The notes below the pieces were generated by a model that was not told the DNA's origin, searched no databases, and saw nothing but the letters and a program-made list of their open reading frames with translations. Positions 1 through 64,000 of a DNA stretch of 64,000 bases are shown one piece after another. The position numbers and the translations under genes were made by a program. The DNA is from a virus, in the IMG/VR virus record IMGVR_UViG_3300043427_001796; one strand, 5' to 3'. Each line of letters begins with the position of its first letter. Position 1 is the stretch's first letter.

Positions 1-1
1 T

Positions 2-115
2 AATTGTGGTGACTATGAACCTATTGTTATTATGAAAAAGAATGGTAAGAAACCACTAGTTGTAGTAGACGCAGAGTATTACATTCAATTATTTGGAGAC
101 AAAAATGAAAATTGA
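2..115 (+). CDS. 3' end of a conserved cyanophage protein (possible PD-(D/E)xK/resolvase-like nuclease), truncated by window start
   Basis: Open frame NCGDYEPIVIMKKNGKKPLVVVDAEYYIQLFGDKNEN*; resembles the C-terminus of a common cyanophage protein (recalled, not searched). Confidence 0.55.
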   Translation, partial: NCGDYEPIVIMKKNGKKPLVVVDAEYYIQLFGDKNEN

Positions 116-803
116 TTTACATAACTTCTTTAAACATTACGATGAAAAGAATCCAAAGCATGTTGCTGGAGTAGAATTACTTGAGAAGGTGCTTGAAGCA
201 AAGGCACCAGAAGAAATTGAAGATACTGCTGAGTGGGTCAATAAATTTAGAGAAAAAGCAGCAGATCCAGCAGTGCCATCAGTATTAGATGTGCCATTTT
301 TTCCACAGACAGATAACTACAGAGATGCCCAGAGAACCTGTAACTCATCTGCCTGTGCTATGGCACTAGAGTATTTCAAACCAGGAACATTGCCTGGTCC
401 CAAGGGAGATGATGCCTATGTTAGAAAGGTATTCGCTATTGGCGACTCAACTGATCACTCAGTTCAAACCAAAGTTCTTAAAGACTTTGGAATTGATTCA
501 CGCTTTGAGTATAATCTTAATTTTGCCGAACTTGATCGTCAGCTTGCTGCTGGGAGACCTATTGTTATCGGGTTCTATCATCGTGGTCCTTTATCTGCTC
601 CTACTGGTGGGCACATGGCTGTAGTTATTGGTAAGAAAGGTGAAGACTATGTTGTGAATGATCCATATGGTTCTCTCAACGATGGTTATACTGGACCCGT
701 AACAAATGGCAAGGGTGCTGTGTATAAGAGATCTGAACTGGCGAAGCGATGGTGTCCCAAAGGTAGTGATGGTTGGGGTAGAATCTTTGAAGCAAAAAAG
801 TAG
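105..803 (+). CDS. Peptidase C39-like (papain-fold) cell-wall hydrolase with N-terminal LHNFF domain
   Basis: LDVPFFPQTDN...TCNSSACAM (Cys), GGHMAVVIG (His), VNDPYG (Asp); ATG 105 preferred over TTG 93. Confidence 0.8.
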   Translation: MKIDLHNFFKHYDEKNPKHVAGVELLEKVLEAKAPEEIEDTAEWVNKFREKAADPAVPSVLDVPFFPQTDNYRDAQRTCNSSACAMALEYFKPGTLPGPKGDDAYVRKVFAIGDSTDHSVQTKVLKDFGIDSRFEYNLNFAELDRQLAAGRPIVIGFYHRGPLSAPTGGHMAVVIGKKGEDYVVNDPYGSLNDGYTGPVTNGKGAVYKRSELAKRWCPKGSDGWGRIFEAKK

Positions 804-805
804 AC

Positions 806-1306
806 ATGCCAACCATAAATTCCAATCGGGCAAACAATCCTGATGAAGTTCCTTTGGTTGGTGTTGCTTTAATTAAGGAATTTGAGGGATGTGAATTAGA
901 TGCCTACTACGATCCATACACTGGAGGACTTCCTATCACCATAGGATGGGGAAGCACACGAAACTTTGATGGGAAACCATTTAAAATTACTGATAAGATC
1001 ACACAAAAAGAAGCAGATGATCTTTTAATTAATCAAATCAAAACTCAGTTCATTCCTAAGTTGAAAAAGATTCCTTACTGGGATCAGATGAGCGATAAGA
1101 AACGAGGAGCACTATTATCTTTTGCTTATAATCTTGGCGCTAACTTCTATGGAAGTCCTGACTTCAAAACAATCACTCAGGCATTACAATCTGGAAGATG
1201 GAATGATGTTCCAGGAGCATTAGCGTTGTATCGTAATCCTGGCACTAAGGTAGAAGCAGGACTGATGAGAAGAAGAAAAGCAGAAGGTGCTTTATGGTCA
1301 ACATAA
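806..1306 (+). CDS. GH24 phage lysozyme / endolysin
   Basis: LIKEFEG-x-L-x-AYYDP...TIGWG, ALLSFAYNLG, GLMRRRKAE motifs. Confidence 0.92.
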   Translation: MPTINSNRANNPDEVPLVGVALIKEFEGCELDAYYDPYTGGLPITIGWGSTRNFDGKPFKITDKITQKEADDLLINQIKTQFIPKLKKIPYWDQMSDKKRGALLSFAYNLGANFYGSPDFKTITQALQSGRWNDVPGALALYRNPGTKVEAGLMRRRKAEGALWST

Positions 1307-1307
1307 A

Positions 1308-1314
1308 ATAAATA
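1308..1314 (+). promoter_or_regulatory. T4-type late promoter (ATAAATA)
   Basis: ATAAATA 20 nt before ATG 1334. Confidence 0.6.
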
Positions 1315-1333
1315 GTTCTATATAGGCAAAATT

Positions 1334-2473
1334 ATGGAAGATCAGTTAGGATTACAAGGCGAAGAAACACTCAAGACGAGTCAGCAATCTCAGGATCAAA
1401 TACCACATGATCCTACTGCTGCTGCTCGTTTCCCTGGTGGATATACACCAGTTGGTGATGTAAGTATCACTACACCAGTAGAAGATGCTCCATCAATTAA
1501 TGTAGGTGAAGTTGAAGTTACGGCAGGAATTGATTTTTCCAATCCAGCATTAGAATCCTTTGGATCTTCTGGAGATACTATTATCCCAACTAGTATCACT
1601 CCAGCAGAAGCATTTAAAGCTTATGGAATAGACATTACACCCGTTGGAAAAAATGACATCTCTTTTAATCTTGATACTATATCTTTTGGGAGTGGGAATA
1701 ATGTTGACGACAGCATTGTTGTTGGCGATCTACCAGAACAAGAACAAGTTGTAGACCCCCCTGCCCCACCAGTTGATCCTCCTGTGAACCCCCCTGTTCC
1801 GCCAGTTGATCCGCCTATAGACCCTCCTGTTGAACCACCCGTTGATCCGCCTGTGGACCCCCCTGTAGATCCTCCTGTGGACCCACCAGTTGACCCAGAG
1901 GATCCTGAAGATCCTGAGGAGCCTGATCCTGAAGATCCAGAAGACCCAGACCCAGAGGATCCTGAGGAGCCTGATCCTGAAGATCCAGGCAAAGGTAATC
2001 CTGGTAATGATAAAGAAGTCGGTAACTCGCCATGGGATGGAGAGACAGGAGCATCCGATAATCCAGGTAAAGGTAATCACCAAGATGGACAAGACCCCGA
2101 ACCAAACCAACCTCCAGGCGATTCAAAGAATGATGGAGGACAAAATAATGATTCGGAAAATTCTCCTGGCAATGGAGGAGGTGGAGGAAAACCTGATAAC
2201 CATCAAGACAACGGATGGGGAAATGGAGATGATGATGCTCCAGGTAATTCAGGGCCTCACAATAATGCTGAAAATGATGCTTCTCCTAGTGAGCATTACG
2301 ATGATTTCATTGGAAGATTCATAGAGCAAAATCCAGGAGATCATTGGCACGAAGAGATTCCACCATTTGATGATAATCTATACTATGATGATCCTCAGAT
2401 TTCACCACCAGTGATTGACTTTGAGATTCCAAATTACACAGATGATTTTGGTGCTGCCGACTTTTACGAATAA
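1334..2473 (+). CDS. Acidic Pro-rich low-complexity repeat protein, function unknown
   Basis: (VDPP)n, (DPEDPE)n and GNPGN/DNGWGNGDDDAPGNS motifs; preceded by a late promoter. Confidence 0.75.
   Translation: MEDQLGLQGEETLKTSQQSQDQIPHDPTAAARFPGGYTPVGDVSITTPVEDAPSINVGEVEVTAGIDFSNPALESFGSSGDTIIPTSITPAEAFKAYGIDITPVGKNDISFNLDTISFGSGNNVDDSIVVGDLPEQEQVVDPPAPPVDPPVNPPVPPVDPPIDPPVEPPVDPPVDPPVDPPVDPPVDPEDPEDPEEPDPEDPEDPDPEDPEEPDPEDPGKGNPGNDKEVGNSPWDGETGASDNPGKGNHQDGQDPEPNQPPGDSKNDGGQNNDSENSPGNGGGGGKPDNHQDNGWGNGDDDAPGNSGPHNNAENDASPSEHYDDFIGRFIEQNPGDHWHEEIPPFDDNLYYDDPQISPPVIDFEIPNYTDDFGAADFYE
1748..1990 (+). repeat. Coding tandem repeats (12-nt VDPP units, then DPE/EPDPE units with an exact ~30-nt direct repeat)
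   Basis: gatcctgaggagcctgatcctgaagatccag at ~1910 and ~1957. Confidence 0.85.
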
Positions 2474-2802
2474 GGTTTAGCAATACCTTCATTCAACATC
2501 CTTTCATTTAATGTGACGGGATCACCAACAAGATAAAGAGTGCCAAGTATTCTTCCATACTTGTCCTCTTTTGTTGTTTCAATAATCCACTCTCCCTCAC
2601 GGGAGAGTTCTTTTTCTAGCCATGCTTTTGCTGCTAGACCTTCTGCTTTTTCTGCTAGGTTTGTTGTTCTAGTTTCAGCAGCATCAATATCTTTTAATCT
2701 TACTCTTTGAGAGAGTGTGATACTAAAACCCAGATCAATATCAACATCAATAGTGTCACCATCAATGACCCTGTTGATCTTCTTGATCTTGTATTGATAC
2801 AT
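2464..2802 (-). CDS. Staphylococcal-nuclease (SNase/thermonuclease)-like protein
   Basis: RVIDGDTIDV, RVRLKDIDAAE, DKYGRILG, LNERMLNEG motifs. Confidence 0.88.
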   Translation of the reverse strand: MYQYKIKKINRVIDGDTIDVDIDLGFSITLSQRVRLKDIDAAETRTTNLAEKAEGLAAKAWLEKELSREGEWIIETTKEDKYGRILGTLYLVGDPVTLNERMLNEGIAKPYS

Positions 2803-2911
2803 CTTTAGTCTCCAAATATGCTAATCTTAATATGTAGTAAATGATATAGGCAGTAAATATTAATCCCATGCCTAAGATAATTACTACTCCCCATGGAAAA
2901 TCTTGAATCAT
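2762..2911 (-). CDS. Small membrane protein (49 aa), not in ORF track
   Basis: MIQDFPWGVVIILGMGLIFTAYIIYYILRLAYLETKD...; one TM helix; overlaps both neighbours. Confidence 0.6.
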   Translation of the reverse strand: MIQDFPWGVVIILGMGLIFTAYIIYYILRLAYLETKDVSIQDQEDQQGH

Positions 2912-3102
2912 GATCTACCCTCTTGTTTGTGTATCCAAGTCTTCAGTTCGTGAAGATAATTTCTAAGCATATCTGCTTTTTCTAGATGCCATTCATCACC
3001 ACTCTTAAAATACTCTTGAGTGTGGTTGTCTATTGCCTTTAGTGTGTTGTGAATAGGAGCATTCCAAGGCTCTCTAATCGGAGTGTTCCATTCTCTTGGC
3101 AT
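2908..3102 (-). CDS. Conserved cyanophage hypothetical protein
   Basis: MPREWNTPIREPWNAPIH...; ATG start, part of a minus-strand run. Confidence 0.7.
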   Translation of the reverse strand: MPREWNTPIREPWNAPIHNTLKAIDNHTQEYFKSGDEWHLEKADMLRNYLHELKTWIHKQEGRS

Positions 3103-3123
3103 ACATTTTATGATTAAAATGTT

Positions 3124-3276
3124 TTATGATTGTGATAAGTTTTGCTCAAGATATAATTTTAATTTGTCAACTAAATTTTGATACTCTGCCCAGACAAACT
3201 CAGATCCAGTCTCGTTTTGATAGTGCTTACAGGCAGTAATTAGTCTGTGAATGTCATTCTCTCGTAGCTGATACAT
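3124..3276 (-). CDS. Small hypothetical protein (50 aa), not in ORF track
   Basis: MYQLRENDIHRLITACKHYQNETGSEFVWAEYQNLVDKLKLYLEQNLSQS*. Confidence 0.6.
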   Translation of the reverse strand: MYQLRENDIHRLITACKHYQNETGSEFVWAEYQNLVDKLKLYLEQNLSQS

Positions 3277-3310
3277 GGTGTGTGCCAGTTTTCAATCTGG
3301 ACTATTTAGC

Positions 3311-3339
3311 TTGACAAATGACTAAATATGCCATACTAT
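3311..3339 (+). promoter_or_regulatory. sigma70-type promoter with embedded late-like CTAAATA
   Basis: TTGACA-N17-TACTAT. Confidence 0.75.
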
Positions 3340-3376
3340 GTAAGGGTCTGTAACACACCAGACCTCTTTATCATTA

Positions 3377-3459
3377 GACTTTGAGTGTGACATTTAGAGC
3401 CCAGGAAGGTGCCCCCCGAGAGGGGCGGTATACCCCCCTTCTATTGGGATGTAGAGTTC
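3377..3459 (+). ncRNA. Candidate structured 5' leader RNA of rlpA
   Basis: Nested pairings GACUUU/AGAGUU, ACAU/AUGU, CCCAG/UUGGG, GAAGG/CCUUC, GCCCC/GGGGC; GC-rich island in AT-rich DNA. Confidence 0.55.
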
Positions 3460-3470
3460 AATACAAATTA

Positions 3471-3833
3471 ATGCTTCTTAAAACACTTTCAATTCTTGCC
3501 GTTGCTGTTACGGGACTAGCACCCCTTCAAGCAAAGGCAGCGAGCGGATGTTCCCTCGCTTCACATTATGGAATCGGTGATGGATATCATGGCAGGACTA
3601 CTGCTAATGGTGAACGCTTCAACGCTTATGGAAAATCAGTAGCACATAAATGGCTACCATTTGGAACGAAACTACGGGTTACGAATCAATCTAATGGTAA
3701 GTCGGTAATTGTGTATGTGAATGACAGAGGACCGTTCGTTGCTGGTCGCTCCCTTGACTTGTCTTATGGTGCGTTCTCTTCTATTGCTCATCCAGGGCAA
3801 GGAGTCGCCAGTGTTTGCTATAGTAGGGTCTAA
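3471..3833 (+). CDS. rlpA: RlpA-like DPBB lytic transglycosylase with signal peptide
   Basis: ASHYG...HGRTTANGERFN...AHKWLPFGTKLRVTN...VNDRGPF...LDLS; true start ATG 3471 gives an N-terminal signal peptide. Confidence 0.9.
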   Translation: MLLKTLSILAVAVTGLAPLQAKAASGCSLASHYGIGDGYHGRTTANGERFNAYGKSVAHKWLPFGTKLRVTNQSNGKSVIVYVNDRGPFVAGRSLDLSYGAFSSIAHPGQGVASVCYSRV

Positions 3834-3875
3834 TTATATAATAAATAGTGGGGAGACTGATCACCTCCCCTTTCT

Positions 3876-4196
3876 ATGACAAAATTTAATCAACTAGATG
3901 ATAATGAATTACCTGGGGAGCGAGATGTAGTTGATGTCCTTGCTAAGTCAGGATATTTAAAAGCAGAGAACGATAAGATAAAAGTTTCTTTAGACTCTGC
4001 TGACACCTTAAACATTCAACCCAAAGGAACTATCTTTGGAGCAAAAGTTAAAGTAGAGAGAGACGGATCTGTGACTCCAACTCTAACTTTTGATACTAAA
4101 AAACTTAGAGACAAAGGAAGATACACATCTCCCAAAGATGCTTTAGATCAAGCACTTGAAGATTTTCTGACTAATATGGATGAGGACAATGTTTAA
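3876..4196 (+). CDS. Hypothetical protein
   Basis: 106-aa ORF downstream of late promoter ATAAATA at 3841. Confidence 0.7.
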   Translation: MTKFNQLDDNELPGERDVVDVLAKSGYLKAENDKIKVSLDSADTLNIQPKGTIFGAKVKVERDGSVTPTLTFDTKKLRDKGRYTSPKDALDQALEDFLTNMDEDNV

Positions 4197-4632
4197 ACTT
4201 TTTGAATTCAAAGAAGGAAAGTTTAAAGTATTGCCAACTTTAAATCCAAAGCACATAAAAGGATTCATTATTATTTCAATTATTGCTTTAATCATTGCTG
4301 GATTTTCTGATCATTTTAAAATAGATGAGAAGCAACTCTGGAAAATATACACAGCACTCATTGAAAAACTAGGACTTAAGAATGACATTCCAGATCCAGT
4401 AGATCATCAAAAACAATTGGATGCTAAGGTAGAACTAGAAGTTGATGAAGCAATTCGTAGATACGAACGCTTGACAGGAGACGATGGATCTGTTAGGATT
4501 CCATCACCACGATACTCAGAGGCACCAGTGGACAAGTCTGTGTGCTATACTAAGGAGTGTCAGGCACTGGGAGGAGAGATCCGACTCTGTGCCCCATGGG
4601 TTCCAGATTGCCCCTTGACAAACCAGGAGTGA
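4189..4632 (+). CDS. Hypothetical membrane protein
   Basis: GAGGA SD before ATG 4189; TM segment FIIISIIALIIAGF; Cys-rich C-terminus. Confidence 0.7.
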   Translation: MFKLFEFKEGKFKVLPTLNPKHIKGFIIISIIALIIAGFSDHFKIDEKQLWKIYTALIEKLGLKNDIPDPVDHQKQLDAKVELEVDEAIRRYERLTGDDGSVRIPSPRYSEAPVDKSVCYTKECQALGGEIRLCAPWVPDCPLTNQE

Positions 4633-4643
4633 TCTGTTACTAT
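4615..4643 (+). promoter_or_regulatory. sigma70 promoter for tRNA cluster 1
   Basis: TTGACA-N17-TACTAT. Confidence 0.75.
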
Positions 4644-4729
4644 TATTTCATGAGCAGCGGGGGTCCAAACCTCGCGTCAGTCTCGCCCCTCCCATGCCTC
4701 TCATTGAAGCACAAACAGGGAGGTCTCTA

Positions 4730-4811
4730 GGGTAGGTGTCCGAGTGGTTAATGGAGGTGGACTGTAAATCCACTGGCTCTGCCTACGGGGGTTCAAATCC
4801 CTCCCTGCCCA
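4730..4811 (+). tRNA. tRNA-Tyr(GUA)
   Basis: GGGUAGG/CCUGCCC acceptor, GUGGA-CUGUAAA-UCCAC, long variable arm, GGUUCAAAUCC. Confidence 0.95.
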
Positions 4812-4840
4812 TTGACAATCCGACCAGTCTATGGTAAGAT
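4812..4840 (+). promoter_or_regulatory. sigma70 promoter (extended -10)
   Basis: TTGACA-N17-TAAGAT with TG. Confidence 0.7.
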
Positions 4841-4848
4841 TGTCTCAT

Positions 4849-4922
4849 GTCTCGGTAGCTCAGTTGGATAGAGCATCTGCCTTCTAAGCAGTTGGTCACA
4901 GGTTCAAGTCCTGTCCGAGACG
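4849..4922 (+). tRNA. tRNA-Arg(UCU)
   Basis: GUCUCGG/CCGAGAC, anticodon loop CUUCUAA. Confidence 0.95.
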
Positions 4923-4948
4923 CTTGGAGAAACTGACGGGTTTCTCCT

Positions 4949-5135
4949 GGGTGTGACAGAATAACCTATGTGGTCAAGCACTGGGTAATGTAGATTAGGA
5001 CAGGGGTGATACCCGCCATACGACTAGGAGACTAGAGGTATGAGAATCCACTATCAAGGAGTCCGAAAGTATTGGGAAAACACTTACTATCAGTGAGACC
5101 TTCCCGATTGTGAGTATGATAGAATCTCACCACCC
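4949..5135 (+). ncRNA. Multi-stem structured RNA, probably the manA RNA motif
   Basis: Closing stem GGGUG/CACCC; internal stems ACCUA/UGGGU, GGAC/GUCC, CUAG-GAGA-CUAG, AUUGGGAA/UUCCCGAU, GUGAG/CUCAC; manA RNAs are known next to tRNAs in cyanophages. Confidence 0.6.
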
Positions 5136-5139
5136 TCTA

Positions 5140-5211
5140 GGGCGATTAACTCAGCGGTAGAGTGCCTCCTTTACACGGAGATGGTCACTGGTTCAAATCC
5201 AGTATCGCCCA
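5140..5211 (+). tRNA. tRNA-Val(UAC)
   Basis: GGGCGAU/AUCGCCC, loop UUUACAC. Confidence 0.95.
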
Positions 5212-5291
5212 TAGTCCAATATATAATATGGATAAAGAACGCTATTTAAAAATTCGTAAAGAACTTGACGACATAAAAGGAATGCTTGAAA

Positions 5292-5543
5292 ATGTTAACT
5301 ATCAGATGCAAGAGCTGCGGGAAAGTATTAGAGGAGCACCCATCCCAACTACGCAGTTGCCAATGTCCGAACCTTACATCCATCCGTGGTGGCAACATCA
5401 GTGGACTGGACCTGTCCCTAGTAGAAATAATCTCGGGGGTAAAGTCTCATCATCAAAACTCAGTTCTAACAAGACAGGATCTGGAGTTTCAGGAGCAGAG
5501 ACGCAAGCGTAAGGTTCGTCGTCTGGACTTTGAAGAAAGATAA
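5292..5543 (+). CDS. Zn-ribbon-like conserved cyanophage protein
   Basis: CKSC...CQCPN motif, basic C-terminus RRKRKVRRLDFEER. Confidence 0.7.
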   Translation: MLTIRCKSCGKVLEEHPSQLRSCQCPNLTSIRGGNISGLDLSLVEIISGVKSHHQNSVLTRQDLEFQEQRRKRKVRRLDFEER

Positions 5544-5621
5544 AGATATAATAAAATTCCTTTAGAATGTCTTGATTTTCACACGCTTCTGTCATAAAAT
5601 ACTGACAGAAGCAAGCAAATT

Positions 5622-5825
5622 ATGATCAACCTCCACCAGCGTTTCAATCACTATCTTCATACAGATCGTAAACTTGATCTACAAGATATTAATGAACCTG
5701 TTATTGCTTATGGATGGACTGATAATGGTAAAGATCTTACGGGATATTACCTCTTGACAAAACACCATAAGTTGTTCTATAATCTCAAAGAACAATTCCT
5801 ATATAAAGAGTCTATCGGGATGTAG
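5622..5825 (+). CDS. Hypothetical protein
   Basis: 67-aa ATG ORF; stop codon lies inside tRNA-Pro. Confidence 0.6.
   Translation: MINLHQRFNHYLHTDRKLDLQDINEPVIAYGWTDNGKDLTGYYLLTKHHKLFYNLKEQFLYKESIGM
5754..5783 (+). promoter_or_regulatory. sigma70 promoter for tRNA-Pro/talC
   Basis: TTGACA-N18-TATAAT inside the upstream ORF. Confidence 0.65.
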
Positions 5826-5889
5826 CTCAGTTTGGTAGAGCACTCGCTTTGGGAGCGAGAAGTCGTAGGTTCAAATCCTATCATCCCGA
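5816..5889 (+). tRNA. tRNA-Pro(UGG)
   Basis: CGGGAUG/CAUCCCG, CUCGC-UUUGGGA-GCGAG. Confidence 0.95.
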
Positions 5890-5955
5890 CTCAACTAATT
5901 GTTGTTATTTTTTAATTATATGTCGTCATTTAATATTACAATTCAAAGTAACCCC

Positions 5956-6624
5956 ATGAAAATATTTCTTGATACAGGTGATGTTGATGCAATCTATAAA
6001 AGATATACTACCGGATTAATTGATGGAGTCACGACAAATCCAACTCTTATTTTAAAATCTGGCAGGACACAACAAGAAGTCATTCAAGAAATTGTCGATA
6101 GTTTTCCTGATTTTGAATCTATCTCTGCAGAAGTTGTTGCAGATGACTATGCTAGTATGATACGACAAGGGGTAGATTACTTTACTATCGCTCCAAATGT
6201 CACAATCAAACTTCCATGCACACCAGAAGGACTAAAGGCATGTGCTTATTTTGCAGACATGGAAAATACAGATGGTAAAAAGATAACTACTAATGTAACT
6301 CTTATCTTCTCTGTAGCACAAGCAATTCTAGCAGCAAAAGCAGGAGCAACTTATGTTTCTCCTTTTGTTGGTAGAGTCTATGATAATTCTTTTGATGGTG
6401 TTCAACTGATACAAAATATTTCTGATACATATAAATTACACGGCATCAATACCAAGGTTCTTGCTGCTTCTTTACGAGATGTGCATAGTGTTTCGCGTTG
6501 TTTTATGAGTGGTGCCGATGTTGTTACTATGCCCCCAGAGATTTTTGACAAAATGTATTGTCATGTTCTCACGGATAAGGGACTTGAAACTTTCAACAAA
6601 GATTACGAAGCACAAAACAAATGA
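5956..6624 (+). CDS. talC: Transaldolase (TalC/FSA family)
   Basis: MKIFLDT, GVTTNPTLI, VTIKLP (Schiff-base Lys), NVTLIFS, YVSPFVGR. Confidence 0.95.
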   Translation: MKIFLDTGDVDAIYKRYTTGLIDGVTTNPTLILKSGRTQQEVIQEIVDSFPDFESISAEVVADDYASMIRQGVDYFTIAPNVTIKLPCTPEGLKACAYFADMENTDGKKITTNVTLIFSVAQAILAAKAGATYVSPFVGRVYDNSFDGVQLIQNISDTYKLHGINTKVLAASLRDVHSVSRCFMSGADVVTMPPEIFDKMYCHVLTDKGLETFNKDYEAQNK

Positions 6625-6866
6625 GTCTAACAATCTATTCAAAACCAGGATGTTCGCATTGCCAGAAATTTATTTTCATCGCACAACATCAAGGTCTAGA
6701 TTATGTTGTCTATGAATTGGGAGAGCACTTTACAAAAGAAGAGTTTTATTCTGAGTTTGGTAAAGGAGCAACATTTCCACAGATCGTATTAGGGGACATT
6801 CCACTAGGCGGTTGCAAAGAATCAATTAAATATCTAAAAGAAAAAGAACTTTGTTGTATGATTTGA
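6621..6866 (+). CDS. Glutaredoxin
   Basis: YSKPGCSHC, TFPQI, LGGC. Confidence 0.88.
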   Translation: MSLTIYSKPGCSHCQKFIFIAQHQGLDYVVYELGEHFTKEEFYSEFGKGATFPQIVLGDIPLGGCKESIKYLKEKELCCMI

Positions 6867-6867
6867 T

Positions 6868-7239
6868 ATGTATAGCACACCAGTTAAGGGAACAAACAAA
6901 AACAAAACCACCCTCAACTGGTGGGAATATTGGATCGGTCATTGTTGGATGACTGGTTGGCAATCTATTCGTGGAGCATTTAGAATCTGGGCTGATCTTA
7001 TGGGATCAAACTATAAAGACTATGCTCTACTCAAAAATGACGATCCAGAACAAGAATGTCTTGAATGGTTTTGGGTATCTCTTGGCGAAGATGATACTTA
7101 TCCAAAGTATTTTCTTGAAGAGTTGCTTGAAATGGTAGATCGTATTGATCGTGGTGAAGAAAAACTCATTCCTATGGATGAAGACTTTATAAAAAGATTA
7201 ACAGATCTTGTAGATGATGTGGAGTTAGATGATGACTGA
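6868..7239 (+). CDS. Hypothetical protein (Trp-rich)
   Basis: 123-aa ORF, tightly packed with neighbours. Confidence 0.7.
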   Translation: MYSTPVKGTNKNKTTLNWWEYWIGHCWMTGWQSIRGAFRIWADLMGSNYKDYALLKNDDPEQECLEWFWVSLGEDDTYPKYFLEELLEMVDRIDRGEEKLIPMDEDFIKRLTDLVDDVELDDD

Positions 7240-7507
7240 TATTCATTTGTTTGTTCAAGAAGGTTGCCGTCCATGCATGTATGCTGAGACACAACTAAAG
7301 AAAGTTGAAGGTTGGGAAAATGTTATCACCATCACCAATGCTAAAGTTGGAAATCAATGGACGCAATTTGCCAATGATTGTGGTGTAGTTGCCACACCAA
7401 CTTTAGTTGCTTTAATTGATGGTGTCATTGTTGCCAAGGTTGAAGGATCTAATAACATGACATCTGATTTTTGGAGGGCTACGGTAGAGAAACATGGGAA
7501 TGTTTGA
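7229..7507 (+). CDS. Thioredoxin-like protein
   Basis: GCRPC, GVVATPTLV. Confidence 0.75.
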   Translation: MMTDIHLFVQEGCRPCMYAETQLKKVEGWENVITITNAKVGNQWTQFANDCGVVATPTLVALIDGVIVAKVEGSNNMTSDFWRATVEKHGNV

Positions 7508-7898
7508 TTATTTTCGCTCATCATATGATTTGGGTGAGCAATTTACAAATGTAGTGTGTCAAACCAAAGACATTGAAGATGGTATTGGTGGCACAATGAC
7601 TGACTATTGGTTAGATCCAAATGGAGTTCTATGGTATCCTGATTATCGGGGAACAAATACATTTGAGATTATTGAAGAGGACGATCCAAGATATGATCCC
7701 AAGATGAAGTTTTTAAACTTTGAATGGGTTCCTACCGGACAACATGGTAGATATGTTCCCTGTTTAATTACAAAATATGTTGAAGTACATGTGGCAAATT
7801 GGAAAGGATCATGGGAAACATGGCCACGATTAAAATTACATTTCAAACGAGGAATACTACAGGACTACGAGGATATCACACATGAACGAAGTAATTGA
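7494..7898 (+). CDS. Hypothetical protein
   Basis: MGMFDY...QTKD-type conserved phage ORF. Confidence 0.7.
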   Translation: MGMFDYFRSSYDLGEQFTNVVCQTKDIEDGIGGTMTDYWLDPNGVLWYPDYRGTNTFEIIEEDDPRYDPKMKFLNFEWVPTGQHGRYVPCLITKYVEVHVANWKGSWETWPRLKLHFKRGILQDYEDITHERSN

Positions 7899-8076
7899 AG
7901 TTACACAAGAAGAGTTTGAAGAAAACTTTGAAGAGTATATGGATAAGATAGAGAAGGACAAGCAGTACTTTATGATCAGAATGCCTGATGGTAGAGCAGT
8001 TGCTGCCGTTCCAGCTCTTGACATTGCCGACAAGGAGTGGTATGATATGATGACAGACCACGATGATGCTCCATGA
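7882..8076 (+). CDS. Small acidic protein, Phd/YefM-like N-terminal fold possible
   Basis: VTQEEFEENFEEYMDKIE...FMIRMPDGRAVAAVP pattern. Confidence 0.55.
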   Translation: MNEVIEVTQEEFEENFEEYMDKIEKDKQYFMIRMPDGRAVAAVPALDIADKEWYDMMTDHDDAP

Positions 8077-8297
8077 AAATCTTACTTGAAAGATTCCCCT
8101 ATCGTTATGTTGAATGTGGTACACTAGATAATGGTCATCCAGACTTTAGAATTCAGAAGATGAATTCTTACACGAATAGATATAAAGACATGTATCTATG
8201 TGATAATTCTCTTCAAATGTCAACTGCAATTGAAGATTTTGAATACACCAAATGGTTAGATCCTGATGGTGTTCCTGCTTACAGGAAATATACTTAA
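8073..8297 (+). CDS. Conserved cyanophage hypothetical protein
   Basis: LERFPYRYVECG...YLCDN...EDFEYTKWLDP. Confidence 0.7.
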   Translation: MKILLERFPYRYVECGTLDNGHPDFRIQKMNSYTNRYKDMYLCDNSLQMSTAIEDFEYTKWLDPDGVPAYRKYT

Positions 8298-8313
8298 GTC
8301 TTCGGACTTTTCT

Positions 8314-8384
8314 GCGGGTGTGGTGTAGCGGTAACATGCGAGCCTTCCAAGCTCTTGTCACGGGTTCGATCCCCGTCACCCGCT
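8314..8384 (+). tRNA. tRNA-Gly(UCC)
   Basis: GCGGGUG/CACCCGC, loop CUUCCAA. Confidence 0.95.
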
Positions 8385-8395
8385 TATAATGACTT

Positions 8396-8403
8396 TATAA
8401 ATA
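8396..8403 (+). promoter_or_regulatory. T4 late promoter TATAAATA
   Basis: Exact consensus at the head of the structural block. Confidence 0.8.
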
Positions 8404-8434
8404 ACTAGAAGGAATAGTATATTGCGGGAAGAAT

Positions 8435-11400
8435 ATGTCCCTTATTAAAGTCAATAGTTTAGCTTCGCTAGATGGTGCAGTAACAAGAGAAGTTACTGCT
8501 AATACTGGACTAACAATTCCAGCTGGCGAAGATCTGAAGGTATCTGGATCTATCATTGATAGTACTGGAAGTGATGGTAACACAGGTCAGTATCTTACTG
8601 CCATTAATGGTGGTTCACAGGTATCCTGGACTTCTCTTCCGCAAGCAATTTCTCCAACATCTGATGTAACATTTAAAAATGTTCTTATCACTGGAAATTT
8701 AGAAGTTCAGGGTGCAACTGAGTTTAATCTTTCTCAGTTTACTACGTTTGATCTTGCTGAAGGAACTAATTTATATTTTACTAATGAGAGAGTTGATGAT
8801 AGAGTAGCGGCTTTAATTCAAGGTGGCACTGGTATTACTGTTAACTATAATGATTCTGGAAATATACTTTCTATTTCTGCTGATTCTGCCATTGAATTCA
8901 ATGATCTAAGCGTAAACAATACTGCTAATCAAACTGGAGATCCTGAGACAACTGGATACGGTTCCTTCTCTTACAATAATTCTGGAGTCTTTACATACGT
9001 TGGTCCAAAGAGATCTGATTTTCGTGCAGCATTAAGTCCAAGTAATAATGGTGGATTTGGTTCGCTTACTTATAGTGCATCGACAGGAATATTTCAATAT
9101 ACTGGTATAACACAGACAGAAATTAGACAATCAGTATCTGTTTCTAATGTGTCTGGATATGGATCACTAAGTTATAGTGCAACTGGAACTAATGCTGGTC
9201 AAATTAGATTTACTGGTGTATCAGATTCACAGATTAGACAGAGATTTAGCACAGTTGGAGGTAATCCAAATAACACTGGTTTAACAGAAACTGATAATGC
9301 TTATTCTTGGGGTAGTATCAATTTAGATACTGGAACAGGACAACTATCATACGCAGGTATCACAACACAAGATATTCGCAGTTTGTTTACTGCCACTGGT
9401 AGTTTAAGTTATAATTCTTCTAGCGGAACTTTTGATTATGTTGCTGCTGCTGTTCCAGGATCTGAAATTTATCAGGGTATTAATACATCTCCAAACTTTA
9501 CTACTGGAGATGTAACTGATAGTATTCAAAATTTACATGTAAATAATGCTGCATATCAATTAGTAAATATTCAATCAATTGTAGTTTCATCTACCGTTAA
9601 TCCCGATGGAACTAGAAATGCTACTGTAAATGCAACAGGGCATGAATATCTTGCTGGTGATAGGGTTAAAATTTTCAACACTAGTAATCCGCATCTAGAT
9701 GGAATTTACATAGTTCAAAGTATAAACACGGCAACATCATTTGTAATTAAATCATCCAATGTTCCTAATGCAACATATCAAGGAAAGAGTGTTGCGGTAA
9801 ACAGTTTAGTTCCTGGATCTGGTTATACAAATGGAACTGCTGTATCAACAACATCACCAAATGGATCTGGATTAACCGTTAATATTACAACAAATTCTGG
9901 TCAAGTTAGTAGTGTAACAATTAATAATCAGGGTAATGGAAATTATAAGAATGGTGATGTTGTAACAATTGTTCAGGGAGCAAATACTAACGCATCTTTT
10001 GTTGTAAATGTATCAGAATCTAAGAGACAATCCACATTTACAGGAGACCTAGTAATTGAAGGATCTCTTAATGTTAATGGTTCTAAAATTGGATTGTCTG
10101 ATCTATTTGTTGGAACTAATTTAATTAGATTGAATTCCGATTTACCAGATAGCGAAATTCCATCTGGTCTTGGTGATGATGATGCTGTAATTCAAGTAAA
10201 CCGAGGATCACTTTTAGATACAGCATTAAGATGGAGTGAGTCAGATGGTAGATGGCAGTTTACAAATGATGGTGTAAACTATAATAATATGCTATTGCCT
10301 TCGGAAACCGACTTTGGTGCTCCGGAAGAATTTGGAGCAAGTGGTGATCCAAATAGATATAATGTCAGCGCAATTACAAGCGTAAATATCAGTGGATTGT
10401 CTAGAGTTGTTGTTACAGTTCCAGACGCCAGTAAATTTAAACCAAATCATAACGTTAAAATTTATGGTGTAAGCAGCACACAAAATCTCTCGACTAAATT
10501 TGGAACTGTTCCTGCTCCACAATCAACCGTTGCATCTAATCCTCTACCAACCGGCAATCGTTGGTGCTATGTGTATGTTACAGCTGTATTTGATACTGAG
10601 ACTGGAGATGTCTCTGGATGTGCCGTTCCATCAACTAATCAAATTGTATTTAACAATAGTCCAGATAATTTAAACGAAGAAAATTACAACACGATCGCAC
10701 TACAGAGACAAAATTCTCGCCAATCTGTTTTGGTATATAGATTTGCAGCTGCTGACCCAGGATCTGATCTTCAACCAGCACTTAATGCAAGAACAGATCT
10801 TATTGGCGGATTGAATAGAGATAATTTTAAATTGATTGCGGTTGTTGGTGCAAAGTATTTTTCTGGTGGAAACAACGTCCAGTATCAGGATTACGGTAGT
10901 TATGACGTAACAACAAATAGTTTAAGAGGTGATGATGGTTCATTTGGAAGTAACCCATCAAATCCTAGAGAAGACGAAATCCATATTCCACATTCACCAA
11001 ACTATCCAGGGCAGCATAGACATGGATTTGTTTCTTCGGATATTTTAAATATAAATCTGGCAACAAATCAAGTAACTTTAAGAGGTGCTATATGGTCGGA
11101 AGAACCACTTTCTGATCCGGATGAAAATGTTGTAACTCTTTATAATAACATCGGAACAGAAAGTGTTTACATGTATCATGATGATACTAAACCATTACAA
11201 AATGCAATCAATTCTGCTAAGTTTAATGGAAGAGATTTCCTAGTTATTCCTGGAGGAACATATTTAATTAGACAATTAGTAATCCCAGATAGATTTACTC
11301 TAAGAGGGTTAGCAGATGCTACTATATTACATAGACAATATTGGAATACTGAGGGAATTACCGATACTAGTTCATCAGCTGATGGACAGCGTGGTAATAT

Positions 11401-12682
11401 GCTTAAATCTATTAATTTTGATGGTTCTGACGTTGGCACAGAAGGTGCTCTAGATTGCTCTCTTGGAGACATTGTATTTGATGGATCTGCTAAATTCCAA
11501 GTTCTTGGTCCATTGTCAAACTTTGATACTGGAACAGAAACGCAAACTAATGATGCAGTAATTAATGCAATTAATAGTAAGTTCTTTAGGATGACTAATG
11601 TTAAAATTAGACAATCTGCTGGTCCTGCTTTAGTTGCAGGAGGATCCGAAAACTTATCAATTGATAGTTGTGTATTCTACAATGGTGCTGATGTTGAAAG
11701 ATTTGCAACTCCTTGTATTGTTGCTGATGAAGGAGATACAACTATCATATCTAGCTGTGTATTCCGAGATTTCCCTGGACCAGTAATTCTCAACTCGACA
11801 AATGTACTCGCTGTTAATGGATGCACAATCAGAAATTGTGGAACCGGATTAAGAATTTATGGAGCAAGTAAAACTGACGTATTAAACAACTTGATTCTTG
11901 GTCCTGCCGACGAATGGATTCCTGTTCCTGATAGTTATGATAGCGATTTTAATGGCGTCAATTTAATTGTTCAACAAGGTGCTTCTGATAATTTCACTCC
12001 AGTATTACAATATATTGAAAATGGTTCTGGAGTAGATCTTTCAAATGTAAATATCAGAGCACAAGTGTTACCAGTTTCTGTTTCTGGAGGTGTAGAAACT
12101 ATTAACTTCCTGAGTCCTATATTATTGAATGGAGTTGATGTAATTCAGTATCAACCTTCTGGAATTATTAATGGTCAATTGGCAACTACTGACCCTACTA
12201 TTGGTCAAGTTTTATTTAATATCGGTCAGGCGGGAGCAAATGCAATTATTGCTTCTAATCCTCCCGGTCCAAATCAGTATAATGTATACCGAGCATTTGG
12301 TATCAGATATGTTGATGTTGGATCTGATGTCAATTTTACAATTATTTCTGGAGAAGTTCAGTCGGGTAATTATAAATTAACTGTATCTAAAGTTTTATAT
12401 GATGCAGTATCACAAGGATCTTATATTAAAATATCCAGTTCACACACCTACAATCCAAATGTTACAGCAACTGGAACTCTAATATGGGAAGTCATTACTA
12501 AGGCGGTCACTACAGGACCAACTTATGTGCTAACTCTTTCGGCAAGATCCGAAGATTCATTGGGTGTTATTGGAGCTGCCACTGGCACTTTAACCACTGT
12601 CGGAACTAATGCAGTCAATGGATATGCCTCTATTAGAAACACATTTACTATCGCAAAAGGTATAGTTGGTATTAGTTTCTAA
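8435..12682 (+). CDS. Virion tail fibre/spike protein with right-handed beta-helix (pectate-lyase-like) domain
   Basis: DLAEGTNLYFT motif, GxGSLSY repeats, DDTKPLQNAI...IPGGTYLI...TLRG beta-helix start. Confidence 0.75.
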   Translation: MSLIKVNSLASLDGAVTREVTANTGLTIPAGEDLKVSGSIIDSTGSDGNTGQYLTAINGGSQVSWTSLPQAISPTSDVTFKNVLITGNLEVQGATEFNLSQFTTFDLAEGTNLYFTNERVDDRVAALIQGGTGITVNYNDSGNILSISADSAIEFNDLSVNNTANQTGDPETTGYGSFSYNNSGVFTYVGPKRSDFRAALSPSNNGGFGSLTYSASTGIFQYTGITQTEIRQSVSVSNVSGYGSLSYSATGTNAGQIRFTGVSDSQIRQRFSTVGGNPNNTGLTETDNAYSWGSINLDTGTGQLSYAGITTQDIRSLFTATGSLSYNSSSGTFDYVAAAVPGSEIYQGINTSPNFTTGDVTDSIQNLHVNNAAYQLVNIQSIVVSSTVNPDGTRNATVNATGHEYLAGDRVKIFNTSNPHLDGIYIVQSINTATSFVIKSSNVPNATYQGKSVAVNSLVPGSGYTNGTAVSTTSPNGSGLTVNITTNSGQVSSVTINNQGNGNYKNGDVVTIVQGANTNASFVVNVSESKRQSTFTGDLVIEGSLNVNGSKIGLSDLFVGTNLIRLNSDLPDSEIPSGLGDDDAVIQVNRGSLLDTALRWSESDGRWQFTNDGVNYNNMLLPSETDFGAPEEFGASGDPNRYNVSAITSVNISGLSRVVVTVPDASKFKPNHNVKIYGVSSTQNLSTKFGTVPAPQSTVASNPLPTGNRWCYVYVTAVFDTETGDVSGCAVPSTNQIVFNNSPDNLNEENYNTIALQRQNSRQSVLVYRFAAADPGSDLQPALNARTDLIGGLNRDNFKLIAVVGAKYFSGGNNVQYQDYGSYDVTTNSLRGDDGSFGSNPSNPREDEIHIPHSPNYPGQHRHGFVSSDILNINLATNQVTLRGAIWSEEPLSDPDENVVTLYNNIGTESVYMYHDDTKPLQNAINSAKFNGRDFLVIPGGTYLIRQLVIPDRFTLRGLADATILHRQYWNTEGITDTSSSADGQRGNMLKSINFDGSDVGTEGALDCSLGDIVFDGSAKFQVLGPLSNFDTGTETQTNDAVINAINSKFFRMTNVKIRQSAGPALVAGGSENLSIDSCVFYNGADVERFATPCIVADEGDTTIISSCVFRDFPGPVILNSTNVLAVNGCTIRNCGTGLRIYGASKTDVLNNLILGPADEWIPVPDSYDSDFNGVNLIVQQGASDNFTPVLQYIENGSGVDLSNVNIRAQVLPVSVSGGVETINFLSPILLNGVDVIQYQPSGIINGQLATTDPTIGQVLFNIGQAGANAIIASNPPGPNQYNVYRAFGIRYVDVGSDVNFTIISGEVQSGNYKLTVSKVLYDAVSQGSYIKISSSHTYNPNVTATGTLIWEVITKAVTTGPTYVLTLSARSEDSLGVIGAATGTLTTVGTNAVNGYASIRNTFTIAKGIVGISF

Positions 12683-12683
12683 T

Positions 12684-12691
12684 TATAAATA
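12684..12691 (+). promoter_or_regulatory. T4 late promoter TATAAATA
   Basis: Exact consensus. Confidence 0.8.
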
Positions 12692-12728
12692 ACAGAAGAG
12701 AACTAGTAATCACCATCGAGGAATAACC

Positions 12729-15700
12729 ATGGCTACAGGTGTAAATAATAATGCCGCTGTTGTTGTAGTTGGAAGAACTGCTCCAGTTCCTCCTGGTCAA
12801 CAGACATCAGCAAATTCTGTGCCAGTTGTTGTTGCAAGCGATCAAACTGCCATTCCGGTTGAAGAACAAAATAAGCAACAGTCTGAGGTTGCTCTGTCAC
12901 TCTTAGGTATTCCTAGATCTGAAGTTGCTTTAGGTATATTCGCAGATGTTAATACATATGATGTTAACCCAACAGAATGGTCTCAGTTCCCAGAGCAATT
13001 TACTTCTGCAGAAATTTTTCAAAGTGATGGAGTCACTCTCAGACCAAAGTATGCGGGATTAATTGGAGATGCTGATTGGGGTTTAACTCACATTGCAGAA
13101 GAAGCTGGTGCTATGATTGAGGCACCATCAGATGAATACACTATTCTAACTTCAAAGCGTTTCTTTAGGTATCAACCAGGCCGTGTTTCTGCAGCTACCT
13201 TTGGTGTTAAACTAACTAGAGCACCATATACTGTTACTGATAATGCTACTACTGGAGTTGCAATTAAGAATCCAGCAATTAAAAAGTATGGCATCTTTGA
13301 TAAATTTGATGGGTATTACTTTGAATCAAGAAACGATGGTCGTGGCGATAATTTTACTGTTGTAAGAAGAACACAATCAATTATTCGTGACAATCCTCTT
13401 CCATTTGGATCTGTTTCTGGGGCACAAGATCAAGATTATGCTTGGACTGGTATTCCTCAAATCCAAACTTCCAGTCCAACATATCCAGTTGCGTATAGAT
13501 TACTTGAGGCTAACAAACCATATTTACAAGAACTTGCTGCTACAAGTATAACTTTAGCAGGAGATGCTCCAAAATGTAGAAAGGACTCTGGACTTATTAT
13601 TGAAGGTATTCTACATGATTTGAAGTATGGTGGAAATGCTTCTACTGTTTATAATACATTAAGATTTTTTAATACAAATGTTCCTGGAACTGTTTCATTA
13701 TATGTCCAAAGTGGAATTGGATCTAAAACAGCAAATGATGAGATAGCAAGATATGATGTTATCCTTGATGCCATTAAGGATATTTTTGCTGGAAATGCTC
13801 CAAATACAACAAGAACAACTACGCCACTTACAATCAGTCGTGGTGGTGATATAGGAAGTGTCACTTATGTTTCTAGAACTACATTAGGTATACCTTCGAC
13901 TGGTATTGGTGTTATAGAATCGGGAGCATCTTCCGCAGTAGACAATCTTTTAAACAATATTTTACTGAGAGCTCTCGGTAAATTTGATACAGATTTTAAC
14001 TATTCTTCTATCCCAACAAGTCCAACTGGATCTTCGGCTGGAGAGTTAACTCTTCTTAGAGATGGATTAGTGATGGTTCATGCAGCAGCATTTGATCCTT
14101 CTTTATTAAAAGCAAGAGTTAACTATGAAATTGTCAATCTTATTGATGGCAATACATCCAAATATTTAAAAGTAAAAGTTCCTGCAGGAGCAGAGTTATT
14201 ACAAATTGGTCAGGGATTTACTTTTGAAACAAATGGAGTTAATGTAGATTTGAGAGATACTGGATCCTCTGCTCTTGTTAAAGATGGCAGTATTTGGTAT
14301 GTTTCTGAATTCACAACTGGACAACTTGACATAAAGCAAAGAGTTGAGACAGTAAGTGGATCACAAAACATTTATCAGTATATAAGATTTTCTAGATATC
14401 CAGGAAATGAAGAGATTTATGGATCAGGAAACACAACAAATCCATGGGCAAGTGATTCCACGAAAGCATATGGAGATATTGAAGTTTTTGATCTTGATGC
14501 AGTTAGACAGAATGGTTCTGATGTTTCTTTAGGAACTGCGATTGGTTCTGAATCTGGAGAGAATTCTACGATAGTAAATCTTGGATTATCATTAAGAACT
14601 CCAACCGTATTTGTTCTTCCATCTGATGAAAGAACCTATGCTGGTCGTCAATATAGTGATGAAACTAGACCAGGACAGGAAGGATTCCCAGAACAATATG
14701 TGGATGGTGCTTTCCCATACGTTTATCCTCCTGCTCAGTCAGCAGCAACAAATTCTGTTGGATACATAGATTCTGTTTTCAATAATACTGACGATATTAA
14801 AGGACAAATTAATTATGTAAATAAGAGACTTTACAAGAACTGGGTTTGGTTCAATGTGGATCCTAAGTATTATAAAGTTTATGAGTATAGAGTTCCTCGC
14901 TCCAGAATGAGTCAGGAAAAATTAAACGGAACAACAACTAAAGTCGTTTACAGTGATAATGTTCTATCAAATAAAGCTGGATCTGATGTATTAGATCCAA
15001 CAACAAATGAACAAATAACTTATAATAGTATTTGGGAATTAGATCCAACAAAAGTAACCATGTATAAGATTGAATTCTCCTGGTATGGTGCTGTTGGTGC
15101 AACATTCTTAGCCTATGTTCCAGTAGAAAATAATGAAGCAAGATGGGTGAGAGTTCATCACCTTAGAGCATCTAACCAGTTGAAGGTTGCTTCACTTGGT
15201 AACGCTACTCTTCCAATCACATATATGTGTTACGGAGGCGGCAATGAGAATGCTTATGGATATTTAAATGCAGATCGTAGACTTAATAGTGAGTCTGGGT
15301 ATGGATCTACATCAGAGCAGTTAACCAAGTATGGTGCTTCATACTATATTGATGGTGGAGATAGAGGAACTGTAAGACTATTCTCATATGCTTCGGAAAC
15401 TCTTAAGGAGATTGGCGGATCTAGATACGTATTCGATGAGATTAATCATAGTGGTGCAGGGGCAATGCATACATTTGCAGGGAATGGTCAGGATAATACT
15501 CCTGGATCTGGATATGTAAATGCTCCTTATTTACAATTTAACGGAAGTGCTACTGAATTTTTTGGAAATGGTTCTTCTGCCAACAGACCTCCAATTAGTG
15601 ATTATTATATGAATGCAAAAGTCATCACCACAAATCCAACAGATCAAGATGTTAGAGTATCGTTTGTGGATCCAGTAAATAAAAAACTTTATTTGACTAG

Positions 15701-16562
15701 GACTATCAATGCAACTTCTGGCAGTATCAGTCTTGTTGTTAGAAGACCTCAACCACTAGTTGGAATTAAGTGCAGAACTGAAATTAATGGCGTGAGAAAT
15801 AGAGTTCAAATTTATCCAACTCGTCTCGCTACTGGTGTTACATCTGATTCTGAGTCTTTAGCTGTTGAATTAATTAAAACTCCTGCGTTCCAGACATTTG
15901 ATAATCCTGGAGTTGGAAGTAGTTTTGCAGTTAGTGCTAGTAATGGTATTAATATTGGAAAGAGAGGTAAAAGAATTCTTCTTCCTGATGCAAGCATTCA
16001 AGTTACTGGTGGAGATTATTTACAACCTGGACAAAGAGTATATGGATGGTTTAGATATACTGTTCTAGGAGATACTTCTGGTCAGGCATTCACTACACTA
16101 GGAATTTTGGATAGATCTTCAGATACTGGTAAGTATTATTTTTCTGCATATGAAGTAACAATTGATGAGATTATCATCAGAGGAAAATTCTTAATTGCGG
16201 GAAGATGGGGAGGACCATCTGGTGATAATGGAGCTCCAGTAAATCCTGATTTGAGTGGTGTGACTCAACCATTCCCAACCTCTACATTGGCAAGATTGTC
16301 TGCTATCGAAACAGATACTGAACAAAGAAGTCCAATTCCAGGAACTGGAACTACTATAACCACTATTTTCTCTCCAAATTCTGGAGAAGAATATCAACTT
16401 TCTCCATACTTCGATTACAATAAAGATTATCTTTCTTTCCCATTAACCGATGTTCAGGAGACATTATATATCTGTGCTTCTTCCAAGTCTACATACTTAC
16501 AGGGAACTAATTACGCAGCTCGCGGGAACATACTCGCCAGCATTACTTGGGAGGAACAGTGA
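12729..16562 (+). CDS. Large virion structural protein
   Basis: 1277 aa; FRYQPGR and MYKIEFSWYG motifs; late promoter and GAGGA SD. Confidence 0.8.
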   Translation: MATGVNNNAAVVVVGRTAPVPPGQQTSANSVPVVVASDQTAIPVEEQNKQQSEVALSLLGIPRSEVALGIFADVNTYDVNPTEWSQFPEQFTSAEIFQSDGVTLRPKYAGLIGDADWGLTHIAEEAGAMIEAPSDEYTILTSKRFFRYQPGRVSAATFGVKLTRAPYTVTDNATTGVAIKNPAIKKYGIFDKFDGYYFESRNDGRGDNFTVVRRTQSIIRDNPLPFGSVSGAQDQDYAWTGIPQIQTSSPTYPVAYRLLEANKPYLQELAATSITLAGDAPKCRKDSGLIIEGILHDLKYGGNASTVYNTLRFFNTNVPGTVSLYVQSGIGSKTANDEIARYDVILDAIKDIFAGNAPNTTRTTTPLTISRGGDIGSVTYVSRTTLGIPSTGIGVIESGASSAVDNLLNNILLRALGKFDTDFNYSSIPTSPTGSSAGELTLLRDGLVMVHAAAFDPSLLKARVNYEIVNLIDGNTSKYLKVKVPAGAELLQIGQGFTFETNGVNVDLRDTGSSALVKDGSIWYVSEFTTGQLDIKQRVETVSGSQNIYQYIRFSRYPGNEEIYGSGNTTNPWASDSTKAYGDIEVFDLDAVRQNGSDVSLGTAIGSESGENSTIVNLGLSLRTPTVFVLPSDERTYAGRQYSDETRPGQEGFPEQYVDGAFPYVYPPAQSAATNSVGYIDSVFNNTDDIKGQINYVNKRLYKNWVWFNVDPKYYKVYEYRVPRSRMSQEKLNGTTTKVVYSDNVLSNKAGSDVLDPTTNEQITYNSIWELDPTKVTMYKIEFSWYGAVGATFLAYVPVENNEARWVRVHHLRASNQLKVASLGNATLPITYMCYGGGNENAYGYLNADRRLNSESGYGSTSEQLTKYGASYYIDGGDRGTVRLFSYASETLKEIGGSRYVFDEINHSGAGAMHTFAGNGQDNTPGSGYVNAPYLQFNGSATEFFGNGSSANRPPISDYYMNAKVITTNPTDQDVRVSFVDPVNKKLYLTRTINATSGSISLVVRRPQPLVGIKCRTEINGVRNRVQIYPTRLATGVTSDSESLAVELIKTPAFQTFDNPGVGSSFAVSASNGINIGKRGKRILLPDASIQVTGGDYLQPGQRVYGWFRYTVLGDTSGQAFTTLGILDRSSDTGKYYFSAYEVTIDEIIIRGKFLIAGRWGGPSGDNGAPVNPDLSGVTQPFPTSTLARLSAIETDTEQRSPIPGTGTTITTIFSPNSGEEYQLSPYFDYNKDYLSFPLTDVQETLYICASSKSTYLQGTNYAARGNILASITWEEQ

Positions 16563-16565
16563 TAT

Positions 16566-19500
16566 ATGTCTGGATTAGATATTAGAATAGGGCACGACAA
16601 GCAACCAGCTCCGGTTGTGCCCAGTAATCAACCACTTTATAATTTACAAACAGGACAAGTTTTAACAGACTCTGGCGGAACAATTCTTGTATCAGAACAA
16701 AATATAACTTTATCATCTGAAGCAGTATCTTCCAAAGCAACATCAATTGTTTTTACTGATGAGGGTAAAACTTTCAAACAAATTGATTATAGATTAACTG
16801 GAAAAAATTTCTTTATATTAAATGATAGCATACTTTCTATAGAAGTTATAAATCCTGGTGGGGGATTTGTTAATGGTGGGGATTTTGTTCTCTCTTCTGA
16901 TGGCGATGGAAACGGAGTTGTTACTTATATTGTAGATTCTCTAACCGGATCTTTAAGTAGTATCATTCCGAAAACCGGATCAAGTGGAAGTAATTATGTA
17001 GCAGGAACACAATTCACAATTCCATCCCCATCCGGACAACCATTAAACAATGCTGTTGCTAGAATTACTGGAGTTGGAACGTTAGTTTCCGGAGAAGGAA
17101 CTAAATTCACATCGGAATTGCAAATAAAAAATAAATTAGTTCTTCCTACTGGTGAACTAGTTGGGGTTGTTACTGGTAAAGGTGTTCCCGCAATAGTTTC
17201 TGCTGGTAATTCTTATAATCAAGGTGATATAGTAAAAGCCGCTACTGGTGATGGATTAGTAATTAGAGTTGATAGTGTTGGTAATGGTCAAATAGCTTCC
17301 TATACTATCATTCAAGGTGGTAAAGGATACGTTACTGGAACGGTAACTTTAAATACAGGAACTGCTTCTGGAAGCACCCCCGCACAAATTAATATTATTG
17401 CTAGCACAGTGCCAGCAAATGAACTTAGATCTGTTTCTTCTGTTCAAGATGATTCTACTGTATTTTTATCACTTGCCGTAACAAATCAAAAACCATTGGT
17501 TAGTGTAGGTGTTGGAAAATTCTCTGGCGTTGGTGCAATTTATCGTAGAGACACTAGACAAGTTGATCCAGTTTTACCTATAGAAGAACAGTTTCCTTTA
17601 TTCAGTGAAGTTAGTTCTAGTATTCTTGGAATTCCTAAAGCAGAAACACAGTTAGGATTATTTTCTAATGTTTCTACTTATGGATTGGACAATGATGATT
17701 TTCTTTTTTATAGCACAGATCCATCTGAAAATAGTCCCTTTGAATGGGTTACTAGAAGAAACAGAGAATACGGAAAGCACTATAGAAGCACTTACATAGA
17801 AGGAAAAGAGGAATCTGCAATTATTATTGGATCATATCCACAGTCTTATTCCTATTCTTATCCTCCAGGTCCATCCTCAACAACATCAGTAACTAGTACA
17901 AGTCATAAGAAATTTTGTAACTTCATTAAGTTAGGAATGTTACTTTATGATTATTTTAAACCAACATCACCATCTCCAGCAAGAGGAGATGGCGCAGCGA
18001 CTTCAGGATTAACTGATACTGGGTATGCATTAAACTTCTTTCCTTACGTTGCAAGTTTTGCTTCTACAGACTTGGAATATGTTTTAGGGGATGATCCTAG
18101 AATAACAAACAAACAATTCCCATACTATGATAATAATGAAGCTCTGATCAGTCCATTTTTAGCAGGGGAAAACATTTATTACATTGGTGATACTGTAGAT
18201 GGAGTTCCAAAACCGGGAGTTGAACCGATAGGAACATTAAGAACATATAGTTTATTTGATGGAACTATACATTTTAATGAAGATGTTGGATTTTTATGGA
18301 CGGAATGGAAAAATCGTCCGGGAACTACTAATGATACTTACTTCACTGTAATTGGCGAAACTAGTAAATCGACGGTTAATATTAATGGTGACATGCAGTT
18401 CAAGTCTCCAGGATTGATGTTTAGGAATTTAGTTTTCCCCTTGAATCAAGCATATAATACTTTTGGAGATTTATGTAATCAGTGCGATACGTTAGAAACA
18501 TCTTGGAAAAAATTAAATAGATTACAATTAACTATTCCAGGTCAAGGATTACTGACTCCCAATGACGTAGAAAATTTACCTGATATTGTTAAGTATATTA
18601 TAGGAATTGATTTTGGAATCGGATTAACAATATCCCCAATCAATGATTCTTTGCCTGGAGCAGGACCAGCATCTGTATCTAGAGCTTTTTTAATATCAAG
18701 AAAAGCATTTAGATATCAACCCGGTAGAATTAGTGGATATACTTTTGGTGTTCGTGCATCTGGAGATGCTACTACTAATGCCGTTAGATTGGAATGGGGA
18801 ATCTCAAATGACACTGATGAACTGGTCTTCCAAGTGGAAGGTGCAAATATTAATATAGTGAGACGAAGTGTAGTTCCATTATCAGATTCTGTAATGGAAA
18901 GAAATATATTAAATCCTGGATCTCCAGACTTTAAAACATTTAGAGAGTCAACATATGCAGATATTCTCACTGATGAAAATACATCAGTAGCACAAAAAAT
19001 TGATGCTATAGAACCATATTTTGATGGCGATCAAATCATAACAACACTTGATAGTAATAATGATGCTCAAGGTGGTGGAGATAGCACTTTCTCAGGACTT
19101 ATAGACAAGCCGGTATTTGAAACTAAAATACCAAGAGATTTGTGGAATGGCGATCCACTTAATGGTAATGGTCCATCCGGATGGAATTTGAAGATAGAAG
19201 ACGTTACCATGTATAAGATTGAATTCGGATGGTATGGTGCCATTGGAGTTAAATTTTATGTTTATGTTCCGGTCAATAATAATGAAGCTAGATGGGTTGC
19301 TGTTCATACTTTAGTAATTGAAAATTCCATCGGAAGACCTTCTATGGGTGATCCATACTTTAAGTTTAAGTATGCTGTTGTTAATGAGGGTCCGGCATCG
19401 GTTGACACTCCACAGTTTGTGTATAAGTATGGAACGTCTTGCTATATTGATGGCGGAGATGATGGAACAATTAAAGTTAATTCTGTTACTAGTGAACCAA

Positions 19501-21929
19501 AAATAGCACCAACTGAAACAACCGCAATTGATCCAAATACAGGATTACCAGATCCAAATGCTCCTTCTGTGACTAGAAGTACAACTGTAGTTGGGTTACT
19601 TCCAAAAACAGTTATCTATAATTCCTTAGGAAAAGTTATTAAAAACAAACAGTCCATTTATCCAAGAGAACTTTCTCTCACTGCCAATGGATTGACAGAG
19701 ATTTCTTTGGTTAAGTGTGTTGCGTGTCCAGGTTTTGCACATACATATCAGACTAATGTATCATCTGGATATGTTGGAGACGAAAGATATTTTGAGTTGC
19801 TAAGAATTGGAACTGATGGAAATGGAGATGCAATATATGATTATGGAACTCCAGATTATATTAATCAACAGCAAACAGTTGCTGCTAGATTTGAAATTAG
19901 TAAATTAGGAAGACAAGTTTCTCTATCGTCTGGTAGTAATCTTGTAAATGTTCTTGGATTTGCGGATGTAAATGGTGAACCTGACAAATCACAACCATTT
20001 ACATCAGGAAATCGCATGAGATTTTTGAGAATTGGAGATGTTATAGATCCCGACAGATTAATATGGACTCAATCATATCTTCTTTCTCAAGGAGTAGAGA
20101 ATTGTTATATTACTGATATTAATTTATCGAATAACACATTTACTACTAACATTCCATCTCCCTCATCATCCACAGGAACACCATTAACTATTCAACCTCT
20201 ACTTTTCTTTGAACTTGATTATAATGCTAAGGTGATTGCCGAAAAAGTTTGGTTAACTTACTTAGATATTCCTTTCCCTGGAACTACAGACTTTGCTGAA
20301 AATTCTGGTATAACTTACTCATCTCAGATTAAAATAGGCGATACTTATAAAAATGCCATCGGTGTTACACTTGTTTCTTTATGGACTGTCAATGAAAATC
20401 TGATAAGATCACTTGGGGGACAGGTATTTGAGGCAATCCAGTATAAAGTTCCAAGAGCACTACAGAAATTTGAGAGATTTGGTGACTCTGAGGTAAGGCA
20501 AACTACTTATAGATATCCATGCAGATTGAGTCAGTATAAGTCTATTGCTGCTTCTACTTTCCCAGTTTATGGTAAAGACAATAGTATTCTTGCTTTAATC
20601 CCTAGGAATGTAGGTTCTGTAGATAATGGATCCTTCAGTTCAAATCAACGAGCAGACTTTAGACTTGGAATTACCCCATTTAAACCAACACAAGCATCTC
20701 CAAATAGTCCAATTCAATGGGAGCGCCCAGCAACAGGAGAAGTTATAAGTCAGGAGAATTTTACTGAGCAATATAAATTATATGCAGAAAGATTCGCTGA
20801 GGCATTATTCAGAGATGCAGAAGGATTTGAAATTTCTGAATATGATTATGGTAGAGTTCCAGTGTTTACAGTAGATTATCGTATTCCCGATCCTCCCGGA
20901 ACAAATAGTGGAAGATGTTCTTATTGTAATATTACTGTTGGATCTCCTGAGATTAATTTTGTTCAGCAAATTCCGGCATCTTCTATTAGTAGTGTGGTTG
21001 ATGAATCATCCGGGAAAAGTATTGCTGAACTTTTTGCTGATGTGAACTCTACATTTGATGCAAATGCATATTACTTGAGAAAAGCTGGTGGACCGTTCTT
21101 AGATTACAATGCTCAGGGAGGGGAGATAGGATATAATAATTTAAATCCAAGTCAAAATGGTGTGGACTTTGATGATCCAGATAATATTCCCCAGTTAGGA
21201 TCTGGTGTTAGATTTGCTAGCGATTTTGTTACATATACTATCTCAGGTCAAGGACAATTTACTGTTGTTAAACTATCAGGAACAAATGTATTCAATAATT
21301 TAACTGGAAGACTTGTAAATGCTACTAATGCTACAGATGTTTACATTTATAATATACCTGTATTCCTAGAGTCCTTCAGAAGATTGTCTAAGAAATCTTT
21401 TGACTTTAATCCATATCCTCTCTATTTCTTTATGGAAATGAGAGATAACTGTAGGATTAATTCTCCAACAATTCGTGAATTTTCTCAAGTTCAAAATACA
21501 TATAACCCAAGATGGATTGGATCCCCTTCAGTGACTCTTGAAAATGGTAGTATTGATGGTCAATTATTAGAGGTTGGTGAGATAGGACAAACATCTCTCA
21601 CAACAGGAGATCAAGAAAGTTCTCCGCCAAACTTCACCTCTGAGAATAGACTGTCTTCTGCTTTAGTTGATACGCAAAGCACATCACAATTGAGACCATA
21701 TGAAGTTGTGGATAGATTTTATGTTGGTGGAAATCTAGGGAACCCTGCCGATGGCACTGATGATCAATATCAAACAAAACAGTTAGATCTTTCAATGATA
21801 TTTGGACCACAACGAGAAACGATTACGCCTGATCTTCTAAATACTACAGCATACTTCTTTGTTGCAACGTCAAGAGACATTGCTAACACAACAATTGCTG
21901 GAACTCTAAACTACATCGAACAACAGTAA
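16566..21929 (+). CDS. Large virion structural protein, paralog of 12729..16562
   Basis: 1787 aa; FRYQPGRISG, MYKIEFGWYG, YIDGGDDGT. Confidence 0.8.
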   Translation: MSGLDIRIGHDKQPAPVVPSNQPLYNLQTGQVLTDSGGTILVSEQNITLSSEAVSSKATSIVFTDEGKTFKQIDYRLTGKNFFILNDSILSIEVINPGGGFVNGGDFVLSSDGDGNGVVTYIVDSLTGSLSSIIPKTGSSGSNYVAGTQFTIPSPSGQPLNNAVARITGVGTLVSGEGTKFTSELQIKNKLVLPTGELVGVVTGKGVPAIVSAGNSYNQGDIVKAATGDGLVIRVDSVGNGQIASYTIIQGGKGYVTGTVTLNTGTASGSTPAQINIIASTVPANELRSVSSVQDDSTVFLSLAVTNQKPLVSVGVGKFSGVGAIYRRDTRQVDPVLPIEEQFPLFSEVSSSILGIPKAETQLGLFSNVSTYGLDNDDFLFYSTDPSENSPFEWVTRRNREYGKHYRSTYIEGKEESAIIIGSYPQSYSYSYPPGPSSTTSVTSTSHKKFCNFIKLGMLLYDYFKPTSPSPARGDGAATSGLTDTGYALNFFPYVASFASTDLEYVLGDDPRITNKQFPYYDNNEALISPFLAGENIYYIGDTVDGVPKPGVEPIGTLRTYSLFDGTIHFNEDVGFLWTEWKNRPGTTNDTYFTVIGETSKSTVNINGDMQFKSPGLMFRNLVFPLNQAYNTFGDLCNQCDTLETSWKKLNRLQLTIPGQGLLTPNDVENLPDIVKYIIGIDFGIGLTISPINDSLPGAGPASVSRAFLISRKAFRYQPGRISGYTFGVRASGDATTNAVRLEWGISNDTDELVFQVEGANINIVRRSVVPLSDSVMERNILNPGSPDFKTFRESTYADILTDENTSVAQKIDAIEPYFDGDQIITTLDSNNDAQGGGDSTFSGLIDKPVFETKIPRDLWNGDPLNGNGPSGWNLKIEDVTMYKIEFGWYGAIGVKFYVYVPVNNNEARWVAVHTLVIENSIGRPSMGDPYFKFKYAVVNEGPASVDTPQFVYKYGTSCYIDGGDDGTIKVNSVTSEPKIAPTETTAIDPNTGLPDPNAPSVTRSTTVVGLLPKTVIYNSLGKVIKNKQSIYPRELSLTANGLTEISLVKCVACPGFAHTYQTNVSSGYVGDERYFELLRIGTDGNGDAIYDYGTPDYINQQQTVAARFEISKLGRQVSLSSGSNLVNVLGFADVNGEPDKSQPFTSGNRMRFLRIGDVIDPDRLIWTQSYLLSQGVENCYITDINLSNNTFTTNIPSPSSSTGTPLTIQPLLFFELDYNAKVIAEKVWLTYLDIPFPGTTDFAENSGITYSSQIKIGDTYKNAIGVTLVSLWTVNENLIRSLGGQVFEAIQYKVPRALQKFERFGDSEVRQTTYRYPCRLSQYKSIAASTFPVYGKDNSILALIPRNVGSVDNGSFSSNQRADFRLGITPFKPTQASPNSPIQWERPATGEVISQENFTEQYKLYAERFAEALFRDAEGFEISEYDYGRVPVFTVDYRIPDPPGTNSGRCSYCNITVGSPEINFVQQIPASSISSVVDESSGKSIAELFADVNSTFDANAYYLRKAGGPFLDYNAQGGEIGYNNLNPSQNGVDFDDPDNIPQLGSGVRFASDFVTYTISGQGQFTVVKLSGTNVFNNLTGRLVNATNATDVYIYNIPVFLESFRRLSKKSFDFNPYPLYFFMEMRDNCRINSPTIREFSQVQNTYNPRWIGSPSVTLENGSIDGQLLEVGEIGQTSLTTGDQESSPPNFTSENRLSSALVDTQSTSQLRPYEVVDRFYVGGNLGNPADGTDDQYQTKQLDLSMIFGPQRETITPDLLNTTAYFFVATSRDIANTTIAGTLNYIEQQ

Positions 21930-21931
21930 AG

Positions 21932-24900
21932 ATGGCAATTAAAAACGAAAGAATTTTTGGTCTCGCAGTTCCTCTATCTTTAGCTGATATACCGGATAGA
22001 GAAGAGGCACTGCTTAACATATCTCTAGACATTAGAGATATTGATATAATTCGTGAAGTATCTCTTACTGGATTTGATACACTAGATTTGCAGACTTTAT
22101 CTAATCTCAATGTTCCCATCTGGAGAACTTTTGATAGATATATTACTGATGTTCTTACATATAATGGTCAGTTAAGTTCTTCCGCAGGAGTTGATTTTAG
22201 AACTAGAGGAAACTTAGAAGTTCTTGGTCCATTATCATCTACTGCATTTAGATATTCTTTGTTGGAATCCTCCGGTCAAACTCCAATTCTTAGGTGGGGA
22301 GATATTTCAACTTCCCGTGTAAGTTCTTGGAGTTCAATTAATGATGCTATTGTGTATGGAGCTGATGTATCCATCAACGGAAAGTTATCAATAGGTTCTT
22401 TGAGAACAAGACCCATACCACAACAAAGAACATTCTCATCCGAAACTCCAACACATAAAATAAAATTAAGAATTAATGGAGTTGAACAATTTTTATTAGT
22501 AATGAAAGGAATTCCAATTAGATTCAAAGGATTTTTCCGTGATTTTTCTTCTTCGGTAGGGTATAGTGGTGGAGCTCCAGTTAGTTGGAGGGTGTATAAT
22601 ACAGATGGTAGTGGACAGATACAAGACTTTCCAAATATTATATCGAGTTCTTCATCATCTAATTTTAATTATGGATCTCCTTTCTCGTCATCTAAAACTA
22701 TTGAAATTTATAAAAACCCACTTGAAATAACTACACTTTCTCTAAGTAATTGCAGTATTCAAGAACTTCCAAAGTCTAGACTTATCAATCTTTCATCACT
22801 GACCTTTGAAAGTAATGGTCTTATTGAATGTCCTAATTTTGTTTTCTTTACTCCTGCAGTTCAGACCCTAAGGATACAAAATAATCCATTCTTTAATTCT
22901 AATGATGCTAAGAAAAGATATTTCAGCGAAGAAGTTTCCAGAAATTTTCCGAGCACAATTAGAACGCTAAACATTATCGGATGTTTCAAAGCAGGATTTG
23001 AACAGCATACCTTAAGAAATCTCGGATCTTTAACTACCTTGAGTGCTTCTAGATCTCTATTTAATGGAGCATACTTCTATCCCGATAGTGTTAATCCTAA
23101 TGGAGAACTTCCAACTTTTTATGGTATATCTGGAAATTCTGGATCTCATTCGATTGCAACAATTGATTTTACTAATAATGATTTCAGAACTATTCCAGCT
23201 GGTAGACAAGGTGGCATAGATAGAAATCCATTTGATCCTCCTTCTGGACAAACTTTCCCACCAAAAGGATATAAAACTAATTTCTCTGGCAATGGAGGAG
23301 CTCAGAGTTTTGTTAACGGAACCTATCAGAATGTTCCTGTAGTTAATATTACTGGCAGTGGTGAAGGAGCTACTGCTGATATAACAGTTTCAAATGGATT
23401 TATTTCCTTCATTCAAATAAAAGATCCAGGAAAATCATATCAAGTTGGGGATACTTTTACTGTCTCTACTACGACACTTGGAAATCCTACAGCTCAGCAA
23501 CCTGTATTTGAAGTTCTTAGAGTATTTAATACACTTAGTATTGAAGAATTAACTAGTATTGTTTCTTTAGGTTTGACTTCAAATACAAGTCTAGGATCTA
23601 CTAAAAAATTCTTTACTCTTAACTGCGGAAATAATATAACAACCGTTAGTACATCTTATACAGCATTACCTATTGCAAATTGTTCAAACTTTACTTCTCT
23701 GCAATCATATTCTCATACTTTTGGATCTAATAGGAGATCTGTTCATAGTCAGTGGAATGGATATATTGGTAGAGGTTCAGTAACTGAAATTGAAGTATCA
23801 AATCAAGGAACTTCTGGGTATGTAAATGGTAATGTTACAATAACCGGAGGAGATGGATCTGGTTTGATTTTAAATATTACAACATCTGCAGGAAAAGTTA
23901 TTAGTGCTACCATTGTAGATGGTGGTGAGGATTATAAAAGAGATCTTACAGGAACAATAGCAATTCCTGGTGGTAGTGGTGATGCTAGAATAAAAATTCT
24001 TGATAATACTTATCCTAGATCAGATTTGGAGAATTTTAAGTTTGCTAACTGTGCTGCTTTAACTGCACACAACAGCAGTTATTCTGACATTAGAGGATAT
24101 CTACCAAGATATTTTGGATGTCCAGCTTTGACAGCTTATGATTATTATGCAACTAATAATATTGTATCTGGAAGACCAGGAAAAAGAAAGATCGTTAAGT
24201 TATTTGATTCGGGTGGAATACTAGAACCTCTTGGTGGTTACATTATCGAAAACCAAAACGGATCATCATCTCCAGGATATACTCCAGGAACTTATTCAGT
24301 TCAAGATGATGGAACTCTTTCAAATCCAATACAACCAGCTGTTGTGCAAGTTGTTGTTGGATCAAATGGATTTCCATCCAGTTATACTATAGTATCATCT
24401 GGTTCTGGTTACACAACAAGTGATCAATTACATTTCGGTGCAGTTAATTTCAATCCACCTAATACTAATAACTTAAATAAGAATCTAGTAATTAATATTA
24501 CCAGCGTTGTTTCCGGTGCAATTGCTCCAAATAATGGTGATTTTGTTCCATCTAGTACATTCTCTTTAACTGATACAGGAAAAGGAAGTTTTTGTGGCAT
24601 TAATGCACAGGTTCAAATTGTTACAGATTCTTCTGGATTTATATCTACTTACTCATTAACTTCACCAGGAATAGATTATGTTAATAATGAATTCGTAGTG
24701 GTGAATGTGCCATTAGAACTTGGAGGAACTGGAGAAGTCCAACTTAAAATACAAGAAGCTGAACCAGCTAAAATTTTATACAACGATCAATTCAGCACAA
24801 ATACAAACATTACTAGTGTAGATATTAATATTAATAATGTTAATTTTAAGGGAGAAATAGAACCAGATGCATTTGCTCCATTAAAAGATAAAATGTCATT

Positions 24901-26857
24901 CCTTAGATTGGAAAGTAATGGTAGAATTACTGGAAGTTTCCCTAATATCGAAGACAATACTGCATTGAGAACAGTATACTCTGCTGGGCAAGGTTGGTCC
25001 GGACCTTTACCTTCGTTTTCTCAAGCAACTGCGTTGAGTAATTTGCGTATATCTGATAATAAATTTAGTGGTCCATTCAATTTAACTGATAAACCTGAAT
25101 TATATTATGTCGATATTAGTAATAATAAACTTACCTCAATTGAAGATGGAATTATTTTATCTAATCTTGAATATCTTTACTTAAGTAATAATTTATTTGG
25201 AAGAAATCCAACCACAGGATTAGATGATTCTACCACTGGCATATTTCCAAACCTATCAGACTCGACTCCAAATGTAAAATATGTTCAATTGAATAATAAT
25301 AATTTCACAAATTATATATCGGGATGCTTTAAAAAATTATACAAAGTAATATCATTTGACATATCAAATAATAAATTATCGGAATCAGCTATAGATCAAA
25401 TACTATTTGATTTTGTTGATAACTATAGTGCTTCTCCTAGAGGTGGTGTTCTTCTTAATTTACAGGGAAGCAATATGTCTAGACCATCACAATTCCCGCC
25501 AATTAATGGAACACTTCTTGATGTTGATGATCCCCCAGATCCAACAGTTTCCAATGGTAACATTACAAGTTTAGGAGGAAAGATAACTGGAACTGCAATT
25601 AATGCTAGTTTAATTCCGGTTAAGAAAAATTATGTTGGAGTTGCAACTACTAGTAGTGGCAGTGGATTTGGTGCTACATTTACAATTGATGTAGATGTTA
25701 ATTCTGTAAAGAATGTTGTTGATTCTGTAAACTCAGTCGCCTCTCCTTCTTCTTTACCTGGAGTAATTCAAAGTATTCCTGGAACATTCTCATGGTCTGC
25801 CGGATCGAATTCGATTCCTTTAACTCCTGGTAATTATACTCTTACTCATGACTCTACTAATGCAGGATCAAATTCTGCTAACGGAACAGGAGCAAGCATA
25901 TCATTTACAATCGAAGCGGATGGTATTCCTCAAGGAACTGTTGGTATTGTGAGCTCTGGTGATGATGGAACTAATAATATGGCAACTGGATATGTTGCTG
26001 GTGCAATTTATTCTGTTACTGGAACGGGAACTGGATTAAGAATAAGAGTTCTTACTGTAAATGTTCGTGGTGGAGTTGCCACTGCTGAAATAGTAAGTGG
26101 ATTTGCTGGGTCTGGATATGGCATACCAAGCGGATCAGAAACTGTTACTCTTGGTGCTCCAATTACAGGAGGTGTTTCTTCACCATCATCAAATGCCACT
26201 GTTAGTTTTAATGTTCGTCGTAATTTTAATCCAATCAACCTTGCCTTAGTTCAAGGTGGAGATGGATTCACGAAACAATCTAATGTTGACAAAGTTGTAT
26301 TGAATATGAATGCTGCAGGGACCGGAGCGCAGTCTGGAAATTATCTCTTGGTTAATCTTGGTAATGTTAGAGAATATACTAATGGAACAGCAACATACAC
26401 TACTACTTCTGCAACTGGTAGTGGTGCAGAAATAAGTGTTACTGTCACTAATGGTGGATTTGGTGGAGGAATCATAGGAACTGTAGTAAATAAACCTGAT
26501 AATGGAGGATATTCTTTAAATCAGTTATTAACAGTTACATTACCTGCACTAGGAACAGCGTCAACGTTGACTGCTACATTCACTGTCTCTGCTATTAAAG
26601 CAGATTATTATAGAGCAGGAGATTTGAATTATACTGTAACTCAAATAAATACAGTTGGTGAGGGATATGCAAACCTGGATGTTATAACTACTTCTAATAC
26701 AATTGAATTTGTAAACCAATCTGGAAACACCGTTTTCCAGTCATTGGAATTTAGAGTTTCTAGCATTCAGCAATTGATTAATAAATCTGTCAAACGTGGA
26801 CAGGGTGCAGTAGAATTCCTCAGAAGCAAAGGTTGGACAGTACAGGTAACTACTTAA
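21932..26857 (+). CDS. Virion structural protein with leucine-rich repeats
   Basis: LxxLxLxxN repeats (LEYLYLSNN, LSNLRISDN, VISFDISNN) interleaved with GSG...GxGY modules. Confidence 0.8.
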   Translation: MAIKNERIFGLAVPLSLADIPDREEALLNISLDIRDIDIIREVSLTGFDTLDLQTLSNLNVPIWRTFDRYITDVLTYNGQLSSSAGVDFRTRGNLEVLGPLSSTAFRYSLLESSGQTPILRWGDISTSRVSSWSSINDAIVYGADVSINGKLSIGSLRTRPIPQQRTFSSETPTHKIKLRINGVEQFLLVMKGIPIRFKGFFRDFSSSVGYSGGAPVSWRVYNTDGSGQIQDFPNIISSSSSSNFNYGSPFSSSKTIEIYKNPLEITTLSLSNCSIQELPKSRLINLSSLTFESNGLIECPNFVFFTPAVQTLRIQNNPFFNSNDAKKRYFSEEVSRNFPSTIRTLNIIGCFKAGFEQHTLRNLGSLTTLSASRSLFNGAYFYPDSVNPNGELPTFYGISGNSGSHSIATIDFTNNDFRTIPAGRQGGIDRNPFDPPSGQTFPPKGYKTNFSGNGGAQSFVNGTYQNVPVVNITGSGEGATADITVSNGFISFIQIKDPGKSYQVGDTFTVSTTTLGNPTAQQPVFEVLRVFNTLSIEELTSIVSLGLTSNTSLGSTKKFFTLNCGNNITTVSTSYTALPIANCSNFTSLQSYSHTFGSNRRSVHSQWNGYIGRGSVTEIEVSNQGTSGYVNGNVTITGGDGSGLILNITTSAGKVISATIVDGGEDYKRDLTGTIAIPGGSGDARIKILDNTYPRSDLENFKFANCAALTAHNSSYSDIRGYLPRYFGCPALTAYDYYATNNIVSGRPGKRKIVKLFDSGGILEPLGGYIIENQNGSSSPGYTPGTYSVQDDGTLSNPIQPAVVQVVVGSNGFPSSYTIVSSGSGYTTSDQLHFGAVNFNPPNTNNLNKNLVINITSVVSGAIAPNNGDFVPSSTFSLTDTGKGSFCGINAQVQIVTDSSGFISTYSLTSPGIDYVNNEFVVVNVPLELGGTGEVQLKIQEAEPAKILYNDQFSTNTNITSVDININNVNFKGEIEPDAFAPLKDKMSFLRLESNGRITGSFPNIEDNTALRTVYSAGQGWSGPLPSFSQATALSNLRISDNKFSGPFNLTDKPELYYVDISNNKLTSIEDGIILSNLEYLYLSNNLFGRNPTTGLDDSTTGIFPNLSDSTPNVKYVQLNNNNFTNYISGCFKKLYKVISFDISNNKLSESAIDQILFDFVDNYSASPRGGVLLNLQGSNMSRPSQFPPINGTLLDVDDPPDPTVSNGNITSLGGKITGTAINASLIPVKKNYVGVATTSSGSGFGATFTIDVDVNSVKNVVDSVNSVASPSSLPGVIQSIPGTFSWSAGSNSIPLTPGNYTLTHDSTNAGSNSANGTGASISFTIEADGIPQGTVGIVSSGDDGTNNMATGYVAGAIYSVTGTGTGLRIRVLTVNVRGGVATAEIVSGFAGSGYGIPSGSETVTLGAPITGGVSSPSSNATVSFNVRRNFNPINLALVQGGDGFTKQSNVDKVVLNMNAAGTGAQSGNYLLVNLGNVREYTNGTATYTTTSATGSGAEISVTVTNGGFGGGIIGTVVNKPDNGGYSLNQLLTVTLPALGTASTLTATFTVSAIKADYYRAGDLNYTVTQINTVGEGYANLDVITTSNTIEFVNQSGNTVFQSLEFRVSSIQQLINKSVKRGQGAVEFLRSKGWTVQVTT

Positions 26858-28453
26858 ATGGCATTACTTAATCAAGGGTTTGTAAGAACTTTAAACTTAT
26901 TTGAAGCAGAAGATGCTAATAAAATATTTGAAAATCTTGCTGATGGTGTTACTATTCCAGCTGACTTACAAGTGTTTGCTGGAAATACTACAAACATAAC
27001 AAGATTAATATTTAAACCTGGGGATGTATTCTCTACCGCTACTAACCCATCAGATCCTGATGCTGGAACTGTATTTGAACAAAGAGATAAACTAGCAACA
27101 TTTGGCAATGGAGATCCAGTAAAACTTAGAGTTGCTCAATCGATATTTAATATTACTAGAAACTTATTAGATGCACAACAAGATGCCCTTGTTATAACTT
27201 ATAGCGGTGCTCATGGAATTCCTCAGGTAACTTTTACTCAAACAGAAGTTTATGTTTCTTTAGAAGGAACTTTATTTGCTAATGTAGCTACAGCACTTAA
27301 TCAAAAATTTTATCGTGCTCAATATTCTAGCACAACTCAACTTAGAATATTTGATGTTGGATATAAACAAAAACTTGAACTTATAGATCCTAATAATCCA
27401 AGTCTGGGATTTGAGGATGTCAATGATCCAGGTGAATTTGTTCAGGTTGGAGATATTGGTGCTCCAACCGACTACTTTCCATACAGCACCAGTCAATTTT
27501 TTCCATTCCCCACAGTATTGACTGGGGATCAAGTATCTTTCGACCAGACATACTATATTGTATTCTCTGATGCCGTAACTACATTTAGAGTAGGTAGAAA
27601 TTATAGTAGAACTCAATTAATTCAACAACTTAGATTTAATACCTCAGAATTAGCAACAAAAAATATTATATTTGAGAGATCAAATGCAACAAATAAGAAA
27701 AATTTAGAGAATCTTGCGAGACCTGTATTTGAAGACGAGTTTTTTACATTCACTAGTGGAGCATTAAATAGAACATTTGGTGATAATTTTGATGACTTAG
27801 AATCATATCTTGATAATGCTAATTTCTTTAGACAAAAGAAATTCTTGACTAGCGAAGATAATTTATTTGATGTAACTGAAATTGGAAGTGAGGGTGTAAT
27901 AACAACTACAGATACTGATATATTTAATTCGGAAGTATCCGATTTATTTCAGGATACTAGTCCCGGTGTATATATTTTAAATAAAGATGCTTCTAGTATT
28001 ATTGTTGATCCACCTGTAATTACAAAACTCAGGGCATATTCTGATAATACACAGCCATGGTCATTACTTGCGGGACCACCTGATATCTTGGAGTATCAAG
28101 TTTTGCGGAATCCCATTACAAATCTTCCTAGATCTGCCAGTGCTCAAGAAATGCAAATTGGAAATCTAAGTATTGGAGATACATCCAATGGATACATAGA
28201 AATTGCTAGTGGAAATACTAGAACTCCAGGTGAGTATTTTTCTGGAGTTCAAATTCTTTCAGGAACTCAAAGACGTTTAGATCTATCTGATTATGGTATA
28301 TCAAATGCACAAGTTTATGCAATAGATACACAGAAGTATAGATTTACACACAAAATTGATTGTATAATTGATGGAGAGTTTTACAGTCTTTGTCTCACTA
28401 AAGATATTGGTAATGATAATGGAACTGGAGCAGGATCTGATCCATTAACCTGA
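26858..28453 (+). CDS. Probable virion structural protein
   Basis: 531 aa, co-transcribed; C-terminal FTHKI...IDGEFYSL fibre-type motif. Confidence 0.7.
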   Translation: MALLNQGFVRTLNLFEAEDANKIFENLADGVTIPADLQVFAGNTTNITRLIFKPGDVFSTATNPSDPDAGTVFEQRDKLATFGNGDPVKLRVAQSIFNITRNLLDAQQDALVITYSGAHGIPQVTFTQTEVYVSLEGTLFANVATALNQKFYRAQYSSTTQLRIFDVGYKQKLELIDPNNPSLGFEDVNDPGEFVQVGDIGAPTDYFPYSTSQFFPFPTVLTGDQVSFDQTYYIVFSDAVTTFRVGRNYSRTQLIQQLRFNTSELATKNIIFERSNATNKKNLENLARPVFEDEFFTFTSGALNRTFGDNFDDLESYLDNANFFRQKKFLTSEDNLFDVTEIGSEGVITTTDTDIFNSEVSDLFQDTSPGVYILNKDASSIIVDPPVITKLRAYSDNTQPWSLLAGPPDILEYQVLRNPITNLPRSASAQEMQIGNLSIGDTSNGYIEIASGNTRTPGEYFSGVQILSGTQRRLDLSDYGISNAQVYAIDTQKYRFTHKIDCIIDGEFYSLCLTKDIGNDNGTGAGSDPLT

Positions 28454-31400
28454 TACAACTGCTCCATCACCTGAACTATAAGTATTTCCTAGCAGAAGAT
28501 AAAATTGTTCTGTTCCTCCACCAGCTTTGCCGCATGTAATCGGAATATAACCTGATATAATATCCTGTGGAAGAGGATTACTTACTAGTGCCACTTCATT
28601 TAAGGATCTGTTTGTGTTTAAAGTTATATTGTCGTAAGTTAATCTACCGGGATTGAATGTTCCTGCATTCGCAAGACCACTACTAGTGAATGACAGAACC
28701 ATCTTAACTTCATTTGATGTAGTTAACCCACTTGATGTTGCTGCAAATGGTGGAGAGGTGTCTGTTGGTCTAAAGCACACTTCTTTGTTTTGATTTGGTG
28801 ATGCAGGAGGTGTGAATGTAATTCTAGTTACTACACTATCAACATAACTGATTTCGTTATTTTGAACAGCATTTGAACCACCAGATTCATGTTGTAGAGT
28901 AACTAAAGCTGCAGTGTCTAGGTAGGTTCCAAGAGAACTAGGATTTTCGCTGCCTAGAATTGGGTATTCTACACTAGAAATTCTTACTTCACCTACTAGA
29001 TCATTAACATCATTAGTTGGTGAATTGTATGCTAACGATGGGAATAAGTGTGCGTAGTATCCACTAACAGCAGATCCATTATTACTGAACTCAATTTCTG
29101 AACCGCTTACTCTAAATGTGATTGTATTACTGGTGATGTTTGGATATCCAACTGTATATCTAGCATTATTATTTCCACCATTAATTTGTATTCTGTCTCC
29201 GGCTTCATAATTTTGTCCTGGTTCTGCCATCCAAACATAAGTAATATTTCCAGCAGCTTTATACCATACTTTCATACCGAAACCAGAACCGCTTAATGTG
29301 GTGGTTGTTGCTGGAGTTGGTGATGCACCTACCGGTAACACATTACTAACATAACCACTACCACTGCCGTCTGCTACATTAATAATTGATAGTTTTTGTT
29401 CTATTCTTGCATCAAATACTCCAGTGCAATATCCACCTAGGGCATCGTTGTTTAATCCGAATGTCTGATAGATGAACCAATATTTGTTTAATCCTGGATT
29501 TGCTCCACTGTATAATGTTGTGATTTCAGAATCGTTTACTAATTTTGTTTTCCATAATATTGTATTATTGCTTAGAGCATATGTGGTATCTTTATTACTT
29601 GCAGAATATAATCTTTTAATTATTTGAGTATCGTTAAATGTTCTCGTGATATTAATACTTGGGTTTGTAAATTTATCAGTATATTGTATCTTAGAACTTG
29701 CTGGAAGATCTGCGTGTTTAAATATTTGTCCAGGTTTGATCACATATTCAGGTCTTCCTACAATGAATGTATCATTTAATGCGACAATTTCTAAAGTTAA
29801 ATCATTTCCAGGTTGACCAATATAATTTCCTGCAATGGTAATCAAATCATAATTACTGTATCCAGTTCCTCCATTGACAATTGTAAATGTTAATGCACCA
29901 AATTGATTTCTTGCTACGCTAATTACAGCATTAGATCCACTGGAATTTGTTTGGTATCCTAATGATCCAGTTCCAATAACTTTTGAGAAATTTCCATACG
30001 AACTTCCTGCTTCTGCTAGATTAATTACTGAACCAGATTTTATGGAAAGGGAACTTAATGCTCTTTGACCTAAAGCAAATCCATCTGCATTTGATGCACT
30101 TCCTGTATAGTATCCTCCTTTACCAAATCCAACTAGACCTTTGTGTGGAATAAAATTTAAAGTTGCTGAAGTCGTAGTTGATGTTGGTGTTCTATCAATT
30201 AGTACGGAATCATTTATTGTTACTGATACAACTCTACTACCAATTGGTATTCCTGGTCCTACGACATAGTTTCCTATCTCTATATTTTCAGTTTTGTTTG
30301 GGAGCAGTTGCCCATTCGTTGGGTTGGTGTTTCCTAGAACTATATTTCTAGTCAAACTGGATACATTTCCAGTTCTAATTGTAATTAATTCTTCAGCTGA
30401 GGTTGTTAGTGGTGCTTGGTAATATGAAACTACTGGATTCAGATTAAGAAGTGCTGCATACTTGTCACCAGGACTACCTTCTGCTGACGATGTTGTATCT
30501 CCAACTGCTCTTTTATTGCCTATTCTGCTTCCCCCTGAAGAGATAGAAGAGTCTATAAATTTTTTGAAGTCTCCAATATTATAAAAATCAAAGTATCTAT
30601 CTCCGTAAAGATATTTGTAGTCGAAGTCATATGCAGATGATGTGGTTGTAGTGACATCCGGAGGTCTTCTATCAAAAATAATTTGCTTTATGATTGGACC
30701 ACTGACCTGAATCTCATTCATTTTATCAACAGAATCTTCATCGATAAAGAATGATATCCTAAATTTATATGCTTCGTATGCTACTAAATCTCCTAAGTTA
30801 ATAGTTAATTCTCTATTTGTTCCTATTGTTGCTGTTCCCAACTGTTGATTAGTAACACTATTGAAAATATAATATCCACCAACATCTGTTAGTGTTAATG
30901 TTATATCATTGCCAGTTTGTCCAACTAATGATCCACTTATGGTAAATGTATCTCCAACATTATATCCATCAATGCCACCAGTTGTGGGAAATGTAGATGT
31001 AATAACTAGATTTCCATTTGCAATATCTCTACCAATATTAAAATAAATTCCCGACCCAGTTGTAGTTTGACTCAGAAAAGCAGTTCCTCCTGATCCAAAT
31101 CTTCCATAATTTACACCTTTGTCTGTAGCATTGGTTATGTTTCCTGAAATACTAGCAGATATTGGTATACCAGCATCCGATAACTTAGTTTGGTCAACTA
31201 GAGTTGTCAATCCTTGTGGATTTCTGAAGTCAGTATCATTAAGTTTGAATGTTCCTGTCGATGGATTAAAAGTAAATCCTTTACTTGGTGCTTCTCTGTT
31301 ATCAAACTCTACTTTTACATAACCAGTAGTGTTTATAACCCATGACCAGTTTCCTGTCACTGTTGGTTTAAAATACCCAGTCCATTCTACACCACCGTAT

Positions 31401-31939
31401 GCACTGAGAAGTTTATTTCTAATTTTATTTCCATAATAAAAATCTCCTTCTTCCCAAAAATTATCTACATCAGATGCTAGTTCTATTCCTGTAGCTGGAT
31501 TTGGTATTACTCTACCATCTTCGGTATCGAAAACCTGATTAAATCCTAAGAAATTTGTTGTCGCTCCAGCACCAGATCTAATGATTTGATTGTTGTCGAA
31601 ATATCTAGCGGTTGGTCCATCACCGCCAAGAAAATATGGTTCTGATGTAGTAAAATAAGCTCTATCGAATCTATTTGCTAGGGTAATTAAAGGATCATAG
31701 ACAGTTTGCAATCCGTTTGATCCAGTTACAGTTACAGTTGCATCAGCAGCTGAGTCAAGAGTTCCTGAGGTAACGTTAGTGCTAAACAAACCTCTGATTA
31801 ATTCTAAATCTGCTGATGTAAAACTTTCAGCACCACCTTTAATTCTGTTCAACAGAATGTTTAATGCTACTTCACCAGATGTTAAATCATTGAGATTTTC
31901 GTCTCTAACTGCTCCAAATTTCGCAAAGATCTTTGCCAT
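28445..31939 (-). CDS. Virion structural protein with PA14-like domain
   Basis: GGVEWTGYFKPTVTGNWSW PA14-like motif; late-like CTAAATA upstream on the minus strand (31968-31974). Confidence 0.75.
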   Translation of the reverse strand: MAKIFAKFGAVRDENLNDLTSGEVALNILLNRIKGGAESFTSADLELIRGLFSTNVTSGTLDSAADATVTVTGSNGLQTVYDPLITLANRFDRAYFTTSEPYFLGGDGPTARYFDNNQIIRSGAGATTNFLGFNQVFDTEDGRVIPNPATGIELASDVDNFWEEGDFYYGNKIRNKLLSAYGGVEWTGYFKPTVTGNWSWVINTTGYVKVEFDNREAPSKGFTFNPSTGTFKLNDTDFRNPQGLTTLVDQTKLSDAGIPISASISGNITNATDKGVNYGRFGSGGTAFLSQTTTGSGIYFNIGRDIANGNLVITSTFPTTGGIDGYNVGDTFTISGSLVGQTGNDITLTLTDVGGYYIFNSVTNQQLGTATIGTNRELTINLGDLVAYEAYKFRISFFIDEDSVDKMNEIQVSGPIIKQIIFDRRPPDVTTTTSSAYDFDYKYLYGDRYFDFYNIGDFKKFIDSSISSGGSRIGNKRAVGDTTSSAEGSPGDKYAALLNLNPVVSYYQAPLTTSAEELITIRTGNVSSLTRNIVLGNTNPTNGQLLPNKTENIEIGNYVVGPGIPIGSRVVSVTINDSVLIDRTPTSTTTSATLNFIPHKGLVGFGKGGYYTGSASNADGFALGQRALSSLSIKSGSVINLAEAGSSYGNFSKVIGTGSLGYQTNSSGSNAVISVARNQFGALTFTIVNGGTGYSNYDLITIAGNYIGQPGNDLTLEIVALNDTFIVGRPEYVIKPGQIFKHADLPASSKIQYTDKFTNPSINITRTFNDTQIIKRLYSASNKDTTYALSNNTILWKTKLVNDSEITTLYSGANPGLNKYWFIYQTFGLNNDALGGYCTGVFDARIEQKLSIINVADGSGSGYVSNVLPVGASPTPATTTTLSGSGFGMKVWYKAAGNITYVWMAEPGQNYEAGDRIQINGGNNNARYTVGYPNITSNTITFRVSGSEIEFSNNGSAVSGYYAHLFPSLAYNSPTNDVNDLVGEVRISSVEYPILGSENPSSLGTYLDTAALVTLQHESGGSNAVQNNEISYVDSVVTRITFTPPASPNQNKEVCFRPTDTSPPFAATSSGLTTSNEVKMVLSFTSSGLANAGTFNPGRLTYDNITLNTNRSLNEVALVSNPLPQDIISGYIPITCGKAGGGTEQFYLLLGNTYSSGDGAVVSG

Positions 31940-31981
31940 TTGTATTTTTTACTATTACCCTATTGAGTATTTAGGTATGTC

Positions 31982-32040
31982 GTGCCAGTAAACAAACTGG
32001 CACAAGCCCCCTTTACAATCCAACTCTTCTATCCTATATT
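31982..32040 (+). promoter_or_regulatory. Palindrome GTGCCAGT-N6-ACTGGCAC plus sigma70 promoter of the porin gene
   Basis: Perfect inverted repeat 31982-32003; TTTACA-N17-TATATT. Confidence 0.65.
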
Positions 32041-32106
32041 ACCTATGTTGTGACTCACGCCTCAATTACTCGCAAGAGTCCAATAGTTGTTTAGTACTAC
32101 ACATAT

Positions 32107-33570
32107 ATGAAACTACAATCTCTGATTGTTGCCGGTGCGGTTTCGGTCATTCCTACCGCATCTATGGCAGCAGAACTTAATCTTACTGATGTAAATCAGT
32201 ATGCTTCGTCAGAGCAAGTCACAAGCATCAGTCAATTCTCTGATGTTCAACCTACCGACTGGGCGTATCAGGCACTCAGCAATCTCGTATCCCGTTATGG
32301 TTGCGTTGCTGGTTATCCTAACGGCACCTATGGTGGTGGTAAGGCAATGACTCGTTTTGAGGCAGCAGCACTTCTCAATGCTTGCTTGGATCGTGTAACC
32401 GAAACTACCGATGAACTGCGTAAACTTCTTGTTGAATTTGAACAAGAACTGATTGTTCTCAAGGGTCGTGTGGATGGTTTGGAAGCAAAGGTAGGTCAAC
32501 TTGAGGCAACTCAATTCTCTACCACTACCAAACTGAAGGGTGAAGCAACCTTTGTTCTGGGTGGAGTTCCTGGACTTGAAACTAATGCTGGTGGAAACGT
32601 TGGCAACACCGCATTTAATTATGATGTCCGTCTGAACTTTGACACCAGTTTCAGTGGTAAGGATCTCCTTCGCACTCGTCTGCGTTCTGGTAACTTCAGC
32701 ACTGATCCTTTCAGCACTAGCTCTTCCCTGTTCAAATTGGACAAGGCAGAATCTACTGCTGATCAAGTCGTTCTTGATCGTCTCTACTATCAGTTCCCTG
32801 TGAGTGATAGTGTGACCCTGACTGCTGGTGCTAAGGTCCGTAATACTGAGATGGCATGGGTTCCTTCTGCTTATAAGTCGGAAATCCTTGACTTCTTCCA
32901 AGTTGCTGGTGCTCCTGGTGTCTATAACAAGGCAACTGGTGCTGGTGTTGGTGCTCAGTATGTCGGCAAAGGTGGATTCATTGCTGGTCTAAACTATGTT
33001 GCTCAAGAAGGTGATGATAGCTCCACTGGTGTCTTTGATTCTGATGGTGCTCTGAACTTCCTTGCTCAAGTTGGTTACAAAGGATCTAACTGGGGTGTTG
33101 GTGCTGGTTATCGTTACGGTTCTGAGGGCACCCGTCCTCGCTCCTACAACGGTCTACTAGGTGCCAATGGTGCCCTGGTAGATGGTCAGGAGTCTAATGC
33201 CATTGCTCTTAATGCTTATTGGCAACCTTCTGAATCTGGTTGGGTTCCTTCTGTCAGTGCTGGTTACGGATATAATTTCGTAAGTGGTGCTCCTGGTGCT
33301 ACTGATGCCACTGATTCCGATTCGTGGTTCGTTGGTCTTCAGTGGGCAGATGCTTTTGTTGCTGGTAATACCGCTGGTATTGCTGTCGGTCAAGCACCTT
33401 CTGCTGAAACCGTTGGTGTATCTGATGCTACGATGCTTGAGTTCTTCTACAAGTTCCAAGTTACCGACAACATCAGCATCACTCCCGCTCTGTTCTACGT
33501 TGAAAACAATCAGCGTTACCAGGACAGCAGCAAGTGGGGTGGTGTAATCCAGACCAAGTTCACGTTCTGA
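32107..33570 (+). CDS. som: Cyanobacterial outer-membrane porin (SLH + OprB-type, Som family)
   Basis: Signal peptide; QVTSISQFSDVQPTDWAYQAL SLH domain; coiled coil; QFSTTTKLKGE; C-terminal Phe. Confidence 0.92.
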   Translation: MKLQSLIVAGAVSVIPTASMAAELNLTDVNQYASSEQVTSISQFSDVQPTDWAYQALSNLVSRYGCVAGYPNGTYGGGKAMTRFEAAALLNACLDRVTETTDELRKLLVEFEQELIVLKGRVDGLEAKVGQLEATQFSTTTKLKGEATFVLGGVPGLETNAGGNVGNTAFNYDVRLNFDTSFSGKDLLRTRLRSGNFSTDPFSTSSSLFKLDKAESTADQVVLDRLYYQFPVSDSVTLTAGAKVRNTEMAWVPSAYKSEILDFFQVAGAPGVYNKATGAGVGAQYVGKGGFIAGLNYVAQEGDDSSTGVFDSDGALNFLAQVGYKGSNWGVGAGYRYGSEGTRPRSYNGLLGANGALVDGQESNAIALNAYWQPSESGWVPSVSAGYGYNFVSGAPGATDATDSDSWFVGLQWADAFVAGNTAGIAVGQAPSAETVGVSDATMLEFFYKFQVTDNISITPALFYVENNQRYQDSSKWGGVIQTKFTF

Positions 33571-33576
33571 TAGAAC

Positions 33577-33930
33577 ATGAAAAAACTCTTCAAGAGATCA
33601 ATTGATTTATATATTTCATACTTGAAGAGGATACCAGAGAGACAATACTTTCCAATCTTTGTATTGCTCTCTCTGTATTTCGTAGTTCCGTATAGTGAGT
33701 TTGTAGTCACTGCACTCATACCACTATACTTTCTCTTCGAGAAACAGGTTCGTTGGATCTTTACTAAGATTCCGATGCCGGACTATTTGAGGATAGGTGG
33801 ATCTATTATTTTCTTTTTGGTTATGATTGATGACTACCTATTCTACTTTGCTATCATGGCATTCGCTGCTTGGAGTGCAAAGCAAGTAAGGAAAAGAAAA
33901 CAATTAGAATCTCCTGACAGGGGGGGTTGA
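33577..33930 (+). CDS. Hypothetical membrane protein
   Basis: Several hydrophobic segments. Confidence 0.7.
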   Translation: MKKLFKRSIDLYISYLKRIPERQYFPIFVLLSLYFVVPYSEFVVTALIPLYFLFEKQVRWIFTKIPMPDYLRIGGSIIFFLVMIDDYLFYFAIMAFAAWSAKQVRKRKQLESPDRGG

Positions 33931-33974
33931 CAAGACTCCCCCTTCACCTATATACTATTGTAACACTTCGTAAT
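33927..33974 (+). promoter_or_regulatory. sigma70 promoter of hli/petF with HLR1-like box
   Basis: TTGACA-N18-TATACT; minus-strand ATTACGAA-GT-GTTACAAT at 33957-33974. Confidence 0.6.
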
Positions 33975-33983
33975 AAAACGATA

Positions 33984-34187
33984 ATGACTGTAACGACTAA
34001 TGAACATGGACAAATGAACATGTTCGCCAAAGAACCTGAGATGGTCTATCAGGAATACAATCGCAAAGGTCTGATGACCCCAATGCAAACTACGGAGATG
34101 TATAATGGACGCTGGGCTATGGTCGGTATTATTGCTGGGCTCGTTTCTTATATTGGCACTGGCAAACTCTTTTTCGGCATCTTCTGA
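33984..34187 (+). CDS. hli: High-light-inducible protein
   Basis: EMYNGRWAMVG chlorophyll-binding motif, TGKLFFGIF end. Confidence 0.9.
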   Translation: MTVTTNEHGQMNMFAKEPEMVYQEYNRKGLMTPMQTTEMYNGRWAMVGIIAGLVSYIGTGKLFFGIF

Positions 34188-34200
34188 CAATTGATTGACA

Positions 34201-34287
34201 ATGACTGAAATCCTGTTTACAATTACTGGTGTCAGCTTTTTAGTTTTGCTGGCATACTCTGTAGAAAAACTTTCTGAAACATACTAA
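34201..34287 (+). CDS. Small membrane peptide (28 aa)
   Basis: [28 protein letters not shown]; TAATG coupling to petF. Confidence 0.55.
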
Positions 34288-34577
34288 TGGCATTTAATAT
34301 TACCCTTCAATCACCTGACGGCACTGAACAATCTTTTGAGTGCCCTGATGACCAATACATTCTTGATGCTGCTGACGAGGCAGGAATTGATCTTCCCTAT
34401 TCCTGCCGTGCTGGCGCTTGCTCTACCTGTGCTGGTAAACTTATCAGTGGAACTGTAGATAATAGCGAGCAATCATTCTTGGATGATGAGCAAATGGAAG
34501 AGGGATTCATTCTCACTTGTGTTGCTTATCCTGTTAGCGATTGTGTAATTTTAACTGAACAAGAAGAAAACCTTTAA
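34287..34577 (+). CDS. petF: [2Fe-2S] plant-type ferredoxin
   Basis: [13 protein letters not shown]...LTCVAYP. Confidence 0.97.
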
Positions 34578-34596
34578 CTAATTTAGGAGAACTATT

Positions 34597-34716
34597 ATGA
34601 AATTCGGATTCACCCCTGAGGCAGAGATCCTCAATGCTCGTCTGGCAATGCTTGGTTTTGTCATTGCTATCGGCACTTACTTCACCACTGGTCAGATCAT
34701 CCCTGGCGTTTGGTGA
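34597..34716 (+). CDS. hli: High-light-inducible protein (39 aa), not in ORF track
   Basis: MKFGFTPEAEILNARLAMLGFVIAIGTYFTTGQIIPGVW*; AGGAG SD. Confidence 0.92.
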   Translation: MKFGFTPEAEILNARLAMLGFVIAIGTYFTTGQIIPGVW

Positions 34717-34747
34717 TATAAATACAACTGAATATCGTCGGCCGCTT

Positions 34748-34785
34748 AAAGACTTCCCTGCCAAATAACAGGGAGGTCTTTTTTA
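34748..34785. terminator. Rho-independent terminator (possibly bidirectional)
   Basis: AAAGACTTCCCTG-loop-CAGGGAGGTCTTT followed by a T run, between convergent genes. Confidence 0.8.
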
Positions 34786-35952
34786 TTAGAAGGCACTTCT
34801 TACAACACGAATCCAGTTATTGTTTGCTACACAAAAATAAACAAACCCAGTATCCCATCTAACTTCTCCTGCCCTACCAATGGCACCATTTGTAGCAGGA
34901 GCTGCTGCTAAAGAACTATTTTGTGGGTTAGCTGCTGCTGGCATGATTGTAGTCACAGATGAGATTGTTCTTGCCTGTGCTACATCACCTTCCTCTACAA
35001 TCTTCCATCCCTTAGCACCAGTGGTGGCATCATAAATTAATCTTGTATCTGTGAGTGTCACACCCAGACCATTTGTTGTCTGTCTGACTACAATGTTTGC
35101 GTTACCACCAACTGTAAGAACTCCACCTCTGAGATTAAGAGAAGGAGATGGTGTTTCAGATCCAAAAGTTACATCTCCAGTTGTTCTGAGTGTGCTGCTG
35201 ATTTCTGTTGCTGAAGACAGAGTAATTAGTGATCCGGTATCTGTGATATTGCTATTCTGTAAACTGAATGATGTTCCATTCCATTTCAGAACTCTGTTGG
35301 TTGTAAAAGATCCTGAACCATTCAGAGAGAATGCCGATCCAGTTTGAGCAATACCACCACTAGCAAGTGCTGAGTATGTGGAGTTTGTATCTGTATCTGT
35401 GGATGAAATAGTAACTGTTTTTGATACTCCATTCCATGACACTGTAGTAGCACCAGATCCAACGAATCTAATTGTGCTGTCACCATTAGGAACAGGATTA
35501 GTTACAGTATTATTTTCAATATCATATGCTTGTAATTTGATACTGACTTGGTTAACAATTGATGTGCCACTAAATTCATACTTAGTATCAGTATCTAATC
35601 TTCCAATACTATCACCAAGGAAAACTTCTGTGCCATCAATAGTAATAGAATCATTTACCAGAGATGAGTTTGGAATATTTTGTAGAGTATTTGTTCCACC
35701 ATCAATAGTTTTGTTGGTAAGAGTCTGTGTTGTTGCTGTTCTAACTAGGTCTGGAACAACATTTAAAACAAAAGTATTTCCACTGATCCAAGAGAGGTCA
35801 GCACCATCGTATCTTGGAATCTGATTGGTGGCAGTTGGCAATCCATTCTTAAGTTCAATCAGACTATTGGATAGATTCAGATCATCTACACCCTTTAGCT
35901 CTTCTATTCTTGGAATTGCTGTGTTGACAACTAATGGATAGCGACTTGCCAT
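34786..35952 (-). CDS. Tail-fibre-like virion protein
   Basis: QTLTNKTID, IPNSSLVNDSITIDGT and GEVRWDTGFVYFCVANNNW fibre motifs; late promoter on the minus strand near 35981-35988. Confidence 0.75.
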   Translation of the reverse strand: MASRYPLVVNTAIPRIEELKGVDDLNLSNSLIELKNGLPTATNQIPRYDGADLSWISGNTFVLNVVPDLVRTATTQTLTNKTIDGGTNTLQNIPNSSLVNDSITIDGTEVFLGDSIGRLDTDTKYEFSGTSIVNQVSIKLQAYDIENNTVTNPVPNGDSTIRFVGSGATTVSWNGVSKTVTISSTDTDTNSTYSALASGGIAQTGSAFSLNGSGSFTTNRVLKWNGTSFSLQNSNITDTGSLITLSSATEISSTLRTTGDVTFGSETPSPSLNLRGGVLTVGGNANIVVRQTTNGLGVTLTDTRLIYDATTGAKGWKIVEEGDVAQARTISSVTTIMPAAANPQNSSLAAAPATNGAIGRAGEVRWDTGFVYFCVANNNWIRVVRSAF

Positions 35953-36038
35953 TATTATACCTATGTTTTCCTGATAAAACTATTTATTTATCTGGGGTGG
36001 ACACTTGGAGAACAGGCACAAATACCTATCTTTGGGGC

Positions 36039-36104
36039 TTGACAGACCAATTGGTGATGGGGTATACTAAATATTGTTAAGGAATGGAAACATTTCTTCA
36101 CATA
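36039..36104 (+). promoter_or_regulatory. psbA promoter: sigma70 plus late CTAAATA plus HLR1-like repeats / leader hairpin
   Basis: TTGACA-N18-TATACT; CTAAATA 36067-36073; AAGGAATG-GAAA-CATTTCTT hairpin. Confidence 0.65.
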
Positions 36105-36131
36105 CTTTAAACCTTACGAACTTTTAAAACT

Positions 36132-37211
36132 ATGACTGCTACCATCGCTCAACAGCGACAAAGCAATGTTTGGAACGAGTTCTGTGAGTGGGTAACATCT
36201 ACCAACAACCGCCTCTATGTCGGTTGGTTTGGAACCCTGATGATTCCTACCCTTCTCGCTGCTACTATCTGTTTCATTGTTGCTTTTATTGCTGCTCCCC
36301 CCGTTGACATTGACGGGATCCGCGAACCTGTTGCTGGTTCTCTGATGTATGGTAACAACATCATTTCTGGTGCTGTTGTTCCTTCATCCAATGCTATTGG
36401 TCTTCACTTCTATCCCATCTGGGAAGCCAACTCTCTTGATGAATGGCTATATAATGGTGGACCTTTCCAACTGGTCGTCTTCCATTTTCTGATTGGTATC
36501 TATGCCTACATGGGACGCGAATGGGAACTTTCTTACAGACTGGGTATGCGTCCTTGGATTTGTGTTGCTTACAGCGCACCCGTTGCTGCTGCTAGCGCAG
36601 TGTTTCTGGTCTATCCCTTCGGTCAGGGATCCTTCTCTGATGCGATGCCTCTGGGGATTTCGGGAACTTTCAACTACATGCTTGTTTTCCAGGCGGAACA
36701 CAACATTCTTATGCATCCTTTCCACATGCTGGGAGTTGCTGGTGTCTTCGGTGGTTCTCTTTTCTCTGCTATGCACGGATCTCTTGTCACCTCTAGTCTC
36801 GTTCGTGAGACTACAGAAACCGAGTCCCAGAACTATGGATACAAGTTCGGACAAGAAGAAGAGACCTACAACATTGTAGCTGCTCATGGTTACTTCGGTC
36901 GTTTGATCTTCCAATATGCCTCGTTTAATAACTCTCGTAGCCTTCACTTCTTTCTGGCTGCTTGGCCTGTTGTTGGTATCTGGTTCACTGCTCTTGGCGT
37001 GTCTACTATGGCCTTTAACCTTAATGGTTTCAATTTCAACCAGAGTATTGTTGATAGTCAGAACCGTGTCATCCCGACTTGGGCCGATATCCTTAACCGA
37101 GGAGGACTTGGGATGGAAGTTATGCATGAACGAAATGCTCACAACTTCCCCTTGGATCTTGCCACCGCTGAATCCACTCCAGTGGCTCTCACCGCACCGG
37201 CAATCGGTTGA
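36132..37211 (+). CDS. psbA: Photosystem II D1 protein, intronless
   Basis: Canonical D1 sequence (NRLYVGWFG...[13 protein letters not shown]). Confidence 0.99.
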
Positions 37212-37237
37212 CAAGCAGATTCAAATCTGATATACTG

Positions 37238-37263
37238 AGAGGGTCGCAAGGCCCTCTTTTTTA
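37238..37263 (+). terminator. Rho-independent terminator after psbA
   Basis: AGAGGGTC-GCAA-GGCCCTCT followed by a T run. Confidence 0.85.
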
Positions 37264-37288
37264 TTCTCTAAATATCTTTTTGATCAAA

Positions 37289-37543
37289 ATGAACATTGAA
37301 ATATATACTTCTCCTGGATGCTCTTGGTGCAAAAAAGCCTTAACTCTTATGGAGATGGCTAAGATCACTGACTATAAAAAATATGTTCTTAATGTGGACA
37401 TTACTTCCGATGAAATAAAGAAAAAATTTCCAAACATGGCAGGATATCCTATAATTATAATAGATGATGTTTCATATGATATAATAGAAACAGTAAAATT
37501 GTTTGTAGAAAAGGGTCTAGTATCTTCTAAAAAAAATGAGTGA
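37289..37543 (+). CDS. Glutaredoxin-like protein
   Basis: IYTSPGCSWC, GYPIIII. Confidence 0.8.
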   Translation: MNIEIYTSPGCSWCKKALTLMEMAKITDYKKYVLNVDITSDEIKKKFPNMAGYPIIIIDDVSYDIIETVKLFVEKGLVSSKKNE

Positions 37544-37694
37544 GGATTTACAAATAAATAAAGGTGTGGAGCTCATGCTCAGGAGGTCAGAAAGGGAACC
37601 AGAAAGAAGTGGTCTCAAGGTTAGACAAACATTCACACTTCTGAGTAAAATCATCTCTTTTAGATTAGAGTTTACTTGGGAGGATCGTAAGTAA
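37536..37694 (+). CDS. Small conserved cyanophage protein (52 aa), not in ORF track
   Basis: MSEDLQINKGVELMLRR...FTWEDRK*. Confidence 0.6.
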   Translation: MSEDLQINKGVELMLRRSEREPERSGLKVRQTFTLLSKIISFRLEFTWEDRK

Positions 37695-37710
37695 ACTCCG
37701 GAGAAAGAAA

Positions 37711-37950
37711 ATGGATTCATCTTTAATGCTCTTGTTAACATCCTTTATGGTTCTAGGTTCATTAGTTTTGGGGACAACTATTGGATGGATAGCAAATGAT
37801 GTCTTCGCAATCTATCTCCAGGCACAGCAACCACAAGTTCAAATGCATCCCGAGATGTATGATGACGATGGTGTTATGATTCGTGAAGAGCTTTATTCTG
37901 TTCGCTTTATGGCAGACGAAGATGAGTATGATTACGAAGATGAGGACTAA
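37711..37950 (+). CDS. Hypothetical membrane protein
   Basis: N-terminal TM, HPEMYDDDG motif, acidic tail. Confidence 0.7.
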   Translation: MDSSLMLLLTSFMVLGSLVLGTTIGWIANDVFAIYLQAQQPQVQMHPEMYDDDGVMIREELYSVRFMADEDEYDYEDED

Positions 37951-37975
37951 ATATTAATACACACGATGAACTGAT

Positions 37976-38410
37976 ATGAAACTACTAATTTCAGAAATTC
38001 TACAGAAAGTCAGCAACGCAAAGACTAAAACTGAGAAAGTAAAACTTCTTCAAGAACACAACTCTCCAGCACTCAGAGCAGTTCTCATCGCAAACTTTGA
38101 TGAGAGTGTAGTTTGTGAGTTGCCTGAAGGTAATGTTCCTTACACTCCAAACGATGCTCCTGAAGAGACAGAACACACAACTCTCTATCAGGAGTATCGT
38201 AAACTCTATTATTTCTTTAAGGGCGGAGCACCACAACTCCAGCAAACTAGAAGAGAAATAATGTTCATTCAGTTGCTGGAGAATCTTCATTCCAAAGAGG
38301 CAGAACTTATCTGTCTCATGAAGGACAAGAAGATTGGTAAGCGTTGGAAGATCACTAAGCAATGTGTAGAAGAAGCGTTCCCCCAGATTGTATGGGGTGG
38401 ACGAAGCTAA
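37976..38410 (+). CDS. Conserved T4-like hypothetical protein
   Basis: LISEILQKVS...LPEGNVPY...REIMFIQLLENLH. Confidence 0.75.
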   Translation: MKLLISEILQKVSNAKTKTEKVKLLQEHNSPALRAVLIANFDESVVCELPEGNVPYTPNDAPEETEHTTLYQEYRKLYYFFKGGAPQLQQTRREIMFIQLLENLHSKEAELICLMKDKKIGKRWKITKQCVEEAFPQIVWGGRS

Positions 38411-38712
38411 TGAATTACAATGCTGAGCAAATTAAAATCCTAGAAAGTTATGCGATAAAAATTCTTTCACAAAATTGTTCTCCTGAGGCAGCAAAAGATA
38501 AGACTCTTCCTAGAGATAGTTATCTTATGACTTTGGACAACGGAGAAGTCTCTTGGTTTGATATTGCGAAAGGAACTCGTAGCGATATTTTTGATGCCTA
38601 TTACGATACGTTTGGTGGCGTCATTCAGTCTATGAAATGGACTGATGGAACTGTGCCAGCAAAGATATGGGGCAATCAAAATCAAACTAAAGAGGTCAAG
38701 AAGAAAAAATGA
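38410..38712 (+). CDS. Conserved cyanophage hypothetical protein
   Basis: TAATG coupling; DKTLP...IFDAYYD...WTDG. Confidence 0.7.
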   Translation: MNYNAEQIKILESYAIKILSQNCSPEAAKDKTLPRDSYLMTLDNGEVSWFDIAKGTRSDIFDAYYDTFGGVIQSMKWTDGTVPAKIWGNQNQTKEVKKKK

Positions 38713-39038
38713 TGGGCAAGCATTATCTATTGAACCTATACGGGTGCTCGTTGGACTTATTGGACAACGAGTTTTTCCTGTGTGATCTATTAGAAAATGC
38801 TGCTGAAGCATGTGGAGCACACGTATTACAAACAATGTCACATCAGTTTGATCCTCAAGGAGTCACTGCGATTTGTTTGCTGTCTGAATCACACATCTCT
38901 ATTCATACATGGCCAGAGAAAGGTGAGGCAGCAGTTGATGTTTTCACATGCGGAGAATCTAATCCAAAGATTGCTTGTGATATAATCATTGAGCAACTCT
39001 ATGCCACCAATTTTAACTTGGATTATGTAGAAAGGTAA
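38709..39038 (+). CDS. speD: S-adenosylmethionine decarboxylase proenzyme (pyruvoyl)
   Basis: GKHYLLNLYGC; LLSE-SHISIHTWPE self-cleavage motif; VDVFTCG. Confidence 0.9.
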   Translation: MMGKHYLLNLYGCSLDLLDNEFFLCDLLENAAEACGAHVLQTMSHQFDPQGVTAICLLSESHISIHTWPEKGEAAVDVFTCGESNPKIACDIIIEQLYATNFNLDYVER

Positions 39039-39042
39039 ATTC

Positions 39043-39058
39043 TGTATCTAAAGTTACA
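39043..39058. promoter_or_regulatory. NtcA-binding consensus
   Basis: TGTA-TCTAAAGT-TACA = GTA-N8-TAC with extended T/A. Confidence 0.6.
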
Positions 39059-39081
39059 AAAATAATCTCATAGATACAATA

Positions 39082-39135
39082 CGTTCATTCGCTATTCGGA
39101 AATAGCGAACGGAAGTAGGGAAACCGAAGGAACGC
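39082..39135 (+). ncRNA. Glutamine riboswitch (glnA RNA motif class)
   Basis: CGUUC...GAACG P1; UUCGCUAUU/AAUAGCGAA P2; GGAAGUA...GAAG E-loop; upstream of a YRG peptide. Confidence 0.85.
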
Positions 39136-39167
39136 CACCTAACCCACAAAGTAAAGGAGCAAACCTA

Positions 39168-39299
39168 ATGACAACAGCAACATATCGCGGTGTAAAATAT
39201 AACGTTGAGGAGCGTAAGTTAAACGTTCTTCAAATGATTAAAGAACAAATTGAAAAAGAGCAGCGTCTTAAAGAAGCACAGCTCGCATCAATTAATTAA
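39168..39299 (+). CDS. DUF4278-type small protein (43 aa), not in ORF track
   Basis: MTTATYRGVKYN...; AAGGAG SD; downstream of the glutamine riboswitch. Confidence 0.85.
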   Translation: MTTATYRGVKYNVEERKLNVLQMIKEQIEKEQRLKEAQLASIN

Positions 39300-39303
39300 T
39301 ATC

Positions 39304-39327
39304 AGGGGGCGTGAGCCCCCTTTTTTT
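39304..39327 (+). terminator. Rho-independent terminator
   Basis: AGGGGGC-GTGA-GCCCCCT followed by a T run. Confidence 0.85.
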
Positions 39328-39360
39328 ATAGATATTAATGGAATGTTGCTATAGATACCA

Positions 39361-39507
39361 GTGGAAAGAAGACAACTCAAGGATATTCTAAACAAGTTAA
39401 AGGAAGTTGTAGAAGAATTGGAAGTAGAAATATACGCAGATACTGAATCGTATATGTCCGGACCCAGATACACATCCTGTGATGACGATGACGGGTATGC
39501 GGATTGA
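39361..39507 (+). CDS. Small acidic conserved cyanophage protein (48 aa, GTG start)
   Basis: ERRQLKDILNKLKEVVEELEVEIYAD...DDDDGYAD*. Confidence 0.6.
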   Translation: MERRQLKDILNKLKEVVEELEVEIYADTESYMSGPRYTSCDDDDGYAD

Positions 39508-39532
39508 CAAGCACTCCTGATGGTGCTACAAT
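39504..39532 (+). promoter_or_regulatory. sigma70 promoter
   Basis: TTGACA-N17-TACAAT with TG. Confidence 0.75.
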
Positions 39533-39556
39533 ATGAACACATTGATTTGAAACACA

Positions 39557-39832
39557 ATGGCATTACAAACATTTGATGTAAAAAAGCATATTAAATTAAT
39601 CAAAAAAGCATTGAAGTCTGACTTTCTTTACAGCACTGAAGAGATTCATAAGCTTAAGACAGACCTTCGCAATCTAGAGAAGACTCAAGAACTGGTGAGG
39701 CAGTATCAAAGCAATGGTTTTGGTCAGTATGTCCGCCAACCAGTTGTGGTAGAGTCCACCATTGAACCTGTTGTGGAACCAGAGGTGGTAGAATCTGTTG
39801 ATGTTGAAGTCATGGAGAGCGCAGATGTATGA
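39557..39832 (+). CDS. Hypothetical protein
   Basis: 91-aa ORF after promoter. Confidence 0.7.
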   Translation: MALQTFDVKKHIKLIKKALKSDFLYSTEEIHKLKTDLRNLEKTQELVRQYQSNGFGQYVRQPVVVESTIEPVVEPEVVESVDVEVMESADV

Positions 39833-40013
39833 AACTTTGACTGAGTTTGAGAGAGCACTTGCTCGCTTCGGTGACAAGGTTCAATATATTGTTGGACTTG
39901 AGGTATCAAATAAAATGGAACCTGAAGTTGCCTATCAAGAGATCAAAGACATGATGAAGGAACTCAAGAAACTTCGTAAAAAAGAAAAAGAAAATTGGGA
40001 GACTGCTGAATGA
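39825..40013 (+). CDS. Conserved cyanophage hypothetical protein
   Basis: MYETLTEFERALARFGDKV...AYQEIK. Confidence 0.7.
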   Translation: MYETLTEFERALARFGDKVQYIVGLEVSNKMEPEVAYQEIKDMMKELKKLRKKEKENWETAE

Positions 40014-40672
40014 ATACAAAACTAATTGCTATCACTCAGGGTGCTGGTGATCTGATTGAACAGAATGCTCAAGAAGTAATTTCTTTCATTGCCCGTGTCA
40101 GCAACCCAAACAACCAACTAAACTTTGATACTGCTGCTGGATTGCTTCGGTATTGTATCAAGCATGAGCACTGGAGCATCTTTGAACACGCCTTCATGAC
40201 CCTTGAGATCAACACTACCAGGGGTATTGCTGCCCAGATCCTCAGGCATCGTTCCTTCACCTTCCAGGAGTTCTCACAGCGGTATGCTGACACGAATCTC
40301 CTGGCTGATTCTCCAAAGGTTCCTGATCTTCGTAGGCAGGACACAAAGAATCGTCAGAATTCTATTGATGACTTCGGTGATTACATAAAGTTGGGATTAC
40401 AGGGAGAGATTTCTGAATACTTTGCTCAAGGTCAGGTGCTTTATAATAGGTTGCTTGAGAAAGGAGTTGCTAAAGAGTGTGCTCGTTTCGTTCTTCCTCT
40501 TGCTACACCAACTCGTATCTACATGACTGGATCATGTCGTTCGTGGATTCACTATATACAATTACGTTCTGGTCACGGGACTCAGAAAGAACACATGGAT
40601 ATTGCTAAAGAATGTCAGTGTGTTTTTGCTGGTCAGTTTCCTAACGTTGCTGAAGCATTGGAGTGGATTTAA
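40010..40672 (+). CDS. thyX: Flavin-dependent thymidylate synthase
   Basis: HWSIFEH, QILRHRSFTFQEFSQRY, AKECARFVLP. Confidence 0.95.
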   Translation: MNTKLIAITQGAGDLIEQNAQEVISFIARVSNPNNQLNFDTAAGLLRYCIKHEHWSIFEHAFMTLEINTTRGIAAQILRHRSFTFQEFSQRYADTNLLADSPKVPDLRRQDTKNRQNSIDDFGDYIKLGLQGEISEYFAQGQVLYNRLLEKGVAKECARFVLPLATPTRIYMTGSCRSWIHYIQLRSGHGTQKEHMDIAKECQCVFAGQFPNVAEALEWI

Positions 40673-40944
40673 TGGCAACCTATCCCGTAATCAATAATAA
40701 GACTGGCGAACAAAAGGAAGTGACCATGAGTGTTACTGAATGGGACCAGTGGAAGATAGATAATCCTGAGTGGCAGAGAGACTGGAGTGATCCATCTACT
40801 TGTCCTGCTGCTGGTGAGGTGGGGGATTGGAGAGATAAGATGACAAAATCTCATCCAGGCTGGTCAGATATTATGAAAAACAAAATCAATCCAAAAGCGA
40901 AAGCAATTGGAAACACATCCATTACTTCAAAATACAATTACTAA
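40672..40944 (+). CDS. Conserved hypothetical protein
   Basis: MATYPVIN...TGE...W pattern common before phoH. Confidence 0.7.
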   Translation: MATYPVINNKTGEQKEVTMSVTEWDQWKIDNPEWQRDWSDPSTCPAAGEVGDWRDKMTKSHPGWSDIMKNKINPKAKAIGNTSITSKYNY

Positions 40945-40945
40945 T

Positions 40946-41707
40946 ATGCCAAGAGCCAGAAAGTCGCGCAGCGCACAACAACCAGTAGCAAATGGTTACA
41001 ATCGTAAGCAGATGAAGAGACGCAAGCCAATCTCTGCTGAGTATATTGAAACGATTGAACCTTTAACTCCAAGACAGGAGCAATTCTTTGAAGAGTATGG
41101 CAAAGGTCAGAATATCTATGCCTATGGTTGTGCCGGAACAGGTAAGACATTTCTGGCACTTTACTTAGCACTCAGAGAGATTCTGGATGAGTATAGTAAC
41201 TACGAGAAACTATACATCGTTCGCTCTCTTGTTGCTACCAGAGAGATTGGATTCCTACCAGGCACACACGAAGATAAGGCAGACATCTATCAGATTCCTT
41301 ACAAGAATATGGTAAGGAACATGTTTGATTTCTCTACTGATTCTGACTACGATAGTCTCTACGATAATCTTAAAGCACAAGAGACAATTAGTTTCTGGAG
41401 CACATCCTTCCTTCGCGGCACCACTCTAGATAATGCTATCATTATCGTAGATGAATGTCAGAACTTAAACTTCCACGAACTTGATTCAATCATCACCCGT
41501 GTTGGTCAAGACTCTAAGATTATTTTCTGCGGTGATGCTCGTCAGAGTGATCTGATCAAATCAAATGAACGCACAGGTATCGTAGACTTCCAGCGCATTC
41601 TGGATAATATGGATGAGTTCTCGTTGATTGAGTTTGGTGTGGAAGATATTGTCCGCTCCGGTCTCGTCAAGTCTTATCTCTTAAGTAAAATTTCCCTTGG
41701 TATGTAA
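40946..41707 (+). CDS. phoH: PhoH-like ATPase
   Basis: GCAGTGKTF Walker A, REIGFLPG, LRGTTL, IIVDECQN, GDARQSDL. Confidence 0.95.
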   Translation: MPRARKSRSAQQPVANGYNRKQMKRRKPISAEYIETIEPLTPRQEQFFEEYGKGQNIYAYGCAGTGKTFLALYLALREILDEYSNYEKLYIVRSLVATREIGFLPGTHEDKADIYQIPYKNMVRNMFDFSTDSDYDSLYDNLKAQETISFWSTSFLRGTTLDNAIIIVDECQNLNFHELDSIITRVGQDSKIIFCGDARQSDLIKSNERTGIVDFQRILDNMDEFSLIEFGVEDIVRSGLVKSYLLSKISLGM

Positions 41708-41712
41708 TTAGT

Positions 41713-42390
41713 ATGTTTAATCATGTAGTATTGCCGGATGTATTTGAAGTTGAATCTGTCACAGCAGATGGGTCTAGACATTACCCATGTCCCAAAGGTA
41801 ACTATCCGTCAGTTACTACAGTGATTAGTAACAATCCCACAAAGATTGCTGGCATTCAACGCTGGCGTAAACGAGTGGGTGAAGAGAAAGCAAATCGTAT
41901 TTCAAAGAGAGCAACGACAAGGGGGAATGACTTTCACCTGATGGCAGAGATGTATCTAAAAAATACATTGAACGAGCAGGACTTTACACATTCCCCATTG
42001 TCTGCTATGATGTTTGAGTCTGCGAAGGAAACTCTAAACAATATAAATAATATATACTTACAAGAGGCAGTTCTCTATTCTGACATACTACAAATCGCAG
42101 GTCGCGTTGATTGTATTGCTGAATATAATGGAGAACTGGCAATCATAGATTTCAAAACTTCTGGTTCACCTAAAAAAGAATCGTATCTCTATGACTATTA
42201 CGTTCAGGAACAAGCATACGCATGTATGTTCTATGAAATGTATGGTCTTGCTGTTAAGAAACTCGTAACCATTGTTGCTTGTGAAGATGGAGAAACACAA
42301 GTCAAAGTAAATCGTCCTCTTAAAGAATATTATTTAAAGTTACAAGAATACATCGCAGAATATCACAAAAATGCCAGAAGAAAATCTTGA
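41713..42390 (+). CDS. PD-(D/E)xK exonuclease (T4-like cyanophage exonuclease)
   Basis: YPSVTTV, RGNDFH, AGRVDCIAE, IIDFKTS. Confidence 0.85.
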   Translation: MFNHVVLPDVFEVESVTADGSRHYPCPKGNYPSVTTVISNNPTKIAGIQRWRKRVGEEKANRISKRATTRGNDFHLMAEMYLKNTLNEQDFTHSPLSAMMFESAKETLNNINNIYLQEAVLYSDILQIAGRVDCIAEYNGELAIIDFKTSGSPKKESYLYDYYVQEQAYACMFYEMYGLAVKKLVTIVACEDGETQVKVNRPLKEYYLKLQEYIAEYHKNARRKS

Positions 42391-42622
42391 GGATAAATTT
42401 ATGAGTGCTGCGAAGTTTTCGCAGGATGTTGAACACCTCGTCTTACATAATCATGAAATGAATTATATTGATGCTGTTGTTCACTACTGCGAGTTAAATG
42501 AAATTGAATTGGAAAGTGTGTCCAAACTTATTTCTAAACCATTGAAAGAAAAACTAAAGATGGACGCACAAAAACTAAACTACATAAAGAAGACAAGTAG
42601 ATCAAAACTAATGCTAGTATGA
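42371..42622 (+). CDS. 33: Late-transcription coactivator gp33
   Basis: FSQDVE...YIDAVVHYCE...KLISKPLKEKLKMDA. Confidence 0.85.
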   Translation: MPEENLEDKFMSAAKFSQDVEHLVLHNHEMNYIDAVVHYCELNEIELESVSKLISKPLKEKLKMDAQKLNYIKKTSRSKLMLV

Positions 42623-42969
42623 GTGATTTTTTTACATCGGAAATGGTTCGCGGTGATCTACAAGAGATCACTGATCTCCAAATGTATTGTGTGCGGGCAT
42701 CTTCTATGCTGCCCGCACTTTCTCCAGAAAAACTACTAGAATATTATGATGTTCTAATGACATTGATTGACAAACAAAAAACATTTTATGCTAGACTTTC
42801 ATTAAGTGAAGATCCTGAAGCAAAAGAGATGGCAGATCTAATGAGAGACATGACGATTATGTTAGGAGCAAATCCAAACGAATCCATGTATGCTATGTTT
42901 GATGAACTCATTTCTCGCGTTCAGGAGATGAAGCAGCAGTTGCTTGACAAACTGGCACAGGATCCTTGA
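42619..42969 (+). CDS. DUF1825-like cyanobacterial/cyanophage protein
   Basis: FFTSEMV...KQKTFYARLSLSEDPEA. Confidence 0.7.
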   Translation: MSDFFTSEMVRGDLQEITDLQMYCVRASSMLPALSPEKLLEYYDVLMTLIDKQKTFYARLSLSEDPEAKEMADLMRDMTIMLGANPNESMYAMFDELISRVQEMKQQLLDKLAQDP

Positions 42970-42994
42970 CCCACCCCTGTGCCTGTGTTATGAT
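42951..42994 (+). promoter_or_regulatory. gp32 promoter with upstream ACTGGCAC half-site
   Basis: ACTGGCAC-N7-TTGACC-N17-TATGAT. Confidence 0.65.
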
Positions 42995-43058
42995 GAATAA
43001 GTGAACGGGTCACACCAAACAAAATCCAAGTAACATCAAAGTAAATCCGAGGTATCAT

Positions 43059-43946
43059 ATGTCTTTTGCTGATCTTAAGCGCAGTTCTTCTAGCGACTTC
43101 TCTTTCCTTCAGAAGGAACTGGAGAAAGCATCTACCGATTCTAAAGGTGATGAGCGCATCTGGAAGCCTGCTCTTAACGAAACTGGTAACGGGTATGCCG
43201 TTATTCGTTTCCTCCCCCGTCCCGCTAACGAACCTAAGCCACTCGTTAAACTTTACTCTCACGCATTCCAAGGTCCAGAGAACGACTGGTTCATTGAGAA
43301 TTGTTTGACCACGAATGGTGAGAAGTGTCCCATCTGTAACTCCAACAGCGTTCTTTGGAAGAATGGTGATGAAGATACTGCCCGTGAACGCAAGCGTAAG
43401 CTGTCCTACTACTCCAACATCTATGTTGTGAAGGACACTGCTAACCCTGATAATGAAGGTAAAGTATTCCTCTACCGCTATGGCAAGATGATCTTTGATA
43501 AGATTGCTGCTGCCATGAAGCCTGAGTTTGATGATGAGAAACCCGTCAATGTGTTTGATCTTTGGGAAGGTGCTAACTTCAAACTGAAGATCAAGATCAA
43601 AGGTGGTTACTGGAACTACGAAGCATCCGAGTTTGATTCTCCTGCTGCTCTCAGCAACGATGATGATGAACTGGAAGCAGTCTACAACCAGTGCTATTCT
43701 CTTCAGGAACTTGTTTCTCCTGACCAATTCAAGTCCTTCAGTGATCTTGAGAAGCGTATGGATGAAGTTCTGAATCCTTCTAAGCGTCGTGCCTCTGCTG
43801 CTCAAGCAGAAGAGGAAGCAGATCCTATCTCGTCTGACGATGATGATCTGTTTGCTGAACCTGTAGCAGCACGTCCTGCTCGCTCGTCTAACATTCCGTC
43901 AGAGGATAAGGGAGCAGACTACTTTGCTTCCCTGCTTGAGGATTGA
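43059..43946 (+). CDS. 32: Single-stranded DNA-binding protein gp32
   Basis: DERIWKP, GNGYAVIRFLP, IENCLTT...CPIC, GANFKLKI; acidic tail. Confidence 0.95.
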   Translation: MSFADLKRSSSSDFSFLQKELEKASTDSKGDERIWKPALNETGNGYAVIRFLPRPANEPKPLVKLYSHAFQGPENDWFIENCLTTNGEKCPICNSNSVLWKNGDEDTARERKRKLSYYSNIYVVKDTANPDNEGKVFLYRYGKMIFDKIAAAMKPEFDDEKPVNVFDLWEGANFKLKIKIKGGYWNYEASEFDSPAALSNDDDELEAVYNQCYSLQELVSPDQFKSFSDLEKRMDEVLNPSKRRASAAQAEEEADPISSDDDDLFAEPVAARPARSSNIPSEDKGADYFASLLED

Positions 43947-43975
43947 GAATCCAAAATTGAATAACTGATTACATC

Positions 43976-44007
43976 AATCCCGGAAAAATTTTTCCGGGAT
44001 TTTTTTG
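43976..44007. terminator. Palindromic terminator-like element after gp32
   Basis: AATCCCGGAAAAATTTTTCCGGGATT followed by a T run. Confidence 0.7.
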
Positions 44008-44021
44008 TGTCAAAAGTCGCG

Positions 44022-44687
44022 TCAGATGGATGTGCGCTTTAACTTACTTGAGATAAAGTCAGAAGATACTTCATACTTATTGTTCTTTTTAAAATCGTTA
44101 ACAAAGGTATTCAGATATCTTTTTTTCAGAATATAAATTTCTCTCTTAGATTCATTCAATCGATATTCGTTTTCATAAACACTAATTGGTCTAGAAACTT
44201 CACTACCTGGGATAGTTACTTGATCCTCTCCATTGTAATACGTGAAAGGATTATCATGAAATTCTTGAGTCACTGATAGACCACCTTTCAATGCGATAAC
44301 ATCAATTCCATCAACTTTATATCCTGCTTTTAATTCTTCAGTCTCATAGTGATGAATTGTAGTGAATGGATTGATGACAAGTGAATCCATTTTTCTATCA
44401 AATGATTCTTTATCTAGAGGCCAATCGTAAGTAGCATTGATCATGTTATTTGTCAACACAATAATCCAATCATAAAAAGGATTATCATAGTATCTTTCGG
44501 CAATAGTATCTAATCTATCGCTATCTTTTATTGTGTATTTTTTAAAAAATACAGCATAGGAAAATACTTTTTCGTTTAAAGTGTATCGCTTAAAGAAATT
44601 TTTTGCAGTAACATAATCTGTTTCCGAGAATGGAAATCCGATTGGTTTTACTGAATATTTTATGTCTGGAATTAAATCGAAATACAT
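44022..44687 (-). CDS. 53: Baseplate wedge subunit gp53
   Basis: RLDTIAERYY...WIIVLTNN, HHYET, NESKREIYILK. Confidence 0.85.
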   Translation of the reverse strand: MYFDLIPDIKYSVKPIGFPFSETDYVTAKNFFKRYTLNEKVFSYAVFFKKYTIKDSDRLDTIAERYYDNPFYDWIIVLTNNMINATYDWPLDKESFDRKMDSLVINPFTTIHHYETEELKAGYKVDGIDVIALKGGLSVTQEFHDNPFTYYNGEDQVTIPGSEVSRPISVYENEYRLNESKREIYILKKRYLNTFVNDFKKNNKYEVSSDFISSKLKRTSI

Positions 44688-45775
44688 TAGTATGTTGCCC
44701 CTCCCCAATAAATTTCTTCTCTATACACTAGTTTGGTTTCTGCAAAATTGATTTGCATATTTATTGCAACTGGTGCAAAATTTTCATATACTGCATATGA
44801 ACCATCAGGAGTATAGTTTACTGATAATCCAGTGATTGCACATGGTTTAAATTGTGTAAGATAGGGGTTTTCACTGGATCCTGCCATAAATTTTACATCA
44901 ACTAATGCCGGAACTTTTATAAAGGATGGCGCATTTTGTCCACCCAAAACACCTGTATCTGATTCAAAAGATGGCAACATTGCTTTCTTGAAGGTCGTTA
45001 TAATATTTCTTATTTCATCTGTTTCTGTTTGACTTCTTGCTACCATTTTAAAATTTAAACTAAATGTTCTCAAATCAAATCCATTGAATAGTAGCTCAGT
45101 ATTTGGATTTAAAACAACATTTCTAGTTGCTCCAAGAACATCATTAAGTCCTAGACCTTCTCCTTGACCTGTATTTTGTAGTGCTTCAAGTGCAGTTTTT
45201 GTCAATTCTACTAGTGCAGTATCTAGAACGGCACCACCACCAGATTTTAATTTTTCCATAAAACCCTGCCAATCATTGCCTCCAGCGGACCCTACAGCTC
45301 CTAAAATTCCAGCGGTAAAATTTTGAATTGATTTTCCTCCCCATTGTGCCCCATAATCAGCAGAAATATCTTCTGGCATGTAAAGAACTATATTTTGAAG
45401 AGTTCCATTAGTTCCATCTTTAACAGATACTCTTCTGTTGTTATAAAGGGAGGAATTGTATGCACTTAATGATCCTGTTTTTGTTCCTGCTGAAGCTTCA
45501 CTAGTATATGGACCGACATAATCAAAAAATGAAAATTTTACATAATTTGTTGTTCCTTCTGATGATTTTAATTCGGATGGATAATACAAGGTTGATGATG
45601 GACCATCTTTAGAAGAATTTCCGAAACTAAATGATGTTACATTAGTTCCTTCCGCTGCTTGATTAGCCGCGGTCAACGCTTTATTTTTTGCCTCAAGATC
45701 TGCATTTTTTTGTGCTTCTGCATTAGCAGCTCCGGATGTTTCCTGTCCTGTTGTCTCTTGTCCAGGGTTTCCCAT
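44687..45775 (-). CDS. 48: Baseplate tail-tube cap gp48
   Basis: LYMPEDI, NPNTELLFNG...RTFSLNFKM, FKKAMLP, VNYTPDG. Confidence 0.85.
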   Translation of the reverse strand: MGNPGQETTGQETSGAANAEAQKNADLEAKNKALTAANQAAEGTNVTSFSFGNSSKDGPSSTLYYPSELKSSEGTTNYVKFSFFDYVGPYTSEASAGTKTGSLSAYNSSLYNNRRVSVKDGTNGTLQNIVLYMPEDISADYGAQWGGKSIQNFTAGILGAVGSAGGNDWQGFMEKLKSGGGAVLDTALVELTKTALEALQNTGQGEGLGLNDVLGATRNVVLNPNTELLFNGFDLRTFSLNFKMVARSQTETDEIRNIITTFKKAMLPSFESDTGVLGGQNAPSFIKVPALVDVKFMAGSSENPYLTQFKPCAITGLSVNYTPDGSYAVYENFAPVAINMQINFAETKLVYREEIYWGGATY

Positions 45776-46458
45776 TACTTCACCATCTCCTTACTTCCTT
45801 TGCTTCCATATCCCATCACCATTCGATGTCCCTTAATTTTGTCATAGAATTTTTCGTTTGTTTCCTTCCAAACATCTTCTTTTTTGTATGGAAATTTATG
45901 TCCGCTCACATCTTTGACAAAATTTTCAACTGGTAACAAAATAGCTGTATCCCATTCATCTTTGTGGAGATCAAGCATGTAACCTTGAACATGATTCAGA
46001 ATGTATTTATGGAAGCAATTTTTGGGTATGTCAATTTTATCTGACATTATATCCTGTATAACTTTGACTCTTTTCTTTGGTGCCATGTAGTGAAGATTTG
46101 CCCCAACAAATTCATTTTCATCAATAATTTTCATTACATAAACAAGGGGAAATGTGTCATAGTATGGCAACCATTTCATCTTTGCTTTATATTCAAAAAA
46201 GTAAAGATGTCCTTCAACTGGATATCTTCTCAATATGTTTCCATCCGCAAATTGAGATGCTCTATCTTGATTCTCTTGTCTTAGTAATTTTGCCGGATCT
46301 TTTTTATATTCTGAGGAAAGAGATGCTACTTTGCTGCGATACCAATCGTAACTTTTTCTTTCTCCTCCTGTTGCTTCACTTACCTTCTCAAATATAGTTT
46401 TGTATCCTGTCTTCTTTTTTGGATTATTTCTTTGTATTTCTGAGAAACCTGTGGCCAT
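45775..46458 (-). CDS. 2: DNA end protector protein gp2
   Basis: LPYYDTFPLV, GANLHY, HKYI, LPVENF. Confidence 0.85.
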   Translation of the reverse strand: MATGFSEIQRNNPKKKTGYKTIFEKVSEATGGERKSYDWYRSKVASLSSEYKKDPAKLLRQENQDRASQFADGNILRRYPVEGHLYFFEYKAKMKWLPYYDTFPLVYVMKIIDENEFVGANLHYMAPKKRVKVIQDIMSDKIDIPKNCFHKYILNHVQGYMLDLHKDEWDTAILLPVENFVKDVSGHKFPYKKEDVWKETNEKFYDKIKGHRMVMGYGSKGSKEMVK

Positions 46459-46462
46459 TGTC

Positions 46463-46900
46463 CTATACCTTTAAGTGATCTTCGGTGAGTATCTTAAATT
46501 TCATCTGCCGATCCTCACAGAAGTCCTCAGCCGCATCCCATTTAGCGCGGTTCTTGATGTAAGTTAGAACTTCTCGTTTCCAAGTGGCAGTCTTACGTTT
46601 TGGTTTGTCATTCGGTTTGATTGTCTGTCGTTTTGGTTTAATTTCAATGATGTATTTCTCATACTTACCTTCCTTTGTTTTTACTTTGATGTAAAAATCA
46701 GGATAGTAACGATGAACTCTACCATCTATAGGAGACCTGTAAGGAATGATTACTTCCTCACTACCCCACTCTATAATTGATGTTGTATGATCACAGAAGA
46801 TCATAAATTTCTTCTCCCACATGGACCTATAAATGATCCGGGTGGGGTTTCCACGATACTTCTGTGGGTTCACTGGTTTATACAACCCAGAGTATGCCAT
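46463..46900 (-). CDS. 4: Head completion protein gp4 (TnsA-like nuclease fold)
   Basis: AYSGLYKPVNPQKYRGNP, YRSMWE, HRYYPDF, IEIKP, KWDAA. Confidence 0.9.
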   Translation of the reverse strand: MAYSGLYKPVNPQKYRGNPTRIIYRSMWEKKFMIFCDHTTSIIEWGSEEVIIPYRSPIDGRVHRYYPDFYIKVKTKEGKYEKYIIEIKPKRQTIKPNDKPKRKTATWKREVLTYIKNRAKWDAAEDFCEDRQMKFKILTEDHLKV

Positions 46901-46903
46901 AAA

Positions 46904-46934
46904 TATAAATATACACTTCACCAATCCTATTTAT
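46904..46934. promoter_or_regulatory. Face-to-face late promoters
   Basis: TATAAATA (+) at 46904 and ATAAATA (-) at 46928-46934. Confidence 0.7.
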
Positions 46935-46935
46935 T

Positions 46936-47574
46936 GTGGGAAAATCCATATCGGAAGTAATCACTAAGATACAAAAGGGTATGTCGATGACTACCATGTA
47001 TGAAGTGACTTTTGAATTTCCGACGCAAGCATCAGAATTGAAAGGACAATTGCAGGCAGCAGTTGGAGATAGAACTTCTGGTTCTTTAACTGGTGATGGT
47101 TTAATTACTTTGATGTGCAATGAGGCACAATTACCAAATATTTCTTCACTTACTGGACAGACAAATGGAATTGTTATGGGAGAAGGTCAAGTAAATTATG
47201 CTTACGGAAGATTATATTCTGATATTGCTTTAGGTTGGCAATGTGATCATAATATGACACCACTCAGGTTTCTACAGACATGGCATGATTATACATTTAG
47301 TGACTCTAGAGTTGGTGGTGGATCTTTAGTGGAGACTAGATCAACTCCATCTAAAGTTAGATATCCAGAAAAATATCAAGGAACAATTATAATAACTAAA
47401 CTATCTCAAGGAAAGGGAACAAAAGATTTGAAACCAATGAAATACACTTTAATTGATGCATTTCCTTTTAGTATTGATGCCACTCCTTTGTCTTACGGGT
47501 CATCACAGATAGTAAATGTCTCCGCATCTTTTTACTACTCTAGATATTTTGTTGAGAACACTGATATTATTTGA
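46936..47574 (+). CDS. Tail-tube-family protein (gp54/gp19-like)
   Basis: LMCNEAQLP, FLQTW, YTLIDAFPFSI...LSYG...VSASFYY. Confidence 0.75.
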   Translation: MGKSISEVITKIQKGMSMTTMYEVTFEFPTQASELKGQLQAAVGDRTSGSLTGDGLITLMCNEAQLPNISSLTGQTNGIVMGEGQVNYAYGRLYSDIALGWQCDHNMTPLRFLQTWHDYTFSDSRVGGGSLVETRSTPSKVRYPEKYQGTIIITKLSQGKGTKDLKPMKYTLIDAFPFSIDATPLSYGSSQIVNVSASFYYSRYFVENTDII

Positions 47575-47678
47575 AATTTCAAAATTGACTTTTAATTTAT
47601 AAAAAAGTCGAAAAATTTTTTTCGACAATTTTTTGCCCAAAAAGTTGAGATATATAAATATAGGATTTTAATAATATT

Positions 47679-48392
47679 ATGTCATTACCTAGACCATCTA
47701 CGCCAACATACGAGTTGACTTTACCATCAACAGGAAAAGTTATCAAATTTAGACCATTTTTAGTCAAAGAAGAAAAAGTATTACTTCTTGCAGAGCAGTC
47801 TGAGGACGAAAAAGAGATTAAAAATGCTATCAGAGATGTCATCAAAAATTGTATGGTTTCTCGCGTTAAGATAGAAGATTTTACATATTTTGATTTGGAG
47901 TATGTGTTTTTACAATTAAGAGCTAGATCGGCAGAGGAACATCTGGATTTAGTAATTACATGTAAAGATGACAATAAAACGCAAGTAAATCATCGCATAA
48001 ATTTGCTTAATGTTGAAGTTAAGAAGAATTCCAAATCGAGCAATAAAATTATGCTGGAGGAAGATTTTGGTCTAATTTTGAAATATCCAGGAATGGATGA
48101 ATTTGTTAGATTTGCTATGATGGGAAATCAATTGCCAGATGAAGAAGTAATTGAATATGTTGCAACTAAAGTTGATCAAATTTTCCATGGTGAGGAAGTA
48201 TGGGATGCCGCAGATTTGAAAAAGCAAGAAATTATTGATTGGTTAGATAATTTAACTCAAAAGCAGTTTGTTAAAATTGGAGAATTTTTTGAAAATCTTC
48301 CAGTATTGAAGCATGAATTCAAACTCAAAAATCCAACAACTGGAGTAGAAAGTGAGTATGTATTGGAGGGATTACAGAATTTTTTCGCCTAG
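47679..48392 (+). CDS. 26: Baseplate hub assembly protein gp26
   Basis: LPRPSTPTYELTLPSTG...FRPFLVKEEKVLL, DLEYVFLQLRARS, LEGLQNFF; TATAAATA at 47653. Confidence 0.9.
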   Translation: MSLPRPSTPTYELTLPSTGKVIKFRPFLVKEEKVLLLAEQSEDEKEIKNAIRDVIKNCMVSRVKIEDFTYFDLEYVFLQLRARSAEEHLDLVITCKDDNKTQVNHRINLLNVEVKKNSKSSNKIMLEEDFGLILKYPGMDEFVRFAMMGNQLPDEEVIEYVATKVDQIFHGEEVWDAADLKKQEIIDWLDNLTQKQFVKIGEFFENLPVLKHEFKLKNPTTGVESEYVLEGLQNFFA

Positions 48393-48394
48393 TA

Positions 48395-48577
48395 ATGTCC
48401 TATAATAATCTGGAAAATTATTTTAGGACAAACTTCATGTTGATGGAGGAACATAAATACTCTTTGACAGAAATTGAAAATATGATGCCTTTTGAACGGC
48501 AAGTTTATGTCCTTCTTGTGAATGAATATATTAAGAAAAAAGAAGAAGAACTTAAGCAAAGGCAACAAGGTAAATGA
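48395..48577 (+). CDS. 51: Baseplate hub assembly catalyst gp51-like (possibly the -1 frame extension of gp26)
   Basis: NYFRTNFMLMEEHKYSLTEIENMMPFERQVYV. Confidence 0.85.
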   Translation: MSYNNLENYFRTNFMLMEEHKYSLTEIENMMPFERQVYVLLVNEYIKKKEEELKQRQQGK

Positions 48578-51500
48578 TTCCGGAAAAGGCGATAAAAAAG
48601 TTTTCAAAACCTTCTCATAGAGAGATTGCTGTTGGAATTTTAGTATCGTATGGACTATTTCCACAAACTAATGATGGAATAGATCAAGCAAAAAAATTAA
48701 TTGCGGGAGCATCCAAATGGATATCTCCTTCCAATTTGCCTGAGTATTATGATGGAATTGATAGTGATCTCATTACAGGAAGAGAAACTCCAGGTATTCT
48801 GGCAATCAGAGAAACATTAAAGAATTTTTACTTTGGAACCCCAACAACTACAATTGATGAAACTCCAATAGAGGAAATTCCAGTTGAAGTAGAAATTATT
48901 GAAGTTGAAAAATTACCTGATCCTGTTCCTCAACCTGATCCAACGCCAGAACCAGTAAAGATTGAAATTGAGGTTCCTGTTGAGAAGCAGGCAAATGCTC
49001 CGCGAAGAATTAAACTTCCAAGAGCAAAAAATCGTTTTGTTCGCAAAAAAGTAAAACCACTTTCTCAAAGGATGGCAGAATCCTTTGATAAGAATTTACT
49101 AGATCCTCTTATAGAGGAAATCAAAAATCCAAAACCTCTTCCTACATCTAAGACTAAAAAAGGGGGAACAAAAAAGCAAGTATCTAAGAAAATTTTCCCA
49201 GGAAAACAATTTGCCGGAAAATTTTCTTCATCTTCTGGTAGCTTAGGTCCAAGAGTAATTTCCAAAATTGGAGCATCTTTTGGACTCGCTGCTGCGTCCA
49301 GAAAAGCATTCAAAGAGTCTGGTGGCGATCCTCGCTCTCTGAGACGCGGGTATTTCCTCTCCAAGGCACTTGGAGCAGAGTTCGGTGGGGATTTCCGTCG
49401 TAGGACCAGAGGCACCTTCTCAAGGGATCCAGACGCCACTCAGGATCCTGGCATGAGCAAGGAAGAAAGATTTGCTCAGGTGGTCAAACGTGATCTTGTC
49501 AATCGTCCTCAGATGATGAAGCAAGGTGAAATTCTTGATGTTGATTCATACACCAATAAAACTGCTTTACAATCAATCACAGATCTTGCCAAGAAGACAG
49601 CAGACAAGATTCTTGGTCTGGAACCAGGATTTGTTAGAATTGAAAAGAGTCAAAAAGAGACATCTAAGGCATTTGTTAAGATCACTCAGAGTTTGAGCGA
49701 GGTCAAAAATACATTTGTAAAGACAGCAGATAACTTTAAAGAATTTGTTGATAATAAAGAAGAAGTTATTAAGATCAAAACTAAAATACGAGAGGTTTTG
49801 AGGAAAGAGCAAGACGAAAATAAGAGATCTGCCACAGAAGCACAGGGAGAATTATTTCAGGATACTGCTGGCACTACTGATGTAGAAGAAACAGATCAAG
49901 GTCTTAATGAAGAAGAAGAACAACAGCAAGAAGATGGTGGCGGTGGATTTGATTTACCTGATTTCAGAAGACCTAGAATTAGAGGAAGACTTAGATTAGC
50001 AAGAAGAAGATTTAGTAGATTTGGACGTGGATTTGGTAGGAGATTAGGTGGTCTGGGAAGAGGATTGGGTAGAATTGGGAGTGGAATTGGTAGAGGATTA
50101 GGTGCTGCCGGTAAGTTTGTTGGTGGTCGTGTCTTAGGTCCAGTATTGGGAGATATGTTATTTCCTGAAGGTGCTGGAGTATCTGAGCCACAAATGGGAC
50201 CAGATGGTAAATTTAGAACTCCTGATGGCAAATTAGTTCCGGAACCAGGAGCATCTAAACCAAAATCAGTAGCAAGTAGAGTAGGAAATCTTGCTGAGTC
50301 TGGTAAAGGATTAATTGGTAAAGGAAAGGGAGCAATCGGTAAAGTTGCTGGCAAAGTTGGATCTAAACTAGGTGGTGGACTAGCAAAGTCTATTGGTAAG
50401 AAGATTCCTGGTGTTGGTTTAGTTATTGGTGGACTGGCAGCGGCAGATAGATTCAAATCTGGTGATATTCTAGGAGGAATTGGAGAGATTGGGTCTGGAA
50501 TTGCCTCTCTCGTTCCTGGTGTTGGAACAGCAATATCTCTCGGTATTGATGCTCTATTGATGGGTAAAGATGTTGCTGCTGAGGCATCCAAACCAGAAAC
50601 TAAATTGTCAGGTGGTGGTATTGTTGCTGGTGAGGCAGGAAATGAGGCAGTTATACCACTAACATCTTCTATTGGAAAGAAAGTTGTAGGAGGATTGGAA
50701 AATAGTGGTGGTGGATCTATCCTCAGTGCCATTGGTCCTTTATTATCTGCTACTGCCGGAATAGTTAGAAATCCTTTATACGGATCGATACTAGGACCAG
50801 TTGTAAATCCAATTATCCAACCGATGCTGGCACAATATAAAGTTCCAGTTTATTCTGGCGATTTTGGATCATTTAAAATATCTAAACTTCAAGCAGCAAC
50901 TACTCAAGCAAAAGGAAAGACAAAATCTATTGAACAAGCATCAAAAAATCCTCTCACTTCTGGTATGGGGTGGTTGGGAACTATGTTTAGTGGCATTGGC
51001 GGTATGGTTTCTGGAGCATTTGGCGGCATAAAGAATTTCTTTGGTGGATTATTTGGAGGTGGTCGCCAGAAACGTGGTAAAGGAAGTAATGTTAGTGGCA
51101 TTCCTTTAGGGGATGGTGAGACAGCTACTGGTTCAACAATTATGAATGGACTTGTAAAAAGAGGATTTACGAAAGAGGAAGCAGCAGCAATTGTAGGAAA
51201 TTTATGGGCAGAGTCTTCATTTAGAACCGGAGCTGTAAATCCAAAATCAGGAGCATTTGGTTTAATGCAATGGGCATATGGTAGGAAAGATACGCTCATG
51301 AGAAGGGCAGCAGAATCTGGCAAAAGCGCAACTGATTTGGAGTTCCAATTGGACCATATTGCTTGGGAACTTCGTGGTGGGGATAGATATGAAACTTCGC
51401 AATTCAAAAAAGCAATGGCATATGGATCTGATGTTCCCTCAAAAACTAGGGGATTTGCTAATGAAGTTGAAAGAGCAAGTGATAGTGAATTATCGTCTTC

Positions 51501-51942
51501 AATGGCAAAAAGAATTGGAGCAGCTGAATCTGTATATAAAAAAGGATCATCATCTATTTCTGGAAATAACAGAAGATCTTCTCCATCTTCATCTAATAAT
51601 CAAGATAAAAAAACAGAAGAAACACAAAAAATATCTGCTAAATCTACTGGTGCGTCCGCTGCTCCAAAAGTTGCTGCCGCCCCAATGGCAAAATCGGATG
51701 ATTCAAATTTAATGGCATCTGCAGCACAATTGCCGACTAAATCTCTAGCACCATCTGTGATGCAAGATCCTGATCCAGATAATGAAGGTTATGGAAATAA
51801 TCTTGCTATCGTTGCACCATCAGCAGGTAAGGTAAGTCCCCAAATGCCTAGACAAACTGGCGGTGGAGGTTTTGTTGTAATGGATCAAGATCCAGGTTTA
51901 ACGATAGGTGGTATCATTAATGCTAGGTTGTATAATGCCTAA
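48574..51942 (+). CDS. Tape-measure/hub-like protein with phage tail lysozyme domain
   Basis: Coiled coil and Gly-rich helices; AAAIVGNLWAESS...GAFGLMQW...QLDHIAWEL...ERA lysozyme motif. Confidence 0.75.
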   Translation: MIPEKAIKKFSKPSHREIAVGILVSYGLFPQTNDGIDQAKKLIAGASKWISPSNLPEYYDGIDSDLITGRETPGILAIRETLKNFYFGTPTTTIDETPIEEIPVEVEIIEVEKLPDPVPQPDPTPEPVKIEIEVPVEKQANAPRRIKLPRAKNRFVRKKVKPLSQRMAESFDKNLLDPLIEEIKNPKPLPTSKTKKGGTKKQVSKKIFPGKQFAGKFSSSSGSLGPRVISKIGASFGLAAASRKAFKESGGDPRSLRRGYFLSKALGAEFGGDFRRRTRGTFSRDPDATQDPGMSKEERFAQVVKRDLVNRPQMMKQGEILDVDSYTNKTALQSITDLAKKTADKILGLEPGFVRIEKSQKETSKAFVKITQSLSEVKNTFVKTADNFKEFVDNKEEVIKIKTKIREVLRKEQDENKRSATEAQGELFQDTAGTTDVEETDQGLNEEEEQQQEDGGGGFDLPDFRRPRIRGRLRLARRRFSRFGRGFGRRLGGLGRGLGRIGSGIGRGLGAAGKFVGGRVLGPVLGDMLFPEGAGVSEPQMGPDGKFRTPDGKLVPEPGASKPKSVASRVGNLAESGKGLIGKGKGAIGKVAGKVGSKLGGGLAKSIGKKIPGVGLVIGGLAAADRFKSGDILGGIGEIGSGIASLVPGVGTAISLGIDALLMGKDVAAEASKPETKLSGGGIVAGEAGNEAVIPLTSSIGKKVVGGLENSGGGSILSAIGPLLSATAGIVRNPLYGSILGPVVNPIIQPMLAQYKVPVYSGDFGSFKISKLQAATTQAKGKTKSIEQASKNPLTSGMGWLGTMFSGIGGMVSGAFGGIKNFFGGLFGGGRQKRGKGSNVSGIPLGDGETATGSTIMNGLVKRGFTKEEAAAIVGNLWAESSFRTGAVNPKSGAFGLMQWAYGRKDTLMRRAAESGKSATDLEFQLDHIAWELRGGDRYETSQFKKAMAYGSDVPSKTRGFANEVERASDSELSSSMAKRIGAAESVYKKGSSSISGNNRRSSPSSSNNQDKKTEETQKISAKSTGASAAPKVAAAPMAKSDDSNLMASAAQLPTKSLAPSVMQDPDPDNEGYGNNLAIVAPSAGKVSPQMPRQTGGGGFVVMDQDPGLTIGGIINARLYNA

Positions 51943-51968
51943 TAAATAATCTAGGAGGATATTATTAA

Positions 51969-54350
51969 ATGGCTTCTGGAACTAGTTCTGTTGCACCAGT
52001 TGGACAAAATCCAGGTGGTCCAGGTTTATTTAAGTTAATTGGCGAGAAAGTCAAGAAGGCCAAAGAGCAAGCGGTAGAAGCTCGTCAAGAAGCAGATCAA
52101 CGTATCAAAAATCTTGAAGAAATTCCAGATGATGAAAAAACTCAAGATGATATCATTGAGTTAGATTCACTCAAGCAAAAGAGAAGTGAGAACGCATATT
52201 TTTTCAAGAAAGCACTGAAGTTTCAGGCAACTGACAAAATTAGAACAACAATGGGTAAGTTCCAGAGAGATCCGGAACTACAGAATGATCCAGCAGCAAC
52301 GGAAAAAGAAAGATTTTATGCTAAGTCTGGAATGTTTAGACCTGGCGAGATGCCAGATACATCTGATAGAGAAGGCGGTAAAGACGTAGTGAGTTATGTT
52401 GGAAAGGGATTCCAACTTATCATGGATGCGATTGATAAAATTAAATCAAGAGTTAACAAAACAGCATCCAGTAGCGAGCAAACAGCATCTACTGCTTCAT
52501 CAACAGAATCCAAAACTGATGGTGTAAAAAATTCTACAGAAAATTTAAATAAGACAACCGAAACAATATCAAATGTTTCAAAAGAGGAAGTTAATGTTCA
52601 ACAAATGGAGTTGGACTTTGAACAAAAGGCAGAGCAAGAGAGAAATAGAGCAGAGTCTGAAGCAAGATCAGAAGCACAATCCGATACCGCTGGTGTTACG
52701 GATGTTAAAGAAACAGATCAGGGAATAAAACCAAAGGGCAAAGGATTATTTTCTTCCATACTAAACATAGGAGGTCAATTACTTAGTGGTAGAGGTGGTG
52801 GAAGATTGGGTGGTCTTGGGGGCAGAGGTGGAGCATTAGGAAGATTGGGTAGAATGAGAGCAGGAAGGATGATGAATCCTGCCAGAAGAAATAGACAATA
52901 CACTGCTCCAATTGGTCCACAACCAATGAATTCGCCTACACCATGGGCAGCAGAGGGTGGTGGATTTACTCCAAGAATGCCATCCAGTAATATAAACCTG
53001 TCCGATGGTGGAATTATTGCCCCAATTAAAGCACAAAAACAGAAGAAATTAGCAGATGGTGGAATTACTGGTCTAGTTTCTAAATTCTTACCACCACCAT
53101 TGGGTCCAATGCTCAATATGATGATTAACCCAGGTGGAGCAATGGGTGGCATTGGTAATGCAGTTAAAGGTGCTGCCGGTGGAGCATTCCAAATGCTTAC
53201 CAATCCAACAAAACTCATTGGAGATGGATTGAGAGCAGTGTTACCAATGAATCGTAATGTTGGTAAGCAAGTTATGGGAAATAAAAAGGAAACTGAAAAT
53301 ATTTCTCAATTATTTAAATTACCGAATATAATTGGTGGCGGTATTATGTTTTCAAGTATTGCTCAAATTGCTAATGCGGTCCCATTCTTAGGTGCAATTA
53401 TCAATGCTGCCAAACCAATTATAAAACCATTAGTTGAAGCATTCGGTTTACCTGCATCTGTTCTGGGAATTATTTTTGGTGGAGGATCTGCTAGTGCCGC
53501 TACAATGCCGGAACCAGTAGATTTCGGTGCTCAAGATGATGGTGGAGATGGTGGTGGAGGTGATGGTGGCGGTGGAGGAGGAGGATTAGGAGCGGTTGGT
53601 CCATCAATGACATCTAGTGGTGGATCAACTGCTTCGCAATATGTAACATCCGGATTTGGACCAAGAAATACTGGAATCGCTGGTGCGTCCACAAATCATG
53701 GTGGTATTGACATTGCTGGTGGACCATGGCAAGCAGGAACAGCAATTTCTGTTATTAAACCGGGAGTTGTGGAGGAAACTGGTGATCTTGGTAGAAGTGG
53801 ATGGGGAAGATATGTAGTTGTTAAACATGATGATGGAACTTTTAGTTTATATGGTCACTTAAGTCAGATCAATGTGAAAAAAGGAGATAAGATAGAAAAT
53901 AAATCTGGAGAAGCTAAAGTGATAGGAAAAGTTGGAAGTACTGGAGTTTCAAATGGTCCGCATTTGCATTTTGAATTAGGAAAAGGTTGGAATGGAACTA
54001 TCACAGGAAAAGTTGATCCTAGAGGATATGTTGATTCTTATATTAGAGGTGGAGGAGATGTGAAGGTTAAGCAGACTGATGCACCACAAGTAGCAGCAAA
54101 ACCGACTGCTAGTCCAACTGGTGTTGCTGCTGCCTCATCCAATGCTGCTCCAACTCCTGCATCCAAACCTAGATCAGGATCTGGTAGTGGAGGAAAACCT
54201 TCTTCTAATGTTGCTGTTCTTCCCAATAATACATTAGCAGGTAAAGCAGTAAATCAAGTAGTTAATTCGGCAATTGATTCCGTGACACAATTTCCTGTAT
54301 CTCCTGGAGCAGCATTTACCAATCTTTGGCCATCTCCTCTTAAAAATTAA
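51969..54350 (+). CDS. Tape-measure/hub-like protein with M23 peptidase domain
   Basis: TSGFGPR, HGGIDI, YGHL, GSTGVSNGPHLHFE. Confidence 0.8.
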   Translation: MASGTSSVAPVGQNPGGPGLFKLIGEKVKKAKEQAVEARQEADQRIKNLEEIPDDEKTQDDIIELDSLKQKRSENAYFFKKALKFQATDKIRTTMGKFQRDPELQNDPAATEKERFYAKSGMFRPGEMPDTSDREGGKDVVSYVGKGFQLIMDAIDKIKSRVNKTASSSEQTASTASSTESKTDGVKNSTENLNKTTETISNVSKEEVNVQQMELDFEQKAEQERNRAESEARSEAQSDTAGVTDVKETDQGIKPKGKGLFSSILNIGGQLLSGRGGGRLGGLGGRGGALGRLGRMRAGRMMNPARRNRQYTAPIGPQPMNSPTPWAAEGGGFTPRMPSSNINLSDGGIIAPIKAQKQKKLADGGITGLVSKFLPPPLGPMLNMMINPGGAMGGIGNAVKGAAGGAFQMLTNPTKLIGDGLRAVLPMNRNVGKQVMGNKKETENISQLFKLPNIIGGGIMFSSIAQIANAVPFLGAIINAAKPIIKPLVEAFGLPASVLGIIFGGGSASAATMPEPVDFGAQDDGGDGGGGDGGGGGGGLGAVGPSMTSSGGSTASQYVTSGFGPRNTGIAGASTNHGGIDIAGGPWQAGTAISVIKPGVVEETGDLGRSGWGRYVVVKHDDGTFSLYGHLSQINVKKGDKIENKSGEAKVIGKVGSTGVSNGPHLHFELGKGWNGTITGKVDPRGYVDSYIRGGGDVKVKQTDAPQVAAKPTASPTGVAAASSNAAPTPASKPRSGSGSGGKPSSNVAVLPNNTLAGKAVNQVVNSAIDSVTQFPVSPGAAFTNLWPSPLKN

Positions 54351-54364
54351 TATAGTAAATTAAC

Positions 54365-55801
54365 ATGGCAGATAAGAGTAGCGTAAAATCTTTTACCCCA
54401 AATTCTATTAATATCATATCTCTTTCAGGAAAAGTTTATGATATTACATCTTTATGCACCACATTTTCTTATTATGAAGATGTTGATAAACCATTTGTAA
54501 TGGCGAAATTGCAGGTAATTGATAGTGGTTTAAATTTAATTAAGACATTACCTATTCAGGGTGGAGAAGATGTTGAAATTGATTTTGATGCTCCAGGAAG
54601 CACTGGAAAAAATACTGCCAAATTGGATAAAATTTTATACAAATTTAAAGTTTGGAAAGTTTACAATAGGCAATTTGATGCAAAAGTTCAGATATATCAT
54701 CTTGCATTAATTTCAGAGGAAGCATTCTTAAATGAAATCGTGAGGGTGACAAAAAGATTAGAAGGTTCCCCGGATGAAATAGTAGAAAAATTACTAAGCA
54801 AATATCTTAAAACAGAAAAAACACTTTCTAAAGAAAGAGCAGGTAACAAATTAATTTTCTATCCATCGCGTAGAAATATAACATCTATTATTTCATCTAT
54901 TCAATTAAGATCTCGTTCCGAAAAAGCAACTCCAATTAATGTAAAACCAAAGACAAGCACAACAACAGAAACAAAATTTACTTCTGATAATGGCAATAGT
55001 GATGCTTTTATAGCAGGAACTGCAGGATACTTGTTTTTTGAAAATAAGAATGGATTTGTTTTTAAATCTATTGATACATTATGTGCTGTTGGGACCAAAG
55101 GTAATTTTACTGGTAGTGATGTCATTGCTTCGTATTATTCTAGACCTGTAAGTAAAGAAGATGGAGACATTGGTAACTTCTTTGTCATACAAAAATATAG
55201 ATTCATCGATGAAATTGATATTGTAGAGAAATTTAGACGTGGAGTATATTCCACAAAAATGGTATTCTATAATGTCTCTACTGGAGATTATGAAGAGTTT
55301 AATTATAGTTTAAAGGAAACTTTTGATAGTATGGTTAAACTTGGATATCAAGATAGTTTACCAGAATACCAAATAAGACATGGCGATTACCCATCTAGGG
55401 TAATGTCTATGATTGTTGATCATGAGACATGGCATAATAAAGAAAGCGTTGCAGATCCAGTTCAGGGTGGAGATGCAGATTATCCAGATGAGTCTAGATA
55501 TCTGATTGCTCAAGGACTTTCGCGTAGAGATGCACTAGAGTTTCAAAAATTAGAAATTACTATTCCTGGTAATAGTAATCTAGTTGTTGGTGAGAAAATT
55601 AAAGTCTATCTACCAAACATGGCAGAGGCATCGATCAGAAAAACAGACCCATGGGATAAGGAATCAAGTGGAAATTATTTGATAGCAAAATTATCACATA
55701 ATTATGTTATGGCAAACGAGCCCGGTCCTGCCATGACGACAGTTTTAGAACTGATACGTGATACATATGGTATGGAAGAAGAACCAAGTGGTGTAAAGTA
55801 A
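54365..55801 (+). CDS. Baseplate hub protein (gp27/gpD-like)
   Basis: YYEDV, LPIQGGE, GYLFFENKNGFVFKSID, ITIPGNSNLVVGE, SGNYLI. Confidence 0.7.
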   Translation: MADKSSVKSFTPNSINIISLSGKVYDITSLCTTFSYYEDVDKPFVMAKLQVIDSGLNLIKTLPIQGGEDVEIDFDAPGSTGKNTAKLDKILYKFKVWKVYNRQFDAKVQIYHLALISEEAFLNEIVRVTKRLEGSPDEIVEKLLSKYLKTEKTLSKERAGNKLIFYPSRRNITSIISSIQLRSRSEKATPINVKPKTSTTTETKFTSDNGNSDAFIAGTAGYLFFENKNGFVFKSIDTLCAVGTKGNFTGSDVIASYYSRPVSKEDGDIGNFFVIQKYRFIDEIDIVEKFRRGVYSTKMVFYNVSTGDYEEFNYSLKETFDSMVKLGYQDSLPEYQIRHGDYPSRVMSMIVDHETWHNKESVADPVQGGDADYPDESRYLIAQGLSRRDALEFQKLEITIPGNSNLVVGEKIKVYLPNMAEASIRKTDPWDKESSGNYLIAKLSHNYVMANEPGPAMTTVLELIRDTYGMEEEPSGVK

Positions 55802-55802
55802 T

Positions 55803-58800
55803 ATGGATCCTGTATTATCAAGTCTATTTCCAACATATAAAATTGGAAACGATGGATTTTCTTGGTGGATTGGTCAGGTTGAAAATAATAAAGACCCAAA
55901 AAATAGCGGAAGAATTCAAGTAAGAATAGTTGGTCAGCATAATCGTGAGGGCGATATAACTCCAACTGCAGACTTACCATGGGCAAATGTGACAATGCCT
56001 CTTAATGTTCCATTTACTACAGGTGGAACAACTGGCGCAACCAACAATATACAAATTGGTGGATGGGTAATTGGATTCTTTATGGACAATGAATGCCAGC
56101 GTCCATTAGTTATTGGATCAATTGCTCACACTAAGGCATCAACATACAAAGATTTACAAGAGTATACACCAGATTTAAAGAGTTTGGGATTCAAACCAAC
56201 TAAAGCAGTTGATTTAAAATCGGAAAAGCATAGATCAGCAGATGAGCAAAGTGGTAAAGATAAAAAAGGAGCTATAACTGATGGTGGTATTCCTGCTGTA
56301 GGAACATCCAATTTAAATAAAAAAGTTCCTCCTGCAGTTGGAGCACTCAAAGGAAAAGAAAGTGACTTAAATCCTACTGGTGGACAAATGTGTGTTGCAA
56401 TTGCAGATCCAAATTGCGATGCAAAAGATTTAGGTGATGATATCAAAAAAATAGTTGGAGAACTTCTTGCAAATACACAAGCATCTGGTGGAAATATTGG
56501 AAGTTACTATGTTAGTAAAATTAATGGTGAATTGTATAGTGCTGTAGACATACCAAGGAGTTATGTAACTAAAATTAATAGGGTAGTTTCTTCGTTTGGA
56601 TCTAGAGTAAAGAAGGAGATTATATATGGAATTCGTGAAGCAATTGATGAGTTAATTCAACTTATCATGGGAGTTCAGAGTGCCAAGGATTTGGCAGATC
56701 AGGGCGCAGATAAGACAAAAAATCCAAAAGAATCTTATATTCCAGTAACAGAAAGAGGTAACTTTTTAAAAGATGTTATTAATACAATTAATACAGTTTT
56801 AAATGAAGTTGGTTGTTCATTCAAGAAAACTTTAGATGATTTAATTAATTTCATCATTGACTTATTGATGGAATATTTGATCGATGCAATTTCAGCAGCA
56901 TTCTGTTTGATTGATAACATTGTTGATAGTATTGTATCGTATATTGATTCTGCTTTTTCAACATTAGTTGAAACAGTTTTAGGACCACTGCAAGATTTAT
57001 TGGGAACCGCTGGAAGTTATCTAGATATCATAGGTGGAGTTGTAAGTAGAGTTTTAAATATACTTGGAATTAGTTGCACTGGCGTTGAAGATAAGTGTAA
57101 TAAAGACAAAACTAGATGCACGGATGGTGGAAGTGATGACAAGAAAGAAGATGAAAAGGATTTTCTTGATAAATTGATTGATGAAATTGAAAAAGGAAGT
57201 TTAACTGGTGGAGATCTTTCAGTTGGAGATAAGTATTCTAGAGGTGTTTGTGAAGATGCAAAGGCAAATGCTCCAGAAGAAGAAACTGAAGTATTTTTTG
57301 TTGGTGGAGTTGAGACAACGCCAGCAAATAGTTCCTATGTTGCAGAGACAACTACGATTCCTGATATTCCAATAGAAACAATAGATTTTCCAACGGATCT
57401 ACCAAATCCACTCACTGATTATAGAAAAGATACAGATCCATTTATTGAGTATAAAATTGTTGCTAGAGAAGACGTAATTGAATCTGGGGGAATCGTAACA
57501 TTTGATATTACTGGTCCAGAAAGAAATGGTGTTTTGGAAGTTGAAGTTATAAGTGCCACAACAGGTATAGCGCAAGAAGAACCATATGAAGAATGTGTGG
57601 TGAATACAGATGATGGACTAGGTGTTGGATTTACCGTACTTCCAGCTAGAGGTGTAATTGATGGCGAAGAAGTGGTCGTTATTGAAATACTTGCACCAGG
57701 AAAGGGATATCTAGTTGGAATGGTATTTACAATCAGTGGTAGTAAAGTTGGTGGTCAAGACGGTGTTGATGATGTAACCTTTGTAATTACTAAGGTAGGT
57801 GAATTAATTAATTATAAAATTTTTGGAGATGTTTACGAAAAGGGATTAGTAAATCCATCAACTTATCCAGAATATGGCGAACTTCTTTACTCAGAACCGA
57901 CTACATTTCCAATAGCGACAAATAAACTCACTGATTGGGATGTTCCTGGTTATGTTGGACTTGAATTTACATCAAAAAGAGCAGCAGATTCAGCAACAAT
58001 ATGGGACGAAGATCCTAAGACTACATTCCCAGAAGAAATTCCTGATGTTAAATTTGTTAGTTTGACTACAGACAAAGAATCATATATTGAGGGAGAAACT
58101 ATAAATTATGCAGTCAATACAATTGGTTATAATAATGGAACAATATTTAATTACAAAATTTTTGGAGGGGTAAGCGAATCAGACTATAAACTTTCGGATG
58201 AAGATAAAAAAGTATTGATAAATGATTCATTGGGAGAATTTTACATCTATGTAATTGAAGATGACGATGACACTGAACTTACAGAAACATTAACTGTTCT
58301 ACTATTTGAAGATGGAACTGACAAACCAGTTGCATCTAAAACTATTTTTATTGTTGCGGAAGAGAAAGATGAAGAAGAGACTCCATTTACATTATCTCCA
58401 GACACTACACAAGAACAACTTGAAGAGTATTTGAATAATATTGTTATAACTAAGGAAAAAGATTTTGCGGATCAAAAGACAAAAACACCACCAGAATTAG
58501 GAGTTAAGAATCCATTAACTCCTAATGTTCCTAGCAATATACCAAAAGATCCCCCCACTGCGGGAACTCCAGTTACTGATGATGTTGGATCTATTATTAG
58601 CATTTCGATTGATAATCCAGGGGGCAAAACATATCAAATTCCTCCAAAAGTGATTATCCGTGGAAAGGGATCAGGTGCTGCTGGCATTGCTCTACTTGAT
58701 AGAAATGGATTTGTTTCTGAAATTAGAGTGACTAGAATTGGTTCTGGTTATAAAAGAAACGTTTCTGGACAAAATACTGATTCAATCTGTGTCATAGATT

Positions 58801-59087
58801 CATTTACTCTCATTAGACCAGGATTTGGATATACAGAACAACCAACATTATACATCGATGGTGATCCTAACATAGGTGAAATTATTATTGATGATAATGG
58901 ATTTATCACTGGAGCAAGAGTGTTAAATAGAAGTAAGTCTTTTACTACTATTCCTGATATTTTGATTGCTGGTGGTGGAGGAGTTGGAGGATTTGTTCTT
59001 CCCAGTTTAGTATGCTTACCACAGGAAGAATTAGAGCGTAAGGGATATGTGAAGATTGGAACTGGTTCTTATATTGATTGCCCATAA
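55803..59087 (+). CDS. 5: Baseplate hub gp5-like protein (OB fold; no lysozyme domain seen)
   Basis: WWIGQVE...GRIQVRIVGQH...LPWA...WVIGFFMD...PLVIGS. Confidence 0.85.
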   Translation: MDPVLSSLFPTYKIGNDGFSWWIGQVENNKDPKNSGRIQVRIVGQHNREGDITPTADLPWANVTMPLNVPFTTGGTTGATNNIQIGGWVIGFFMDNECQRPLVIGSIAHTKASTYKDLQEYTPDLKSLGFKPTKAVDLKSEKHRSADEQSGKDKKGAITDGGIPAVGTSNLNKKVPPAVGALKGKESDLNPTGGQMCVAIADPNCDAKDLGDDIKKIVGELLANTQASGGNIGSYYVSKINGELYSAVDIPRSYVTKINRVVSSFGSRVKKEIIYGIREAIDELIQLIMGVQSAKDLADQGADKTKNPKESYIPVTERGNFLKDVINTINTVLNEVGCSFKKTLDDLINFIIDLLMEYLIDAISAAFCLIDNIVDSIVSYIDSAFSTLVETVLGPLQDLLGTAGSYLDIIGGVVSRVLNILGISCTGVEDKCNKDKTRCTDGGSDDKKEDEKDFLDKLIDEIEKGSLTGGDLSVGDKYSRGVCEDAKANAPEEETEVFFVGGVETTPANSSYVAETTTIPDIPIETIDFPTDLPNPLTDYRKDTDPFIEYKIVAREDVIESGGIVTFDITGPERNGVLEVEVISATTGIAQEEPYEECVVNTDDGLGVGFTVLPARGVIDGEEVVVIEILAPGKGYLVGMVFTISGSKVGGQDGVDDVTFVITKVGELINYKIFGDVYEKGLVNPSTYPEYGELLYSEPTTFPIATNKLTDWDVPGYVGLEFTSKRAADSATIWDEDPKTTFPEEIPDVKFVSLTTDKESYIEGETINYAVNTIGYNNGTIFNYKIFGGVSESDYKLSDEDKKVLINDSLGEFYIYVIEDDDDTELTETLTVLLFEDGTDKPVASKTIFIVAEEKDEEETPFTLSPDTTQEQLEEYLNNIVITKEKDFADQKTKTPPELGVKNPLTPNVPSNIPKDPPTAGTPVTDDVGSIISISIDNPGGKTYQIPPKVIIRGKGSGAAGIALLDRNGFVSEIRVTRIGSGYKRNVSGQNTDSICVIDSFTLIRPGFGYTEQPTLYIDGDPNIGEIIIDDNGFITGARVLNRSKSFTTIPDILIAGGGGVGGFVLPSLVCLPQEELERKGYVKIGTGSYIDCP

Positions 59088-60172
59088 TGTCACAAAGTTA
59101 TAATCAACCTACTAATATTCCAAGTGCCATAGGAGCTAATGCTTCGGCAGTTCCAACTGATGGAAGAACATCGGTTGAGGATGATTCCATTCTCTTTTGC
59201 ACTAAGGACATTCAAATTATAGGTGTGCATCTTGGATATGCCATAGGAACATTCTCAAACAAAGATGGTTCTGGTGGTTTATTCATAAGTGATGGTCAAA
59301 GCACATTCAACATCGATGAAAATAAAACAATACACTTACAGACTGGTAAAAGTGCAATAGATGGTGCCACTGGAGGAGGACTTCAATTAAGAAGTGATTG
59401 GTTGCACTCAAAGATTAAAGAGATGACCTTAGAGGTCACTGGAGTAGACGATGAATCTACGCAAGATGCATCCGGATCCGAAGAAAGAAATCCGGCATTT
59501 TCTTTAAAAATATATGGAGATGCAGCAATTAATTGTGTGGGTGGAGATTTAAAAATTGGTGGAAATAATATACTAATTAAGGCAGAAGATCAACTTAAAT
59601 TAGTTGCCGGATCGCAAATACTAGCAGTCTCATCTGATGGAACTGGAAAAATAGATTTATTGGGTGGAGAAGTAAAGACAACTGCAAAATTTGCAAAGTT
59701 CGATCTTACTGGATCCTTTTATGTTGATGGACCATCTGAAATAACCTTTAACCAAAAATTAAGTGTTGATCCAGTTACGAGCAAAGTAACTCTGGCTCCA
59801 ACGTCTTCTAGTAATGCTACTAACAGCATCGGTAATATTACTAACGTTGTTACTGGACAAGTTGCTACTACAACTATAGGTAATACTCAAATTGATGCTA
59901 ATAAATTTTTAACTAGAGATAATCAAGGATCTTCAACCATTTCACTTGGACCTAATTACCTCTATAGTCTAGCACAGATTGAGGTAGAAGCTGTAGGAAC
60001 TCCAAGAGAGAATTCAAGAGGATTGAATGCATATCAATTGACAGTTGGTGGATCTATAGGAACATCCTATGATTTAGCTGCAGGAGCAATCAATCAAAAT
60101 GCTGTAGGAAGTATAACATCCACTTCAGTATCATATACATCTCTAATTGGTCTCACAATTCAACTGAACTAA
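59087..60172 (+). CDS. Probable gp5 C-terminal/spike-like beta-repeat protein
   Basis: Coupled to gp5 (TAATG); repeated beta-strand pattern; ends IQLN. Confidence 0.6.
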   Translation: MSQSYNQPTNIPSAIGANASAVPTDGRTSVEDDSILFCTKDIQIIGVHLGYAIGTFSNKDGSGGLFISDGQSTFNIDENKTIHLQTGKSAIDGATGGGLQLRSDWLHSKIKEMTLEVTGVDDESTQDASGSEERNPAFSLKIYGDAAINCVGGDLKIGGNNILIKAEDQLKLVAGSQILAVSSDGTGKIDLLGGEVKTTAKFAKFDLTGSFYVDGPSEITFNQKLSVDPVTSKVTLAPTSSSNATNSIGNITNVVTGQVATTTIGNTQIDANKFLTRDNQGSSTISLGPNYLYSLAQIEVEAVGTPRENSRGLNAYQLTVGGSIGTSYDLAAGAINQNAVGSITSTSVSYTSLIGLTIQLN

Positions 60173-60232
60173 GGGGCTTGACAAACCTCAGAAAGTGACC
60201 TAGGATAAGCTTGTCCGGTAAAGATGAGACAT

Positions 60233-60382
60233 ATGAAGCTTAAAGTAACCAAGAGAAACTTCACTGATTCTAATGGAAATAGTTGGGAATGGGAAGAGAC
60301 TGCTGAGACTCTTCAAGCACTCAACGTCCTCCATGGGGTCAGTCCGAAAACTGCCACACCCCCCTTGACAAGACCCACCTAA
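60233..60382 (+). CDS. Small hypothetical protein (49 aa)
   Basis: MKLKVTKRNFTDSNGNSWEWEET...; downstream of TTGACA-N17-TAGGAT (60178-60206). Confidence 0.5.
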   Translation: MKLKVTKRNFTDSNGNSWEWEETAETLQALNVLHGVSPKTATPPLTRPT

Positions 60383-60393
60383 CCTGTTATTAT
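60336..60393 (+). promoter_or_regulatory. Palindrome-associated sigma70 promoter
   Basis: GGGTCAGT-N6-ACTGCCAC-N7-TTGACA-N17-TATTAT. Confidence 0.65.
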
Positions 60394-60427
60394 ACATACA
60401 TACAAACGACGAGGTTAAACGGGAGCG

Positions 60428-60550
60428 ATGAAAGTTCCAAACTGGCAACACCACTCCAAGAAAGAACAGAAACGCTCCCTTAAACCTCAGATGTTGAGGG
60501 CAGCAAAACAGAGGCGTCAAGCACTTAAGAAAAAATTGCTATTTCAATGA
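60428..60550 (+). CDS. Small basic conserved cyanophage protein (40 aa)
   Basis: MKVPNWQHHSKKEQKRSLKPQMLRAAKQRRQALKKKLLFQ*; GGAG SD. Confidence 0.65.
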   Translation: MKVPNWQHHSKKEQKRSLKPQMLRAAKQRRQALKKKLLFQ

Positions 60551-61071
60551 ATCATAAATTATTGCCCAATAATGCCAATAATTTAATAATTTGGGAAGAA
60601 TTATTTGAATACATTCAAATGTATTGCGATAATCACAATTTACACAAATACTCCCAAATTGCAGGAAATGGTATTGATCCTATCGATTTTAATAATCTAA
60701 CATATAGATTAAGAATTTTGGGTGAGCATGAAAATATTCCTTTTATGCAAGAAAAATTCAATGCATTTTTTTCTATTTTTGATTTGCAAAATTTTGTAGC
60801 AGAGAAAGAAAAGCAAAATTTGTTTCCTCACTTTGCTATATATTTTTCATTTTTTCCACATGCAAAATCTCACGGAAATCATTGTGATGAAACCGATTTA
60901 TTTCATTGGCAACAAGTTGGTAAAACGGAGTGGACAATCACGGAATCTGGTGAAACATACAAATATGTTTTAAACCCCGGAGATTGTATTTTTCTACCAG
61001 AAGGAACATATCATGATGTTGTTCCTTTAACTCCAAGAATTGGATTATCATTTGGATTTTGGACAAAGTAA
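60547..61071 (+). CDS. JmjC/cupin-family oxygenase
   Basis: HCDETDLFHWQQVGKTEW...LNPGDCIFLPEGTYHDV. Confidence 0.75.
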   Translation: MNHKLLPNNANNLIIWEELFEYIQMYCDNHNLHKYSQIAGNGIDPIDFNNLTYRLRILGEHENIPFMQEKFNAFFSIFDLQNFVAEKEKQNLFPHFAIYFSFFPHAKSHGNHCDETDLFHWQQVGKTEWTITESGETYKYVLNPGDCIFLPEGTYHDVVPLTPRIGLSFGFWTK

Positions 61072-61649
61072 TGAAACCTATTATACATAGCAACTTTATA
61101 TACGAGTATAAAAATTTTGTGCCTGTAGAAGTTTGTGAAGAAATTATCAATTATAGTAAATATTTTGGTAATTTTTTAACTGACGACAGTAGAAATAAGA
61201 TTAGAAATAACCAAGCATTTAATCTAACGACGATGGCACCCCAAAATCCATATGTCAAATATATTGATGATATTGCTCACAAATATTTTACTGAGGTTCA
61301 TCAAAGATTTAACGTTGATAATCATTTAATTAAAATTAATTATCCACATGGTAAAAGCAGCTCATTTCAATCTGAATACATATATAGAAAATATGATGTA
61401 AATGATTACTACAATTGGCACGCAGATTTAGATCCAAAGAAAAATTTTGTTCTTTCTTATGTTCTTTATTTAAATGAAGATTACACAGGTGGAAATTTAC
61501 TTTTTCATAATGATAGAGTAAAAATATCTCCTAGTGTTGGCACTTTTATATGCTTTCCTACAGGATATAGTATGCTTCACAAAGCAACTAAAGTTCATTC
61601 TGGTAATAAACATATTATATGGAGTTGTTTTGAGTTGGTTGAATTTTAA
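61071..61649 (+). CDS. 2OG-Fe(II) oxygenase (prolyl-hydroxylase-like)
   Basis: WHAD, LSYVLYLNEDYTGG, FP...HKATKVHSGNK. Confidence 0.88.
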   Translation: MKPIIHSNFIYEYKNFVPVEVCEEIINYSKYFGNFLTDDSRNKIRNNQAFNLTTMAPQNPYVKYIDDIAHKYFTEVHQRFNVDNHLIKINYPHGKSSSFQSEYIYRKYDVNDYYNWHADLDPKKNFVLSYVLYLNEDYTGGNLLFHNDRVKISPSVGTFICFPTGYSMLHKATKVHSGNKHIIWSCFELVEF

Positions 61650-61655
61650 TTTTTC

Positions 61656-61728
61656 GCTGGTTTAGCTATCTGGTGAAAGCACCCGACTCATAATCGGATA
61701 TAGGTGGGTTCAATCCCCTCAACCAGCA
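61656..61728 (+). tRNA. tRNA with CAU anticodon (elongator Met or lysidine Ile2)
   Basis: GCUGGUU/AACCAGC, loop CUCAUAA. Confidence 0.85.
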
Positions 61729-61814
61729 TTTGGACTCCAGCAAGGTGCTTGCTAGGATATAAACAACTGACGCCTCCCTCTGCGGAAAGAGTAACCATCA
61801 GGTCAGTGTCCAAA
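61729..61814 (+). ncRNA. Candidate three-way-junction RNA between tRNAs
   Basis: UUUGGAC/GUCCAAA closing stem; AGCAAG/CUUGCU and ACUGAC/GUCAGU arms. Confidence 0.45.
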
Positions 61815-61820
61815 TTATAT

Positions 61821-61902
61821 GTCGCTGTGGCGGAATTGGTAGACGCGCTGGGTTTAGGTTCCAGTGAATTAATTCGTGGAGGTTCAAGTCCTCTCAGCGA
61901 CA
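61821..61902 (+). tRNA. tRNA-Leu(UAG)
   Basis: GUCGCUG/CAGCGAC, loop UUUAGGU, long variable arm. Confidence 0.93.
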
Positions 61903-61905
61903 TTT

Positions 61906-61997
61906 GGAGGATTGGCAGAGTTAGGTTTAATGCAGGAGATTGCTAATCTCCCGATGTCTTCTATGGGCATCCGTTGGTTCAAATCCAACATCCTCCG
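61906..61997 (+). tRNA. tRNA-Ser(GCU)
   Basis: GGAGGAU/AUCCUCC, GGAGA-UUGCUAA-UCUCC, long variable arm. Confidence 0.93.
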
Positions 61998-62003
61998 CCT
62001 CAT

Positions 62004-62078
62004 TCTGAGGTAGCCAAGTGGTAAGGCAGCGGGTTTTGGTCCCGCCATTCGTGGGTCCGAATCCTACCCTCAGAACCA
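62004..62078 (+). tRNA. tRNA-Gln(UUG), encoded CCA
   Basis: UCUGAGG/CCUCAGA, GCGGG-UUUUGGU-CCCGC; T-loop UCCGAAU. Confidence 0.85.
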
Positions 62079-62079
62079 A

Positions 62080-62151
62080 GGGTCTGTAACTCAACGGTAG
62101 AGTAACGGGCTTTTAACCTGGAAGTTGTGGGTTCAAATCCCACCAGACCCA
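62080..62151 (+). tRNA. tRNA-Lys(UUU)
   Basis: GGGUCUG/CAGACCC, loop CUUUUAA. Confidence 0.93.
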
Positions 62152-62153
62152 TT

Positions 62154-62225
62154 GGAACCGTAGCTCAGTGGTAGAGCACTCGGCTGATAACCGAGCGGTC
62201 ACAAGTTCAAATCTTGTCGGTTCCA
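62154..62225 (+). tRNA. tRNA-Ile(GAU)
   Basis: GGAACCG/CGGUUCC, CUCGG-CUGAUAA-CCGAG. Confidence 0.95.
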
Positions 62226-62226
62226 C

Positions 62227-62255
62227 TTGACAACCATCCATCCTTATGGTATGAT
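62227..62255 (+). promoter_or_regulatory. sigma70 promoter inside tRNA cluster 2
   Basis: TTGACA-N17-TATGAT with TG. Confidence 0.75.
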
Positions 62256-62270
62256 TGTCTTATCCCGAAA

Positions 62271-62345
62271 GGGACTGTCGCCTATAGGTTAAGGCCCACT
62301 GCTTATAACGGTGTGAACGGAGTTCAAGTCTCCGCAGTCCTACCA
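62271..62345 (+). tRNA. tRNA-Ile(UAU), encoded CCA
   Basis: GGGACUG/CAGUCCU, CACUG-CUUAUAA-CGGUG. Confidence 0.85.
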
Positions 62346-62346
62346 A

Positions 62347-62430
62347 GCGAGTATGGTGGAATCGGTAGACACACCAGACTTAAAATCTGTTGGGGGCAAC
62401 CCCGTGGGAGTTCAAGTCTCCCTGCTCGCA
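62347..62430 (+). tRNA. tRNA-Leu(UAA), intronless
   Basis: GCGAGUA/UGCUCGC, loop CUUAAAA, variable arm GGGG-GCAA-CCCC. Confidence 0.93.
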
Positions 62431-62464
62431 TCCACACTAAATAACCTTGTGTGGAAATTCAAAC

Positions 62465-62734
62465 ATGAAATACCATCTATCACAATCTTATGTCTTCTAC
62501 ATGGGGGAAGTGGTGAGAATGTATTTCATACAGGGTATTCCTTATACATTTGATGAACTTCCTCAAATTATACAGGATCACCCATCAGTTCAAACACAAG
62601 CATTGTCCAATCGTGACTATGATGATGAAGACATGTATTTGGCATCTAATTATTTGGTGACAGAAGCAGCACATCCACTTATGTTTGAACTGGAAGTAGA
62701 CGATCCAGAACTTTTACCTAAAGATGATTCATGA
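62465..62734 (+). CDS. Conserved cyanophage hypothetical protein
   Basis: VRMYFIQGIPYTFDELP...HPLMFELEV; CTAAATA upstream. Confidence 0.7.
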   Translation: MKYHLSQSYVFYMGEVVRMYFIQGIPYTFDELPQIIQDHPSVQTQALSNRDYDDEDMYLASNYLVTEAAHPLMFELEVDDPELLPKDDS

Positions 62735-63224
62735 ATTTCGTAATCGCTTAATTGGCACATTTGAGAACAAACGTCAAGCATTTCGTAATCCTTCTCGGTT
62801 TGCGTATGTTAGAATTGTTCACAAGGATGTGGATGGATCTCTGATCTATGGCGAGCAAGCATACCACTATATGCTAAACTCTCCATATCGGAAGTTTGTC
62901 CTAGAACCAGTTGAAGATAACGGAAGACTAGTAATTAAAAATTACTCAGTGATTGATCATAATCTTCCCATCACGAAAGATAATCTCTCCTATCGTGATG
63001 GTTGTGACATCTATTTTAATCTAATTGATGATGTCTTTGTTGGATCCTCAGAAGGATGTAATTGCGTCGTGATGAGAGGAGGTAAGGAAACTTACTTCAC
63101 AACAAAAGCACAGATTGGACCAAACTATTATCATGTTATTGATCGTGGTTTTGATCCAGTCAGCAAGAAACAAATCTGGGGAACTGAATATGGTCCCTTT
63201 GAATTTTCTAAACTCTCTATATAA
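62724..63224 (+). CDS. cpeT: CpcT/CpeT-family phycobiliprotein lyase
   Basis: GTFENKRQAF-NP-RFA, YGEQAY...PYR, DRGFDP...IWG...GPFEF. Confidence 0.85.
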   Translation: MIHEFRNRLIGTFENKRQAFRNPSRFAYVRIVHKDVDGSLIYGEQAYHYMLNSPYRKFVLEPVEDNGRLVIKNYSVIDHNLPITKDNLSYRDGCDIYFNLIDDVFVGSSEGCNCVVMRGGKETYFTTKAQIGPNYYHVIDRGFDPVSKKQIWGTEYGPFEFSKLSI

Positions 63225-63244
63225 TTTGGAAGACGGTAAAAGTT

Positions 63245-63715
63245 ATGGACTACCCAGACCCGTATAAACCAGTTCTAGTATTGAATAGTTCTTACGAACC
63301 AATCAACATCACAAATTGGAAACGAGCAATCGTTCTACTTCTCAAAAATAAAGCACATATGCTCTCTAAGAGAGTTATCAGACTAGTTAATTACATTGCT
63401 CTCCCTCTTAAAAAGATGAGAGTAACACAACCAACTCGTAAGATGATTTACCAACGAGATGACAACAAATGTCAGTATTGTGGATCAACCAGACATCTTA
63501 CAATTGATCATGTAATTCCTAGATCTAAAGGTGGCGGGGATACGTGGGAAAACATGGTGGTTGCCTGTTCGTCATGTAATACGAAAAAAGGTGATAAATA
63601 TCTTGAACAAACTGGTATGAAATTGGCGAAAAATCCTAGAGCACCCATCAACACCATGTTTTTATCTTTAGAAAAATCTAAGGATCCAGAGTGGACAGAA
63701 TACGTCTTCATGTGA
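63245..63715 (+). CDS. HNH endonuclease (McrA/HNH_5-like)
   Basis: VLVLNSSYEP, RDDNKCQYCG, TIDHVIPRSKGG, ACSSCNTKKG. Confidence 0.9.
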   Translation: MDYPDPYKPVLVLNSSYEPINITNWKRAIVLLLKNKAHMLSKRVIRLVNYIALPLKKMRVTQPTRKMIYQRDDNKCQYCGSTRHLTIDHVIPRSKGGGDTWENMVVACSSCNTKKGDKYLEQTGMKLAKNPRAPINTMFLSLEKSKDPEWTEYVFM

Positions 63716-63768
63716 TATAATATGAGAGGGAATACAAAAGGTCCGAATAGCAGGACGCCCTCTTTCTT

Positions 63769-63840
63769 GCCTAATTAGCTCAGTGGTAGAGCACTCGCCT
63801 TGTAAGCGAGCGGTCGTCAGTTCAAGTCTGACATTAGGCT
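63769..63840 (+). tRNA. tRNA-Thr(UGU)
   Basis: GCCUAAU/AUUAGGC, CUCGC-CUUGUAA-GCGAG. Confidence 0.95.
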
Positions 63841-64000
63841 CTTGGTAGTCCTTAGCGATTAACCATGATCTCCAGATGCCATTTGGTAGTTTCCTTAGTC
63901 TGGGGTGATATAAAGGGTCAAACTACCTGTAGGAACCAAAACCTCTCCTTGGTCTTAGTATTCTGTGACCAAGTGAAGTAAAGAGGGGGGCTTAAGGTGA

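Follow-up and report, generated by a model that had tools for sequence, protein, structure and literature searches.

A conserved candidate -1 frameshift cassette between a cysteine peptidase and a T4-type lysozyme in cyanomyoviruses

Here we describe a conserved sequence cassette that very probably directs a programmed -1 ribosomal frameshift at the end of a cysteine peptidase gene of T4-like cyanomyoviruses, from which a peptidase and a peptidase-lysozyme fusion would both be made. We give this reading a probability of about 0.85. The cassette was studied in a viral DNA stretch of 64,000 nucleotides, called the window here, which comes from a T4-like cyanomyovirus (Kyanoviridae) whose closest matches at the DNA level, with about 70% identity, include Synechococcus phages S-PM2 and S-SRM01. 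A frameshift had been proposed at this place from the letters of the window, and this interpretation is now supported by the conservation of the site in 78 of 80 comparable loci, by relatives in which the lysozyme is start-less, and by natural in-frame fusions that have the same junction.

Results

Organization of the peptidase-lysozyme locus

All the features described here lie on the plus strand. The 0-frame ORF of a C39-like (papain-like) cysteine peptidase occupies positions 105-803, from ATG 105 to a TAG at 801-803, encodes 232 aa and ends in TTT GAA GCA AAA AAG TAG. The letters confirm that the slippery heptamer A_AAA_AAG (794-800) stands directly before the stop codon, as the original prediction had it; it follows the X_XXY_YYZ register of the 0 frame (codons GCA AAA AAG), and the TAG abuts it. 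A TGA at 788-790 shuts the -1 frame until 3 nt before the heptamer, and nearly all heptamer loci have a -1-frame TGA at this same position (-3). From there the -1 frame is open over 791-1303 (170 codons), being enterable only at 791-800. Read from the slip site it gives AAA AAA GTA GAC ATG, and it was rightly claimed that the lysozyme lies in the -1 frame, in frame with ATG 806. The linker and GH24 (T4-type) lysozyme, as they would be read after the slip, extend over 800-1306 with a TAA stop at 1304-1306, and the lysozyme ORF that begins at ATG 806 (806-1306) encodes 166 aa. The predicted trans-frame fusion is 400 aa long and has the junction FEAKKVDMPT, in agreement with the 232-aa peptidase and the fusion of about 400 aa announced before. 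The phage was also said to encode tRNA-Lys(UUU), and this gene is found at 62080-62151; it is the tRNA expected to slip on A_AAA_AAG, with a putative role here.

A possible objection is that the heptamer may be just a chance Lys-Lys pair, the start-less lysozymes of the relatives being pseudogenes or assembly errors. In favor of this, AAAAAAG occurs in the window about as often as in shuffles, with 29 copies observed vs 26.9 expected; it is not enriched, and its frequency, being at chance level, was dropped as an argument for the frameshift. Four in-register heptamers occur within long ORFs of the window. The one at the peptidase end is the only one of them that opens a long -1 frame (170 codons vs 5-10 in the other three), and also the sole one placed at the end of its ORF. 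Since the heptamer count alone is insufficient, what sets this site apart from chance is that relatives conserve it.

A promoter and terminator scan of positions 1-2600 gave nothing above shuffles and no sign of an internal lysozyme promoter. Within the 64 kb we found no second copy of either the peptidase or the lysozyme domain.

Conservation of the junction in relatives

Homologous junctions were sampled by two IMG/VR scans, with the peptidases of the window and of ACG-2014f as queries, plus four GenBank phages. The census comprises 157 loci with 106 distinct junctions, and these loci are related, so the counts do not represent independent events. In 78 distinct junctions the exact heptamer is in register and the lysozyme is adjacent in the -1 frame. 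In-frame peptidase-lysozyme fusions make up 11 distinct junctions, and one more is a fusion in the reverse order, lysozyme-peptidase (S-CREM1). In six the lysozyme is separate and has an N-terminal extension of its own (the check for an ATGA overlap covered L022 only), seven have no lysozyme in the fetched downstream flank (up to 2 kb), and in one the lysozyme is 769 nt off. The remaining two have a short linker and a stop-overlapping start with no exact heptamer (A_AAA_AAA in L122 and GCA GCA AAG in L129).

As the set of 78 was chosen by the presence of the heptamer, the non-circular figure is that 78 of the 80 distinct loci with a lysozyme adjacent in -1 carry the exact in-register A_AAA_AAG; in both exceptions (L122 and L129) an ATG or GTG overlaps the stop. 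Hence the heptamer together with the -1 register is conserved among relatives, and in others it is replaced by natural in-frame fusions that share the junction. Nearly all the junctions listed retain the catalytic-Glu motif (usually KEFEG), and the lysozyme domains are intact. These data make it extremely improbable that the site is a coincidence accompanied by gene decay: the 78 distinct junctions come from independent assemblies, including the Sanger-era and resequenced S-PM2, their lysozyme domains are intact, and the heptamer and the stem described below vanish exactly where the frame break vanishes. The lysozyme frames show no neutral decay, and so the census contradicts that explanation.

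The programmed frameshift is also suggested by the codons of the site. In the 78 loci the residue before Lys-Lys is Val (40), Ala (32), Thr (4), Ile (1) or Glu (1), and its codon always ends in A; in the same genes GTA represents 29% of Val codons and GCA 40% of Ala codons. The pair AAA-AAG accounts for 13 of the 85 Lys-Lys codon pairs found elsewhere in these genes, and the third positions of neighbouring conserved codons have an entropy of 1.1-1.7 bits. Judged from codon choice, selection here is on nucleotides, the site and its register being conserved beyond the protein's requirement.

Predicted downstream hairpin and upstream SD-like element

The main conserved stimulator is a predicted downstream hairpin, which was absent from the original prediction. 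In the window it spans 806-864, with arms at 806-815 and 855-864 that form 10 bp (2 G.U). It begins 5 nt after the heptamer, has a 39-nt loop that contains a small inner hairpin, and folds with an MFE of about -20 kcal/mol and a z-score of about -2.4 to -2.5. Among representative frameshift loci the z-scores of the fold range from -2.4 to -8.5; that of the window is the weakest among the frameshift loci folded, and still its stem is clearly present.

We searched 78 junctions for the longest ungapped stem that starts 3-8 nt past the heptamer. The mean stem length was 10.1, and 2806 control windows of the same genes gave 5.3, with 91% of the stems above the control 95th percentile and 82% above the 99th. 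The 3' arm is invariably placed in the codons that immediately precede the LIKEFEG motif; as the 3' arms fall in conserved coding sequence, part of the stem conservation corresponds to protein constraint. The 5' arm sits in an otherwise variable linker and changes to match the 3' arm, with 52 different 5'-arm sequences, and examples of paired arms are GTTCTATTCC with GGAATAGAAC, CAACACCAC with GTGGTGTTG, and CCAACCA with TGGTTGG. In an alignment of a 15-sequence subclass 92% of cells pair vs 29-47% when the partners are slid, and the compensatory evidence in that alignment consists of two pairs with double changes. The covariation is carried by the 5' arms in the variable linker.

An SD-like GGGGU is found at 775-779, 14 nt 5' of the heptamer, where it had been proposed to be a putative stimulator. 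It is encoded by invariant Trp-Gly codons in which the third base of the Gly codon is free (T 34, A 31, G 7, C 3), and GWGR is also kept in the in-frame fusions. The position of the element was well described, and it is a possible stimulator that is inseparable from coding constraint, since GGGGU is fixed by Trp-Gly codons that the in-frame fusions keep as well.

In-frame fusions and other natural variants

Several lineages in which the frame break is absent or modified constitute natural controls. In nine old in-frame fusions that belong to the ACG-2014f clade, the site aligned to the heptamer of the window (after a conserved AKV) has neither a heptamer nor a stem above background (scores 4-6). 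At the same position the junction of this older in-frame clade reads AKVE or AKVT, and therefore the post-slip -1 reading would be homologous to a real protein. In the ACG-2014f subclade of in-frame fusions, an A_AAA_AAG in register is followed by an immediate stop in the -1 frame and, after 5 nt, by a hairpin. In other lineages (S-SRM01, L008, L014, L075, L137, L122 and L129) an ATG or GTG overlaps the stop and the linker is shortened; these have lost the stem (z +0.8 and +0.9), and in one case the heptamer has decayed. In these sequences the frame break, the heptamer and the predicted hairpin appear and vanish together.

Two further in-frame fusions, L108 and L115, have one extra A in the run (A7) and are nested in the frameshift clade, topology statements being taken from the starred branches only of a quick IQ-TREE run. 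They keep 11- and 13-bp stems, and their in-frame reading, KKVE, is the exact predicted trans-frame junction. They may be either very recent conversions or homopolymer miscalls. These DNA-level variants also bear on a different explanation, in which RNA polymerase would stutter on the A6 run and add one A to some transcripts, which would then be read in frame: they make a +1 A a viable genotype, and the junction does contain a homopolymeric A run. Bacterial transcriptional slippage requires longer runs, of at least about 8-9, than the six A present here. Moreover, the conserved G at position 7, the invariant register and the hairpin 3-8 nt downstream are hallmarks of a ribosomal event, and we consider transcriptional slippage very unlikely here and retain the ribosomal frameshift.

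Protein domains and the N-terminal module

The peptidase matches Pfam Peptidase_C39_2 (PF13529; E 1.4e-09, 39.1 bits vs a cut-off of 24). A search of the PDB with its sequence gave no match and a fold search was needed. The AlphaFold model of the peptidase has a pLDDT of 83.6, and Foldseek with this model recovered clan-CA peptidases, namely Alr0975, the C39-like peptidase 3erv, PCAT/ComA peptidase domains and PeiR, with a probability of 1.00 to Alr0975, 3erv and the PCAT/ComA peptidase domains and TM values of only 0.44-0.48. The Cys and His motifs, CNSS[AS]CAM and GGH[MI], are kept in 105-106 of 106 relatives. According to the model, the peptidase has a papain-like (clan CA) fold with a conserved Cys/His pair, and its putative substrate would be the stem peptide of peptidoglycan. 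The lysozyme matches Pfam Phage_lysozyme (PF00959; E 1e-21, 78 bits vs a cut-off of 22.3) and, in the PDB, GH24 lysozymes with E down to 2.7e-12. By inspection, it has the Glu of KEFEG, an Asp that follows at a distance of 9 residues, and the Thr of ITIGWG, which presumably correspond to E11, D20 and T26 of T4 lysozyme.

The peptidase is preceded by an N-terminal helical module of about 52 aa (105-260). In the model its helices lie at residues 17-49, pLDDT dips at 51-60, and a low-confidence linker joins the module to the peptidase core. The module has no Pfam match, even at E 10. The same module (46% identity, E 1e-15) heads the stand-alone lysozyme of phage DSL-LC03. In this phage the peptidase and the lysozyme are separate genes, each with its own copy of the module, and the peptidase, which ends in GWGRIFD, lacks a Lys-Lys tail. 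Stand-alone lysozymes of the L022 type carry another N-terminal extension, which shows no detectable relationship with the module of the window. We infer that the lysozyme needs an N-terminal module, and that a start-less lysozyme would get one only by the slip. The trans-frame product predicted in the window is collinear with the natural fusions (395-405 aa) over about 393 residues, with 59-67% identity, and PHROG 3617 is a single profile of 405 positions that spans both proteins of the window in the same order.

Start codons of the lysozyme and possible reinitiation

In 43 of the 78 heptamer loci the stretch from the heptamer to the lysozyme's catalytic Glu contains no ATG, GTG or TTG. In another 29 the only such codons are GTG or TTG, several of them inside conserved Leu-Val-Gly codons, and these codons have to be counted as possible starts; in five loci an ATG is found within 15 nt. 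The first possible lysozyme start of S-PM2 lies past the catalytic Glu, and the "putative lysin" of both GenBank records is a 73-aa stub. An independent resequencing of S-PM2 gave an identical junction. None of the GenBank records examined carries a ribosomal slippage annotation.

In the window, a linker ATG (806-808) lies 2 nt past the stop and inside the 5' arm of the hairpin, and it is a candidate start for independent initiation or reinitiation. The original prediction noted that this ATG has no SD, which is true, and its value as evidence is weak: a 4-nt SD core precedes only 12 of the 42 long ORFs of the window, and the missing SD was dropped as an argument for the frameshift. A free lysozyme made from ATG 806 by termination-reinitiation is a possible third product, because this ATG is located two bases after the stop.

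Whether such coupling may replace the frameshift altogether has to be weighed separately. Termination would then occur at TAG 801-803 and reinitiation at ATG 806, the lysozyme would be made only as a free protein of 166 aa, and the heptamer and the hairpin would be relics. The very short distance from the stop speaks for it, as does the frequency of SD-less starts in this phage, and the lineages with a stop-overlapping start listed above have apparently moved to that arrangement and lost the hairpin. However, a shortened linker and the loss of the stem mark the true switchers, and the window shows neither change, retaining the exact heptamer, the 5-nt spacer and the 10-bp stem. Among the 78 loci the window is the only one with a long linker and a hairpin that has a linker ATG; in kin with the same linker type its counterpart is ACG (L021 and L081), one base away, or TTG (L099), and the ATG of the window lies buried within the stem. 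Also, the stand-alone lysozymes of relatives carry an N-terminal extension of their own, and the Met806 product would be devoid of one. As the window has kept both the long linker and the stem that the switched lineages lost, we consider it unlikely that coupling has replaced the frameshift. In the window the enzyme probably has a main form other than the separate 166-aa lysozyme that a gene caller would report.

Discussion

The features described above suggest the following course of events. Ribosomes that translate the peptidase ORF would reach A_AAA_AAG (794-800) and be held there by the hairpin that starts 5 nt further on (806-864). Without a slip, they would meet the TAG at once and release the 232-aa protein, composed of the N-terminal module and the peptidase. 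When the two tRNA-Lys slip back one base, reading would continue as AAA AAA GTA GAC and pass a linker of about 20 residues before it enters the GH24 lysozyme, and the slipped product of 400 aa would contain the N-terminal module, the peptidase and the lysozyme. Presumably the slipping does occur, at some rate, and both proteins may act jointly on peptidoglycan, as a lysis enzyme and possibly during entry.

A more speculative and rather improbable extension is that the site works as a tunable switch instead of setting a fixed ratio. The balance between peptidase and fusion would then determine lysis timing and with it lysozyme dosage (no holin is recognised in these cyanomyoviruses), and it would be modulated by the supply of phage tRNA-Lys(UUU) or by host translation. 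The same two-product logic may have arisen a second time, with exchanged frames, in the ACG-2014f subclade with an in-register heptamer, where the slip would yield the peptidase alone. In E. coli, the absence of tRNA-Lys(CUU) is the condition that makes AAG slippery.

T4-like cyanophages are major agents of picocyanobacterial mortality, and the cassette would offer a testable handle on how they dose their lytic enzymes. It also implies a correction of annotations, among them the lysin stub of S-PM2 and those of many Kyanoviridae and metagenomic relatives, since gene callers applied to such relatives give a peptidase plus a truncated or start-less lysozyme. Furthermore, the relatives constitute a natural series for the study of the gain and decay of a frameshift signal, which includes the frameshift, the in-frame fusion, the A7 variant, the stop-overlapping start, and the duplicated N-terminal module with two genes. 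A full-text search of the literature found no report of a frameshift in a phage lysin gene, and Kyanoviridae are covered by a survey of viral lytic proteins from 2025 that makes no mention of one. If true, this would be the first case of recoding to be described in a gene for a phage cell-wall hydrolase.

The predicted mechanism is canonical, of the dnaX/IS3 kind, and it is the gene class that is new. In E. coli dnaX, A_AAA_AAG is read by tRNA-Lys(UUU), with a downstream stem-loop and an upstream SD-like sequence, and the signal sets the tau/gamma ratio. The cassette resembles dnaX in the identical heptamer, in the stem-loop a few nt downstream, in an upstream SD-like sequence that is a possible stimulator here, and in the two products expected per gene. 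Unlike dnaX, where the slip leads to an immediate stop and a shorter product, here the slip would avoid the stop and add a catalytic domain. Only the ACG-2014f subclade may share the dnaX topology, which we regard as a weak lead.

The insertion sequences IS911 and IS3 also use A_AAA_AAG plus a downstream structure. As in the orfA/orfAB genes of the IS3 family (IS911, IS3 and IS150) and in the G/GT tail assembly chaperone of phage lambda, the upstream ORF ends near or at the slippery site, the -1 ORF has no start or a poor one, and the slip would fuse an N-terminal module to a catalytic or functional C-terminal domain. The difference is in the gene class, as both halves are cell-wall hydrolases here.

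Multi-form endolysins such as CTP1L, Lys170 and CD27L have an internal in-frame start that gives a full-length and a shorter form, which are thought to cooperate. In the same manner, one lysin locus of the cyanomyoviruses would give a full-length and a shorter form. However, the forms of CTP1L, Lys170 and CD27L share the C-terminal part, whereas those predicted here share the N-terminal part and would differ by ribosomal recoding. Close counterparts in domain content are the natural cyanomyovirus fusions (ACG-2014f YP_009778925, PHROG 3617, and the fusion of S-CREM1 in the reverse order, PHROG 10051), which have the same two domains and the same N-terminal module. The natural fusions share the AK(K)V(E/T) junction with the predicted trans-frame product of the window. 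They differ from the window in being encoded in a single frame, so that in them only the fusion is obligatorily made.

Results

The peptidase ORF of the window begins with an N-terminal helical module of about 52 aa (105-260), for which no Pfam match was found. In DSL-LC03 the module heads the separate peptidase and the separate lysozyme alike (410-1081 and 1183-1851; 46% identity, E 1e-15), and in S-CREM1 it is placed between lysozyme and peptidase. Downstream of the lysozyme, the next ORF (1334-2473) encodes a low-complexity product of 379 aa, rich in proline and acidic residues, that carries PPVDPPV and DPEDPE repeats and gave no match in Pfam and PHROG searches. The window also contains two tRNA clusters (4730-8384 and 61656-63841), together comprising 14 tRNA genes, among them Lys(UUU), Ile(UAU), Leu(UAA), Arg(UCU) and Gln(UUG); the codons they read all end in A or U.

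Regarding the relatives, both GenBank records of S-PM2 give the lysin as a fragment of 73 aa (NC_006820, 2570-2788; LN828717, 1670-1888) which begins far within the GH24 domain, and only a reading that passes into the -1 frame where S-PM2p156 ends covers the complete domain. In two IMG/VR contigs, L108 and L115, the junction after GWGR reads AAAAAAAG (A7) rather than A6G, which leads to an in-frame fusion of peptidase and lysozyme, and the predicted hairpin that follows the slippery heptamer at frameshift loci is still present. These A7 runs are either real one-base conversions of frameshift loci or homopolymer errors of the metagenome assemblies.

Discussion

In the ACG-2014f subclade, where peptidase and lysozyme share one frame, we found a candidate slip region within the linker (about 2000-2075 in NC_047714, L003, and likewise in L086 and L087, the observation comprising only these three near-identical sequences). 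It contains an in-register GCA AAA AAG, immediately after which the -1 frame stops (KKV*), and a G+C-rich 8-bp hairpin that starts 5 nt 3' of AAA AAG and in which one change is retained as a G.U pair. Judging from this arrangement, it is tentatively suggested that slippage at AAA AAG would yield the peptidase alone. The topology would then be the same as that of the E. coli dnaX cassette, but with the frames exchanged, this peptidase being the putative slip product.

Follow-up and report, generated by a model that had tools for sequence, protein, structure and literature searches.

A predicted −1 frameshift joining gp26 and gp51 in a T4-like cyanophage, and its conservation among relatives

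Long-tailed phages have a conserved frameshift in their tail chaperone genes (Levin 1993; Xu 2004; reviewed in PMC5009743), and a 2016 review describes this G-T frameshifting as conserved among long-tailed phages 'except T4' (PMC5009743). In λ, some ribosomes move to the −1 frame a few codons ahead of the stop, which yields the short gpG and the C-terminally extended gpGT, and in P2 the gpE/gpE+E′ pair arises by a −1 shift at T_TTT_TTG, directly 5′ of the tape measure gene T. A Shine-Dalgarno (SD) element on the 5′ side and a stem-loop on the 3′ side are the stimulators described for dnaX and many IS elements (PMC5009743), and U_UU.U_UU.Y is among the most efficient −1 motifs in Escherichia coli (PMC4066793).

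[quoted passage not shown] As summarised in the same two papers, Vladimirov et al. identify T4 gp26 and gp51, which are chaperones of hub assembly, as the tail assembly chaperones of T4-like phages. Judging by these two citing papers, the arrangement described below is already published and is not new; the statement of the first-pass annotation that no such description exists for T4-type 26/51 therefore fails. What the window (the whole 64-kb stretch of viral DNA analysed here) adds is a divergent cyanophage member, codon-level conservation statistics, clade-specific hairpins, a bias towards an SD-like motif and two natural split variants.

The gp26–gp51 junction and its resemblance to known chaperone genes

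The features of the locus are collected in Table 1. The nearest isolates are T4-like cyanophages (Kyanoviridae), with gp26 identity of at most 54%, and no close DNA relative of the window was found. The gp26 protein matches PF12322 T4_baseplate over profile positions 1–219 (E 2.4e-62; 210.9 bits, the curated cut-off being 24.5) and also phrog_150, the gp26 family profile, positions 240–281 of which are matched by the gp51 ORF. The 3′ end of the gene reads AAT TTT TTC GCC TAG, and a −1 slip would change the reading to TTT TTT CGC CTA GTA ATG, in frame with the 60-aa gp51 ORF; the −1 frame is open from 48356, the preceding TGA lying at 48353–55. The predicted fusion thus has 236 + 63 = 299 aa, with the junction ...LQNFF|RLVMSY.... 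On reading the sequence, no SD-like motif is found within 12 nt 5′ of the ATG at 48395, which is possibly a re-initiation codon besides encoding a Met of the fusion.

The first-pass annotation had placed the heptamer, the GGAGG and the ATG, and had read the −1 frame into gp51, exactly; its junction and its fusion length are likewise correct as predictions. The gene order that it had given (tail-tube-like, gp26, gp51, tape-measure-like), with gp26 and gp51 between tube and tape measure, is confirmed by PF23849, PF12322, phrog_634 and phrog_9570. A tblastn search found no second gp26-like gene within the window. The two tape-measure-like proteins encoded at 48574–54350 would be likely clients of a chaperone pair.

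Table 1. Coordinates of the features at the gp26–gp51 locus and of related gp51-like parts
Feature	Position	Strand	Description
Tail-tube-like gene	46936..47574	+	212 aa, directly 5′ of gp26; PF23849 Phage_TTP_2 E 6.7e-39; phrog_45 tail tube
Late-promoter-like TATAAATA	47653..47660	+	18 nt before gp26 ATG; read from sequence
gp26 ORF (short form)	47679..48392	+	237 aa, zero frame; stop TAG 48390–48392
GGAGG, SD-like candidate 5′ stimulator	48365..48369	+	Perfect; 10 nt before heptamer, 25 nt before ATG
Slippery heptamer T_TTT_TTC	48380..48386	+	First T is a third codon position
−1 frame extension	48386..48577	+	RLV + 60-aa gp51; stop TGA 48575–48577
gp51 ORF	48395..48577	+	60 aa, −1 frame relative to gp26; phrog_634 'hub assembly catalyst' E 3e-23
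ATG, gp51 start as annotated elsewhere	48395..48397	+	2 nt past gp26 stop; Met within the predicted fusion
RNA hairpin	48396..48430	+	9 nt past heptamer; stems 48396–48402/48424–48430 and 48404–48409/48417–48422
Tape-measure-like gene	48574..51942	+	1122 aa, tail lysozyme domain; phrog_9570 tape measure E 5.5e-23; PF18013 E 1.4e-26
Second tape-measure-like gene	51969..54350	+	793 aa, M23 peptidase PF01551 E 1.9e-20; phrog_5453 common with the 1122-aa protein
Predicted junction peptide of gp26–51 fusion			NPTTGVESEYVLEGLQNFFR then LVMSYNNLENYFR
Unannotated gp51-like parts	L001:2187-2369, L002:2190-2369, L088:2205-2373		Records of ACG-2014e, S-CAM4, Aeromonas AS-yj

Upstream, a terminator-like hairpin (GTCGAAAAA/TTTTTCGAC, then a T run) is found at 47607–47626, between the tube-like gene and gp26, and is followed by TATAAATA, which matches the T4 late-promoter consensus; with these two elements upstream, gp26 seems to be the first gene of its own late transcription unit. 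ARAGORN identified 14 tRNA genes in two clusters (4730–8384 and 61656–63841). As tRNA-Phe is absent from them, the window itself offers no phage-encoded tRNA-Phe to read the slip site.

An AlphaFold2 model of gp26 (49 sequences, mean pLDDT 87) was compared with 48,161 chains by exhaustive structural alignment (VIA-align). The top matches, to gp26 residues 1–95, were 3fgx (Z 8.1), 3klu (YqbN, Z 7.4) and 2ob9 (HK97 tail assembly chaperone, Z 7.3), and the next stood at Z 4.9; YqbN, and probably 3fgx, are presumably XkdN-type chaperones. Since values of Z 7.3–8.1 are also compatible with a common arrangement, these matches are counted as suggestive only: the modelled N-terminal domain may have the tail assembly chaperone fold, resembling that of the HK97 protein. 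Foldseek returned no match of the gp26 model to the PDB at E ≤ 0.001, and no chaperone family was found either with a profile of the 49 gp26 sequences against PDB sequences or with the N-terminal domain and the tail against Pfam at E ≤ 10. A predicted complex of the tube-like protein and the gp51 tail scored 0.00, which is uninformative in either direction.

The locus shares with λ gpG/gpGT a −1 site a few codons before the stop, in a gene lying between tube-like and tape-measure-like genes, and the predicted production of a short and a C-terminally extended form. It differs in that gp26 resembles no G-type family in sequence, has roughly twice the length and an extra C-terminal domain, and carries the heptamer T_TTT_TTC, whereas that of λ is G_GGA_AAG. 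The resemblance to P2, a contractile-tailed phage, extends to a near-identical heptamer located just before the tape measure gene; however, gpE has only 91 aa and is unrelated in sequence, and its zero-frame stop lies 6 codons past the site as against 1 in the window.

Conservation of the heptamer and of the −1 frame

Two sets of relatives were compared: a first set of 84 loci with gp26 43–64% identical (80 IMG/VR loci plus S-PM2, ACG-2014e and S-CAM4) and a second of 84 distinct, more diverse loci obtained from a profile search; pooled, they gave 150 distinct junctions, in which the relatives' gp26 is 25–64% identical. The loci are not phylogenetically independent. T_TTT_TTN is present in the same register at 167 of the 168 related loci, which is far beyond chance. 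In the first set, 83/84 loci carry T_TTT_TTC in register, 82/84 in the same placement (heptamer, one codon, stop), and a gp51 homologue lies in the −1 frame in all 83 that were scored. All 84 loci of the second set have T_TTT_TTN (C in 48, T in 35, A in one), and here the zero-frame stop is placed 7, 10, 13, 16 or 31 nt after the first base of the heptamer. As the distance to the stop differs between loci, the heptamer and not the stop is the conserved element.

The conservation extends to synonymous positions. Heptamer positions 1–6 are T in 150/150 junctions, whereas third codon positions further upstream have their most frequent base in 50% on average; position 7 is C in 77%, otherwise T, with a single A. 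The codon 5′ of the heptamer in the first set is AAT, TCT, AGT, GCT, GAT or GGT, so that five amino acids are encoded and always with a final T. The Phe pair at the heptamer is always TTT-TTC in the cyanophage set, despite TTT making up 76% of the other gp26 Phe codons, and other FF pairs in gp26 of the first set are mostly TTC-TTT.

Conservation of the −1 peptide begins at the junction (FFR[ILV]...NF.LMQHHKYSLTEIENM.PWER), and no stop codon interrupts the −1 frame from the heptamer to the gp51 part at any locus scored. ATG is absent from the first 14 −1 codons in 70 of the 150 junctions, and 43 lack ATG, GTG and TTG alike; at the position of the window's Met, ATG is found in 56/150 and a Leu codon in most of the others. 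More distant T4-like phages also possess the heptamer with a −1 tail, namely Sinorhizobium phage phiM7 and Pseudomonas phage pf16 (both T_TTT_TTT) and Stenotrophomonas phage Mendera and Aeromonas phage AS-yj (both T_TTT_TTC); searches started from single distant proteins returned near-identical contigs only. In the public records of ACG-2014e, S-CAM4 and AS-yj the gp51-like part is unannotated because it has no start codon, a gap that a frameshift explains.

The first-pass annotation had proposed a −1 frameshift joining gp26 and gp51, to be examined among relatives through the constancy of the −1 register, the synonymy of the Phe codons, the openness of the −1 frame before the gp51 Met, the variability of that Met and the presence of the upstream GGAGG. 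All of these comparisons support the proposal: the register is −1 in all relatives scored, the Phe codons are not freely synonymous, the frame is open throughout, many relatives have Leu in place of the Met, and GAGG is enriched as described below. Its further suggestion that gp51 may not be an independent gene agrees with most relatives and does not extend to two of them, each with its own gp51 ATG and no heptamer. One is the closest relative of the window (L004, IMGVR_UViG_3300035135_002253, 3190–3240; gp26 64% identity), in which the junction AAT TTT ACC GGT GGG TGA TGG has substitutions that destroy the heptamer and an SD-like GGTGGG that precedes a stop-overlapping ATG. This appears to be a natural split version of gp26/gp51, a second long-form gene elsewhere being possible as the contig is 19.8 kb. 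The other is Vibrio phage YC (NC_048709, Ackermannviridae; L089:2180–2430), which reads GCT TTC ATG TAA TG at the junction and has a separately started 68-aa gp51-like gene whose ATG overlaps the stop; its complete genome has one PF12322 gene only. The arrangement in these two relatives indicates that the gp51 tail can also come as a separate small protein, and, since both work without the heptamer, that covalent fusion is not indispensable everywhere.

Candidate stimulators

The SD-like motif upstream of the heptamer is encoded by a conserved Glu-Gly. Four codons before the heptamer, Glu is encoded by GAG at 62 loci and by GAA at 14, compared with 30% GAG elsewhere in gp26; GAGG is present in 62 of 83 relatives, and Glu is absent from this position in seven loci. 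The spacing between the SD-like element and the heptamer of dnaX is 10 nt. Taking together the GAG bias and the seven loci without Glu, GAGG(G) is favoured at dnaX-like spacing and is not universal.

The hairpin downstream of the heptamer has a minimum free energy of −12 kcal/mol in the window (z −3.0; none of 200 shuffles was as stable). Within the window's clade 88.5% of cells pair in the hairpin, with one compensatory pair, among six sequences only. A hairpin in another group, clade C, is 92.7% paired and includes one pair that is seen as UA, GC and AU, connecting the synonymous position of an Ala codon with the second position of a codon for Ala, Glu or Val. More generally, the 45 nt 3′ of the heptamer fold with a mean of −10.5 kcal/mol, compared with −5.0 kcal/mol in control windows of the same genes, and 78% of 77 loci fall in the lowest 10% of ranks; about seven loci fold weakly. 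RNAalifold on 73 junctions found no pairs shared by all clades; most clades have a hairpin, in differing registers, and as the hairpins are clade-specific the clades were analysed separately. The combination of an upstream SD-like element, a heptamer and a 3′ stem-loop is that of E. coli dnaX (PMC5009743), which differs in its heptamer (A_AAA_AAG) and its biology, and from which the present locus also differs in that its stimulators vary between clades.

One gene or two, and the origin of the long form

In T4, genes 26 and 51 are on opposite strands. T4 gp26 (208 aa) consists of the PF12322 domain alone, while T4 gp51 (249 aa) has a PF12322 domain (residues 1–201, E 4e-52) followed by a tail that matches phrog_634 (E 1e-23). 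The −1 translation of the window from the heptamer aligns with T4 gp51 residues 200–244, starting at F-K-L-L (E 3e-5), so that three residues upstream of the window's ATG are also aligned. The predicted 299-aa fusion and T4 gp51 are colinear, and this extends to the YSL..I..M.P.ER tail. T4 and the window have in common the PF12322 family and a short and a long form, of which the long one is predicted in the window. The difference lies in how the forms are encoded, as T4 has two paralogous genes and no slippery site, its gene 26 ending with the non-slippery TTC TTT for the FF of EFFELL, whereas the window has one gene and a predicted −1 shift. Complete genomes follow the same division, with one PF12322 gene each in ACG-2014e, S-PM2, phiM7 and AS-yj and two in T4. 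As read from these sequences, the pattern is complementary: a genome has either a single gene that carries a slip site or a pair of genes that lack it.

The C-terminal positions of phrog_150 were considered as in-frame fused cyanophage genes, and this was rejected as they derive from T4-type gp51 proteins. Separately, paired Cys motifs (such as C..CG and C.KCG) are seen in T4 gp26, AS-yj, Mendera and YC (columns ∼110–140 and 250–262 of our alignment A3), and in these distant gp26-family proteins they look like a four-Cys zinc ribbon. Most of these motifs are lost from cyanophage gp26, including that of the window (residues ∼95 and 218–222), where NPTTG replaces C.KCG.

It is highly probable that gene 26 carries a programmed −1 ribosomal frameshift; gp26 and the gp26–51 fusion would be the short and long forms of a chaperone. 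The comparison shows the signals in the sequence and how they are conserved, the colinearity of the fusion with T4 gp51, and the contrast between genomes with one gene and with two. The slippage itself, its rate, the role of both stimulators and the chaperone function are inferred. Most ribosomes would read AAU UUU UUC GCC UAG and release the 237-aa gp26, and a fraction would slip back by one base on U_UUU_UUC, with tRNA-Phe in the P and A sites, to continue with CGC CUA GUA AUG and produce the 299-aa long form. Pairing of the GGAGG with 16S rRNA (10 nt on the 5′ side) and the hairpin (9 nt on the 3′ side) would probably help the slip. The two forms would correspond to gp26 and gp51 of T4, where separate paralogous genes encode them, and, by analogy with λ G/GT and P2 E/E+E′, may act together on the tape-measure-like proteins in hub/tail assembly.

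Several alternatives can be weighed against the proposed frameshift. If there were none, a free 60-aa protein, started by termination-reinitiation at the AUG at 48395, might be the only form of gp51, with the U run and the GGAGG serving the coupling. An ATG at this position in over a third of the junctions (56/150), the split arrangement with a stop-overlapping ATG in L004 and Vibrio phage YC, where the heptamer is absent, and the ability of SD sequences close to the end of a gene to hold 30S subunits back for a restart (PMC5009743) are consistent with such a mechanism. However, it is difficult to reconcile with the 43 junctions that have no start codon at all and the 70 that have no ATG, in which the peptide is nevertheless conserved from the junction, or with the alignment of F-R-L-V, upstream of the ATG, with F-K-L-L of T4 gp51; it also leaves a register-specific heptamer and an invariant third-position T without a role, and the GGAGG is 25 nt away from the ATG. 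We therefore regard reinitiation as the only route to gp51 as improbable. Another view is that the conservation is a by-product of protein constraints, namely the FF motif and a neighbouring small gene, with no recoding function. FF is indeed conserved even in T4 gp26 (EFFELL), where a frameshift is impossible, but T4 encodes it as TTC TTT, invariance of the synonymous and adjacent wobble positions is confined to phages with a −1 tail, and in many relatives the −1 part lacks a start codon. This explanation is contradicted already by the codon-level data and is hardly credible.

The same fusion could also arise without ribosomal slippage if the RNA polymerase added one U in the T run and the transcript were translated normally, as a single inserted base yields the same product. 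T runs of seven or longer at 35 of the 84 second-set loci are in line with this, as may be the title of Vladimirov et al. (2022) with its 'mechanism other than translational frameshifting', and a contribution may exist in the T7–T9 lineages. However, the run is T6 only and is closed by a fixed C, both in the window and at each of the 83 first-set (cyanophage) loci that have the heptamer, even though TTT is the preferred Phe codon and selection on run length would favour it; moreover, transcriptional slippage is described in bacteria for runs of ∼9 (PMC5009743). The run is also always in the X_XXY_YYZ register, and the hairpin on its 3′ side and the SD-like motif on its 5′ side belong to the ribosomal type of stimulator. 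A T6 run closed by a fixed C, set against the runs of ∼9 described, makes transcriptional slippage very unlikely as the source of the long form.

A further reading includes the −1 frameshift and adds to it. As the ATG is kept 2 nt past the stop, some free gp51 may be made in the window, and it is conceivable, if rather doubtful, that there are three products, with gp26, the fusion made by frameshifting and a free 60-aa gp51 made by re-initiation, so that the C-terminal module would act both in cis and in trans. If this were true, the lineages would form a series from frameshift only (no start codon) through mixed (the window) and split (L004 and Vibrio phage YC) to duplicated (T4), and the ratio of the products would be adjusted by the SD-like motif and by hairpins that differ between clades.

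With the programmed −1 frameshift as the preferred explanation, the locus has a direct bearing on annotation, as public cyanophage records call gp51 a separate 'hub assembly catalyst' or omit it, where the long product would be a fusion of ∼299 aa, as predicted here. The natural variants without a start codon, with a kept AUG, split or duplicated provide material on the ratio and the linkage of the chaperone forms. For the family as a whole, gp26/gp51 would remove the T4 exception: most T4-like lineages would frameshift, and T4 would have replaced the frameshift by gene duplication.
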